Notes under the pieces: generated by a model
What the model was told of the DNA's origin: nothing
The model's database searches: none
Seen by the model: only the letters and a program-made list of their open reading frames with translations
Made by a program: the position numbers and the translations under genes
Shown: piece after piece, positions 1 to 7,942 of the stretch
Layout of the letters: the number at the start of each line of letters is the position of its first letter
Numbering within the stretch: the stretch's first letter is position 1
Virus record (IMG/VR): IMGVR_UViG_2529292910_000006
Source of the DNA: a virus
Taxonomy: Duplodnaviria > Heunggongvirae > Uroviricota > Caudoviricetes
DNA: 7,942 nucleotides
Reading direction: 5' to 3' (one strand)

Positions 1-102
1 CTTCATGCGGATCCGCTGGCGTTCGAAGAAAAGCATGGTTCTCAGGTTGATTTAATTTTTCGTTTTCTTGATCACGCCTTTGCAACTGGCGTGCTTGGGT
101 AA
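1..102 (+). CDS. 3' end of an upstream prophage gene (partial, product not recognised; nin-region position)
   Basis: Frame 1 is open from the window edge to TAA at 100-102 (…FRFLDHAFATGVLG*). It lies 12 bp upstream of rusA, and the gap holds the rusA ribosome-binding site. Product is not recognised from this fragment. Confidence 0.35.
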   Translation, partial: LHADPLAFEEKHGSQVDLIFRFLDHAFATGVLG

Positions 103-114
103 AAGAGGTGACTG

Positions 115-489
115 ATGCTCATAGATTTGGTTTTACCTTACCCGCCGACGGTGAACACTTACTGGCGACGCCGTGGCAGCACATATTTTATCTCGGAGGA
201 GGGAAAGCGTTATCGCCGGGCTGTGGCGCTTATTGTTCGCCAGCAGCGGCTGAAATTAAGCCTGTCCGGAAGGCTGGCGATAAAGGTGATTGCAGAGCCA
301 CCGGATAAGCGTCGTCGCGACCTGGACAATATCCTGAAAGCACCGCTGGATGCGCTGACGCACGCGGGGTTGTTAATGGACGATGAGCAGTTTGATGAAA
401 TCAATATTGTACGTGGAAAGCCAGTATCTGGTGGACGTCTGGGGGTGAAGATTTACCCCATAATGCTTGAAGGGCAGGTCAAAAAATGA
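115..489 (+). CDS. rusA: Holliday junction resolvase RusA (crossover junction endodeoxyribonuclease)
   Basis: 124-aa ORF with AAGAGG ribosome-binding site at 103-108 and ATG at 115. The N-terminal LPYPPTVNTYWRRRG and the acidic catalytic block PDKRRRDLDNILKAPLDALTHAGLLMDDEQF match my recollection of E. coli RusA ([23 protein letters not shown]). Its TGA overlaps the next gene's ATG (ATGA at 486-489). Confidence 0.9.
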   Translation: MLIDLVLPYPPTVNTYWRRRGSTYFISEEGKRYRRAVALIVRQQRLKLSLSGRLAIKVIAEPPDKRRRDLDNILKAPLDALTHAGLLMDDEQFDEINIVRGKPVSGGRLGVKIYPIMLEGQVKK

Positions 490-1306
490 AACTGGAAGAT
501 TTACCGAAATACTACTCCCCAAAATCCCCTGGCCTGACCGATGCATCGGCCTCAACGTCAAAAGATGCGCTGAGTATCACTGATGTGATGGCCGCGCAGG
601 GCATGACACAGAATCGGGCTGAGATGGGGTTTTCTGCGTTCCTTGGGAAAATGGGCATTAGTATGAATGACAGAGAGCGGGCAACAGAATTGCTGACAGA
701 ATATGCACTCAGTCGGTGTGATCGCGTGGCGGCGTTAAGAAAACTCCCGGCAGAAATAAAACCGGCAGTAATGCGTATTATGGCTTCGTATGCGTTTGAA
801 GATTATGCCCGTAGCGCGGCGAGCAAAAAACAGTGCCCCTGCTGTCACGGAAAAAATTTATTGAAAGCGAGGTTTTTACAAACAAGATCCAGTATCCGGA
901 TGGTAAGCCGCCAGTGTGGGCAAAGTGCACAAAAGGCGTGTATCCGTCTTACTGGGAGGAATGGAAAAAAGTCAGGGAGGTGGTAAAAGTTGCCTGTCCG
1001 GAGTGTGGAGGGAAGGGAGAGGTATCCACTGCCTGTAAAGATTGTCGTGGGCGCGGTGTTGCCATTCATCGTGAAGAGTCGGAAAAACAGGGTGTGCCGG
1101 TTTTCAGAAACTGTCAGCGTTGTGGTGGGCGTGGCTATGAAAGATTACCTTCAACGGAGGCATTTAATGCCATATGTAATGTAACCGATGCCATATCTCT
1201 TGATACATGGAAAAAAACAGTTAAACGTTTTTACGATACGCTGGTGGTGCAGTTTGATATTGAAGAAGCATGGGCAGAACAACAACTGAAAAAGGTGACC
1301 AGATAG
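486..1306 (+). pseudogene. Lambdoid late antiterminator Q-like protein with CxxCxGxG zinc-finger repeats, interrupted by a -1 frameshift in an A6 tract (851-856)
   Basis: Sits directly after rusA and before a late-promoter/terminator pair. The N-terminal part (frame 0, MKLEDLPKYYSPKSP…CPCCHGK) turns into R/S/Q-rich translation after about 855, while frame 2 picks up from about 857 (KFIESEVF…CPECGGKG…CKDCRGRG…CQRCGGRG) and runs to TAG at 1304-1306. One extra A in the run at 851-856 would give a single ORF of about 272 aa. Alternative reading: two overlapping genes, 486-986 and 833-1306. Confidence 0.6.
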
Positions 1307-1311
1307 CTTTG

Positions 1312-1339
1312 TTGATTTTTCCCGAATCTGTGGTAAATT
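1312..1339 (+). promoter_or_regulatory. Candidate late promoter (pR'-like): -35 TTGATT, 16-bp spacer, extended -10 TGgTAAATT
   Basis: TTGATT at 1312-1317, TG at 1331-1332 and TAAATT at 1334-1339, immediately downstream of the Q stop and about 50 bp upstream of an intrinsic terminator. This is the canonical position of pR' in lambdoid phages. Confidence 0.45.
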
Positions 1340-1386
1340 TGCCCTAACGATGGGCGTTTTATGCCTGACGTTAGAAGATTTTTACA

Positions 1387-1409
1387 CCCGTCGCCAGGCG
1401 GGTTTTTTT
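1387..1409 (+). terminator. Rho-independent terminator (tR'-like) downstream of the late promoter
   Basis: Stem CCCGTC (1387-1392), loop GCCA, stem GGCGGG (1397-1402) with one G-U pair, followed by T7 (1403-1409). Confidence 0.6.
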
Positions 1410-1531
1410 ATGACTGAAATCACGCCAGTACAGTAAACGCGCTGGTGGCGGTGAATACCGGTCTTTCAGCTTGCTGGCTTTTTTGACAAGAGTTATTGGT
1501 GTGTCACGTTAACCGGAAAAGGGAAAAAGAC

Positions 1532-1729
1532 ATGCTGAAACAGCAGGATATGACCGAAACCGCCAGAGTGGTGTTTAATGAATTAAGTGCCACCGCACCG
1601 GCGACAGTCGGGGAGATTGCACAGAATACTTACCTCTCACGCGAACGCTGCCAGTTAATACTGACCCAGCTTGTTATGGCGGGTCTGGCAGACTATCAGT
1701 GCGGTTGTTACAGACGCCTTCAGTCCTGA
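1532..1729 (+). CDS. Small hypothetical protein (65 aa), accessory gene of unknown function
   Basis: ATG at 1532 preceded by AAGGG at 1519-1523; the ORF track also allows a GTG start at 1496. The protein (MLKQQDMTETARVVFNELSATAPATVGEIAQNTYLSRERCQLILTQLVMAGLADYQCGCYRRLQS) has a short helix-turn-helix-like central segment. Its stop codon is embedded in an intrinsic terminator. Confidence 0.5.
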   Translation: MLKQQDMTETARVVFNELSATAPATVGEIAQNTYLSRERCQLILTQLVMAGLADYQCGCYRRLQS

Positions 1730-1741
1730 AGGCTTTTTATT
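1716..1741 (+). terminator. Rho-independent terminator at the end of the small ORF
   Basis: Perfect 7-bp stem GCCTTCA (1716-1722) / TGAAGGC (1727-1733) with loop GTCC, followed by TTTTTATTT. Confidence 0.65.
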
Positions 1742-1762
1742 TGTGGTGAATGGGCGGCTGGT

Positions 1763-1770
1763 GGGGGGGG
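1763..1770. repeat. G8 homopolymer tract in the intergenic region upstream of the AraC-family gene
   Basis: GGGGGGGG at 1763-1770, about 30 bp upstream of the candidate -35 element. Confidence 0.9.
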
Positions 1771-1798
1771 CGACACCTGTCAGTCCTTTGCTTATGTG

Positions 1799-1829
1799 TT
1801 GATGATAATTTACCTTTTGGGGCTATAAT
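1799..1829 (+). promoter_or_regulatory. Candidate sigma70 promoter for the AraC-family gene
   Basis: TTGATG at 1799-1804 and a perfect TATAAT at 1824-1829, in an AT-rich stretch about 35 bp upstream of ATG 1865. The 19-bp spacer is longer than optimal. Confidence 0.3.
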
Positions 1830-1864
1830 TGAGCTAACCAATTGCTAATGAAAGTAAAATTATA

Positions 1865-2578
1865 ATGGCTGTTGTCTGTTCAGTTATCATGGTTTGCTCC
1901 CCAATTAATATTTTTCTTGAAAAGGATACGTTGTCACTTAAGCCAGGCTCAGTCGTTCTGGCCACCAAATGCATCAGGGAGCTTTTCCTTATGCATTATG
2001 ACAAAGTTAAAATTGTCGATATAAGCGAATCCGTCGTAAGTCAATATCTGGAAAGTCAGCATAAGCTGACGAGGACTCGTCTGACTGACATTCCGCTTTA
2101 CCTGTTGCTGGAACCCAACAATCCTGCGTTGGCTGCGGCTTTAATTACCAGCCAGGGATTTTCCGGAGAGGCCACGGATATGTTTCTTATGATGGCCTGC
2201 CTGTCTCTGTTTGAAACAGATGAACGGATGTCATTGTTTTTAAGTGGATGTTTATCCAGCATAAGTGTCAAAGTCAGGGCGATAATTCAGACAGATATAT
2301 CAGCAAGCTGGACGCTTGGTGCGATTGCTCTACAGTTGCATATGAGTGAGAGTTTGTTAAAGACAAAACTGAAAAATGAAGGGGGCATGTTCAGTCGCTT
2401 GTTGCTGGAAGAGCGGATGCGTGTTGCTGTAAATATGTTATGTTCCCGGTATGGATATGGACAGGCTGTAGCAGAAAAATGCGGTTATTCAAGCAGGTCC
2501 TACTTTATTTCTGTATTTCACCGCTATTATGGCTTCCCGCCAGACAGATATGTATCCAGGCAAGGGCTTGATTATTGA
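1865..2578 (+). CDS. AraC/XylS-family transcriptional regulator of the AppY/GadX-like group (prophage-borne, PatE/Psr-like)
   Basis: 237-aa ORF. The C-terminal AraC-type HTH (WTLGAIALQLHMSESLLKTKLKNEGGMFSRLLLEERMRVAVNMLCSRYGYGQAVAEKCGYSSRSYFISVFHRYYGFPPDRYVS) closely parallels the GadX C-terminus as I recall it (WTLARIASELLMSPSLLKKKLREEETSYSQLL…CGYHSVSYFIYVFRNYYGMTPTEY). The N-terminus MAVVCSVIMVCS…IRELF…KVKIVDISE resembles AppY (MDYVCSVVFICQ…IRREL…KLRIVDIDK). No recognisable Shine-Dalgarno sequence. Confidence 0.8.
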   Translation: MAVVCSVIMVCSPINIFLEKDTLSLKPGSVVLATKCIRELFLMHYDKVKIVDISESVVSQYLESQHKLTRTRLTDIPLYLLLEPNNPALAAALITSQGFSGEATDMFLMMACLSLFETDERMSLFLSGCLSSISVKVRAIIQTDISASWTLGAIALQLHMSESLLKTKLKNEGGMFSRLLLEERMRVAVNMLCSRYGYGQAVAEKCGYSSRSYFISVFHRYYGFPPDRYVSRQGLDY

Positions 2579-2606
2579 TTTTCATCTGATTATTATTTTT
2601 TTACCC

Positions 2607-2682
2607 GGCCCTTTAGCTCAGTGGTGAGAGCGAGCGACTCATAATCGCCAGGTCGCTGGTTCAAATCCAGCAAGGGCCACCA
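2607..2682 (+). tRNA. ileZ: tRNA with CAU anticodon, most like tRNA-Ile2 (lysidine) of the ileX/ileZ type; tRNA-Met not excluded
   Basis: 76 nt with 7-bp acceptor stem GGCCCTT/AAGGGCC, D arm GCTC…GAGC, anticodon loop CTCATAA, T loop TTCAAAT and encoded CCA. Near-identical in layout to E. coli ileX as recalled. Confidence 0.8.
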
Positions 2683-2689
2683 TCACATA

Positions 2690-2766
2690 CCGCCATTAGC
2701 TCATCAGGACAGAGCGCCAGCCTTCGAAGCTGGTTGCGCGGGGTTCGGGTCCCCGATGGCGGTCCA
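2690..2766 (+). tRNA. argN: tRNA-Arg (anticodon UCG)
   Basis: 77 nt with perfect 7-bp acceptor stem CCGCCAT/ATGGCGG, D stem GCTC/GAGC, perfect anticodon stem CCAGC/GCTGG with loop CTTCGAA, T stem CGGGG/CCCCG and encoded CCA. Seven-nt spacer from the previous tRNA. Confidence 0.75.
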
Positions 2767-2779
2767 TTATCGGTATTCA

Positions 2780-2856
2780 GCGTTGTTAGCTCAGCCGGAC
2801 AGAGCAATTGCCTTCTAAGCAATCGGTCACTGGTCCGAATCCAGTACAACGCGCCA
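2780..2856 (+). tRNA. argO: tRNA-Arg (anticodon UCU)
   Basis: 77 nt with acceptor stem GCGTTGT/ACAACGC, D stem GCTC/GAGC, anticodon stem ATTGC/GCAAT with loop CTTCTAA, T loop TCCGAAT and encoded CCA. Confidence 0.85.
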
Positions 2857-3143
2857 CACCACACTTATCTGCCCTGACTCTCTTTTGCGGGCTTTTTATT
2901 ACAGGAAAGACACCGGACAGTGAAATGTTAAATGCCTCACAATTCAGGCAGTTGACTGTTGCCTGACATGCTGAGCGTTTGTTAAAAAAATCCTGCATGA
3001 TGAATCCCCCTGAGCGGCGGGGCATAATGACAGATGTTTGGTTGCGTATTGTATAGGCAAGTTGCGGATTCTGTCTGGTCATTGCAGAATTCACCGGGAG
3101 GCACCCGGCATCATGCTGTATACAGAGATTAGGCATATATCCA

Positions 3144-3168
3144 GGCTCCTCATCGCAGGAGCCTTTTT
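3144..3168 (+). terminator. Rho-independent terminator (+ strand)
   Basis: Stem GGCTCCT (3144-3150) / AGGAGCC (3157-3163) with loop CATCGC, followed by TTTTT. Confidence 0.55.
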
Positions 3169-3174
3169 ACATGC

Positions 3175-3199
3175 AAAAAAAGCCCGAGTGGGTTCGGGC
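3175..3199 (-). terminator. Rho-independent terminator (- strand), forming a back-to-back pair with the + strand terminator
   Basis: On the minus strand: GCCCGA, loop ACCCAC, TCGGGC, followed by T7 (seen as A7 at 3175-3181 then GCCCGAGTGGGTTCGGGC on the + strand). Confidence 0.45.
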
Positions 3200-3259
3200 A
3201 ACAGCATGAGATACTTGCATTGTCATTTTTATCGTGTGGATTTTAACCAGGGTTTATAA

Positions 3260-3290
3260 GGCTGCGCAACTGCGCGGCCTTTTTCGTTTT
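3260..3290 (+). terminator. Rho-independent terminator (+ strand) about 90 bp upstream of nanS-p
   Basis: Stem GGCTGCGC (3260-3267) / GCGCGGCC (3272-3279) with one G-U pair and loop AACT, followed by TTTTTCGTTTT. Confidence 0.5.
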
Positions 3291-3377
3291 GCGGGCTGCG
3301 GTTCTCCTCTTTTGATTCTCCGTATAGCCGGACTGTGGCCCGCACTGTTGAGGAAAATCCCGGAAAGGGGAGGAATA

Positions 3378-5312
3378 ATGGCATTTAAACACTATGACGT
3401 GGTCAGGGCGGCGTCGCCGTCAGACCTTGCTGAACGACTGACTCAAAAACTGAGGGAGGGGTGGCAGCCATTTGGCAGTCCTGTCGCCATCACGCCTTAT
3501 ACCCTGATGCAGGCCATTGCGGCGGAAGGTGATGTCACCACACCTGTGGTGGTGAGGCCGTCGGATGGAGAAGGCACAGTTATCAGCACCACCAGCGAAC
3601 CGGAATATTACTATGTTGTCGTCCTTGCCGGTCAGTCCAATGGTATGGCTTTTGGCGAAGGGCTGCCGTTACCTGAAACCTATGACCGCCCTGAGCCGCG
3701 CATTATGCAGCTGGCGCGCCGTAGTACGGTGACGCCGGGGGGAGCTGCATGTGCGTACAATGATGTTATTCCAGCTGACCACTGTCTGCATGACGTCATT
3801 GATATGAGTGGATTCAACCACCCACGGGCCGACCTGACAAAGGGGCAGTATGGTTGTGTGGGGCAGGGGCTGCATATTGCCAAAAAGCTTCTGCCGTTCA
3901 TTCCGGTAAATGCAGGTATTCTCCTGGTTCCGTGCTGTCGTGGTGGCTCAGCATTCACCTCCGGAGATGATGGCGCATTTACTGAGTCTACCGGTGCTTC
4001 CGCCAGCTCAGCCCGCTGGGGAGTGGGTAAACCGTTGTATCAGGATTTTCTCTTCCGTACAAAAGCGGCGCTGTCGAAGAACCCGAAAAACAGGCTTCTG
4101 GCCGTGGTATGGATGCAGGGGGAAAATGATCTTGCGGACGGCAGTCAGCAGCACAGCGGCCTGTTTACCGCTATGGTGCAGCAGTTCAGGGCTGATATGG
4201 CAGCATATTCTGCACAGTGCGTTGGCGGAAGTGCTGGCTCGGTGCCGTGGATTTGCGGTGACACCACGTATTACTGGAAGAATCTTAACGCCGCTAAATA
4301 TGAGGCGGTATATGGCGGTTACAAGGGCAGGGAAGCACAGAATATTTTCTTTGTTCCTTTTATGACGGACAGCAGTGGTGCAAACACACCCACCAACAAT
4401 CCGTCAGAAGACCCGGATATTCCGGCATCAGGATATTACGGTGCAGCCTCCCGGACGTCGGAAAACTGGACGTCAGCAGACCGTGCGAGCCATTTCAGCT
4501 CATGGGCACGCAGGGGGATTATTTCTGACCGTCTGGCCTCAGCGATTCTTCTCCATGCAGGACGATCGGCTGAACTGGTGGGGGGACAGGTTGTGACGCC
4601 GCCGGATGAGAAGCCGTCACCGGACATACCATCAACACCGTCAACGGACGGGAAATCAGTGACAACGCTGCTTTCTTACCGTGCAGCAGAGTCAGATGGT
4701 TTACTGACTCCGCAGGGATGGGGTGCTGAAGGAGGGAGTGCAGCGGTAGTTGATGATGCAGGTGCTGCGGGAGGTAAGGCGCTGAGGCTGACCAAACAGG
4801 CAGGAAGGTCTTCGTGGTTTATGCAGCATGATGCCGGTAATGGCGCAGACCTTCTGGAGAAAGGCGGGCTTATCAGCTGTCGTTTTAAAGTTGATGGTGT
4901 GCTGTCTGCTAACCGTTATGCACTGGCGCTGTACTGGCCGGTTTCTTCATTGCCTCAGGGTGTCACACTGGAAGGTAATGCCGGTAACAATCTGCTGGCG
5001 TCGTTTTACGTACAGAGCGATGCCACAGACCTCAACGTGATGTACCACAAGGGTAACGCTGACCAGAACACGAAGCTGGGGTCATTCGGCGCATTTGACA
5101 ACGAATGGCATACGCTGGGCTTCCGTTTTGCCGGTAATAACAGCATTCAGGTGACGCCGGTGATTGATGGTCAGGATGGTGCACCGTTCATGCTGTCGCA
5201 GTCTCCGGTAGGTTCTTTTGCGGCAGACAAATTACGTGTAACGGATATCACAAAAGCGGCGACGTATACGGTGCTGATTGAAAGTATAACAGTGGAAGTG
5301 AATAACGCGTAA
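3378..5312 (+). CDS. nanS-p: Prophage sialate O-acetylesterase NanS-p (N-terminal DUF1737-like region plus SGNH/SASA esterase domain), 644 aa
   Basis: Strong ribosome-binding site GGAGG at 3368-3372 with ATG at 3378; the ORF track's longer 3234 start is an in-frame upstream extension. GQSNG esterase motif in VVVLAGQSNGMAFGEG (about 3630-3644). Size and position (after the tRNA triplet, before the holin) match the esterase gene found downstream of stx in Stx phages. Confidence 0.85.
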   Translation: MAFKHYDVVRAASPSDLAERLTQKLREGWQPFGSPVAITPYTLMQAIAAEGDVTTPVVVRPSDGEGTVISTTSEPEYYYVVVLAGQSNGMAFGEGLPLPETYDRPEPRIMQLARRSTVTPGGAACAYNDVIPADHCLHDVIDMSGFNHPRADLTKGQYGCVGQGLHIAKKLLPFIPVNAGILLVPCCRGGSAFTSGDDGAFTESTGASASSARWGVGKPLYQDFLFRTKAALSKNPKNRLLAVVWMQGENDLADGSQQHSGLFTAMVQQFRADMAAYSAQCVGGSAGSVPWICGDTTYYWKNLNAAKYEAVYGGYKGREAQNIFFVPFMTDSSGANTPTNNPSEDPDIPASGYYGAASRTSENWTSADRASHFSSWARRGIISDRLASAILLHAGRSAELVGGQVVTPPDEKPSPDIPSTPSTDGKSVTTLLSYRAAESDGLLTPQGWGAEGGSAAVVDDAGAAGGKALRLTKQAGRSSWFMQHDAGNGADLLEKGGLISCRFKVDGVLSANRYALALYWPVSSLPQGVTLEGNAGNNLLASFYVQSDATDLNVMYHKGNADQNTKLGSFGAFDNEWHTLGFRFAGNNSIQVTPVIDGQDGAPFMLSQSPVGSFAADKLRVTDITKAATYTVLIESITVEVNNA

Positions 5313-5326
5313 GCAGGATAAAAAAA

Positions 5327-5368
5327 TGCCGCCGGGGCAGGGAAAACAAGGAGCCAGAACCGGCGGCA
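5327..5368. repeat. Perfect 9-bp inverted repeat (TGCCGCCGG / CCGGCGGCA) with 24-nt spacer, just downstream of nanS-p
   Basis: 5327-5335 and 5360-5368 are exact reverse complements. No T-run follows, so this is not a canonical intrinsic terminator. Confidence 0.5.
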
Positions 5369-5462
5369 GAGGTCGCTACATCCTTAGCAAAAATATGCTG
5401 AGCAAAAAATGCAGGAGTTTTTTACTGGCAGGCATTAACCATGTCAATAATGGAGATGAATA

Positions 5463-5645
5463 ATGACATTTTTACAGCTGATTATGTTGTATTTCTGTAC
5501 AGCAGTTTGTGTGCTGTATCTTCTTTCTGGTGGGTACAGAGTCGTGAGAGATTTCTGGCGCAGACAGATTGACAAAAGGGCCGCTGAGAAAATCAGCGCC
5601 AGTCAGTCAGCCGGAACAAAACCCGAAGAGTCTCTCATTCCGTAG
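5463..5645 (+). CDS. Small hypothetical membrane protein (60 aa)
   Basis: GGAG at 5452-5455, 7 nt before ATG 5463. N-terminal hydrophobic helix (FLQLIMLYFCTAVCVLYLLSGG) followed by a basic/polar tail. Confidence 0.5.
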   Translation: MTFLQLIMLYFCTAVCVLYLLSGGYRVVRDFWRRQIDKRAAEKISASQSAGTKPEESLIP

Positions 5646-5682
5646 CAACTTTCTTAACAACACCTTTCAACGAGAAAATACC

Positions 5683-5952
5683 ATGTCAGAAATAAAATCG
5701 CTGGTCACTGCTGAAGCAGTGAAGGAAGTCCTGCGCTCTGAAGAAGTCAGAAGCGCACTGAAACAGCAACTTCGTCAGAATCTTGAGGCGCGTCTTGATG
5801 CTGAAGTGGATGCCATTCTGGATGAACTGCTGGGGGTACCGGCTGCTCCCGGGCCTGAAGACGGTGCGGGTGACAGTGCTGTTTCAGATGGTGTCGTGTC
5901 TCAGCCTGATGGTGGCAGTGAGCCTCAGCCTGACGGCGAAATGATGATGTAA
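5683..5952 (+). CDS. Hypothetical acidic protein (89 aa)
   Basis: ATG at 5683 inside the longer track ORF 5569-5952. Helical N-terminal half (…LRSEEVRSALKQQLRQNLEARLDAEVDAILDELLG) and acidic Pro/Gly/Asp-rich C-terminus ending MMM. Weak ribosome-binding site. Confidence 0.45.
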   Translation: MSEIKSLVTAEAVKEVLRSEEVRSALKQQLRQNLEARLDAEVDAILDELLGVPAAPGPEDGAGDSAVSDGVVSQPDGGSEPQPDGEMMM

Positions 5953-6027
5953 CCATGCGCAGGGGCTGTCGGTGTGAGCTGATGCCCCTCTTGTTGTTGT
6001 GAGCTTCCGGATTGCGGGAGACGGGGT

Positions 6028-6243
6028 ATGTACCAGATGGAAAAAATCACAACAGGTGTGTCATACACCACGTCAGCGGTGGGAACGGGCTACTGGTTCC
6101 TGCAGTTGCTGGACAGGGTTTCCCCGTCTCAGTGGGCGGCAATAGGCGTGCTGGGGAGTCTGCTGTTTGGTCTGTTGACGTACCTGACGAACCTGTATTT
6201 CAAAATCAGAGAGGACCGTCGTAAGGCGGCACGGGGAGAGTAG
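6028..6243 (+). CDS. S: Class II holin (phage 21 S-type pinholin), 71 aa, with dual-start motif
   Basis: GGGAG at 6016-6020 then ATG 6028 and a second in-frame ATG at 6037 (MYQMEK…). Two transmembrane segments and the charged C-terminus [13 protein letters not shown]. The sequence closely matches my recollection of S21 (…[25 protein letters not shown]…[22 protein letters not shown]). Confidence 0.9.
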
Positions 6244-6246
6244 GTG

Positions 6247-6327
6247 ATGAACCATGAAGAAATGAATCAGCGCTTCAGTCGTCTGGAAAATGAAATTGCT
6301 GAACTGAATAAAAACTGTCGGCGCTGA
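6247..6327 (+). CDS. Very small ORF (26 aa) coupled to the downstream gene by a TGATG overlap; coding status uncertain
   Basis: ATG at 6247, 3 nt after the holin stop (MNHEEMNQRFSRLENEIAELNKNCRR*). Its TGA at 6325-6327 shares an A with ATG 6327 of the next ORF. Confidence 0.3.
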   Translation: MNHEEMNQRFSRLENEIAELNKNCRR

Positions 6328-6803
6328 TGCCTTCTGAAGATGAAAAAAAACGCCGCGATGAGCAGTTTGCTGCGTTTGACGATTATTGTCGGAAAGTGAT
6401 GAGCAGAAATCTCGCAGAGTGTTTCAGTATTCATAATGATAATTTCAGTGAGCTGGAATGGGAGTGTAACCGGCCATCCTTTGTTGTATCCGGTGATGCT
6501 GGGAAAATAACCATCTCAGAAAATGGGAAAGTAACACCTCCATCGCACCAGCACAGTGAGGAGCTCATTGAATTTGCCATTGATTACCTGAAGAACAATA
6601 AAAAGCAGGGGCTGATGAAGCGCGTTGGCCGTTGCATGGGATATCTTCAGGTAGCCGCTGAGATTGAAGCGCTGGCCAGTGGTGCTGATAAGGATGCAAT
6701 TGTGCGGGAGGCTCTTCTTCGTGATTTTAATACTCCACCCTTTAAAAAAGTGCCGGCTTACTGGCTTCATCCGGGGCTGACTTATCTTAAAGTGCGTATT
6801 TAG
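6327..6803 (+). CDS. Hypothetical protein (158 aa) located between holin and endolysin
   Basis: Uninterrupted ORF with non-repetitive composition (MPSEDEKKRRDEQFAAFDDYCRKVMSRNL…). An A8 tract at 6343-6350 sits in codons 6-8. No family recognised. Confidence 0.55.
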   Translation: MPSEDEKKRRDEQFAAFDDYCRKVMSRNLAECFSIHNDNFSELEWECNRPSFVVSGDAGKITISENGKVTPPSHQHSEELIEFAIDYLKNNKKQGLMKRVGRCMGYLQVAAEIEALASGADKDAIVREALLRDFNTPPFKKVPAYWLHPGLTYLKVRI

Positions 6804-6839
6804 TGGGCCAGGGACAGCGGCTGAATATTTAATATATCC

Positions 6840-6980
6840 ATGAACACCAAAATCAAATACGGCCTGTCGGCTGCCGTTCTGGCGCTGATTGCCGCTGGTG
6901 CGCCTGCGCCTGACATTCTCGACCAGTTTCTGGATGAAAAGGAAGGTAACCACACCACGGCATACCGTGATGGCGCGGGT
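6840..6980 (+). pseudogene. R: SAR endolysin (lysozyme R) 5' fragment, truncated after about 47 codons
   Basis: MNTKIKYGLSAAVLALIAAGAPAPDILDQFLDEKEGNHTTAYRDGAG matches the N-terminal signal-anchor-release region of Stx-phage/phage-21-type endolysins as recalled (…YGLSAAVLALIAAGA…DQFLDEKEGNHTTAYRDGAG). After about 6980 the frame becomes unrelated and stops at 7014-7016. Confidence 0.75.
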
Positions 6981-6985
6981 ACACC

Positions 6986-7942
6986 ATGCAGGTTGAGCCG
7001 GGGCGTTATCGTGTGACCCTGTGCGTGGAAGGCCGTCAGCCGGCATGCGCTGGCGAGATTGACGTCATGGCAGACGACGAGCCGGGCACACTGAATGCGT
7101 TTTTGCTGCGTGAGCAGGACAGCACTTATTACCCTGAGTCGCTGAAAAAACTGGAAGACGCGGCGGATGCGGCTGTCAGCAGGGCAGAGGAAGCGGCGAG
7201 GAAAGCGGAAACGGCGGTTGGGCCACAGGGACCGAAAGGCGACACCGGAGCAACGGGGCCGCAGGGACAGAAGGGGGACAAGGGGGATACAGGCCCACAG
7301 GGGCCAAAGGGGGATAAAGGAGACAAGGGCGATAAGGGGGATAAGGGAAAAGAGATTATTGCAGTACGAAATGCAGCCTGCAACGAATACGGCGGGATAA
7401 ACTGTGAGGTGCAGTTTGAAGATGCGGTCAATGAAAAAGGAGAGCAGGTATGGCTGCCGTATACCGCAACGGAAACGGATAATACAGAACACGGAAAAGC
7501 CTTGTGGTCGGGGCTGACAGCAGGAACATACGGAAGTGTGAGTGCCTTTGTTGCCACGGAAGCAATACTGGAAGCGGCAAAGGCGGCGAAAAGGGAAGAG
7601 ATTAATATCTGGCGTGATGTGCAGGAGAATATGGAATACGTGATGGAATTCAACGGAAGGAACTGGGATTACGGCAAGAAGACGTTGTCCAGGATAAGCA
7701 CGACACGACTGATGGCAGAGAACAACCGTCTTCCGGAAGGGTTTGCCTGGACGGACGGGGATAATAATGTGGTGCCGGTAACGGCGGCGGAGATAATTGC
7801 GCTGGCAGATGCGACAGAGCAGGCGATGTTTGCGAAAGGTGTGGAGATTAATACACGTCAGCTTCAGATGAAAGCAGAGGTTGAGGCGCTGACAGAGCTG
7901 AAGGCGATCCGCAGTTATGTTGTCGGATGGCCTGCAAGCTAG
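6986..7942 (+). CDS. stf: Side tail fibre protein, 5'-truncated remnant (318 aa from the first ATG) with collagen-like Gly-X-Y repeats
   Basis: EPGRYRVTLCVEGRQPACAGEIDVMADDEPGTLNAFL aligns with lambda Stf residues around 55-95 as recalled (EYGQYSVILQVDGFPPSHAGTITVYEDSQPGTLNDFL), so the homology starts mid-protein. Fourteen Gly-X-Y triplets follow. The frame is open back to 6971 and runs to TAG at 7940-7942, with no ribosome-binding site of its own. Confidence 0.7.
   Translation: MQVEPGRYRVTLCVEGRQPACAGEIDVMADDEPGTLNAFLLREQDSTYYPESLKKLEDAADAAVSRAEEAARKAETAVGPQGPKGDTGATGPQGQKGDKGDTGPQGPKGDKGDKGDKGDKGKEIIAVRNAACNEYGGINCEVQFEDAVNEKGEQVWLPYTATETDNTEHGKALWSGLTAGTYGSVSAFVATEAILEAAKAAKREEINIWRDVQENMEYVMEFNGRNWDYGKKTLSRISTTRLMAENNRLPEGFAWTDGDNNVVPVTAAEIIALADATEQAMFAKGVEINTRQLQMKAEVEALTELKAIRSYVVGWPAS
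7220..7354 (+). repeat. Collagen-like triplet repeat (Gly-X-Y, 14-15 units, including four GDK in tandem) inside the tail fibre gene
   Basis: GPQGPKGDTGATGPQGQKGDKGDTGPQGPKGDKGDKGDKGDKGKE, with a 9-bp periodicity of GGnGAnAAG-type units visible in the DNA. Confidence 0.9.

Follow-up and report, generated by a model that had tools for sequence, protein, structure and literature searches.

Among the described systems closest to the gene considered here, the Q antiterminator of phage lambda is known in structural detail (PDB 4MO1 and 7UBJ-7UBN; Pfam family PF03589). Residues 1-44 of Q-lambda form a torus, or nozzle, within the RNA-exit channel, residues 61-113 and 153-207 form a four-helix body with a helix-turn-helix (HTH), and residues 114-152 form a zinc-ribbon arm (PMC9388147). 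A nearer relative by sequence is the quuQ product (WP_000762902.1) of EHEC lambdoid and Stx prophages, an intact form of 273 residues carried by O157:H7 PV15-279, the Stx2a phage Stx2_EH1910, and mEp460. Sites of dnaX-type -1 ribosomal frameshifting, of frameshifting in IS elements, and of transcriptional slippage provide a third point of reference.

The window, the whole stretch of 7,942 nucleotides analysed here (IMG/VR record IMGVR_UViG_2529292910_000006), corresponds to positions 2-7943 of contig AIFZ01000018.1 (GCA_000249675.2). It carries a Q gene whose reading frame breaks at a run of six adenines. A first-pass annotation listed decay, a sequencing error, and programmed slippage as causes, naming decay first and deciding between none of them. 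The comparisons described below shift that order: the loss of one A is probably a homopolymer undercall in a 2012 draft consensus and not a feature of the DNA of the cell, decay is a less favored reading, and programmed slippage is all but excluded.

A Lambda-type Q Gene Written in Two Frames

The Q gene lies at 486-1306 on the plus strand. It measures 821 nt here, whereas intact copies measure 822 nt (273 codons), and it is frameshifted as written. The upstream open reading frame (ORF; 486-986, plus strand, 166 amino acids) contains codons 1-123 of native Q, equivalent to residues 1-113 of lambda Q plus a first Cys motif, CPCCHGK (834-854). Its native part stops at ...KKQCPCCHGK, and a 43-residue out-of-frame tail follows from 855. 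Native Q continues in the -1 frame at 857-1306 (plus strand) with the rest of an insertion, the zinc ribbon, and the HTH half of the body, ending at a TAG stop codon (1304-1306). The ORF in that frame (833-1306, 157 amino acids) resumes Q as KKFIESEVF... and contains CPECGGKG (995-1018), CKDCRGRG (1034-1057), and CQRCGGRG (1112-1135). The first of these is the second Cys motif of the insertion, and the other two make up the lambda-type zinc ribbon. The distribution of the motifs, with CPCCHGK before the break and three more in the other frame, is as the first-pass annotation had described it.

The identification of the gene as a Q antiterminator is borne out by several comparisons. Both ORFs match Pfam PF03589, "Antitermination protein Q" (E values of 2e-22 and 5e-30), and the product obtained by restoring one A matches the same family with an E value of 5e-52. 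That product is 273 residues long rather than the 272 first reported. The ORF at 833-1306 additionally matches the DnaJ CXXCXGXG model. In a phmmer search of the PDB, restored Q matches 7UBM_Q with an E value of 1.1e-41, as well as the solved lambda Q structures 4MO1 and 7UBJ. Residues 1-113 of restored Q align with lambda Q 1-113 and residues 182-273 with lambda Q 116-207; the homology spans both the N-terminal part (torus and body) and the C-terminal part (arm and HTH body). The Cys4 zinc ribbon is present, with CKDCRGRG and CQRCGGRG aligning with CRDCHGTG and CGRCKGVG of lambda. An uninterrupted frame that includes both body halves and the arm is what the gene lacks, as the shortening of the run from A7 to A6 puts the sequence out of frame from codon 124. 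Taken as it stands, the gene is either a pseudogene or contains an assembly error. For annotation, the two ORFs should be merged into one Q gene flagged "frameshifted/possible sequencing error."

The Q subfamily found here has an insertion of 66 amino acids at the junction of body and arm (residues ∼114-181; window 834-1135), which adds an extra pair of CxxC motifs for a total of four DnaJ-like motifs of the CxxCxGxG type. The frameshift falls ten codons into this insertion. The four motifs suggest, from their sequence, an arm with two zinc sites; a search for a structure or description of a Cys-motif insertion in the Q subfamily returned none. The two matches to PF03589 were also considered as the product of an internal duplication with a frameshift between the repeats. 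BLASTP found the halves similar only at a CxxC motif, and the idea was dropped because the alignment with lambda identifies them as the N- and C-terminal parts of Q.

The Late-control Region

The surroundings of the gene are those of a late-control region. Upstream, rusA, encoding a Holliday-junction resolvase (115-489, plus strand; phrog_34, E value of 4e-55; annotated as RusA in relatives), overlaps the start of Q by 4 nt and is the usual gene 5' of Q in these lambdoid prophages. The cognate cis unit is present 3' of Q, consisting of a late promoter, a pause element, and a terminator. Alignment with lambda PR' places a PR'-like late promoter and candidate Q-loading region at 1312-1351 (plus strand), with a -35 element TTGATT (1312-1317), an extended -10 element TGgTAAATT (1331-1339), and a -10-like pause element AACGAT (1346-1351). 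The block GGTAAATTTG.C..AACGATGGG is common to lambda PR' and the window in this alignment, and both the -10 hexamer TAAATT (1334-1339) and the pause element are invariant. A consensus promoter scanner did not call the site, which has 8 of 12 matches. A tR'-like intrinsic terminator at 1386-1410 (plus strand) has a 7-bp stem (1386-1403) followed by T7 and, to judge from the sequence, is the first terminator that Q would have to override. Farther downstream are a small phrog_331 ORF, an AraC-type regulator, three tRNAs, nanS-p, DUF1378, DUF826, and a class II holin. The region is the standard late control of an EHEC-type lambdoid prophage.

Several other features were observed in this segment. 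The AraC-family regulator (1865-2578; phrog_1450; PF12833) sits in a moron slot where most related prophages have a DNA methyltransferase, and a promoter-like site, ATGATA-16-TATAAT, lies just 5' of it at 1802-1829. The tRNA cluster (2607-2856) contains a CAT tRNA followed by Arg-TCG and Arg-TCT. The CAT tRNA is called Met by ARAGORN and Ile in the annotation of relatives; it is probably of the lysidine-modified Ile2 type. Between the tRNA cluster and nanS-p, Rfam identifies the STnc100 sRNA (176.7 bits) at 2966-3174 on the plus strand and, abutting it on the minus strand at 3175-3234, the anti-GcvB sponge sRNA AgvB (56.6 bits, just over the gathering score).

Loss of One Nucleotide from an A7 Run

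At the break the window reads TGC CCC TGC TGT CAC GGA AAA AAT TTA, with the six A's, the site of the one-nucleotide loss, at 851-856 on the plus strand. Aligned with the Q gene of O157:H7 PV15-279 (WP_000762902.1, 273 amino acids), the window gene differs by one missing A and one silent G>A. The only gap in that alignment is 1 nt inside the A run, which is A7 in relatives and A6 in the window. A split at this run that needs a -1 shift to rejoin the halves, as first proposed, is thus what the intact genes point to, and full-length homologues do span the junction, with WP_000762902.1 and the mEp460 protein each encoded in one frame. By alignment, the frame break is a real discontinuity relative to homologues and not a chance pattern of ORFs.

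The shorter run is rare among closed genomes. Of 5,426 closed E. coli genomes searched by megablast with 486-1306, 2,495 contained the gene, and the top alignments covered 822 nt against the 821-nt query. A 71-nt probe around the A run matched exactly in one closed record only, and a 38-nt probe with A6 matched in two closed genomes only, MLI104K2 and UM146. When run length was compared across related genomes, then, A6 was present in 2 of the 953 closed E. coli genome records that carry the Q segment and A7 in the other 951. Run lengths were read from the match spans of a 72-nt A7 probe in 60 evenly spaced records of the 953. In this sample 58 aligned over the full 72 nt, with 57 spanning 72 nt (A7) and one, UM146, spanning 71 nt; no A8 variant, which would span 73 nt, occurred among the 60. 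A7 is, on these counts, the normal and stable state of the run. Full-length alleles that are more divergent, such as those of E. coli E2 and the viable phage mEp460 (∼88% nucleotide identity), have GGGGAAAAATTT at this place, read as GGG GAA AAA TTT (G-E-K-F), with A5 inside a single continuous frame of 273 codons. Since these divergent intact alleles have no long run, neither the A run nor the two-frame layout is conserved.

The same comparisons bear on the idea that 486-986 and 833-1306 are two separate overlapping genes acting as a split Q. Each half does score alone as PF03589, and both halves are predicted by gene callers. However, a pair of genuinely separate conserved genes, the arrangement that the first-pass annotation had set against its own reading, was not seen: the close and distant homologues examined all consist of one 822-nt ORF. 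In addition, the 43-residue tail of the first ORF is out-of-frame Q sequence, and a split at this point would cut the four-helix body known from Q-lambda into parts interleaved with the arm (PMC9388147). Nor were two conserved ORFs, with starts and stops that compensate for the break, seen in diverged relatives. A split Q is the least probable of the readings weighed here.

Recurrence of A6 in Draft Genomes

Draft genomes present a different picture. The AIFZ accession falls within the range of the DECA collection, a set of 76 E. coli drafts published in 2012. An exact look-up of the 166-residue product returned 12 contigs, draft or Logan; most are either drafts whose assembly accessions are early or Logan assemblies of runs with early SRA numbers. 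Between them they represent at least six different Q haplotypes with A6 and no fewer than three prophage contexts. The protein cluster of the 166-residue product shows the same truncation in DEC3D, DEC3F, DEC10C, 2534-86, and UM146; in DEC10C a fusion to RusA comes on top of this. Within the DECA set, A6 is present in at least 6 of the 76 drafts (AIFM, AIGG, AIFZ, DEC3D, DEC3F, and DEC10C) as against 2 of 952 closed genomes (odds ratio of at least 41, Fisher p = 3e-6). When one A is removed in silico from the Q gene of the closed DEC5A genome (NZ_CP038394.1), which has A7, the result is identical to the 166-residue protein in the DEC3D and DEC3F draft records.

A sequencing error is favored because A6 turns up repeatedly, on many haplotypes, among 454-era drafts, whereas closed genomes almost never have it. 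Sequencing on the 454 platform characteristically miscounts homopolymers. In a sister project, the same sequencing center in the same period assembled 454 Titanium reads with Celera (PMC3491183). From this we infer a technical cause: the locus would be one ordinary antiterminator gene of the Q-lambda type, its 273-codon frame cut where A7 reads as A6, with the undercall carried into the consensus of the DECA draft contig AIFZ01000018.1. Logan assemblies of raw runs reproduce A6, which implies that most reads must carry A6 and that such an undercall would be systematic rather than random. A6 also appears in two later-numbered Logan runs, SRR12123271 and SRR30595124, and in the recently deposited closed genome MLI104K2, where PGAP calls the gene "frameshifted." These occurrences suggest that the mutation may be real at low frequency.

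Further one-base contractions of homopolymers interrupt conserved genes in these drafts, which adds to the case for an undercall. The 185-codon gene between the holin and lysozyme genes (6247-6803, plus strand) has A5 at 6310-6314, whereas two closed genomes have A6; the contraction breaks the gene and leaves an ORF at 6327-6803. In a related draft contig (L007), A7 to A6 at position 7277 splits a DUF968 gene, and in another (L004), further single-base homopolymer contractions split conserved genes at 14180 and 15429. Not all such differences are errors, since those at 1379 and 1734 of the window are common to a closed genome and are thus ordinary polymorphisms. An intergenic run at 1763-1770 is G8 in the window and G9 in the closest closed genome, the window being again the shorter. 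Closed status does not guarantee correct run lengths either, because the closed E. coli OkiPb01678 genome (L003) has two homopolymer frameshifts, one in rusA by GGG to GG (L003:3115-3488) and one at an A9 run in the 185-codon gene (L003:9293-9851).

The undercall, if such it is, has little biological weight. Its interest is as a reminder that, in drafts from the early years of pyrosequencing, a frameshift at a homopolymer can mimic a pseudogene or a recoding site.

Possible Decay of Q in a Prophage Remnant

It is also possible, if less probable than an undercall, that replication slippage truly converted A7 to A6 and thereby turned the Q gene of a decaying prophage remnant into a pseudogene. 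Slippage in A-runs is the commonest route to a frameshift, which counts in favor of this reading. The prophage is plainly incomplete. A deletion scar joins the first ∼47 codons of the endolysin gene R (6840-∼6981) to the C-terminal ∼270 codons of the side tail fiber gene stf (6986-7942), the fusion occupying 6840-7942 on the plus strand with its junction at ∼6981-6986; the stf part after the junction is the collagen-repeat/C-terminal region. The R/stf deletion of the first-pass annotation is thereby located. Rz, terminase, and the head and tail genes are missing from the prophage, and chromosomal ykgJ-like and potB genes lie within 1 kb past the end of the remnant. The R::stf junction was sought in closed E. 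coli genomes and none had it, as all matches end at 6981 or begin after it. The loss of everything from the middle of R to the middle of stf is as expected under relaxed selection, and so is the frameshift in a second late-region gene. Since the prophage is already a deletion remnant, Q is dispensable there and selection to keep it would be weak. PGAP's annotation of the closed MLI104K2 genome, where a Q gene with this lesion is called a frameshifted pseudogene, points the same way.

Weighing against a pseudogene, the identical lesion occurs on at least six haplotypes, is concentrated in one early draft set, and is all but missing from the closed-genome records (2 of 953). The late-control region, moreover, has kept its cis sites intact: PR', the pause element, and tR'. 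Only one silent base accompanies the lost A, so the Q gene shows no other sign of decay.

The consequences would follow from the structure of Q. Taken literally, the 166-residue product would retain the torus-forming N-terminal segment and one half of the four-helix body, but the arm with its zinc ribbon, the HTH, and the C-terminal helix would be missing. By analogy with the Q-lambda structures (PMC9388147), a product lacking these elements would be unable to bind the Q-binding element at PR' or to load onto RNA polymerase in the paused complex. Transcription from PR' would then stop at the terminator at 1386-1410, and any expression of the downstream morons and holin would have to come from promoters of their own or from readthrough. 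A dead Q with late genes on their own promoters, as the first-pass annotation envisaged, would thus apply only if A6 is real in the cell. In that case a crippled remnant would have lost its late-gene antiterminator as well, a routine step of prophage decay.

Improbable Readings: Programmed Recoding and Phase Variation

A further proposal is that A6 is tolerated or even programmed. Full-length Q could be made from the A6 copy by -1 ribosomal slippage on A_AAA_AAT or by insertion of an A by the polymerase, either giving a low, tunable level of Q, or the A run could serve as a phase-variable on/off switch. GGA AAA AAT does hold a formal X_XXY_YYZ heptamer, A_AAA_AAT (851-857), with AAA (852-854) and AAT (855-857) as zero-frame codons, and A6 recurs in several lineages. 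However, the shifted layout is derived and rare (2 of 953 closed-genome records), and mEp460 and other divergent intact alleles have GGGGAAAAATTT, with no long run and with one frame. A stimulatory RNA structure was sought 3' of the run and none was found, the 83 nt at 858-940 folding with -16.7 kcal/mol against a shuffle mean of -16.8 kcal/mol (z = 0.04). The 15 nt 5' of the run (CCCTGCTGTCACGG) likewise show nothing that resembles a Shine-Dalgarno element. In the A site, tRNA-Asn re-pairs poorly on AAA, and efficient transcriptional slippage in E. coli is known for runs of about nine or more, longer than the A6 here. Among the hallmarks of a -1 frameshift site, then, the heptamer is present, whereas downstream structure, an upstream Shine-Dalgarno element, and conservation of two frames are not. 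Phase-variable or slippage-prone runs are typically 9 or more nt long and vary in length both ways; this run is 6-7 nt.

Programmed recoding is highly improbable on this evidence. Nothing appears to be programmed at the A run, as the intact copies are single ORFs and the run is not conserved in distant functional alleles. A weaker variant, in which the A7 run of this widespread EHEC/EPEC prophage Q allele is a mutational hotspot acting as a reversible off-switch for the late genes, with A6 partly rescued by slippage or stuttering, is hardly more credible. If true, it would affect late-gene expression and, in Stx phages, the toxin too.

Comparison with Known Systems

Whether artefact or mutation, the lesion is of an ordinary kind, and nothing in it is new. 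The likeness to dnaX-type frameshifting sites, IS elements, and transcriptional slippage sites lies in an A-rich heptamer, A AAA AAT, that is correctly phased. In contrast to those sites, the one in the window is neither followed by a hairpin or pseudoknot nor preceded by a Shine-Dalgarno-like stimulator, it is not conserved, and its run is shorter.

The resemblance to lambda Q extends to the zinc-ribbon Cys pairs (CKDC/CQRC in the window and CRDC/CGRC in lambda) and to the setting of the gene, which in both cases comes after rusA/nin and before a PR'-like promoter sharing GGTAAATTTG..AACGATGGG, with a tR'-like terminator following. The window Q differs from that of lambda in the 66-residue insertion with its extra CxxC pair, and it is inside this insertion that the frame is broken.

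For the lesion itself, a parallel is NL420_RS13955 of E. coli MLI104K2, annotated as frameshifted by PGAP, in which the identical change from A7 to A6 affects the same codon. That gene is nevertheless of another Q haplotype (75 nucleotide differences) and lies in another prophage, so its A6 represents an independent event or an independent error.

The quuQ prophages share with the window rusA upstream and the phrog_331 ORF, tRNAs, nanS-p, and class II holin downstream. The window differs from them in having lost one A of A7, in having an AraC-type regulator in place of the DNA methyltransferase moron, and in the truncation of its prophage after the holin region. In the Q gene itself, the O157:H7 copy of quuQ is identical to the window at 820 of 822 bases.

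What the first reader, a model, noticed from the sequence alone, without database searches (positions are those of the whole stretch)
1410..2606. Accessory insertion carrying an AppY/GadX-like regulator between the late terminator and the tRNAs
In Stx-type phages the tRNA genes follow the late terminator closely. Here about 1.2 kb is inserted, AT-rich in its intergenic parts, with a candidate promoter and a GadX/AppY-like AraC-family regulator that has no link to phage propagation. Prophage-borne regulators of this family (AppY on DLP12; PatE and Psr on EHEC prophages) are known to rewire host acid-resistance and virulence regulons, so this gene is a candidate for host-directed regulation. Its position downstream of the late promoter could also tie its expression to prophage induction.
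Basis: partly seen in the sequence, partly recalled or inferred. Interest (0 to 1): 0.6.

Follow-up and report, generated by a model that had tools for sequence, protein, structure and literature searches.

The report
Known prophage acid-resistance regulator PsrB
The gene is real, but it is a near-identical copy (3 differences in 237 residues) of PsrB, a prophage-borne AraC-type regulator of pathogenic E. coli already shown to switch on acid-resistance genes and damp type III secretion, so the finding is correct but ordinary.

Summary
Window 1865-2578 (+) encodes an intact 237-aa AraC/XylS regulator with both HTH motifs. It lies between the late promoter/terminator downstream of Q and three phage tRNA genes. 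It differs at 3 residues (D46G, A103V, V135A, all outside the HTH region) from the gene in the EDL933 OI-57 / Sakai Sp11 prophage. By position and island content I equate that gene with psrB (z2104). It is 90% identical to the second O157 copy (Sakai Sp4), 37% to PatE, 35% to GadW, 31% to YdeO and 29% to AppY. A quick NJ tree puts it inside a Psr clade whose sister is PatE. PsrA and PsrB are published activators of gadE/hdeA that indirectly repress LEE type III secretion.

Only 1766-2605 is specific to psr. The stretch 1398-1765 (terminator plus a 65-aa ORF) is shared with many Stx2a phages and with Sakai Sp9, which carry a DNA methylase in the same place. The cassette is AT-rich (42% GC) and carries a promoter-like site whose -10 box is conserved in alleles down to 59% identity. 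Two terminator-like hairpins separate it from the late promoter. This copy lies in a decayed prophage with Q frameshifted and the lysis-to-tail genes deleted.

Verdict: already known, low interest.

The parts
115..489 (+). rusA (Holliday-junction endonuclease), upstream context of the late regulatory region
   Evidence: Pfam RusA E 3.9e-17
486..1306 (+). Late antiterminator Q (273-aa type with a zinc-ribbon/DnaJ-CXXCXGXG-like centre). In this copy it is split by a 1-nt deletion in an A7 run at about 851-856.
   Evidence: Two overlapping ORFs (486-986 and 833-1306) both hit Pfam Antiterm. The gene shows 1 difference in 822 nt from the intact Q of L006, namely the missing A.
1312..1354 (+). Late promoter pR'-like element: -35 TTGATT (1312-1317), 16-nt spacer, -10 TAAATT (1334-1339), then a lambda-like pause element AACGAT (1346-1351)
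   Evidence: The alignment to lambda 44504-44629 shows GGTAAATTTGcCctAACGATGGG against lambda GGTAAATTTGaCtcAACGATGGG. Assigning this lambda sequence to the pR' -10 and pause signal rests on established knowledge of lambda.
1386..1410 (+). Intrinsic terminator (tR'-like): 7-bp G+C-rich stem followed by T7
1532..1729 (+). Conserved 65-aa ORF with weak winged-helix (TrmB/HTH_24) similarity. It is shared by psr-type and methylase-type prophages and is not part of the psr-specific cassette.
   Evidence: Gene calls in L006-L015. Pfam TrmB E 0.004, below the cutoff. Conserved in Sakai Sp9/Sp4/Sp11 and in Stx2a phages.
1716..1738 (+). Second terminator-like hairpin plus T5, overlapping the stop codon of the 65-aa ORF
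1766..2605 (+). psr-specific cassette, the segment replaced by a DNA methylase gene in Sakai Sp9 and many Stx2a phages. GC is 42%.
   Evidence: blastn break points: window 1401-1765 and 2606-3535 match Sp9, and the interval between does not. Stx2a phages match query positions 83-466 and 1305-1598 of the 1300-2900 query. GC content.
1802..1829 (+). Promoter-like site of psr: ATGATA-16-TATAAT, about 35 nt upstream of the ATG
   Evidence: Consensus scan, 10 of 12 matches. The sequence is identical in Sakai Sp4 and Sp11. The -10 is kept as TATAAT or TATACT in alleles of 77%, 64% and 59% identity that sit in different upstream contexts.
1865..2578 (+). psrB-type gene: 237-aa AraC/XylS regulator, with a GadW/YdeO/AppY-like N-terminal domain and a C-terminal double HTH (about residues 133-233)
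2607..2682 (+). tRNA with CAU anticodon (ileZ of O157 annotations; ARAGORN calls it Met)
   Evidence: annotated as ileZ
2690..2766 (+). tRNA-Arg (UCG), argN
2780..2856 (+). tRNA-Arg (UCU), argO

Best explanation
The region holds a psrB-type moron, meaning an accessory gene carried in a phage genome but not needed for phage growth. It encodes a 237-aa AraC/XylS transcription factor of the GadW/YdeO/AppY/PatE subgroup.

The gene sits in the accessory-gene zone of a lambdoid prophage, between the Q-dependent late promoter/terminator and the phage tRNA genes ileZ-argN-argO.

Most likely mechanism:
- In the lysogen the gene is transcribed from its own AT-rich promoter (about 1802-1829).
- Two intrinsic terminators (1386-1410 and 1716-1738) shield it from pR'.
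- As published for PsrB and PsrA, the protein binds the gadE and hdeA promoter regions of the host acid fitness island through its C-terminal double HTH.
- This raises GadE and YhiF levels, which increases glutamate-dependent acid resistance and indirectly represses the LEE type III secretion system.

Shown here: the ORF, its domains, its near-identity to the O157 gene, its family placement, its prophage context, the cassette boundaries and the promoter and terminator motifs.

Inferred: that the 3-residue variant has the same targets, that the O157 gene compared is the one named psrB, which promoter is used, and that the host strain has the gad/LEE targets.
For: ORF and domains:
- The 237-aa ORF carries HTH_AraC and HTH_18 above the Pfam cutoffs.
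- The closest solved structure is the GadX DNA-binding domain (3mkl, E 2.1e-18), followed by Rns, CsvR and ToxT.
- The best NCBIfam models are YdeO (full length, E 2.1e-30) and GadX.

Identity to the O157 genes:
- The protein is 234/237 identical to EDL933 CP008957 1905274-1905987, which equals Sakai ECs_2191 extended to the upstream ATG.
- That gene lies in the prophage that carries pchB and nleG2-3/nleG6-2/nleG5-2. A review (PMC8565820) places those effector genes in OI-57 as z2149-z2151, together with psrB (z2104).
- The two Sakai copies, in Sp4 and Sp11, are 91% identical to each other. The published PsrA-PsrB identity is 90%.

Family placement and conservation:
- The NJ tree groups the window protein with the Sp11 copy inside a clade of alleles at 58-98% identity. 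Its sister is PatE, followed by AppY/GadW, EnvY/GadX and YdeO.
- The N-terminal MxxVCSV motif is shared with PatE, GadW, AppY and YdeO, which supports the 237-aa start.
- dN/dS between alleles is 0.24-0.47.
- The promoter -10 box is conserved across alleles in different contexts.

Distribution and context:
- The 1.6-kb region is present at 80% coverage or more in 697 of 5426 complete E. coli genomes.
- The identical protein occurs on at least 18 contigs, several of them showing an apparently complete late and packaging region.

Published function (reviews PMC10877973 and PMC8565820, citing Tree 2011 and Yang 2015):
- PsrB binds the hdeA and gadE promoters and enhances acid survival.
- PsrA and PsrB repress T3S through GadE and YhiF.
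Against: - The three substitutions (D46G, A103V, V135A) lie in the N-terminal domain and linker, and their effect is unknown.
- The primary papers (Tree 2011, Yang 2015, Bender 2012) and the original EDL933 record with Z-numbers were not available. Equating the OI-57/Sp11 gene with psrB therefore rests on island content and gene order, not on a sequence labelled PsrB.
- According to the review, deleting psrB alone had little effect on T3S in O157.
- This copy sits in a decayed prophage.
- The ribosome-binding site is weak by eye.
- The promoter is only a consensus match.
Confidence: 0.85

Rival explanations
1. The gene is expressed mainly as part of the Q-dependent late transcript, as stx is in Stx phages. 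Its product would then appear on prophage induction rather than in the stable lysogen. Its own promoter-like site would be minor or not functional.
For: The gene lies about 520 nt downstream of a lambda-like pR' -10/pause element (1332-1354) and on the same strand as Q, the tRNAs, nanS-p and the lysis genes. Only intrinsic terminators lie in between, and Q-modified polymerase should read through them (established knowledge of lambdoid late control). In phiSTEC1575-Stx2k the same gene sits between Q and stx2AB.
Against: The -10 box about 35 nt upstream of the ATG is conserved in alleles of 59-77% identity, even when the allele follows a methylase gene or other cargo. The reviews report psrA deletion phenotypes in ordinary culture, and no induction step is mentioned in the passages read. 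In this copy Q is frameshifted and the prophage is crippled, yet the ORF is kept intact. The two modes are not exclusive.
Confidence: 0.25
2. In this strain the gene is a silent or decaying passenger of a dead prophage and has no regulatory role.
For: Q carries a frameshift. Everything from the lysozyme gene to the middle of a tail-fibre gene is deleted. Single psrB deletion had little effect on T3S in O157. O157 strains carry at least two redundant copies.
Against: The ORF is full length with no stop or frameshift, and the HTH motifs are conserved. The protein is identical to copies in apparently intact prophages. dN/dS is below 0.5. The promoter-like site is identical to the O157 copies. Induced PsrB is reported to raise acid survival.
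Confidence: 0.1
3. The regulator serves the phage itself, for example by controlling the adjacent tRNAs, sRNAs, nanS-p or the lysis-lysogeny decision, rather than host regulons.
For: Its position and orientation are fixed, immediately upstream of the tRNA genes, in all close alleles examined.
Against: Closely related prophages do without it, carrying a methylase or nothing in the same place. It is therefore dispensable for the phage. Published targets are host genes (gadE, hdeA). Its nearest relatives (PatE, GadW, AppY, YdeO) are all regulators of host stress genes (established knowledge).
Confidence: 0.05

Closest known systems
PsrB (z2104, OI-57 of EHEC O157:H7 EDL933; Sakai ECs_2191 in prophage Sp11)
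   Same: 234/237 residues are identical. Length, start and HTH are the same. The layout is the same: 65-aa ORF, then psr, then ileZ/arg tRNAs, on the late-operon strand of a lambdoid prophage. The upstream promoter-like sequence is identical.
   Different: Three substitutions (D46G, A103V, V135A). A different Q type lies upstream (273-aa Antiterm type here, DUF1133 type in Sp11/OI-57). The chromosomal site differs (next to potB here, ydfJ for Sp11). No pch or effector genes remain in this deleted prophage.
PsrA-type allele (second O157 copy, Sakai ECs_1087 in Sp4; literature: z1789, 90% identical to PsrB)
   Same: 89.9% identity over all 237 residues and the same cassette, with DNA homology over window 1454-2901 at 94%.
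   Different: 24 residue differences. Yet another Q type plus a CAAX-protease gene lies upstream in Sp4. Which O157 copy is the published psrA could not be settled: Sakai Sp6 and CP-933N of the resequenced EDL933 have no such gene.
PatE (z0321 / ECs_0287, prophage Sp1/OI-8)
   Same: Full-length homologue (37% identity, E 5e-54) that is prophage-borne. It activates gadE/hdeA according to the literature. It is the sister clade in the NJ tree.
   Different: A separate clade. It sits at the far end of a cryptic prophage, not in the Q-tRNA zone.
GadW, GadX, YdeO (chromosomal acid-resistance regulators) and AppY (DLP12 prophage)
   Same: The same two-domain architecture. Identity is 29-35% over the full length for GadW, YdeO and AppY, with a shared MxxVCSV N-terminus. 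GadX is 41% identical over the DNA-binding domain, and 3mkl is the best PDB hit.
   Different: Scores fall far below the NCBIfam equivalog cutoffs (YdeO 106 bits against 348, GadX 88 against 500), so these are paralogues, not orthologues. The genomic contexts differ.

Membership tests
AraC/XylS family | C-terminal DNA-binding domain of about 100 residues with two helix-turn-helix motifs | tested here: met
   Pfam HTH_AraC 50.1 bits (cutoff 26.6) and HTH_18 37.7 bits (cutoff 33.6) over residues 155-230. Residues 133-233 align to the GadX DNA-binding domain 3mkl. The conserved SESLLKxKLK and CGYSSxSYFIxxF blocks are present.
GadX/GadW/YdeO/AppY subgroup | Full-length homology including the N-terminal (dimerisation) domain | tested here: met
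   BLASTP over residues 1-230: GadW 35% (E 3e-39), AppY 29% (E 1e-33), YdeO 31% (E 1e-32). The N-terminal motif is shared.
YdeO or GadX orthologue (NCBIfam equivalogs) | Score above the curated equivalog cutoff | tested here: not met
   YdeO 106.2 bits against a cutoff of 348; GadX 87.7 against 500
Psr (prophage-encoded secretion regulator) family | High sequence identity to O157 PsrA/PsrB (which are 90% identical to each other) | tested here: met
   98.7% to the OI-57/Sp11 gene and 89.9% to the Sp4 gene. Those two are 91% identical to each other. Caveat: the names were assigned to these genes through island content, not from a labelled sequence.
Psr family | Encoded exclusively on lambdoid prophages | tested here: met
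   The window has rusA-Q upstream and tRNAs, nanS-p and holin downstream. The same holds for all 10 places carrying the identical protein and for alleles of 59-77% identity.
Psr family | Association with effector loci and Pch regulators on the same prophage | tested here: not met
   The O157 copies have pchA or pchB and nleG genes nearby. This remnant ends at potB with no effector or pch gene, because the distal prophage is deleted. This is a reported association, not a defining property of the protein.
Psr family | Binds the gadE and hdeA promoters; raises GadE/YhiF; represses T3S | not testable with these tools
   Known only from the literature, as summarised in PMC10877973 and PMC8565820.
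PatE | Orthology to z0321/ECs_0287 | tested here: not met
   37% identity and a separate clade

The most novel reading that the evidence does not exclude
The stretch between Q/tR' and nanS-p behaves as a structured cargo zone. A conserved 65-aa winged-helix-like ORF with its own hairpin marks the left edge (the break point is at 1765/1766). In the two-way swap the tRNA genes mark the right edge. Self-promoted cargo (psr, a DNA methylase, or both stacked) is exchanged by recombination independently of the Q type. In addition, psr may be boosted by Q read-through on induction, which would couple the host acid-resistance and T3S programmes to prophage activation in a subpopulation. Neither the role of the 65-aa ORF nor induction-coupled psr expression has, to my knowledge, been described.
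Probability: 0.25. Interest if true: 0.35.

Novelty: already known. Interest (0 to 1): 0.15.

Why it matters
Psr-type regulators are a textbook-style case of prophage genes rewiring core host regulons (GAD acid resistance and LEE type III secretion) in EHEC. Recognising this gene adds nothing new mechanistically. It is useful for annotation, because RefSeq/PGAP calls it only 'helix-turn-helix domain-containing protein', and the Sakai annotation (with many other deposited calls) truncates it to 195 aa. It also shows that a psrB-type allele survives intact in a heavily decayed prophage at the potB site, which fits selection for the host-directed function rather than for the phage.

Tried and rejected
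- The primary papers were not held (Tree 2011 by DOI; Yang 2015 PMC4288888; Bender 2012 PMC3416394), and neither was the original EDL933 record NC_002655. PsrA and PsrB therefore had to be identified indirectly.
- I looked for the gene where the reviews place psrA (OI-50/CP-933N). Sakai Sp6 and CP-933N of the resequenced EDL933 have a TerB-like pseudogene and DUF3927 between Q and the esterase, and tblastn found no AraC gene. Sakai Sp10 has none either, and Sp9 has a methylase instead. Copies were found in Sp4 and Sp11. Sp3, Sp5, Sp8, Sp12, Sp14 and Sp15 were not checked.
- The source names in the protein collection gave no Psr label, only 'helix-turn-helix domain-containing protein' or 'AraC family'.
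- PatE, AppY, GadX, GadW and YdeO were rejected as identities at 29-41% identity.
- I looked for repeats flanking the cassette that would suggest transposition or site-specific insertion and found none. There is only a tRNA-tRNA similarity and one 12-nt inverted pair that is probably chance.
- I did not map the published sRNA EvrS (between z1789 and z1793) onto the window, because its sequence was not in the text read.
- Structure prediction and the large representative-protein search were not used, because the identification was already unambiguous.

Full report
**1. What is there**

The window is positions 2-7943 of contig AIFZ01000018.1 (assembly GCA_000249675.2). It is the late regulatory region of a lambdoid prophage. 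The features, in order:

| Window coordinates | Feature | Source |
|---|---|---|
| 115-489 | rusA | |
| 486-1306 | Q antiterminator, Pfam Antiterm, here split into two ORFs | |
| 1334-1339 and 1346-1351 | lambda-like late promoter -10 (TAAATT) and pause element (AACGAT) | |
| 1386-1410 | strong intrinsic terminator | |
| 1532-1729 | 65-aa ORF | |
| 1716-1738 | second terminator-like hairpin, overlapping the ORF's stop codon | |
| 1865-2578 | 237-aa AraC-family ORF | |
| 2607-2856 | three tRNA genes (CAU, UCG, UCU anticodons) | |
| 2966-3174 (+) and 3175-3234 (-) | sRNA genes STnc100 and an AgvB-like element | |
| 3378-5312 | nanS-p-type esterase (DUF1737-SASA-DUF6645) | |
| 5463-6243 | DUF1378, DUF826 and holin | |

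In one search, GGTAAATTTGcCctAACGATGGG aligns to the lambda pR' region. The functional assignment of that lambda sequence is established knowledge.

**2. The observation**

The ORF, its HTH, the AT-richness and a promoter-like site are all real.
- Pfam HTH_AraC scores E 2.8e-13 and HTH_18 covers residues 155-230. Both are above their cutoffs.
- GC is 37% in 1766-1864, 44% in the CDS and 42% in 1766-2605. The flanks are 49% (rusA-Q), 57% (tRNAs) and 55% (nanS-p).
- The scan finds ATGATA-16-TATAAT at 1802-1829, with 10 of 12 matches.

The boundaries and the premise are only partly right.
- Against Sakai prophage Sp9, homology runs over window 1401-1765, breaks, and resumes exactly at the first tRNA (2606 onward). 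The interval in Sp9 holds a DNA methylase gene.
- The same two-piece pattern appears in dozens of Stx2a-converting phages annotated 'DNA methylase'.
- The psr-specific cassette is therefore 1766-2605 (840 bp). The terminator and the 65-aa ORF belong to a shared backbone.
- One Stx2k phage (OQ243220) has small ORF, psr, three tRNAs and then stx2AB.
- More divergent alleles (64% and 59% identity) sit downstream of the methylase, or of the methylase plus tRNAs, in the same Q-to-esterase zone. Cargo can therefore be stacked as well as swapped.
- No flanking repeats were found.

**3. Identity**

Closest relatives:
- The protein differs at only three residues (D46G, A103V, V135A) from the gene at 1905274-1905987 of the resequenced EDL933. 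That gene is identical to Sakai ECs_2191 extended to the upstream ATG.
- It is 89.9% identical to the second Sakai copy, ECs_1087 in Sp4.

Linking the gene to the name psrB:
- The EDL933/Sakai gene lies in the prophage that carries pchB and nleG2-3, nleG6-2 and nleG5-2. A review assigns those effector genes (z2149-z2151) and psrB (z2104) to OI-57.
- Gene counting back from the nleG genes lands within a few numbers of z2104.
- The Sp4 and Sp11 copies are 91% identical to each other. This matches the published 90% identity between PsrA and PsrB.

More distant relatives:
- Identities are 37% to PatE (ECs_0287), 35% to GadW, 31% to YdeO and 29% to AppY. GadX is 41% identical over the DNA-binding domain.
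- NCBIfam's best models are YdeO and GadX, far below their equivalog cutoffs.
- An NJ tree places the window protein with the Sp11 copy inside a clade of alleles at 58-98% identity. PatE is the sister group.
- The spread of allele tiers fits the reported 'six additional Psr homologs'.

Start codon:
- The 237-aa start is supported by the MxxVCSV N-terminus shared with PatE, GadW, AppY and YdeO, and by PGAP's call in EDL933.
- The 195-aa form in the Sakai annotation and in many database entries is a truncated call.

**4. Is it a live gene?**

- dN/dS between alleles is 0.24-0.47.
- No allele examined is interrupted.
- The -10 box about 35 nt upstream of the ATG persists as TATAAT or TATACT in alleles whose upstream context is entirely different.
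- The 1.6-kb region is present at 80% coverage or more in 697 of 5426 complete E. coli genomes.
- The exact protein occurs on at least 18 contigs. On several of these the late and packaging region appears complete.

**5. Mechanism**

From the literature (reviews PMC10877973 and PMC8565820, citing Tree et al. 2011 and Yang et al. 2015):
- PsrB binds the hdeA (-132 to -45) and gadE promoter regions.
- It activates AR2 acid-resistance genes through GadE and improves acid survival.
- PsrA and PsrB repress LEE type III secretion indirectly through GadE and YhiF.

With 234/237 identity and an unchanged HTH region, the same activity is the most likely for this allele. This is an inference.

Expression most likely comes from the cassette's own promoter, because two terminators intervene between pR' and psr and the -10 element travels with the gene. 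Read-through from pR' under Q antitermination is geometrically possible and would resemble stx control, but it is untested.

In this copy the adjacent Q gene lacks one A of an A7 run. Otherwise it shows 1 difference in 822 nt from an intact copy. This could be a genuine pseudogene or a homopolymer sequencing error.

**6. State of the prophage**

The window is 99.96% identical to an intact-looking relative (L006) up to position 6981. After that, the lysozyme N-terminus is joined to the middle of a tail-fibre gene. The contig then continues into potB-potA-pepT. The element is therefore a remnant that cannot form particles, yet psr is intact.

**7. Unresolved**

Reviews place psrA (z1789) in OI-50/CP-933N, and the EvrS paper describes z1789 as flanking an sRNA next to esterase z1793. 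That layout matches this window. However, neither Sakai Sp6 nor CP-933N of the resequenced EDL933 contains an AraC gene. I could not obtain the original EDL933 record. Which physical copy is the published psrA therefore remains open. This does not affect the family assignment.

**8. Verdict**

The gene is an allele of an already characterised regulator, so novelty is nil and interest is low. The corrected anatomy (an 840-bp cassette that alternates or stacks with a methylase behind a conserved 65-aa ORF) and the possible coupling to Q read-through are the only mildly open points.

Noticed in passing
window 486-1306 (indel at about 851-856): The Q antiterminator gene is split by loss of one A from an A7 run. 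It is otherwise identical (1 difference in 822 nt) to the intact Q of L006. This is either a real pseudogene or a homopolymer sequencing error in a draft assembly.
   Followed up: partly
window 6840-7942 (break at 6981/6982); L010 8000-12579: Collinearity with an intact relative ends at 6981. The first ~47 codons of the lysozyme gene are joined to the middle of a collagen-repeat tail-fibre gene (Pfam phage_tail_N profile positions 51-127, DUF4376). The rest of lysis, terminase, head and tail genes are deleted. The contig then runs into potB-potA-pepT.
   Followed up: partly
window 2966-3174 (+) and 3175-3234 (-): Rfam finds the sRNA STnc100 (176.7 bits against a gathering score of 47). On the opposite strand it finds an AgvB-like anti-sRNA, just at its gathering score (56.6 against 56), with AsxR as the weaker alternative. 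Both lie between the tRNAs and nanS-p. STnc100-like segments are repeated several times in L024.
   Followed up: no
window 1532-1729 (+): A 65-aa ORF with weak winged-helix similarity (Pfam TrmB E 0.004, below cutoff; PGAP sometimes names it 'TrmB family transcriptional regulator'). It is conserved immediately after tR' in psr-type and methylase-type prophages and in many Stx2a phages, and it ends in a terminator-like hairpin. I know of no published function.
   Followed up: partly
L003 (Sakai Sp6) 14169-15248; L004 (EDL933 CP-933N) 16769-17848: Reviews place psrA (z1789) in OI-50/CP-933N, but this prophage in Sakai and in the resequenced EDL933 has a TerB-like pseudogene and DUF3927 there, with no AraC gene and no tRNAs. 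A 2025 paper maps the sRNA EvrS between z1789 and esterase z1793. This may reflect a prophage mis-assembly in the original EDL933 sequence or a numbering issue.
   Followed up: partly
L029 (phiSTEC1575-Stx2k, OQ243220) 3581-6262: A complete Stx2k-converting phage carries the small ORF, a 237-aa psr homologue (DNA about 92% identical to the window) and three tRNAs immediately upstream of stx2A/stx2B. An iraM-like anti-adapter gene lies just downstream.
   Followed up: partly
window 2568-2596 (+): A promoter-like site, TTGATT-17-TATTAT, lies inside the 3' end of the psr cassette and ends about 10 nt before the first tRNA gene. It could drive the tRNA cluster independently of late transcription.
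   Followed up: no
window 6327-6803 (+): A 158-aa ORF between the holin and the lysozyme remnant has no Pfam match. The corresponding gene is annotated as a frameshifted hypothetical protein in L001.
   Followed up: no
L024 2377-2805: In one relative the Q-to-esterase zone also holds a 142-aa TolA-like ORF between the tRNAs and a 59%-identical psr allele. This shows further cargo diversity in the zone.
   Followed up: no

Follow-up and report, generated by a model that had tools for sequence, protein, structure and literature searches.

PapI and PefI are stand-alone winged-helix proteins of ~70 amino acids that steer Lrp at fimbrial switches controlled by Dam methylation. The C proteins of restriction-modification systems are regulators of a different build, being Xre-type helix-turn-helix proteins with palindromic C-boxes upstream. 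Among prophage-encoded enzymes, M.EcoGII is a 349-residue, beta-class adenine methyltransferase that is sequence-non-specific (Murray et al., PMC5778455). [quoted passage not shown] Prophages also encode AraC-type regulators, including PsrA, PsrB and PatE, which work when supplied alone in trans (reviewed in PMC10877973). The single paper found to mention the small gene considered here does so in passing, listing it with a methylase between the antiterminator gene and stx2e (PMC9729726).

The gene lies in a stretch of 7,942 nucleotides (IMG/VR record IMGVR_UViG_2529292910_000006), referred to here as the window, which corresponds to the Q-to-lysis segment in an E. coli lambdoid prophage. It begins with RusA (115..489) and the gene for the antiterminator Q, which is split by a frameshift (486..986 and 833..1306). 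An intrinsic terminator follows on the + strand (1386..1411, hairpin 1386-1403). It was located by a terminator scan and is presumed from its position to be the late terminator tR'. Equivalents of this post-Q hairpin and T-run occur in nearly all related loci, with stem sequences that differ. Next comes the gene of interest, which encodes a minimal winged-helix protein of 65 residues (PHROG 331; 1532..1729, + strand). It is followed by the gene for an AraC-family regulator that resembles YdeO and GadX (PHROG 1450; 1865..2578, + strand), three tRNA genes and the sRNAs STnc100 and AgvB. The distal part of the window holds a sialate-esterase-like gene, DUF1378, DUF826 and a P21-type holin. The closest complete genome is that of a bovine E. 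coli, with 98.8% identity and identical gene order, in which the ORF is annotated as "hypothetical protein".

The prophage represented by the window is defective, with Q frameshifted and the morphogenesis genes deleted. The deletion is evident from the fusion of the lysis region to a tail-fibre gene. The frameshift in Q sits at an A-run, and at such a homopolymer position a sequencing error is possible. Taken together, the frameshift and the fusion mean that the copy of the 65-residue ORF in the window may be silent.

A sequence-only reading of this DNA had described a 65-residue ORF with a helix-turn-helix-like core, which ended inside a perfect 7-bp hairpin terminator, lay between the late terminator and the AraC-family gene and belonged to no family that was recognised. 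This description has stood up well. The ORF is intact and runs on the + strand from an ATG at 1532 through 65 codons to a TGA at 1727-1729. The program-made list of ORFs has it as 1496..1729, starting from an upstream TTG. Met1 is invariant in the homologues and the frame is closed 2-3 codons 5' of the ATG in several loci, and therefore the start is placed at ATG 1532. Read from the sequence, a putative ribosome-binding site, AAAGGGA, with a GGGA that resembles a Shine-Dalgarno element, lies 7 nt before this ATG (1518..1524, + strand). AAGG or AGGG is kept at the same spacing in the homologues.

The length of the ORF is not significant by itself, because the window contains 95 ORFs of at least 30 amino acids. 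What takes it beyond chance is conservation, both of amino acids (pN/pS by frame) and of the position of the hairpin, which is kept with 14 different stems. The loci compared were 20 fetched from different species, together with annotated phage and E. coli loci. Among 23 loci, the in-frame pN/pS is 0.29, against values of 1.28 and 1.62 for the two alternative frames. The median dN/dS is 0.13, with synonymous sites near saturation (pS 0.67), and the variable states at codon positions 1, 2 and 3 number 71, 58 and 141. In-frame stops are absent from 22 of 23 relatives, the exception being a premature stop in Mangrovibacter yixingensis. Met1 and 25 other columns are invariant among 22 proteins from several genera. 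The earlier reading had pointed to frame-breaking variants in related prophages as the sign of a spurious ORF; what is seen is purifying selection on the frame across genera. Judged by this conservation, 1532..1729 is a genuine protein-coding gene. The product in the window carries no disabling change and is one residue apart from the copies in Stx2a phages (98.5% identity).

The helix-turn-helix core appears to be of the winged-helix type, according to Pfam matches and an AlphaFold2 model. In Pfam, residues 6-56 match TrmB, HTH_24, DprA_WH and MarR_2 with scores just below the thresholds, and one relative (L019) exceeds the DprA_WH threshold. The model (pLDDT 74) has helices at residues 4-18, 26-32 and 37-49, which form the three-helix bundle with a helix-turn-helix that characterises the winged-helix superfamily. 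Residues 53-63 are also modelled as a helix, with pLDDT of 46-58, and the value is <50 for residues 60-65 (the underlying alignment is shallow, with 22 close sequences). The C-terminal beta-hairpin, or "wing", has no confident model. The third helix is hydrophobic and the predicted protein has a net charge of about zero (6 basic and 6 acidic residues by count). Searches with the single sequence or a profile gave no relatives among solved structures. Foldseek against viral structure predictions gave nothing below E 0.4, with all matches to generic winged-helix proteins, and the PADLOC defence-system models gave one weak match (E 0.0014) to part of a long protein.

Is the protein a member of the TrmB family? 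Homologues in RefSeq are mostly labelled "TrmB family transcriptional regulator" or "hypothetical protein". Against PF01978 the window protein scores 18.0 bits and its relatives 17-19, compared with a gathering cut-off of 25.6. The C-terminal effector (sugar-binding) domain of TrmB is absent, and the 65 residues make up a single domain. TrmB family membership was rejected on both the score and the lack of an effector domain. The RefSeq name reflects the domain alone.

The family to which the protein does belong is a phage protein family with no annotated function, PHROG 331 (E 1.2e-36, 125.7 bits; residues 1-64 on profile positions 35-98 of 111). Among 5.8 billion proteins searched there were 298 close homologues, from hosts that include Escherichia, Shigella, Salmonella, Klebsiella, Citrobacter, Buttiauxella and Scandinavium, among others. 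The exact sequence of the window protein was already public. In a profile search of 1.84 billion cluster representatives there were only 89 matches, all within the family, and no bridge to any characterised family. None of its members has been characterised. From these searches the family is narrow and specific to Enterobacterales prophages, and its members are predicted stand-alone winged-helix domains of 63-67 residues. Within this range the gene is very common, being carried by about 2,140 of 5,426 complete E. coli genomes (~39%), often in several copies, which makes roughly 4,000 E. coli copies in total.

What lies 3' of the ORF at these loci? The sequence-only reading proposed that the small protein might be a partner or modulator of the adjacent AraC-family regulator, or else an independent small DNA-binding protein, and suggested a check of whether the two genes co-occur. 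They do not do so consistently. The usual neighbour is an N6/N4 DNA methyltransferase of ~350 residues, which is found 3' of the ORF in 21 of 23 related loci. Of the 57 phage records that encode the small protein, 55 have the methylase immediately 3' of the ORF, and these include SfV, mEp460, the cdtI phage, Stx2a/c/d/e phages and phages of Klebsiella, Citrobacter, Hafnia, Morganella and Providencia. All of the other-species loci, as well as phiP27, 1720a-02 and Stx2_EH1910, have an N6_N4_Mtase protein of 347-355 residues ~150 nt 3'. In E. coli the ORF is accompanied by the methylase in 1,873 genomes and by the AraC gene in at least 697, out of the about 2,140 that carry it; the AraC gene is present in none of 20 loci from other species. 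Other arrangements have the ORF followed by iraM and an esterase gene, or by an esterase gene. Thus the partner half of the proposal finds no support, and the ORF product is best described by the other half, as an independent small DNA-binding protein.

The association with the methylase is not universal. The methylase follows Q without the ORF in phages Eeyore, LLS and OS31, and the ORF is found without the methylase in hundreds of E. coli genomes. By these counts, the linkage is strong but not obligatory in either direction.

One clue to the identity of this methylase is its layout. It matches PF01555 (E 9e-44), and an N-terminal DPPY and a C-terminal FxGxG motif are arranged as in the beta class. 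Another clue comes from phage 1720a-02, which encodes an enzyme very similar to M.EcoGII (PMC5778455). The sole methylase of fitting size and class in this phage is encoded directly 3' of the small ORF, and therefore the usual neighbour is taken to be of the M.EcoGII/M.EcoGI family. On the basis of the published statement, the length and the class, it is probably of the M.EcoGII type. M.EcoGIX had also been considered and was dropped, being plasmid-borne according to the literature; the prophage enzymes are M.EcoGII and M.EcoGI.

In the window, the G+C content falls from 0.54 to 0.37 at the junction beyond which the AraC gene lies. A sigma-70-like promoter, ATGATA-16-TATAAT, is located at 1802..1829 on the + strand (10 of 12 matches, a consensus match only). 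The promoter-like site and the drop in G+C make the AraC gene look like a separately acquired cassette. Compared with the related loci, the AraC cassette, with its own promoter-like site, occupies the methylase slot, where it has replaced the methylase. Among eight sampled AraC-linked copies of the ORF, three are disrupted by loss of the start or by frameshifts, with AraC intact. This may reflect relaxed selection after loss of the methylase. The sample is small, and some of the indels in the disrupted copies may be assembly errors.

The end of the ORF coincides with a hairpin, GCCTTCA-GTCC-TGAAGGC, followed by a T-run (1716..1743, hairpin 1716-1733, + strand). It has 7 pairs (4 of them G-C) and a loop of 4, and is followed by TTTTTATTTG, with 7 T in the next 8 bases. 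The 3' arm opens with the TGA stop codon. This is the perfect 7-bp terminator of the earlier reading, with the stop codon inside it. Its minimum free energy is -10.5 kcal/mol (z -3.4), and the G+C-rich stem-loop followed by a U-run makes it a candidate intrinsic terminator. Between 1250 and 1950 there are four terminator-like sites, against 0.9 expected from shuffles, including this one and the one at 1386-1403.

A hairpin in this position is found in at least 21 of 24 loci, with 14 distinct stems, and the stop codon either falls within the loop or opens the 3' arm. Examples of the stems are GCCTTCA/TGAAGGC, GCCTCCA/TGGGGGC, GCTGCCA/TGGCAGT, CCGCCAG/CTGGTGG and CTCCGC/GCGGAG. Hairpins were analysed sequence by sequence, and pair counting on the MAFFT alignment was dropped since the alignment shifts the arms. 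The stem comparison indicates that the hairpin is maintained through compensatory changes in both arms. Since only the 5' arm is coding, changes in the C-terminal amino acids have their counterparts in the bases beyond the stop. Of all copies, those of the E. coli type alone have a strong T-run (6-7 T of 8); the others end in TTTCTGCTGTG or a similar tail, and the U-run of these relatives is weak (0-6 T of 8). Outside E. coli, therefore, the hairpin may be weaker or may have another role.

Non-coding conservation extends to both sides of the gene. In the leader, the Chi octamer GCTGGTGG is found at 1441..1448 on the + strand and in the same place in loci L001-L003, L005, L009 and L018. It is one of three + strand Chi sites within 520 bp (1240, 1441 and 1757), compared with 0.47 expected in the whole window. 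A conserved non-coding block, defined by the invariant columns of a 22-sequence alignment, follows at 1470..1507 on the + strand and reads CTTGCTGG ... AGAGTTAT(T/C)(G/T)GT(G/A)TGTCAC. As CTTGCTGG...AGAGTTATCTGTATGTCAC, about 25-60 nt 5' of the ORF start, it is near-invariant across genera. An RNA structure for this block was rejected, the RNAalifold consensus being -0.2 kcal/mol with no covarying pairs. A sigma-70 promoter scan of 1411-1531 gave nothing, and by inspection no usable -10 element accompanies the perfect TTGACA at 1483-1488. Rfam gave no match in the leader, the ORF or the downstream spacer (window, L002 and L006) apart from weak chance matches to terminator-like leader models.

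The second conserved region begins about 20 nt past the stop-codon hairpin. Here a near-invariant block, AAATGGGCGGCTGGTGGGTGTT, includes the Chi site at 1757-1764. In methylase-type loci it is the 5' arm of a hairpin of ~18 bp (-28 kcal/mol, z about -5), and the 3' arm shows variation that G-U pairing on the + strand would tolerate. This hairpin and the next ~100 nt are retained in Eeyore and LLS, where the methylase comes after Q and the ORF is missing. By this distribution, the ~18 bp hairpin and the ~100 nt belong to the methylase and not to the 65-residue ORF. The corresponding segment of the window (1750..1803, + strand, with invariant ATGGGCGGCTGGTGG) is a remnant of the methylase leader. 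It keeps the 5' arm alone, next to which is a variable-length poly-G run, and what is left of the 3' arm is degraded (z -0.7). By about 1803, at the start of the AraC promoter, similarity to the methylase-type loci has come to an end. A cassette junction exactly at Chi had been considered; for the AraC type it was rejected, given the residual similarity to about 1803, whereas a junction within 5 nt of Chi holds for the iraM/esterase type (L034 and L035). A conserved small ORF starting from ATGGGCGGC (1750) was rejected too, since its frame stops after 7 codons in most genera. RefSeq annotates a 24-residue "DUF3927" peptide at the equivalent of 1750 in one arrangement.

How might these observations fit together? 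In annotated records Q is followed by a terminator and then by the ORF, and as the first gene after Q and its terminator the ORF is placed at the head of the lambdoid late transcription unit. Our best explanation, to which we give a probability of about one half, is that the small protein is a late-phase DNA-binding accessory or regulator tied ancestrally to the methylase, and that the terminator insulates the variable cargo. RNA polymerase modified by Q would read through the upstream terminator, and the small protein would be made. It would be a DNA-binding accessory or regulator of the late phase, probably as a dimer, and its ancestral function would have been tied to the methyltransferase cassette and not to the AraC regulator. 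In the lysogen, the terminator at the end of the ORF and the one upstream would keep the downstream cargo slot insulated. Q-modified polymerase would override the ORF-end terminator. Perhaps translation contributes as well: a ribosome at the stop codon would cover the 3' arm of the hairpin, and therefore translation of the ORF could reduce termination. Several observations weigh against this account, namely the near-zero net charge of the protein, its poorly modelled wing, the lack of an operator-like dyad and a leader block with neither a promoter nor an RNA-structure signature. Strict dependence on the methylase is further countered by the occurrence of each gene without the other and by the activity of cloned M.EcoGII on its own, although the disrupted AraC-linked copies hint at such a dependence. 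With Q frameshifted, the ORF may not be expressed in the window at all.

What if the protein acts on the methylase itself? It might work by protein contact, as an inhibitor (antitoxin-like), a chaperone or a targeting subunit of the non-specific adenine methyltransferase, either limiting its toxicity or directing it to phage DNA. The copy in the window would then be a leftover without a partner. The near-constant adjacency of the methylase in phages (55 of 57 records) fits this idea, as does the harm done by M.EcoGII when expressed alone (PMC5778455). So do the lack of charge of the small protein, its hydrophobic third helix and the presence of DprA_WH and ScpB among its matches, since some winged-helix domains of this kind are protein-interaction modules. 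Copies of the ORF also decay where the methylase is absent. However, the cloned methylase is fully active without the ORF product, some phages have the methylase without the ORF, and the ORF is intact in five of the eight methylase-less copies sampled. We therefore regard direct contact with the methylase as possible but doubtful.

Another thought is that the gene in the window prophage is a silent passenger, intact by chance in a decaying element and contributing nothing to the host. The state of the prophage is in keeping with this, as Q is frameshifted at the A-run and morphogenesis genes are deleted, as is the finding of no promoter between the upstream terminator and the ORF and of disruptions in sister copies. 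What does not fit is that the ORF is undamaged and a single residue away from functional phage copies (98.5%, Stx2a). Moreover, the frameshift in Q is in a homopolymer and possibly a sequencing error, and read-through of a terminator is never zero. A gene that does nothing in the window is accordingly an unlikely account.

The late-phase reading can be extended into something more ambitious. Some prokaryotic winged-helix domains are known N6-methyladenine sensors. Perhaps the winged-helix protein, the stop-codon hairpin and the Chi-containing 18-bp leader hairpin form an undescribed control module for M.EcoGII-type enzymes. The protein might restrain a toxic enzyme or read hypermethylated DNA, the module might time or direct genome-wide adenine methylation during lytic growth, and the invariant Chi of the leader might be a recombination hotspot for cargo such as stx, tRNAs and AraC regulators. 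As a whole this idea is speculative and decidedly unlikely.

The ORF could also act mainly in cis, as a translated leader in which ribosome traffic governs the stop-codon hairpin and hence transcription of the cargo, with the peptide itself secondary. In at least 21 of 24 loci the hairpin takes in the stop codon, and phages without the ORF keep a hairpin and the methylase leader after the stop codon of a different upstream gene. However, the strong selection on amino acids (pN/pS 0.29) and the predicted winged-helix fold argue for a functional protein, 65 codons is long for a leader peptide, and overlap between a terminator and a stop codon is common and does not imply regulation. A leader of this kind is improbable as the main function, although a role in cis and one for the protein are not mutually exclusive.

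A partnership with the AraC-family regulator is very improbable, for although the genes are adjacent on the same strand in the window and in at least 697 E. coli genomes and both are predicted to encode DNA-binding proteins, members of the ORF family have the methyltransferase or other cargo 3' of them much more frequently, the loci recovered outside E. coli have no AraC gene, the two genes are separated by a terminator, a promoter-like site and the fall in G+C from 0.54 to 0.37, three of eight AraC-linked ORF copies are disrupted beside an intact AraC gene, and the Psr and PatE regulators act alone (PMC10877973).

Why does this small gene matter? Many Shiga-toxin phages carry it just 5' of stx2. 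It stands first on the late transcript, which drives expression of the toxin and lysis genes. The novelty of the gene is low, because it is already catalogued and extremely common; in the window it is an ordinary, catalogued gene in a defective prophage. What is new concerns the context: an apparently ancestral pairing with a methylase, probably of the M.EcoGII type, and the set of unusually conserved non-coding elements that flank the gene. With the context corrected in this way, the gene is best studied together with the methylase and the conserved non-coding elements around it, and not with the AraC regulator. If the product controls or assists the methylase, this would explain how phages can use an enzyme that is toxic to the host, and it could bear on the use of M.EcoGII as a laboratory tool.

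Comparison with known systems sets the protein apart from most of them. Unlike winged-helix factors of the TrmB, MarR and ArsR types, it has 65 residues, no dimerisation helices and no ligand- or sugar-binding domain. It resembles PapI and PefI in fold and size alone, the genomic context here being a phage late operon. The Pfam scan gave no match to the PapI/FaeA-type family, and membership of the PapI/PefI sequence family was not found.

The likeness to the C proteins of restriction-modification systems is one of position, as here too a small protein of DNA-binding type is encoded just 5' of a DNA-modification gene that is harmful if mistimed. This location is seen in the relatives but not in the window, where the AraC-family gene follows. 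In other respects the two differ, because the ORF product is a winged helix, the methylase is an orphan and the gene pair lies inside a late operon controlled by Q. No endonuclease is associated with the methylase in the annotated records. HTH_3/Xre is absent from the Pfam scan, in which all matches are to winged-helix families, and inspection of the leader block at 1470-1507 gave no consistent operator-like dyad or C-box. Since the fold differs, the ORF product is not taken to be a restriction-modification controller protein.

The closest counterparts are within the family itself. PHROG 331 and the RefSeq "TrmB family" proteins of lambdoid prophages (phiP27 L23, SfV orf47 and WP_000917764) are the same family as the window protein, and the position after Q is common to the window and phiP27, SfV, mEp460, the cdtI phage and the Stx2a/c/d/e/k phages. 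They differ only in what follows 3' of the gene: the AraC cassette in the window and the methylase in the others. In its overall layout the window is of the same classic type as other prophages with moron cassettes between Q and the lysis genes (stx, tRNAs and AraC regulators of the Psr/PatE type), sharing with them the succession of Q, terminator, variable cargo with its own promoter, tRNAs, esterase and holin. Unlike the moron cargo genes, however, the 65-residue ORF is part of the conserved segment that lies 5' of the cargo slot.

The small ORF (window 1532..1729) is broken in three of the eight sampled AraC-linked copies, each with an intact AraC gene alongside. One of these (L028) has an ATG to ATA change at the start codon, and the other two (L030 and L031) have indels that cause frameshifts. 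This may reflect relaxed selection when the methylase is absent, or it may be assembly error. The small ORF can also be missing altogether. In phage Eeyore (L025, 1270-1375) a terminator, a short leader-block match (CCAGTTATCT), a hairpin of the stop-codon type and the methylase leader are all present with no small ORF in between. This looks like either a clean deletion of the small ORF or the state that preceded its insertion.

Parts of the non-coding DNA around the small ORF are well conserved. Upstream of its start, the leader block CTTGCTGG...AGAGTTATTGGTGTGTCAC (window 1470-1507) is almost invariant between genera, despite saturated synonymous sites nearby. No promoter, RNA-structure or Rfam signature was found in this block. 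Downstream of the small ORF, the leader of the M.EcoGII-like methylase gene contains a conserved extended hairpin of approximately 18 bp (-28 kcal/mol, z approximately -5). It occupies 4453-4498 in the related locus L002, 4213-4258 in L006 and the equivalent positions elsewhere, with a remnant at 1750-1790 of the window, and it is retained in phages without the small ORF. The 5' arm, which holds a Chi site, is invariant. The 3' arm is variable, and its changes are G-U-compatible, a pattern that suggests an RNA element. It matched no Rfam family. Just inside the methylase gene, over approximately codons 3-9, there is a LexA-box-like sequence, TACTGTAAAAATAAACAGTG (CTGT-N8-ACAG), at approximately 4351-4366 of L006 and at equivalent sites in other non-E. 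coli loci; E. coli-type copies have CTGT-N8-CCAG in its place.

Chi octamers (GCTGGTGG) are over-represented in the window, with four observed versus 0.47 expected. Three of them (1240-1247, 1441-1448 and 1757-1764) are on the plus strand inside the 520 bp surrounding the small ORF, and the fourth (3589-3596) is on the minus strand. Of 24 related loci, drawn from many genera, 22 keep the 1757 Chi in the corresponding place. A poly-G run (1761-1771) is found immediately 3' of this Chi, and the AraC promoter-like site follows approximately 35 nt further downstream. When the window was compared with the equivalent regions of L001 and L033, the length of this run varied from approximately G7 to G10 among otherwise near-identical AraC-type copies.

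Is this prophage intact? In the antiterminator Q gene (486-1306), an A-run at approximately 844-850 is one nucleotide short, with A6 in the window versus A7 in L001 and L002, and this deletion splits the gene into two overlapping ORFs (486..986 and 833..1306). The missing base is either a real mutation that inactivates Q or a sequencing error in the homopolymer. At the other end, there is a 58-codon ORF (6840..7016) without a Pfam match, whose peptide, on inspection, resembles the N-terminal portion of a secreted endolysin. It passes directly into a tail-fibre gene (6986..7942) encoding phage_tail_N, collagen repeats and DUF4376, in which the phage_tail_N match begins at profile position 51. 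Because of this junction, the endolysin C-terminus and every head and tail gene appear to have been deleted, and the prophage is a remnant.

Two Rfam matches fall in the interval that separates the tRNA genes from the esterase gene. STnc100 (2966-3174) is on the plus strand and scores 176.7 bits. The anti-sRNA AgvB (3175-3234) is on the minus strand and, at 56.6 bits, barely reaches its threshold of 56. The tRNA cluster itself (2607-2856), after which the window has no stx genes, comprises a tRNA with a CAT anticodon followed by Arg-TCG and Arg-TCT. ARAGORN calls the first of these Met; RefSeq relatives have it annotated as tRNA-Ile. The cluster is of the ileZ-argN-argO type of Stx-like prophages.

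Follow-up and report, generated by a model that had tools for sequence, protein, structure and literature searches.

The interval between the last tRNA gene and the NanS-p-type esterase gene of the window (the whole 7,942-nucleotide stretch analysed here, IMG/VR record IMGVR_UViG_2529292910_000006) is best read as the standard intergenic module of an Sp9-type toxin-free lambdoid prophage, carrying two convergent sRNA genes, and we put the probability of this reading at about 0.9. The + strand gene would encode an Hfq-binding sRNA of ~210-240 nt with its own terminator, belonging to the STnc100/EcOnc27-28/PasD family, and the - strand gene would encode the EcOnc03 member of the AgvB/AsxR group of anti-sRNAs. 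This layout is the published combination of a moron site and a convergent sRNA pair described by Tree et al. 2014; the architecture, the sRNA genes and their position relative to stx were thus already known, and what we add for the present locus are sequence identities, Rfam membership, junction positions and prevalence. A first-pass annotation of the same DNA had described the interval as empty non-coding DNA in a late region resembling that of Shiga toxin (Stx) phages. Instead, it holds a full-length STnc100-family gene and, facing it, an EcOnc03-type anti-sRNA gene (Table 1).

Late region of a decayed prophage

The window (7.9 kb) corresponds to the late region of a lambdoid prophage of E. 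coli. The gene order proposed in the first-pass annotation holds for the three tRNA genes and the esterase, but it omitted the winged-helix (wHTH) ORF and the AraC regulator, and the Q and endolysin genes that it named are both defective. Q is divided between two ORFs because a run of A residues is one nucleotide short (A6 at 851-856 versus A7 in the intact homologue). Of the endolysin (lysozyme) gene only the first ~47 codons are left, joined at 6980/6981 to internal sequence of a tail-fibre gene; all the DNA between mid-lysozyme and mid-tail-fibre, two points that are ~24 kb apart in strain ST866, is missing. With Q frameshifted, the endolysin cut and the morphogenesis genes gone, the window does not have what a functional (inducible) lambdoid prophage has, and the element is a decayed prophage. 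Because of the Q frameshift and the deletion from mid-endolysin to mid-tail-fibre, only functions expressed in the lysogen (the tRNAs, the AraC-like regulator and the sRNAs) can still matter. The best genome match is E. coli OkiPb01678 (97-98% over window 1-6981), and no complete genome in the searched collection covers the whole window. An extended -10 promoter is plausible ahead of the hairpins that follow Q (TTGATT at 1312-1317, TG-n-TAAATT at 1331-1339).

Table 1. Features of the window, with positions counted from its first nucleotide
Feature	Position	Strand	Remarks
RusA	115-489		
Q antiterminator, PF03589-type, in two ORFs	486-986 and 833-1306		
Terminator-like hairpins 3' of Q	1340-1356 and 1386-1403		
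Winged-helix (wHTH) ORF, 77 aa	1496-1729		
YdeO/GadX-like AraC regulator	1865-2578		
tRNA with anticodon CAU, ileZ-type tRNA-Ile2	2607-2682	+	Labelled Met by ARAGORN; homologue annotated as tRNA-Ile/ileZ in relatives
tRNA-Arg (UCG)	2690-2766	+	
tRNA-Arg (UCU), argO-type	2780-2856	+	
Trailer 3' of the last tRNA, decayed hairpin and T-run	2857-2900	+	-6.0 kcal/mol, z -0.5
Filler ACAGGAAAGACACCGGACAGTG, 22 nt	2901-2922		Cargo position between post-tRNA trailer and conserved block
Conserved leader block AAATGTTAAATGCC TCACAATTCAG	2923-2965	+	Common with DNA starting 39-45 bp after stx1B/stx2B
STnc100-family sRNA (Rfam RF02076)	2966-3174	+	176.7 bits versus gathering score of 47
Anti-sRNA of the AgvB/AsxR family, EcOnc03 allele	3175-3234	-	Terminator hairpin 3199-3182
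Putative sigma-70 promoter of EcOnc03	3240-3269	-	-35 TTGCGC 3269-3264, -10 TAAAAT 3245-3240, start ~3234; read from sequence
Strong hairpin with T-run, 5' of the esterase gene	3258-3281	+	-19.3 kcal/mol, z -3.1
NanS-p-type esterase (DUF1737 + SASA + DUF6645)	3378-5312	+	Identical start annotated in relatives
DUF1378 and DUF826 ORFs	Between esterase and holin		
P21-type holin	6028-6243		
ORF, 158 aa	Between holin and lysozyme remnant		

Bounds, terminators and absence of a toxin gene

The esterase is the conserved phage ORF that bounds the module, and since its ATG is at 3378, the gap is exactly 2857-3377 (521 bp), in agreement with the coordinates and the length of ~520 bp given in the first-pass annotation. 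Its count of two + strand terminators and one - strand terminator is likewise borne out. They are the terminator of the STnc100-family sRNA (3143-3164), that of EcOnc03, and one further + strand hairpin (3258-3281), which overlaps the -35 region of the putative EcOnc03 promoter. A scan of 1200-3600 returned 9 terminator-like sites, compared with 2.4 +/- 1.6 in shuffled sequences.

The statement that the gap holds no toxin ORF also stands. When the Stx1A/B and Stx2A/B proteins of the fetched Stx phages were used as tblastn queries at E values up to 10, none had a match in the interval, and the best match in the whole window had an E value of ~0.1. No similarity to stx1 or stx2 was found in the window by blastn or tblastn, and the four longest ORFs that overlap the interval (51-116 aa) have no Pfam match.

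Position of the toxin cargo site

Stx-converting phages carry stxA and stxB between the Q/PR'/tRNA region and the esterase, and the window has neither gene there. The flanks are nevertheless of the Stx type, with the ileZ-argN-argO tRNAs upstream, and the sRNA pair, nanS-p and the S holin downstream. In a Stx2a phage, the counterpart of window 2604-2897 is the three tRNAs plus the 41 bp preceding stx2A (91% identity), and window 2937-6250 matches the DNA from about 45-46 bp after stx2B onward; the 1.34 kb between both matches contain stx2A (2215-3174) and stx2B (3186-3455, coordinates of the phage stretch). Stx2a phages (Sakai Sp5 / 933W type) have the same order as the window, namely STnc100-family sRNA, convergent anti-sRNA, esterase and holin, but in place of the 22-39 bp of the window they carry ~1.34 kb (the stx2 promoter and stx2AB). 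As anti-sRNA allele they have AsxR rather than EcOnc03, and their downstream module is 73-80% identical to that of the window. A Stx2b prophage has the same two breakpoints as the Stx2a phage, and in the STnc100 region it shares 96.8% identity with window 2937-3186. In a Stx1 phage, homology begins 39 bp after stx1B, which corresponds to window 2923, and continues to the esterase start (3377) at ~82% identity. Stx1 phages (such as Shigella phage 75/02 Stx, phage H30 and BP-4795) differ from the window in having stx1AB; in the fetched stretch of phage 75/02, no tRNAs were detected upstream of or around stx1, and the upstream flank is unrelated to that of the window. Rfam searches placed a convergent pair of STnc100 and anti-sRNA between stxB and the esterase in both the Stx1 and the Stx2a phages. 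Published distances are in the same range, with STnc100 starting 75 nt after stx2B (PMC12370729) and AsxR ~282 bp 3' of stx2AB (PMC4104026).

These comparisons confine the place where a toxin cassette would be inserted. The whole ~520 bp had been taken for the stx slot, but Stx1, Stx2a and Stx2b phages have a counterpart of the ~455 bp from 2923 to 3377, located between their stxB and esterase genes. In Stx phages this DNA lies downstream of stx, and ~455 of the 521 bp are therefore not where stx would sit. Both stx flanks were found when the locus was compared with Stx1 and Stx2 phages (2604-2897 on one side; 2923 or 2937 onward on the other), and the toxin site itself is therefore only a joint of 22-39 bp. 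By these alignments, the unoccupied cargo site is 2901-2922, or at most 2898-2936, compared with ~1.34 kb in Stx2 phages. The view of the locus as an stx-negative relative of Stx-phage late regions is thereby upheld, with stx-flanking DNA on both sides of a sharp joint.

The trailer upstream of the joint (2857-2900) has its homologue in Stx2a and Stx2b phages immediately 5' of the stx2 cassette. Its hairpin has decayed in the window, whereas in those phages it is a strong terminator (-14.8 kcal/mol, z -4.3, in the Stx2a phage). From the tRNA end to the conserved block there are 80 nt in the window, 46 nt in an stx-free prophage of an O80:H26 strain (L007), 1376 nt in the Stx2a phage and 1385 nt in the Stx2b prophage. 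L007 differs from the window in having no filler, the T-run of its hairpin running directly into the conserved block. As a lesser possibility, the T-run after the post-tRNA hairpin may be a recurrent recombination breakpoint at which stx and other cargo are exchanged.

A probable toxin-free lineage related to Sakai Sp9

The closest described counterpart of the interval comes from O157:H7 Sakai, in whose prophage Sp9 a spacer separates argO3 from ECs_1781. This spacer can be aligned with the interval over its full length (98.7% identity, 5 mismatches, 2 gaps), and Sp9 has the 22-nt filler, an identical EcOnc03 sequence, an STnc100-family sRNA and the same downstream esterase start. The two elements differ upstream, where Sp9 has a DUF1133-type antiterminator, a DNA methylase and two tRNAs only, whereas the window has the frameshifted PF03589-type Q, the wHTH ORF, the YdeO/GadX-like regulator and three tRNAs; the esterase bodies are only ~80% identical. 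In Sp9, both EcOnc03 and an opposing Hfq peak, EcOnc28, have been mapped (Tree et al. 2014, PMC4104026). According to the same study, moron insertions are tolerated in the DNA 3' of the Q-dependent PR' promoter, and in Sakai Sp3, 4, 5, 9, 10, 11, 15 and 17 the moron site is separated from a conserved phage ORF by two convergent genes for Hfq-binding sRNAs. The first-pass annotation had named, as an outcome against its reading, a match to ordinary stx-free lambdoid phages along the whole interval without similarity to stx-flanking sequence. Such a match exists, with stx-free Sp9, but the interval resembles stx-flanking DNA as well.

Of 5426 complete E. coli genomes, 544 contain the stretch from the tRNA-Arg(UCU) to the anti-sRNA (2780-3234) in contiguous form, at a coverage of at least 80%. 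Strain 90-3040 matches it with 100% identity, and the best match reaches at least 99% identity, at any coverage, in 434 records.

We considered whether the element is a former Stx phage from which stxAB was recently and precisely deleted, the interval being the scar. Such a deletion would leave both stx flanks around a short joint, as is the case here; the 96.8% identity of the STnc100 region to the Stx2b prophage would agree with it, and a 2026 preprint offers repeated stx loss from prophages as one reading of similar synteny. However, no stx remnant is left at the DNA or the protein level. The filler ACAGGAAAGACACCGGACAGTG is absent from the Stx loci examined, and in an exact scan of IMG/VR it occurred in 54 viral contigs, all with an equal upstream hairpin and an equal downstream block. 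In addition, the identical junction is present in the 544 complete genomes, Sakai Sp9 included. The missing remnant, the constant context of the filler and the wide occurrence of the junction make a recent loss of stx unlikely. It is further disfavoured by the identity of the flanks to those of Stx1/Stx2a phages (only 91% upstream and 73-80% downstream), and by the second stx-free allele, which has a different, shorter joint. A long-standing stx-free lineage in the mosaic pool would fit the sequence comparisons better than a recent excision, and an ancient loss of stx followed by spread is possible, given modular recombination. Among the 54 contigs with the filler, 45 have an EcOnc03-type and 7 an AgvB-type 5' region of the anti-sRNA. 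The filler was also considered as the tail of another cargo cassette, which was rejected, as none of these contigs has it in an alternative context.

The + strand sRNA

The STnc100 match covers model positions 1-206 of 206 and is thus full-length (E 3.9e-41), and the sRNA ends in its intrinsic terminator followed by a U-run. Homologues are found at the matching relative position in the Stx1 phage (L001), the Stx2a phage (L002), L004 and L005. The fold of 2937-3174 is not unusually stable when the sequence is folded singly (z -1.6), and family membership rests on the covariance model rather than on this fold.

The + strand sRNA is the equivalent of EcOnc27/sRNA103 of Stx2 phages and of the EcOnc28 Hfq peak of Sp9. 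EcOnc27/sRNA103 has been given as the counterpart of the STnc100-type RNA (PMC12711010), and the STnc100-type + strand RNA has been reported to be related to PasD (bioRxiv 10.64898/2026.05.13.724894). By its score the copy found here is a full-length STnc100, and it may also be classed with the PasD sRNAs known from prophages of EPEC and EHEC (Zhu, Shabalina and Storz, bioRxiv 2026). When the EcOnc28 Hfq-CRAC peak is transferred from Sp9, where the region is 98.7% identical, it falls within the STnc100 match, at 3073-3118 of the window; for this mapping, a shift of ~137 nt between genome record versions (Table S2 versus NC_002695.2) was corrected by means of the published EcOnc03 sequence. The 5' end of the sRNA may come from its own promoter or from processing of a longer transcript. 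The conserved leader block may contain its promoter or its 5' end, and a promoter-like site can be read at 2963-2991.

The - strand anti-sRNA

The published EcOnc03 sequence is identical to the window at 3178-3228 on the - strand (51 of 51 bases). The short - strand members of this family have a common ~42-nt 3' scaffold and differ in a 5' region of 14-18 nt (Tree et al. 2014, PMC4104026), and the window copy has the scaffold with its terminator, a variable 5' region of this size and an overall length of 51-60 nt. Its position is also that of the family, convergent with a second sRNA and between the moron site and the conserved phage ORF: the STnc100-family sRNA (+) ends at 3174, the anti-sRNA (-) ends at 3175, and the esterase gene comes next.

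With AgvB and AsxR, the window copy shares the ~42-nt 3' scaffold and terminator, the CGAU 5' start, the position and the orientation. It scores 56.6 bits with the AgvB model (RF02702), barely above the gathering score of 56, and 46.8 bits with the AsxR model (RF02703), below the threshold of 63; the anti-sRNA of the Stx2a phage reaches 88.1 bits with the latter. However, its 5' variable region (AAAAAUGACAAUGCAA / CGAUAAAAAUGACAAUGCAA) is without the CACAACA of AgvB, the GcvB R1 target consensus, and is also unlike the 5' region of AsxR. Because this mimic is absent, we do not call the gene AgvB (anti-GcvB) despite the Rfam label. Nor does it qualify as AsxR proper (anti-FnrS, of Stx2 phages), given the score below the threshold and the absence of stx2 from the window. 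The Stx1 phage has STnc100 together with an anti-sRNA allele identical to EcOnc03. An allele that stands beside stx1 in Stx1 phages is thus retained here in a prophage without Q function, lysis or morphogenesis.

In Sakai, EcOnc03 was detected as RNAs of 56, 54 and 51 nt, ranked among the most abundant Hfq-bound unannotated sRNAs and became less stable when hfq was deleted (Tree et al. 2014, PMC4104026). Primary 5' ends have been reported for it (PMC4104026), and the putative promoter at 3240-3269 would fit them. AgvB blocks GcvB and AsxR blocks FnrS, both in trans (Tree et al. 2014, PMC4104026), and these two are the only family members that have been tested experimentally. By analogy, EcOnc03 most likely sponges some host sRNA. 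No target of EcOnc03 has been reported, and a full-text literature search on EcOnc03 returned the 2014 paper alone.

Candidate targets were screened by RNAduplex energy, with three anti-sRNAs against 21 core sRNAs of K-12 taken from NC_000913. The top hit of EcOnc03 was SgrS nt 5-38 (E -24.7 kcal/mol, z -2.8), in a duplex in which the EcOnc03 5' end GAUAAAAAUGAC faces GUCAGUUUUAUC of SgrS (nt ~26-37). The known pair AsxR-FnrS reached only z -0.6 in the same screen, which for this reason cannot be trusted, and the AgvB-GcvB control ranked second by z, so that duplex energy is not discriminating. SgrS may thus be taken as a weak lead only. Pairing of the EcOnc03 5' region with the convergent STnc100 homologue was rejected, as 159 of 300 shuffles were at least as good by RNAduplex, and so was pairing of AsxR with its neighbour EcOnc27 (113 of 300 shuffles).

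Sequence spacer or sRNA genes

The interval might instead act in cis only, as a spacer whose stacked terminators shield the late genes, with matches to RNA families but no function in trans. Three clear terminator hairpins are present, and any roles of STnc100 and EcOnc03 are still putative. We nevertheless consider this very unlikely. An identical EcOnc03 is abundant on Hfq in Sakai, with primary 5' ends and with reduced stability in delta-hfq cells; AgvB and AsxR, of the same family, are trans-acting; and a gene on the - strand cannot insulate late transcription on the + strand. The spacer and sRNA interpretations are partly compatible, since terminators can serve both roles.

An unrecognised small protein, such as one encoded by the 116-aa ORF at 3136-2786 (-) or the 73-aa ORF at 3038-3259 (+), can practically be dismissed: such ORFs exist, a hypothetical protein is annotated across the homologous DNA in some phage records and one relative has a partial pseudogene call there, but the Pfam search of the four longest overlapping ORFs was negative, the ORFs overlap the tRNA-Arg gene and the structured sRNAs, and RefSeq leaves the interval unannotated in close relatives including Sakai.

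How the convergent pair may work

With the interval read as a module of two convergent sRNA genes, we infer the promoters, the action of EcOnc03 as a sponge and the logic of insulation and read-through as follows. On the + strand, an Hfq-binding STnc100-type sRNA would be made and would stop at its own terminator. On the - strand, an Hfq-dependent EcOnc03 of 51-60 nt would be transcribed from its own promoter to its own terminator, and it would antagonise a host sRNA, as AgvB does with GcvB and AsxR with FnrS. The stx cassette of Stx phages lies between the post-tRNA hairpin and the sRNA module, where the window has only the 22-nt filler. In the lysogen, transcription would be kept from running on into the esterase and lysis genes by the + strand terminators, and upon induction Q-modified polymerase would read through them.

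It is conceivable, if rather doubtful, that selection has maintained the block of tRNAs, AraC regulator and sRNA pair as cargo that regulates the host, one particular core sRNA being sponged by EcOnc03.

Implications

The discovery value of the locus is small, as the architecture was described in 2014 for O157:H7 Sakai and the interval is ~99% identical to a mapped example. It does bear on how such regions are annotated. In lambdoid prophages, the DNA from the late-region tRNAs to nanS-p should not be assumed to be empty, and a gene that Rfam labels "AgvB" with a score at threshold may in fact be the EcOnc03 allele, whose 5' region differs. The junction map, finally, places the stx cargo site within ~20-40 bp, which helps in scoring the gain and loss of stx across prophages.

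Anti-sRNA allele downstream of stx1 and its possible pairing

Downstream of stx1 in Shigella phage 75/02 Stx (L001, an Stx1 phage), the anti-sRNA at L001 3734-3793 has a 5' region and scaffold identical to those of EcOnc03, the minus-strand anti-sRNA of the stx-free locus typified by prophage Sp9 of E. coli O157:H7 Sakai. This identity indicates that the EcOnc03 allele adjoins stx1, while AsxR goes with stx2a. In the Sp9 region, Table S2 of Tree et al. 2014 places the sRNAs about 137 nt away from their positions on the current Sakai RefSeq record (NC_002695.1 versus NC_002695.2), and its coordinates, if applied unshifted to the current record, retrieve the wrong sequence.

The extreme 5' end of EcOnc03, GAUAAAAAUGAC (window 3223-3234, minus strand), is complementary to nucleotides 26-37 of K-12 sgrS, GUCAGUUUUAUC, with 7 and 4 bp flanking one mismatch. 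SgrS ranked first (z -2.8) for EcOnc03 in a 21-sRNA duplex screen whose own positive controls did poorly. A strong plus-strand terminator hairpin 5' of the esterase (3258-3281) overlaps the inferred EcOnc03 -35 element (3264-3269, minus strand), and through this overlap late read-through and anti-sRNA expression could disturb each other.

Hairpin following the tRNA genes

Directly 3' of tRNA-Arg(UCU), the Stx2a phage L002 carries a hairpin and T-run (L002 2125-2165) that form a strong terminator (-14.8 kcal/mol, z -4.3). By comparison, substitutions in the 5' arm have led to decay of the corresponding hairpin in the window (2857-2900; -6.0 kcal/mol, z -0.5) and in the other Sp9-type copies.

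Disrupted and variable genes of the late region

Features of the late region flanking the tRNA and anti-sRNA loci
Feature	Window position	Remarks
Q antiterminator, two ORFs	486-1306	two PF03589 domains and a DnaJ-like zinc finger
TrmB-like wHTH ORF, 77 aa	within 1496-2578	
YdeO/GadX-like AraC regulator, 237 aa	within 1496-2578	own promoter-like site at 1802-1829
158-aa ORF	6327-6803	between holin and lysozyme
Lysozyme-to-tail-fibre fusion	6840-7942	junction at 6980/6981

Q is divided by a 1-nt homopolymer deletion, the window having A6 (851-856) where the intact 273-aa homologue of E. coli strain OkiPb01678 has A7; the split gene is either a true pseudogene or a homopolymer sequencing error. 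At the other end of the window, about 47 codons are left of a SAR-type lysozyme gene, after which the sequence continues in-line inside a tail-fibre gene with collagen repeats; the tail-fibre part matches PF08400 from profile position 51 onward, followed by Collagen and DUF4376. Measured against strain ST866, this join points to a deletion of about 24 kb comprising Rz and the terminase, head and tail genes, and the junction is absent from every complete E. coli genome of the collection.

The 158-aa ORF has no match in Pfam or NCBIfam. Its place in relatives is taken by an annotated hypothetical protein, which is frameshifted in OkiPb01678, or instead by a YdfR-family gene. Directly 3' of the esterase stop, a weak Rfam match to Esr41 (5318-5403, minus strand) scores 23.2 bits, below the gathering score of 102 (E 0.57), and is probably due to chance; in related prophages, the sRNAs PasA and PasC have been reported between esterase and holin.

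A second cargo site, 5' of the tRNA genes

The wHTH ORF and the AraC regulator lie 3' of the Q terminators and 5' of the tRNAs, where Sakai Sp9 and others instead have a DNA methylase; some relatives have an annotated TerB protein, presumably inside the homologous stretch. This interval is a second, occupied cargo site, and it resembles the prophage-encoded Psr regulators (Tree et al. 2011).

Follow-up and report, generated by a model that had tools for sequence, protein, structure and literature searches.

A mobile, terminator-bounded esterase block carries the DUF1378 and DUF826 genes found between nanS-p and the holin gene of a Stx-phage-like E. coli prophage

What two small genes are doing between the esterase gene nanS-p and the holin gene S, and whether they belong to the lysis machinery at all, is the question raised by the DNA analysed here (IMG/VR record IMGVR_UViG_2529292910_000006; 7,942 nucleotides in full, hereafter the window). 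The window corresponds to the late region of a lambdoid, Stx-phage-like E. coli prophage and contains no stx genes (Table 1). In Stx phages, the pair occupies the part of the late region that separates the toxin/esterase genes from the lysis genes. An influence of the pair on lysis timing or on SAR-endolysin release, if there is one, would extend to the release of toxin and to the yield of phage in EHEC. Downstream of S, the window holds a frameshifted accessory gene and a truncated endolysin gene R, whose N-terminus (MNTKIKYGLSAAVLALIAAGA) is of the SAR type. Because only the first 47 codons of R are present before it runs into a tail-fibre ORF, the window prophage is considered a deleted, lysis-defective remnant.

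Table 1. Features of the window, with coordinates counted from its first nucleotide.
Feature	Coordinates	Strand	Description
rusA	115-489		followed by a Q-type antiterminator region, an HTH gene and three tRNAs
sRNA STnc100	2966-3174
AgvB-like sRNA	3175-3234	-
nanS-p type sialate O-acetylesterase gene	3375..5312	+	DUF1737 + SASA + DUF6645 (Pfam)
Candidate leftward sRNA gene	5320..5447	-	body of about 93 nt; promoter-like boxes and terminator hairpin
Candidate sRNA, terminator hairpin	5368-5327	-	identical with the inverted repeat; U7 tail 5326-5320
Candidate sRNA, -10-like box	5424-5419	-	TAAAAA
Candidate sRNA, -35 box	5447-5442	-	TTGACA
DUF1378 family gene	5463..5645	+	60 aa, ATG start, GGAG 7 nt upstream
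DUF826 family gene	5683..5952	+	89 aa, ATG start
Intrinsic terminator (Rho-independent type)	5962..6000	+	between DUF826 and S
S21-type class II (pin)holin gene S	6028..6243	+	dual starts M1/M4; PF04971, 112 bits; phrog holin matches

Families, coding evidence and predicted topology

Both genes are already catalogued and very common. The first product matches the Pfam family DUF1378 (PF07125, a model of about 59 residues) over residues 1-59, on profile positions 1-59 of 59, with 124.2 bits (E = 2.3e-36), and the second matches DUF826 (PF05696) over residues 1-73, on profile positions 1-73 of 75, with 120.8 bits (E = 2.7e-35); the gathering threshold is 25 bits in both families. They also match phrog_494 and phrog_311, respectively, and their nearest database proteins are 97% and 98% identical to them. 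Both are full members of these families: the DUF1378 protein shares with relatives such as L0106 of 933W its place downstream of nanS-p, and the DUF826 protein matches those named "DUF826 domain-containing protein" in RefSeq both in its conserved N-domain and in its variable acidic tail. A previous reading of the locus, made from the sequence only, had assigned neither gene to a known family; profile searches do so without difficulty, and RefSeq routinely uses these names. The genes were nevertheless rightly called uncharacterised, the Pfam and PHROG families having no assigned function. ORFs of both families, of unknown function, have been placed between nanS-p and S (PMC10462455), and our literature searches found both DUFs named only in passing, in that report, and no experimental work on either family.

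Copies of the pair in 82-83 related loci are all intact and begin with ATG. Their length variants are all multiples of three (246, 270, 273, 285 or 291 nt for DUF826), the variable sites of both ORFs gather at codon position 3 (82 related loci), and the intergenic distances are fixed across the related loci (25/37/40 nt and 74-77 nt). The dN/dS ratio of DUF1378 is 0.17 overall and 0.075 at the juxtamembrane residues 26-47, and that of DUF826 is 0.17 in the N-domain versus 0.46 in the tail; the pairwise value for the neighbouring S is 0.06. As judged from these alignments, both ORFs are translated genes under purifying selection.

RefSeq often gives DUF826 as a protein of 127-134 aa, with an N-terminal extension of 38-58 codons that overlaps DUF1378. 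In this overlap, synonymous and non-synonymous substitutions number 202 and 112 in the DUF1378 frame versus 6 and 308 in the extension frame. The long form (TTG start at 5569) was rejected on these patterns, and we take the downstream ATG (Table 1) as the real start, because the substitutions fit the DUF1378 frame and not that of the extension. Divergent DUF826 homologues carry a strong AGGAG ahead of this same ATG.

The description of the first product as a single-pass membrane peptide with a good ribosome-binding site agrees with our results. DUF1378 has a single hydrophobic segment (residues 3-21, KD19 = 2.27) within a transmembrane domain (TMD) of about residues 3-25, which is preceded by 2 residues and followed by a basic cluster (R26/R29/R33/R34/K38/R39); its tail is basic (pI 10.3 for residues 26-60). 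From hydropathy and the positive-inside rule, it is predicted to be a single-pass inner-membrane protein with an N-out/C-in orientation. An invariant SGGY motif is located at the cytoplasmic end of the predicted TMD and is followed by a basic amphipathic juxtamembrane helix. The second product was likewise correctly seen, from its short start, as acidic and helical: its pI is 4.06 and its net charge -12.5, and the AlphaFold2 model contains short helices at residues 4-7 and 10-17 and a long one, confidently predicted, at 20-50, after which the tail (52-89) is disordered. The helical N-domain (1-51) is near-invariant, and the tail is variable, acidic and proline-rich, ending with MMM, TML or MML.

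Both families are small and almost confined to prophages of E. coli and Shigella. The pair is present in 1015 of the 5426 complete E. coli genomes (19%), with a median of 3 copies, and word-indexed protein searches gave 124 clusters for DUF1378 and 108 for DUF826. Phage records containing DUF1378, DUF826, nanS-p and an S21-type holin number 309, 307, 347 and 436, respectively, and those bearing the pair are nearly all Stx-converting. A DUF826 profile HMM compared with 1.84 billion representative proteins recovered 53 matches, all of them small phage or prophage proteins without function. When one genome per species was scanned, DUF826 had no match (185,579 species) and DUF1378 was found only in Cedecea neteri and, as a fragment, in Escherichia ruysiae. 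The PDB sequence search gave no match for either profile, and Foldseek of the DUF826 model against BFVD gave nothing at E below 1.

A mobile, terminator-bounded block that is not part of the lysis cassette

Related prophages also have the pair upstream of S (80 of the 80 IMG/VR loci and about 307 phage records). This position directly upstream of an S21-type pinholin gene, together with the resemblance of a membrane protein and its cytoplasmic partner to T4 RI/RIII, argues for a classical antiholin or holin-timing factor, the first role suggested in the previous reading, which would bind S21. The interval had, indeed, been described as feeding straight into the lysis cassette. However, a conserved intrinsic terminator, a hairpin with a T-tail, intervenes between the pair and S. 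Its stem is formed by 5962-5973 and 5978-5988, and its T-rich tail (5989-6000) is degenerate in the window copy (TCTTGTTGTTGT). All the 21 distinct variants fold into a hairpin; in an alignment of 13 variants, 96% of the cells are paired (26-69% in slid controls), with compensatory changes in 4 of the 10 pairs. Only a Q-modified polymerase should pass this terminator. In addition, the M1/M4 dual start already provides S with an antiholin of its own, and neither product has a match in the lysis-category PHROG and Pfam families or homology to known antiholins.

The context of the pair in other phages also speaks against a tie to the holin. Mu-like E. coli prophages hold a divergent copy between gin and com/mom, in the order gin recombinase, SASA/DUF6645 esterase, DUF1378, DUF826, terminator, 66-aa ORF, com and mom; the terminator following DUF826 is equivalent to that of the window, some 25 kb separate the pair from the lysis genes, and no holin is found nearby. 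Conversely, database counts gave about 130 S21-holin phage records and about 40 nanS-p records without the pair. In the Stx1 phage Stx1_14040 and the EPEC prophage PP2, for example, the esterase gene is followed by 447 bp without ORFs and then by the S21 holin gene. Since related phages possess the esterase and the S21 holin without the pair, we consider the pair dispensable; phage 21-type lysis is known to work without it. The terminator before S, the Mu-like context and the phages that have the holin without the pair thus move these genes away from the lysis cassette, and they probably do not form a classical antiholin setting the timing of S. A factor binding S21 is, in our estimation, quite improbable.

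In E. coli loci, the order is always esterase, DUF1378 and DUF826, and DUF1378 is immediately preceded by the esterase gene in every related locus whose upstream sequence extends far enough. We show here that the two genes make up the distal cistrons of a mobile, terminator-bounded block (SASA/nanS-p esterase, DUF1378, DUF826, terminator). In Stx-like lambdoid prophages, this block occupies the Q-dependent late region; it is also found, whole, between gin and com/mom of Mu-like E. coli prophages. In E. coli, the pair travels with the phage sialic-acid esterase gene and is not part of the lysis cassette.

More distant copies occupy other sites. In the Stenotrophomonas phage BUCT709, a complete lysis cassette (S21-like holin, SAR endolysin and Rz-Rz1) ends with a DUF1378 member (62 bits), whose start overlaps the Rz stop. 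The copy of Cedecea neteri is located after the tail-fibre genes of a Mu-like prophage, beside a dam methylase gene. Neither of these two copies is accompanied by DUF826 or by an esterase. Distant homologues of DUF826 alone lie between lysis and terminase genes, or beside a KilA-N gene, and also have no esterase. These insertion sites are classical for accessory genes, and all four sites of DUF1378 (in lambdoid and Mu-like E. coli prophages, BUCT709 and Cedecea) are classical for morons, too.

The linkage observed in E. coli would suit a pair that assists the esterase, which has no signal peptide, in its membrane localisation, in its release without full lysis or in the control of substrate uptake. 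A SASA/DUF6645 esterase gene directly precedes the pair in every E. coli context examined, lambdoid or Mu-like, the three genes share one terminator, and organism-level counts are consistent with pair records (307-309) being a subset of esterase records (347). However, the pair does not co-vary with the esterase, since near-identical pairs adjoin esterase C-domains that are 38-100% identical to that of the window. The esterase-bearing phages devoid of the pair and the copies of DUF1378 (BUCT709, Cedecea) and of distant DUF826 that have no esterase also count against such an accessory role, which we hold to be improbable.

The genes could also constitute a moron. With low expression of the block from the prophage, DUF1378, either by itself or together with DUF826, would act at the inner membrane to the advantage of the lysogen, possibly in superinfection exclusion by blocking DNA entry or in the modulation of a host membrane protein; HK97 gp15 and regulators of the SgrT/AcrZ type are small membrane proteins that act in this way. 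This reading accounts both for a portable, terminator-bounded block, found at non-homologous sites (between Q and S in lambdoid prophages, between gin and mom in Mu-like ones), and for a terminator guarding S, as expected if Q-independent transcription crosses the block in lysogens and meets a lethal gene. It is also consistent with the positions of DUF1378 after a tail fibre in Cedecea and after Rz in BUCT709, with the promoter-bearing tRNA and sRNA genes present upstream in the window, with the integrity of both ORFs although the window prophage is a lysis-defective remnant, and with the multiple copies per E. coli genome. On the other hand, a search for sigma-70 promoters before the pair found 1 weak site (5435-5464) versus 0.7 expected by chance, and PADLOC defence models gave no match at E <= 1 with the two proteins or the esterase. 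The coupling of DUF1378 to late lysis genes in BUCT709 and the strong dependence of the upstream esterase on induction (late and inducible, 10- to 250-fold with mitomycin C; PMC10462455) also speak against a moron, a role that we regard as possible though doubtful.

The inverted repeat and a candidate leftward sRNA

A 9-bp inverted repeat lies just after the esterase gene and had been suggested as an operator of the two genes. The repeat itself is exact (5327-5335 and 5360-5368, 100% complementary, 24-nt spacer), but it has the characteristics of a terminator hairpin on the minus strand (-26.5 kcal/mol, z = -3.0), with A7 ahead of it on the plus strand and consequently U7 after it on the minus strand. 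We rejected the operator interpretation because the two arms, GC-rich and separated by 24 nt, show compensatory variation and have a conserved A7/U7 tract beside them. In the related loci examined, an A-run and a GC hairpin directly follow the esterase stop, and the stem of the hairpin has at least three main versions, which differ by compensatory changes (e.g. CCGCCGG/CCGGCGG versus CCGCCAGC/GCTGGCGG).

Promoter-like boxes are found on the same strand. A perfect minus-strand TTGACA is located 15-26 nt upstream of the DUF1378 ATG in 79 of the 80 loci; a -10-like hexamer with 4 of 6 matches comes next, and the terminator lies about 80-95 nt further. The Rfam family Esr41 (RF02676) aligns over its full length, with scores (23.2 bits for 5318-5403 of the window, minus strand, and 30.9 bits in a Stx1 phage) that are far below its gathering score of 102 bits. 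PasC is a validated Hfq-dependent sRNA of EPEC E2348/69 (PMC8550237 Table S6; bioRxiv 10.64898/2026.05.13.724894). In that genome, it is encoded on the minus strand (1290909 to 1290832) and ends 2 nt past the stop of the esterase gene (1290830), and PasA lies between esterase and holin. The window terminator abuts the esterase stop in the same way, its U-tail ending at 5320 for a stop at 5312. PasA and PasC (EcOnc51/52), Esr41 and the window candidate have in common a minus-strand orientation between esterase and holin, a GC stem with a U7-8 tail and a length of about 80-95 nt; in sequence, the candidate is only weakly similar to PasC and Esr41. The inverted repeat is therefore most likely the terminator of a putative PasC-like leftward sRNA.

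An sRNA adjacent to, and divergent from, a gene for a small membrane peptide recalls type I toxin systems such as tisB/istR and zorO/orzO, in which case the sRNA would hold DUF1378 in check. The size of DUF1378, its N-terminal TMD and the near-constant proximity of the -35 box to its ATG are compatible with such a toxin. However, PasA and PasC-type sRNAs are found at this position in prophages devoid of DUF1378, and the candidate sRNA does not overlap the DUF1378 ribosome-binding site. Moreover, DUF1378 is located inside a long late operon with no tightly repressed promoter of its own, and strong purifying selection on its cytoplasmic tail and a dedicated partner protein are atypical of these toxins. 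A toxin-like function appears very improbable to us.

A tentative releasin-like role and comparison with known systems

Because one DUF1378 copy belongs to the lysis cassette of BUCT709 and the expression of the region is late and induction-dependent, we tentatively favour the view that the pair may be a non-essential, late-acting modulator of envelope events, releasin-like or anti-release, in phages with SAR endolysins. Almost equally likely is a moron role. The analogy is with gp25 of phage Mu (DUF2730), a 99-aa N-out/C-in protein with 4 periplasmic residues, a GG-aromatic-RR junction and an anionic helical cytoplasmic domain, which promotes SAR-endolysin release from the membrane (PMC9239132).

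In the mechanism that we propose, DUF1378 would insert N-out/C-in, exposing about 2 residues to the periplasm, with SGGY where the TMD reaches the cytoplasm, followed by the basic amphipathic helix. DUF826 would stay in the cytoplasm, its long, acidic and amphipathic helix continued by a disordered tail, and would probably dock on the basic juxtamembrane helix of DUF1378 and create a membrane-tethered anionic module. This module could be a split version of the Mu gp25 releasin, acting on the basic N-terminus of a membrane-tethered endolysin. The net charges of the two proteins are complementary (+2.8 for DUF1378 versus -12.5 for DUF826), and SAR-type endolysins occur in 3 of the 4 DUF1378-bearing backbones (the window type, BUCT709 and the Mu-like prophage, MPKLPAPLRKKLIALVLAGAG); the contig of the fourth, Cedecea, carries no lysis genes. 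AlphaFold2 applied to a natural in-frame fusion of the DUF1378 tail to DUF826 (P0192) gave helices only, with a pTM of 0.32. Several of the results above weigh against the proposal: the terminator between the pair and S, the distance to the lysis genes in Mu-like prophages, the S21-holin and nanS-p phages devoid of the pair, the presence of DUF1378 without DUF826 in BUCT709 and Cedecea, and insertion sites that are typical of morons.

According to profile comparisons, the pair is not a member of the releasin family: the Pfam search of both proteins gave no match to DUF2730 at E <= 1, and hhalign of two alignments (A8, A3) against gp25 gave a probability of 0.2%, with no similarity. The possibility that, in Mu-like prophages, the pair stands in for the releasin was also considered and rejected, as the Mu-like prophage bearing the pair keeps its own DUF2730 gene. 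The most specific version of the releasin-like proposal, a device of two polypeptides that would tune the exit of the SAR endolysin or of the pinholin TMD1 from the bilayer in Stx-type phages, is in our view unlikely. If true, it would represent a second, unrelated solution to the problem solved by Mu gp25, and it would influence when lysis occurs and when Shiga toxin is released. More generally, the esterase cargo block with its terminator, the PasC-like sRNA terminator and the DUF1378 gene of the BUCT709 lysis cassette re-frame the locus in a way that makes two long-standing DUFs testable.

Among known systems, S21-71 and T4 RI/RIII are, like the pair, small membrane and cytoplasmic proteins encoded next to a holin gene, but the pair has no homology to them. 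Obligate linkage to a holin and co-transcription with it, taken here as marks of an antiholin (S21-71, T4 RI/RIII and P1 LydB types), are not seen for the pair. With respect to releasins, the genetic position differs: a place within about 5 genes downstream of a SAR endolysin gene, taken as a mark of releasins, is seen only for the DUF1378 of BUCT709, whereas in all lambdoid loci, including the window, the pair precedes S and R, with a terminator between the pair and S. The architecture differs as well, since gp25 holds its anchor and its anionic part on one polypeptide and the pair splits them, the DUF1378 tail being basic. Nevertheless, gp25 and DUF1378 share an N-out/C-in orientation (predicted for DUF1378), few residues in the periplasm and a GG-aromatic-basic junction, DUF826 resembles the anionic helical domain that gp25 has in the cytoplasm, and the phages that host gp25 and those that host DUF1378 and DUF826 both have SAR endolysins.

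Reading frames and RNA signals around the DUF1378 and DUF826 genes

The RefSeq annotation often calls a DUF826 protein of 127-141 aa that overlaps DUF1378, because the +1 frame 5' of the DUF826 ATG (5569-5682 in the window) stays open, as it does over 45-66 codons in all related loci. The substitution patterns demonstrate that selection does not act on this N-terminal extension.

Between the nanS-p esterase gene and DUF1378, a candidate leftward gene (Table) resembles the prophage sRNAs PasC and Esr41. Its -35 box is perfect (TTGACA) and retained in 79 of the 80 related loci, the -10 box is weak, the body measures about 93 nt, and a hairpin (5368-5327, minus strand) with a U7 run after it abuts the esterase stop. 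The Rfam Esr41 model gave only 23 bits with this candidate, under threshold. Upstream, three tRNA genes, STnc100 and an AgvB-like anti-sRNA (2607-3234) lie immediately 5' of nanS-p.

The terminator between DUF826 and the holin gene S carries compensatory stem changes across 21 variants, and its T-tail is degenerate in the window copy (TCTTGTTGTTGT); a 3'-UTR-derived RNA could also end at this element. A perfect 8-bp inverted repeat (5995-6002/6047-6054) flanks both start codons of S. A possible reading is an sdi-like structure through which the ratio of antiholin to holin is set; the z-score for the fold (5995-6054) was not significant.

Features located in the window and in other phage loci
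Feature	Location	Strand	Remarks
tRNA genes (three)	2607-2679, 2690-2763, 2780-2853		
sRNA STnc100	2966-3174	plus	177 bits
AgvB-like anti-sRNA	3175-3234	minus	56.6 bits (gathering score 56)
Candidate PasC/Esr41-like sRNA gene	5320-5447	minus	-35, weak -10, terminator hairpin and U7
Intrinsic terminator, DUF826/S interval	5962-6000	plus	conserved, compensatory stem changes
S start codons	M1 at 6028, M4 at 6037		between arms of 8-bp repeat
Collagen-repeat tail-fibre ORF	6986-7942		adjoins SAR endolysin gene remnant
S21-like holin gene	BUCT709, 2221-2436		unannotated
Embedded Rz1 lipoprotein gene	BUCT709, 3197-3391		
66-aa ORF	L085, 5321-5521		conserved, no family; between cassette terminator and com/mom

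Decay of the lysis region

Only about 47 codons of the SAR endolysin gene (6840-7942 region) are intact, and homology to related prophages stops near 6981. The window prophage is a deletion remnant without a functional endolysin and without spanin, packaging, head and tail genes. Between S and the endolysin gene (6247-6803 region), ORF 6327-6803 matches phrog_1085 (296 aa) in its C-terminal half only, and the annotation of the closest E. coli genome marks the equivalent gene as frameshifted.

Cassettes in other phages

The 66-aa ORF of L085, a Mu-like E. coli prophage locus, has neither a Pfam match on record nor a PADLOC match. In the deposited record of Stenotrophomonas phage BUCT709, the holin and Rz1 genes complete a pinholin/SAR-endolysin cassette, which closely resembles the enterobacterial ones although the stated host is Stenotrophomonas.

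Follow-up and report, generated by a model that had tools for sequence, protein, structure and literature searches.

Introduction

Many lysis cassettes of the S21-holin/R21-endolysin type, in E. coli prophages and in Stx phages, carry a gene in the gap between holin and endolysin, and in its intact form this gene is an optional member of such cassettes in lambdoid and Stx prophages of E. coli. A 185-aa protein is encoded at this locus in E. coli lambdoid prophages (WP_001015158.1 and WP_062891728.1; phrog_1085), starting 3 nt past the stop codon of the S21-type holin gene and ending about 36 nt before the R21-type lysozyme gene, the same location as that of the copy described here. Longer proteins of 268-329 aa, named the YdfR family (for example gp05 of Stx2-converting phage 86 and BCI50300.1 of Stx2_95), occupy the same slot between S and R and have an N-terminal DUF1327 domain (PF07041), absent from the 185-aa form, which precedes a module of the 185-aa type. 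The other half of these long fused proteins corresponds to YdfR of the E. coli K-12 Qin prophage (103 aa, DUF1327), whose gene, between essQ and rrrQ, is in an equivalent position. Residues 1-72 of K-12 YdfR have been reported to bind RNase E's catalytic domain, and possibly RNA (PMC13232886). Our literature searches turned up no publication dealing with a gene that lies between S and R in phages of the Stx or lambdoid kind.

Here we analyze a 7,942-nt stretch of DNA (IMG/VR record IMGVR_UViG_2529292910_000006; the window, to which all coordinates refer unless stated otherwise) that forms the late part of a lambdoid prophage of E. coli, with the gene order rusA, Q-type antiterminator, AraC-type gene, three tRNAs, SASA/NanS-p-type esterase, DUF1378, DUF826 and holin. 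A first-pass annotation of the sequence had singled out the coding DNA in its holin-endolysin gap and read it either as two coupled ORFs inserted into the lysis cassette, encoding a lysis regulator or a defence/exclusion factor, or as a frameshifted single gene of about 185 aa.

Results

The holin gene at 6028-6243 (+ strand; 71 aa; TAG stop at 6241-6243) is of class II (phage 21 S-type), as its product matched Pfam PF04971, 'Bacteriophage P21 holin S', with an E value of 9e-33 and 112.5 bits against a gathering cut-off of 26, and the identical holin gene of relatives is labelled 'class II holin family protein' by PGAP. A GGAG-like Shine-Dalgarno sequence lies upstream of two potential start codons, a GTG at 6244 and an ATG at 6247, the latter three bases past the holin stop. 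The first ORF, of 26 aa from the ATG or 27 aa from the GTG, ends with a TGA at 6325-6327 and contains a run of five A residues (A5, 6310-6314, + strand) located 29 nt 5' of a run of eight (A8, 6343-6350, + strand). The second ORF begins with an ATG at 6327-6329, sharing one base with the preceding stop (TGATG, 6325-6329, + strand), and extends over 158 codons to a TAG at 6801-6803, with the A8 run in its codons 6-8 (GAA AAA AAA, Glu-Lys-Lys). The first-pass annotation had the two ORFs, the 3-nt spacing, the TGATG and the position of A8 all correct, but it had overlooked the A5 run and the truncation of the downstream endolysin. A minus-strand ORF of 176 aa (6516-7046) runs antisense to the 3' end of this region, the intergenic gap and the endolysin stump described below; we take it to be spurious, being opposite conserved plus-strand genes.

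We compared positions 6000-7100 with 5,426 complete E. coli genomes by megablast and found the entire holin-to-endolysin stretch in 239 of them. In O157:H7 EC4115 the same slot holds an uninterrupted 558-nt gene for a 185-aa 'hypothetical protein' (WP_001015158.1, found on at least 999 contigs), and in ST866 it holds an intact 185-aa gene (WP_062891728.1). Both strains carry AATAAAAAACTG, with six A residues (A6; AAT AAA AAA CTG in EC4115) encoding Lys22-Lys23, where the window has A5, and both share the A8 of the second tract with the window (alignment A1 for EC4115). A6 was likewise present in 59 of 63 IMG/VR contigs. An uninterrupted orthologue at the same position was found in 46 IMG/VR contigs (ORFs of 185-222 aa), of which 38 have, from the ATG, 185 aa and eight have 213, 217 or 222 aa. 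With one A added to the run at 6310-6314, the window regains an ORF of 185 aa, which is 1 nt different from the ST866 gene and differs from the EC4115 gene at 10 synonymous and 7 non-synonymous codons. The 26-aa ORF comprises residues 1-22 of the intact protein plus four out-of-frame codons, and the 158-aa ORF comprises residues 28-185. In the bovine strain OkiPb01678, which is 99.7% identical to the window, the slot is occupied by a 559-nt pseudogene that PGAP labels 'frameshifted' and that has A6 in the first tract and A9 in the second (alignment A1). We consider it highly probable that 6247-6803 (+ strand) is one 185-codon late prophage gene that has lost one A from an A6 tract (now A5) and has become a pseudogene. 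Since EC4115 and ST866 have an uninterrupted gene and a single A repairs the window, the single-gene option of the first-pass annotation was the right one.

We weighed two other readings of these data. The two ORFs overlap tightly, and their DNA has a GC content of 0.43-0.48, slightly below that of the holin and tail-fibre DNA, features that would suit the insertion of two separate genes into the cassette, one for a small peptide and one for a lysis regulator or defence/exclusion factor of 158 aa. However, related prophages at 96-99.7% identity have a single ORF in this slot, the 26-aa ORF is the N-terminus of the 185-aa protein with four out-of-frame codons, PADLOC returned no match to any defence family, and neither a promoter-like site nor a convincing terminator-like one lies next to the gene; the last two results also count against the idea of a defence or exclusion factor as such. 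Judged by the intact orthologues, the insertion of two genuine genes is already refuted, and we give it virtually no chance. The other reading is that the strain truly has A6 and an intact 185-aa gene, the homopolymer having been under-called in a draft contig. The window matches contig AIFZ01000018.1 of E. coli DEC6E (GCA_000249675.2) with 0 mismatches over 7,616 nt, and the database entry for the 158-aa product is named 'hypothetical protein ECDEC6E_1329' (WP_001423428.1). In favour of an error, only one base of a homopolymer is affected; Q on this contig also shows a homopolymer deletion (A6 versus A7), which is absent from the closest relatives (contigs L004 and L018); homopolymer differences are scattered through other assemblies; and A5 occurs in 0 of the 5,426 complete E. 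coli genomes. Weighing against an error, the identical A5 allele was found in three more assemblies, which come from other projects or genomes. GCA_907175995.1 is 99.98% identical to the window and gap-free over 4.4 kb; IMG 2529292909 has the same endolysin/tail-fibre joint as the window and an additional A8 to A7 change in the second tract; and IMG 2609460344 has A5 in a different downstream context, with an intact 177-aa endolysin. Moreover, consensus errors are uncommon at runs of 5-6 nt. With A5 in four assemblies, an inherited mutation is much more likely than an artefact, so that the allele is probably real and a sequencing or assembly error very unlikely. These four assemblies, one of them with an intact endolysin downstream, also suggest that the frameshift is older than the endolysin deletion.

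IMG 2609460344 was represented by three contigs (L017, L018 and L019) with an identical 4,470-nt 3' part and different upstream parts, which we counted as one observation. The common part, probably an assembly-graph repeat, contains the A5 pseudogene, the intact endolysin and the tail-fibre C-terminus.

We next consider what the frameshifted gene could produce. Translation from the ATG at 6247 shifts frame after codon 22 and terminates at the TGA at 6325-6327, yielding a 26-aa peptide. The 158 codons are open only as the remainder of the original frame, with Met28 as its first in-frame ATG, overlapping the TGA by chance. In the intact gene the junction reads GCG CTG ATG CCT (A-L-M-P), and the -1 frame merely meets an out-of-frame TGA that shares one base with the internal Met28 codon, which argues against the proposal that TGATG is an evolved translational coupling. 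Because inspection of the sequence found no Shine-Dalgarno sequence before the ATG at 6327, a 158-aa product could arise only by termination-reinitiation of low efficiency; some reinitiation at TGATG could nonetheless give a truncated 158-aa protein. Such a protein would be without half of the N-terminal helix and, with it, the family-invariant residues L20, N21, K22 and K23 (alignment A2) and S25, a loss which suggests that the frameshifted gene is most likely non-functional. The pseudogene would probably not even be transcribed as a late gene from its own element, because Q is frameshifted and a deletion has removed the DNA that ran from codon 48 of the endolysin gene into the middle of the tail-fibre gene.

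The A8 tract had been proposed as the site where slippage would switch the 158-aa protein on or off. In the window, A8 is of wild-type length and the base was lost from the neighbouring A6 tract, and as a stop codon lies between the two tracts, slippage at A8 would be unable to rescue this copy. The tract is slip-prone in relatives, as had been supposed: A9 is present in OkiPb01678, OkiPb01712 and, independently, RM13322, which has O157-type holin and lysozyme alleles, and A7 is present in IMG/VR contigs L065 and L020. Matching fragments among database proteins read ...EDEKNAAMS (A7) or ...EDEKKTPR* (A9) in several sequence backgrounds (P0142, P0146, P0150 and P0156), and such A8-shift fragments are frequent enough to have a PHROG of their own, phrog_15975. 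About 10 of 59 independent, complete copies in the IMG/VR sample were disrupted. Other lesions in this sample, including an 82-nt deletion in four contigs and a G deletion at codon 120 that accounts for 122-aa and 62-aa PHROG fragments, were as common as tract shifts.

Variation of this kind raises the question of whether the A6 and A8 tracts are functional switches, that is, contingency (phase-variation) or programmed-frameshift sites, with TGATG coupling a deliberate 158-aa isoform. Relatives that are nearly identical do differ in both tracts, four assemblies having A5, two different backgrounds (the Oki strains and the O157-type RM13322) having A9, and L065 and L020 having A7; the slippery heptamer A AAA AAA is present within GAA AAA AAA; and TGATG is a classic reinitiation junction. 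Off alleles are rare, however. Among the 247 complete genomes with the region, exact matches numbered 0 for A5, 3 for A9 and 0 for A7, and up to 94 for the exact intact probe (95-97-nt allele probes, for which bins of '>=99%' may include partial alignments, so only full-length 100% matches and zero counts are used here). The tracts are short for contingency loci, and A8 is not conserved in the family, being replaced in 17 of the 63 IMG/VR contigs, with intact ORFs, by GCAAACAAA (13) or GCAAAAAAA (4). The remaining inactivating lesions point to plain decay, the 158-aa form would lack invariant residues, and the element also has a broken Q and a broken endolysin. We also considered a programmed -1 ribosomal frameshift of the dnaX kind and rejected it, as the fold of the RNA after A8 (6351-6420) has no unusual stability (z = -0.31), the -1 frame reaches a stop after only 4 codons (KKTPR*, seen also in P0146) and a stop separates the tracts. 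A functional switch is thus most improbable. Instead, the disruption of this gene is, as far as the comparison of alleles tells, ordinary decay concentrated at homopolymers, with A8 as a genuine mutational hot spot that does not look like a regulated switch.

By profile comparison the intact protein is a member of phrog_1085, a PHROG family without assigned function. The intact orthologue matched with an E value of 2.9e-111 (residues 1-185 to profile positions 117-296) and the 158-aa ORF of the window with 9.8e-104. No real match was obtained for the 158-aa ORF in Pfam or for the intact 185-aa orthologue in NCBIfam and PADLOC; all that came up in these searches was coiled-coil noise below threshold (DegQ, for example). 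Precomputed Pfam domains are absent from the 185-aa homologues, and a PDB sequence search returned coiled-coil noise alone (occludin, E 0.003). A profile search of 1.84 billion proteins found only 43 relatives, counted as representatives at 50% identity, and all named ones are from Escherichia, Shigella or Salmonella; a scan of genome contigs confirmed three loci. Salmonella homologues are about 30% identical, and C-terminal motifs are conserved out to them. Together with the phrog_1085 match and the codon differences from EC4115, this conservation supports a real protein family.

The family is mosaic, with forms of 185, 208-222 and 161 aa in addition to the 268-329-aa 'YdfR family' forms. The C-terminal ~185 residues of the long proteins are 81-91% identical to the intact protein over about 98% of its length (287- and 296-aa forms). 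By these comparisons, the 185-aa protein does not belong to DUF1327 (PF07041); it has only the C-terminal extension of the long YdfR-family proteins in common with them, and BLASTP found no similarity between the intact 185-aa orthologue and YdfR proteins of 103 or 116 aa. We considered transferring the YdfR-RNase E interaction to the 185-aa protein and rejected this, there being no common domain and no detectable sequence similarity. The 296-aa proteins with DUF1327 and module also occur as separate products of about 116 aa (DUF1327) and 187 aa (module; P0015, P0034 and P0182), one of which, P0015, with 185 member sequences, starts at an internal Met of the long form; the family thus exists in both fused and split states.

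A first AlphaFold model of the intact protein, built from a shallow alignment, was poor (pLDDT 58.9), and a Foldseek search of the PDB with it came back empty. Adding homologues at the Salmonella level gave a usable model (pLDDT 78.9), which predicts that residues 3-59 form a helical hairpin, connected by a disordered linker to a sheet of three strands (80-97) and four helices; the conserved motifs GRCMGxLQVAAEIEA and DNPPFK..P..W..PG..YL fall on these four C-terminal helices. A membrane segment in the intact protein was excluded by hydropathy. The intact gene encodes a soluble protein, which the model divides into a helical hairpin at the N-terminus, a small beta-sheet and a C-terminal domain made of helices.

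The remainder of the window shows the state of the element in which the pseudogene lies. The Q-type antiterminator gene (486-1306, + strand) is split by an A7 to A6 deletion at 851-856 into two overlapping ORFs, both matching Pfam Antiterm. The gene is an intact 273-aa one in OkiPb01678, the tract is A7 in the copies of OkiPb01678, L004 and L018, and adding one A to the window restores 273 aa. As the change is not common to the closest assemblies, it could be strain-specific or an assembly error. The R21-like (SAR-type) endolysin is reduced to its N-terminal 47 codons (6840-6981, + strand), which match the start of the ST866 lysozyme at 100%; all 239 full-length megablast matches from complete genomes stop at query position 982. 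A 2-nt 'TA' microhomology at 6980-6981 links the stump to a tail-fibre gene, the endolysin match ending at 6981 and the tail-fibre match starting at 6980, and the same joint is found in IMGVR_UViG_2529292909_000011 (L020). The tail-fibre remnant (6986-7942, + strand) is entered at about residue 51 of the N-terminal domain (Pfam phage_tail_N from profile position 51) and contains collagen-like repeats (Pfam Collagen) and DUF4376; by BLAST it lacks about 696 nt present in ST866. Chromosomal genes (YkgJ-family, potB, potA and peptidase M20 family) follow directly after it. A deletion from endolysin to tail fibre followed by chromosomal genes implies that the spanin, terminase, head and tail genes are all gone, and the prophage is, on this gene content, a decayed remnant with defunct lysis genes.

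Several further features were observed in and around this element. The ~696-nt tail-fibre breakpoint lies at 7336-7343, with an 8-nt overlap in collagen-like GDKGD repeats, and the ST866 tail-fibre region is itself annotated as three separate CDSs. The rusA gene is frameshifted in OkiPb01678 (L010, 615-988) and has G6 in L004 where the window has G5; L004 also has an IS element inside Q. A gene for a 237-aa AraC-type HTH protein at 1865-2578 (Pfam HTH_18 in the identical locus L003), which may be a cargo regulator, lies between Q and three tRNA genes (2607-2856) with the anticodons CAT, Arg-TCG and Arg-TCT, the first being assigned to Met by ARAGORN and to Ile by PGAP in a relative. Such a tRNA trio is usual downstream of Q in Stx-like phages. 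In the interval from the tRNA cluster to the esterase gene, which is the place of the stx genes in Stx phages, Rfam gave matches to the sRNA STnc100 (2966-3174, + strand, 176.7 bits) and, directly adjoining it on the other strand, to the anti-GcvB sRNA AgvB (3175-3234; 56.6 bits, the gathering score being 56).

Discussion

By comparison with its relatives, the feature between holin and endolysin in the window is an ordinary homopolymer-frameshift pseudogene of an already catalogued hypothetical prophage gene. For annotation, this means that the 26-aa and 158-aa ORFs should be merged into one frameshifted pseudogene in a defective prophage, and should not be described as a coupled pair, a lysis regulator or a defence insertion. 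More broadly, the gap gene of S21-type cassettes emerges as a widespread, mosaic and still uncharacterised family, inactivated in about one of every six copies, with two short A runs as frequent sites, a frequency which suggests that the gene is dispensable in lysogens.

The lack of a promoter or terminator of its own and a start 3 nt past the holin stop mark it as part of the late operon, unlike a classical moron. The gene is missing from many S21-type cassettes and is often broken, which points to its being dispensable for lysis itself. The intact protein has the look of neither a structural lysis protein nor a defence factor. As one possible role we tentatively suggest a cytoplasmic accessory factor that serves the late or lysis programme and is dispensable. 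For the 185-aa module there is neither a Pfam family nor a fold relative that can be detected; it is always located between a pinholin-type holin and a SAR-type endolysin, and in some phages it is fused to DUF1327, the domain that binds RNase E. The bolder idea that it is an undescribed cytoplasmic regulator of lysis timing or late-transcript stability, with two poly-A tracts recurrently switchable in lysogens and the window as one 'off' state, strikes us as unlikely.

Among known systems, homopolymer contingency loci and dnaX-type A AAA AAG frameshifting resemble this locus in having A-runs in the 5' part of a coding region and length variants between strains. They differ from it in that the tracts of the window's family are short and unconserved, its off alleles are rare and there is no stimulatory structure. 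A closer likeness is to the genes for WP_001015158.1 and WP_062891728.1, which are 96-99.8% identical to the window at the DNA level and encode the same protein after the one-A repair; these have A6, whereas the window copy has A5 and hence 26 plus 158 codons. Similar in their fate are ACZ5Q8_RS17465 of OkiPb01678 and HCR07_RS04930 of RM13322, copies of the same gene that are flagged by PGAP and that were also inactivated by a 1-nt homopolymer change near the 5' end, in their case by a gain in the A8 tract (A9, 38-aa product) and in the window by a loss from the A6 tract.
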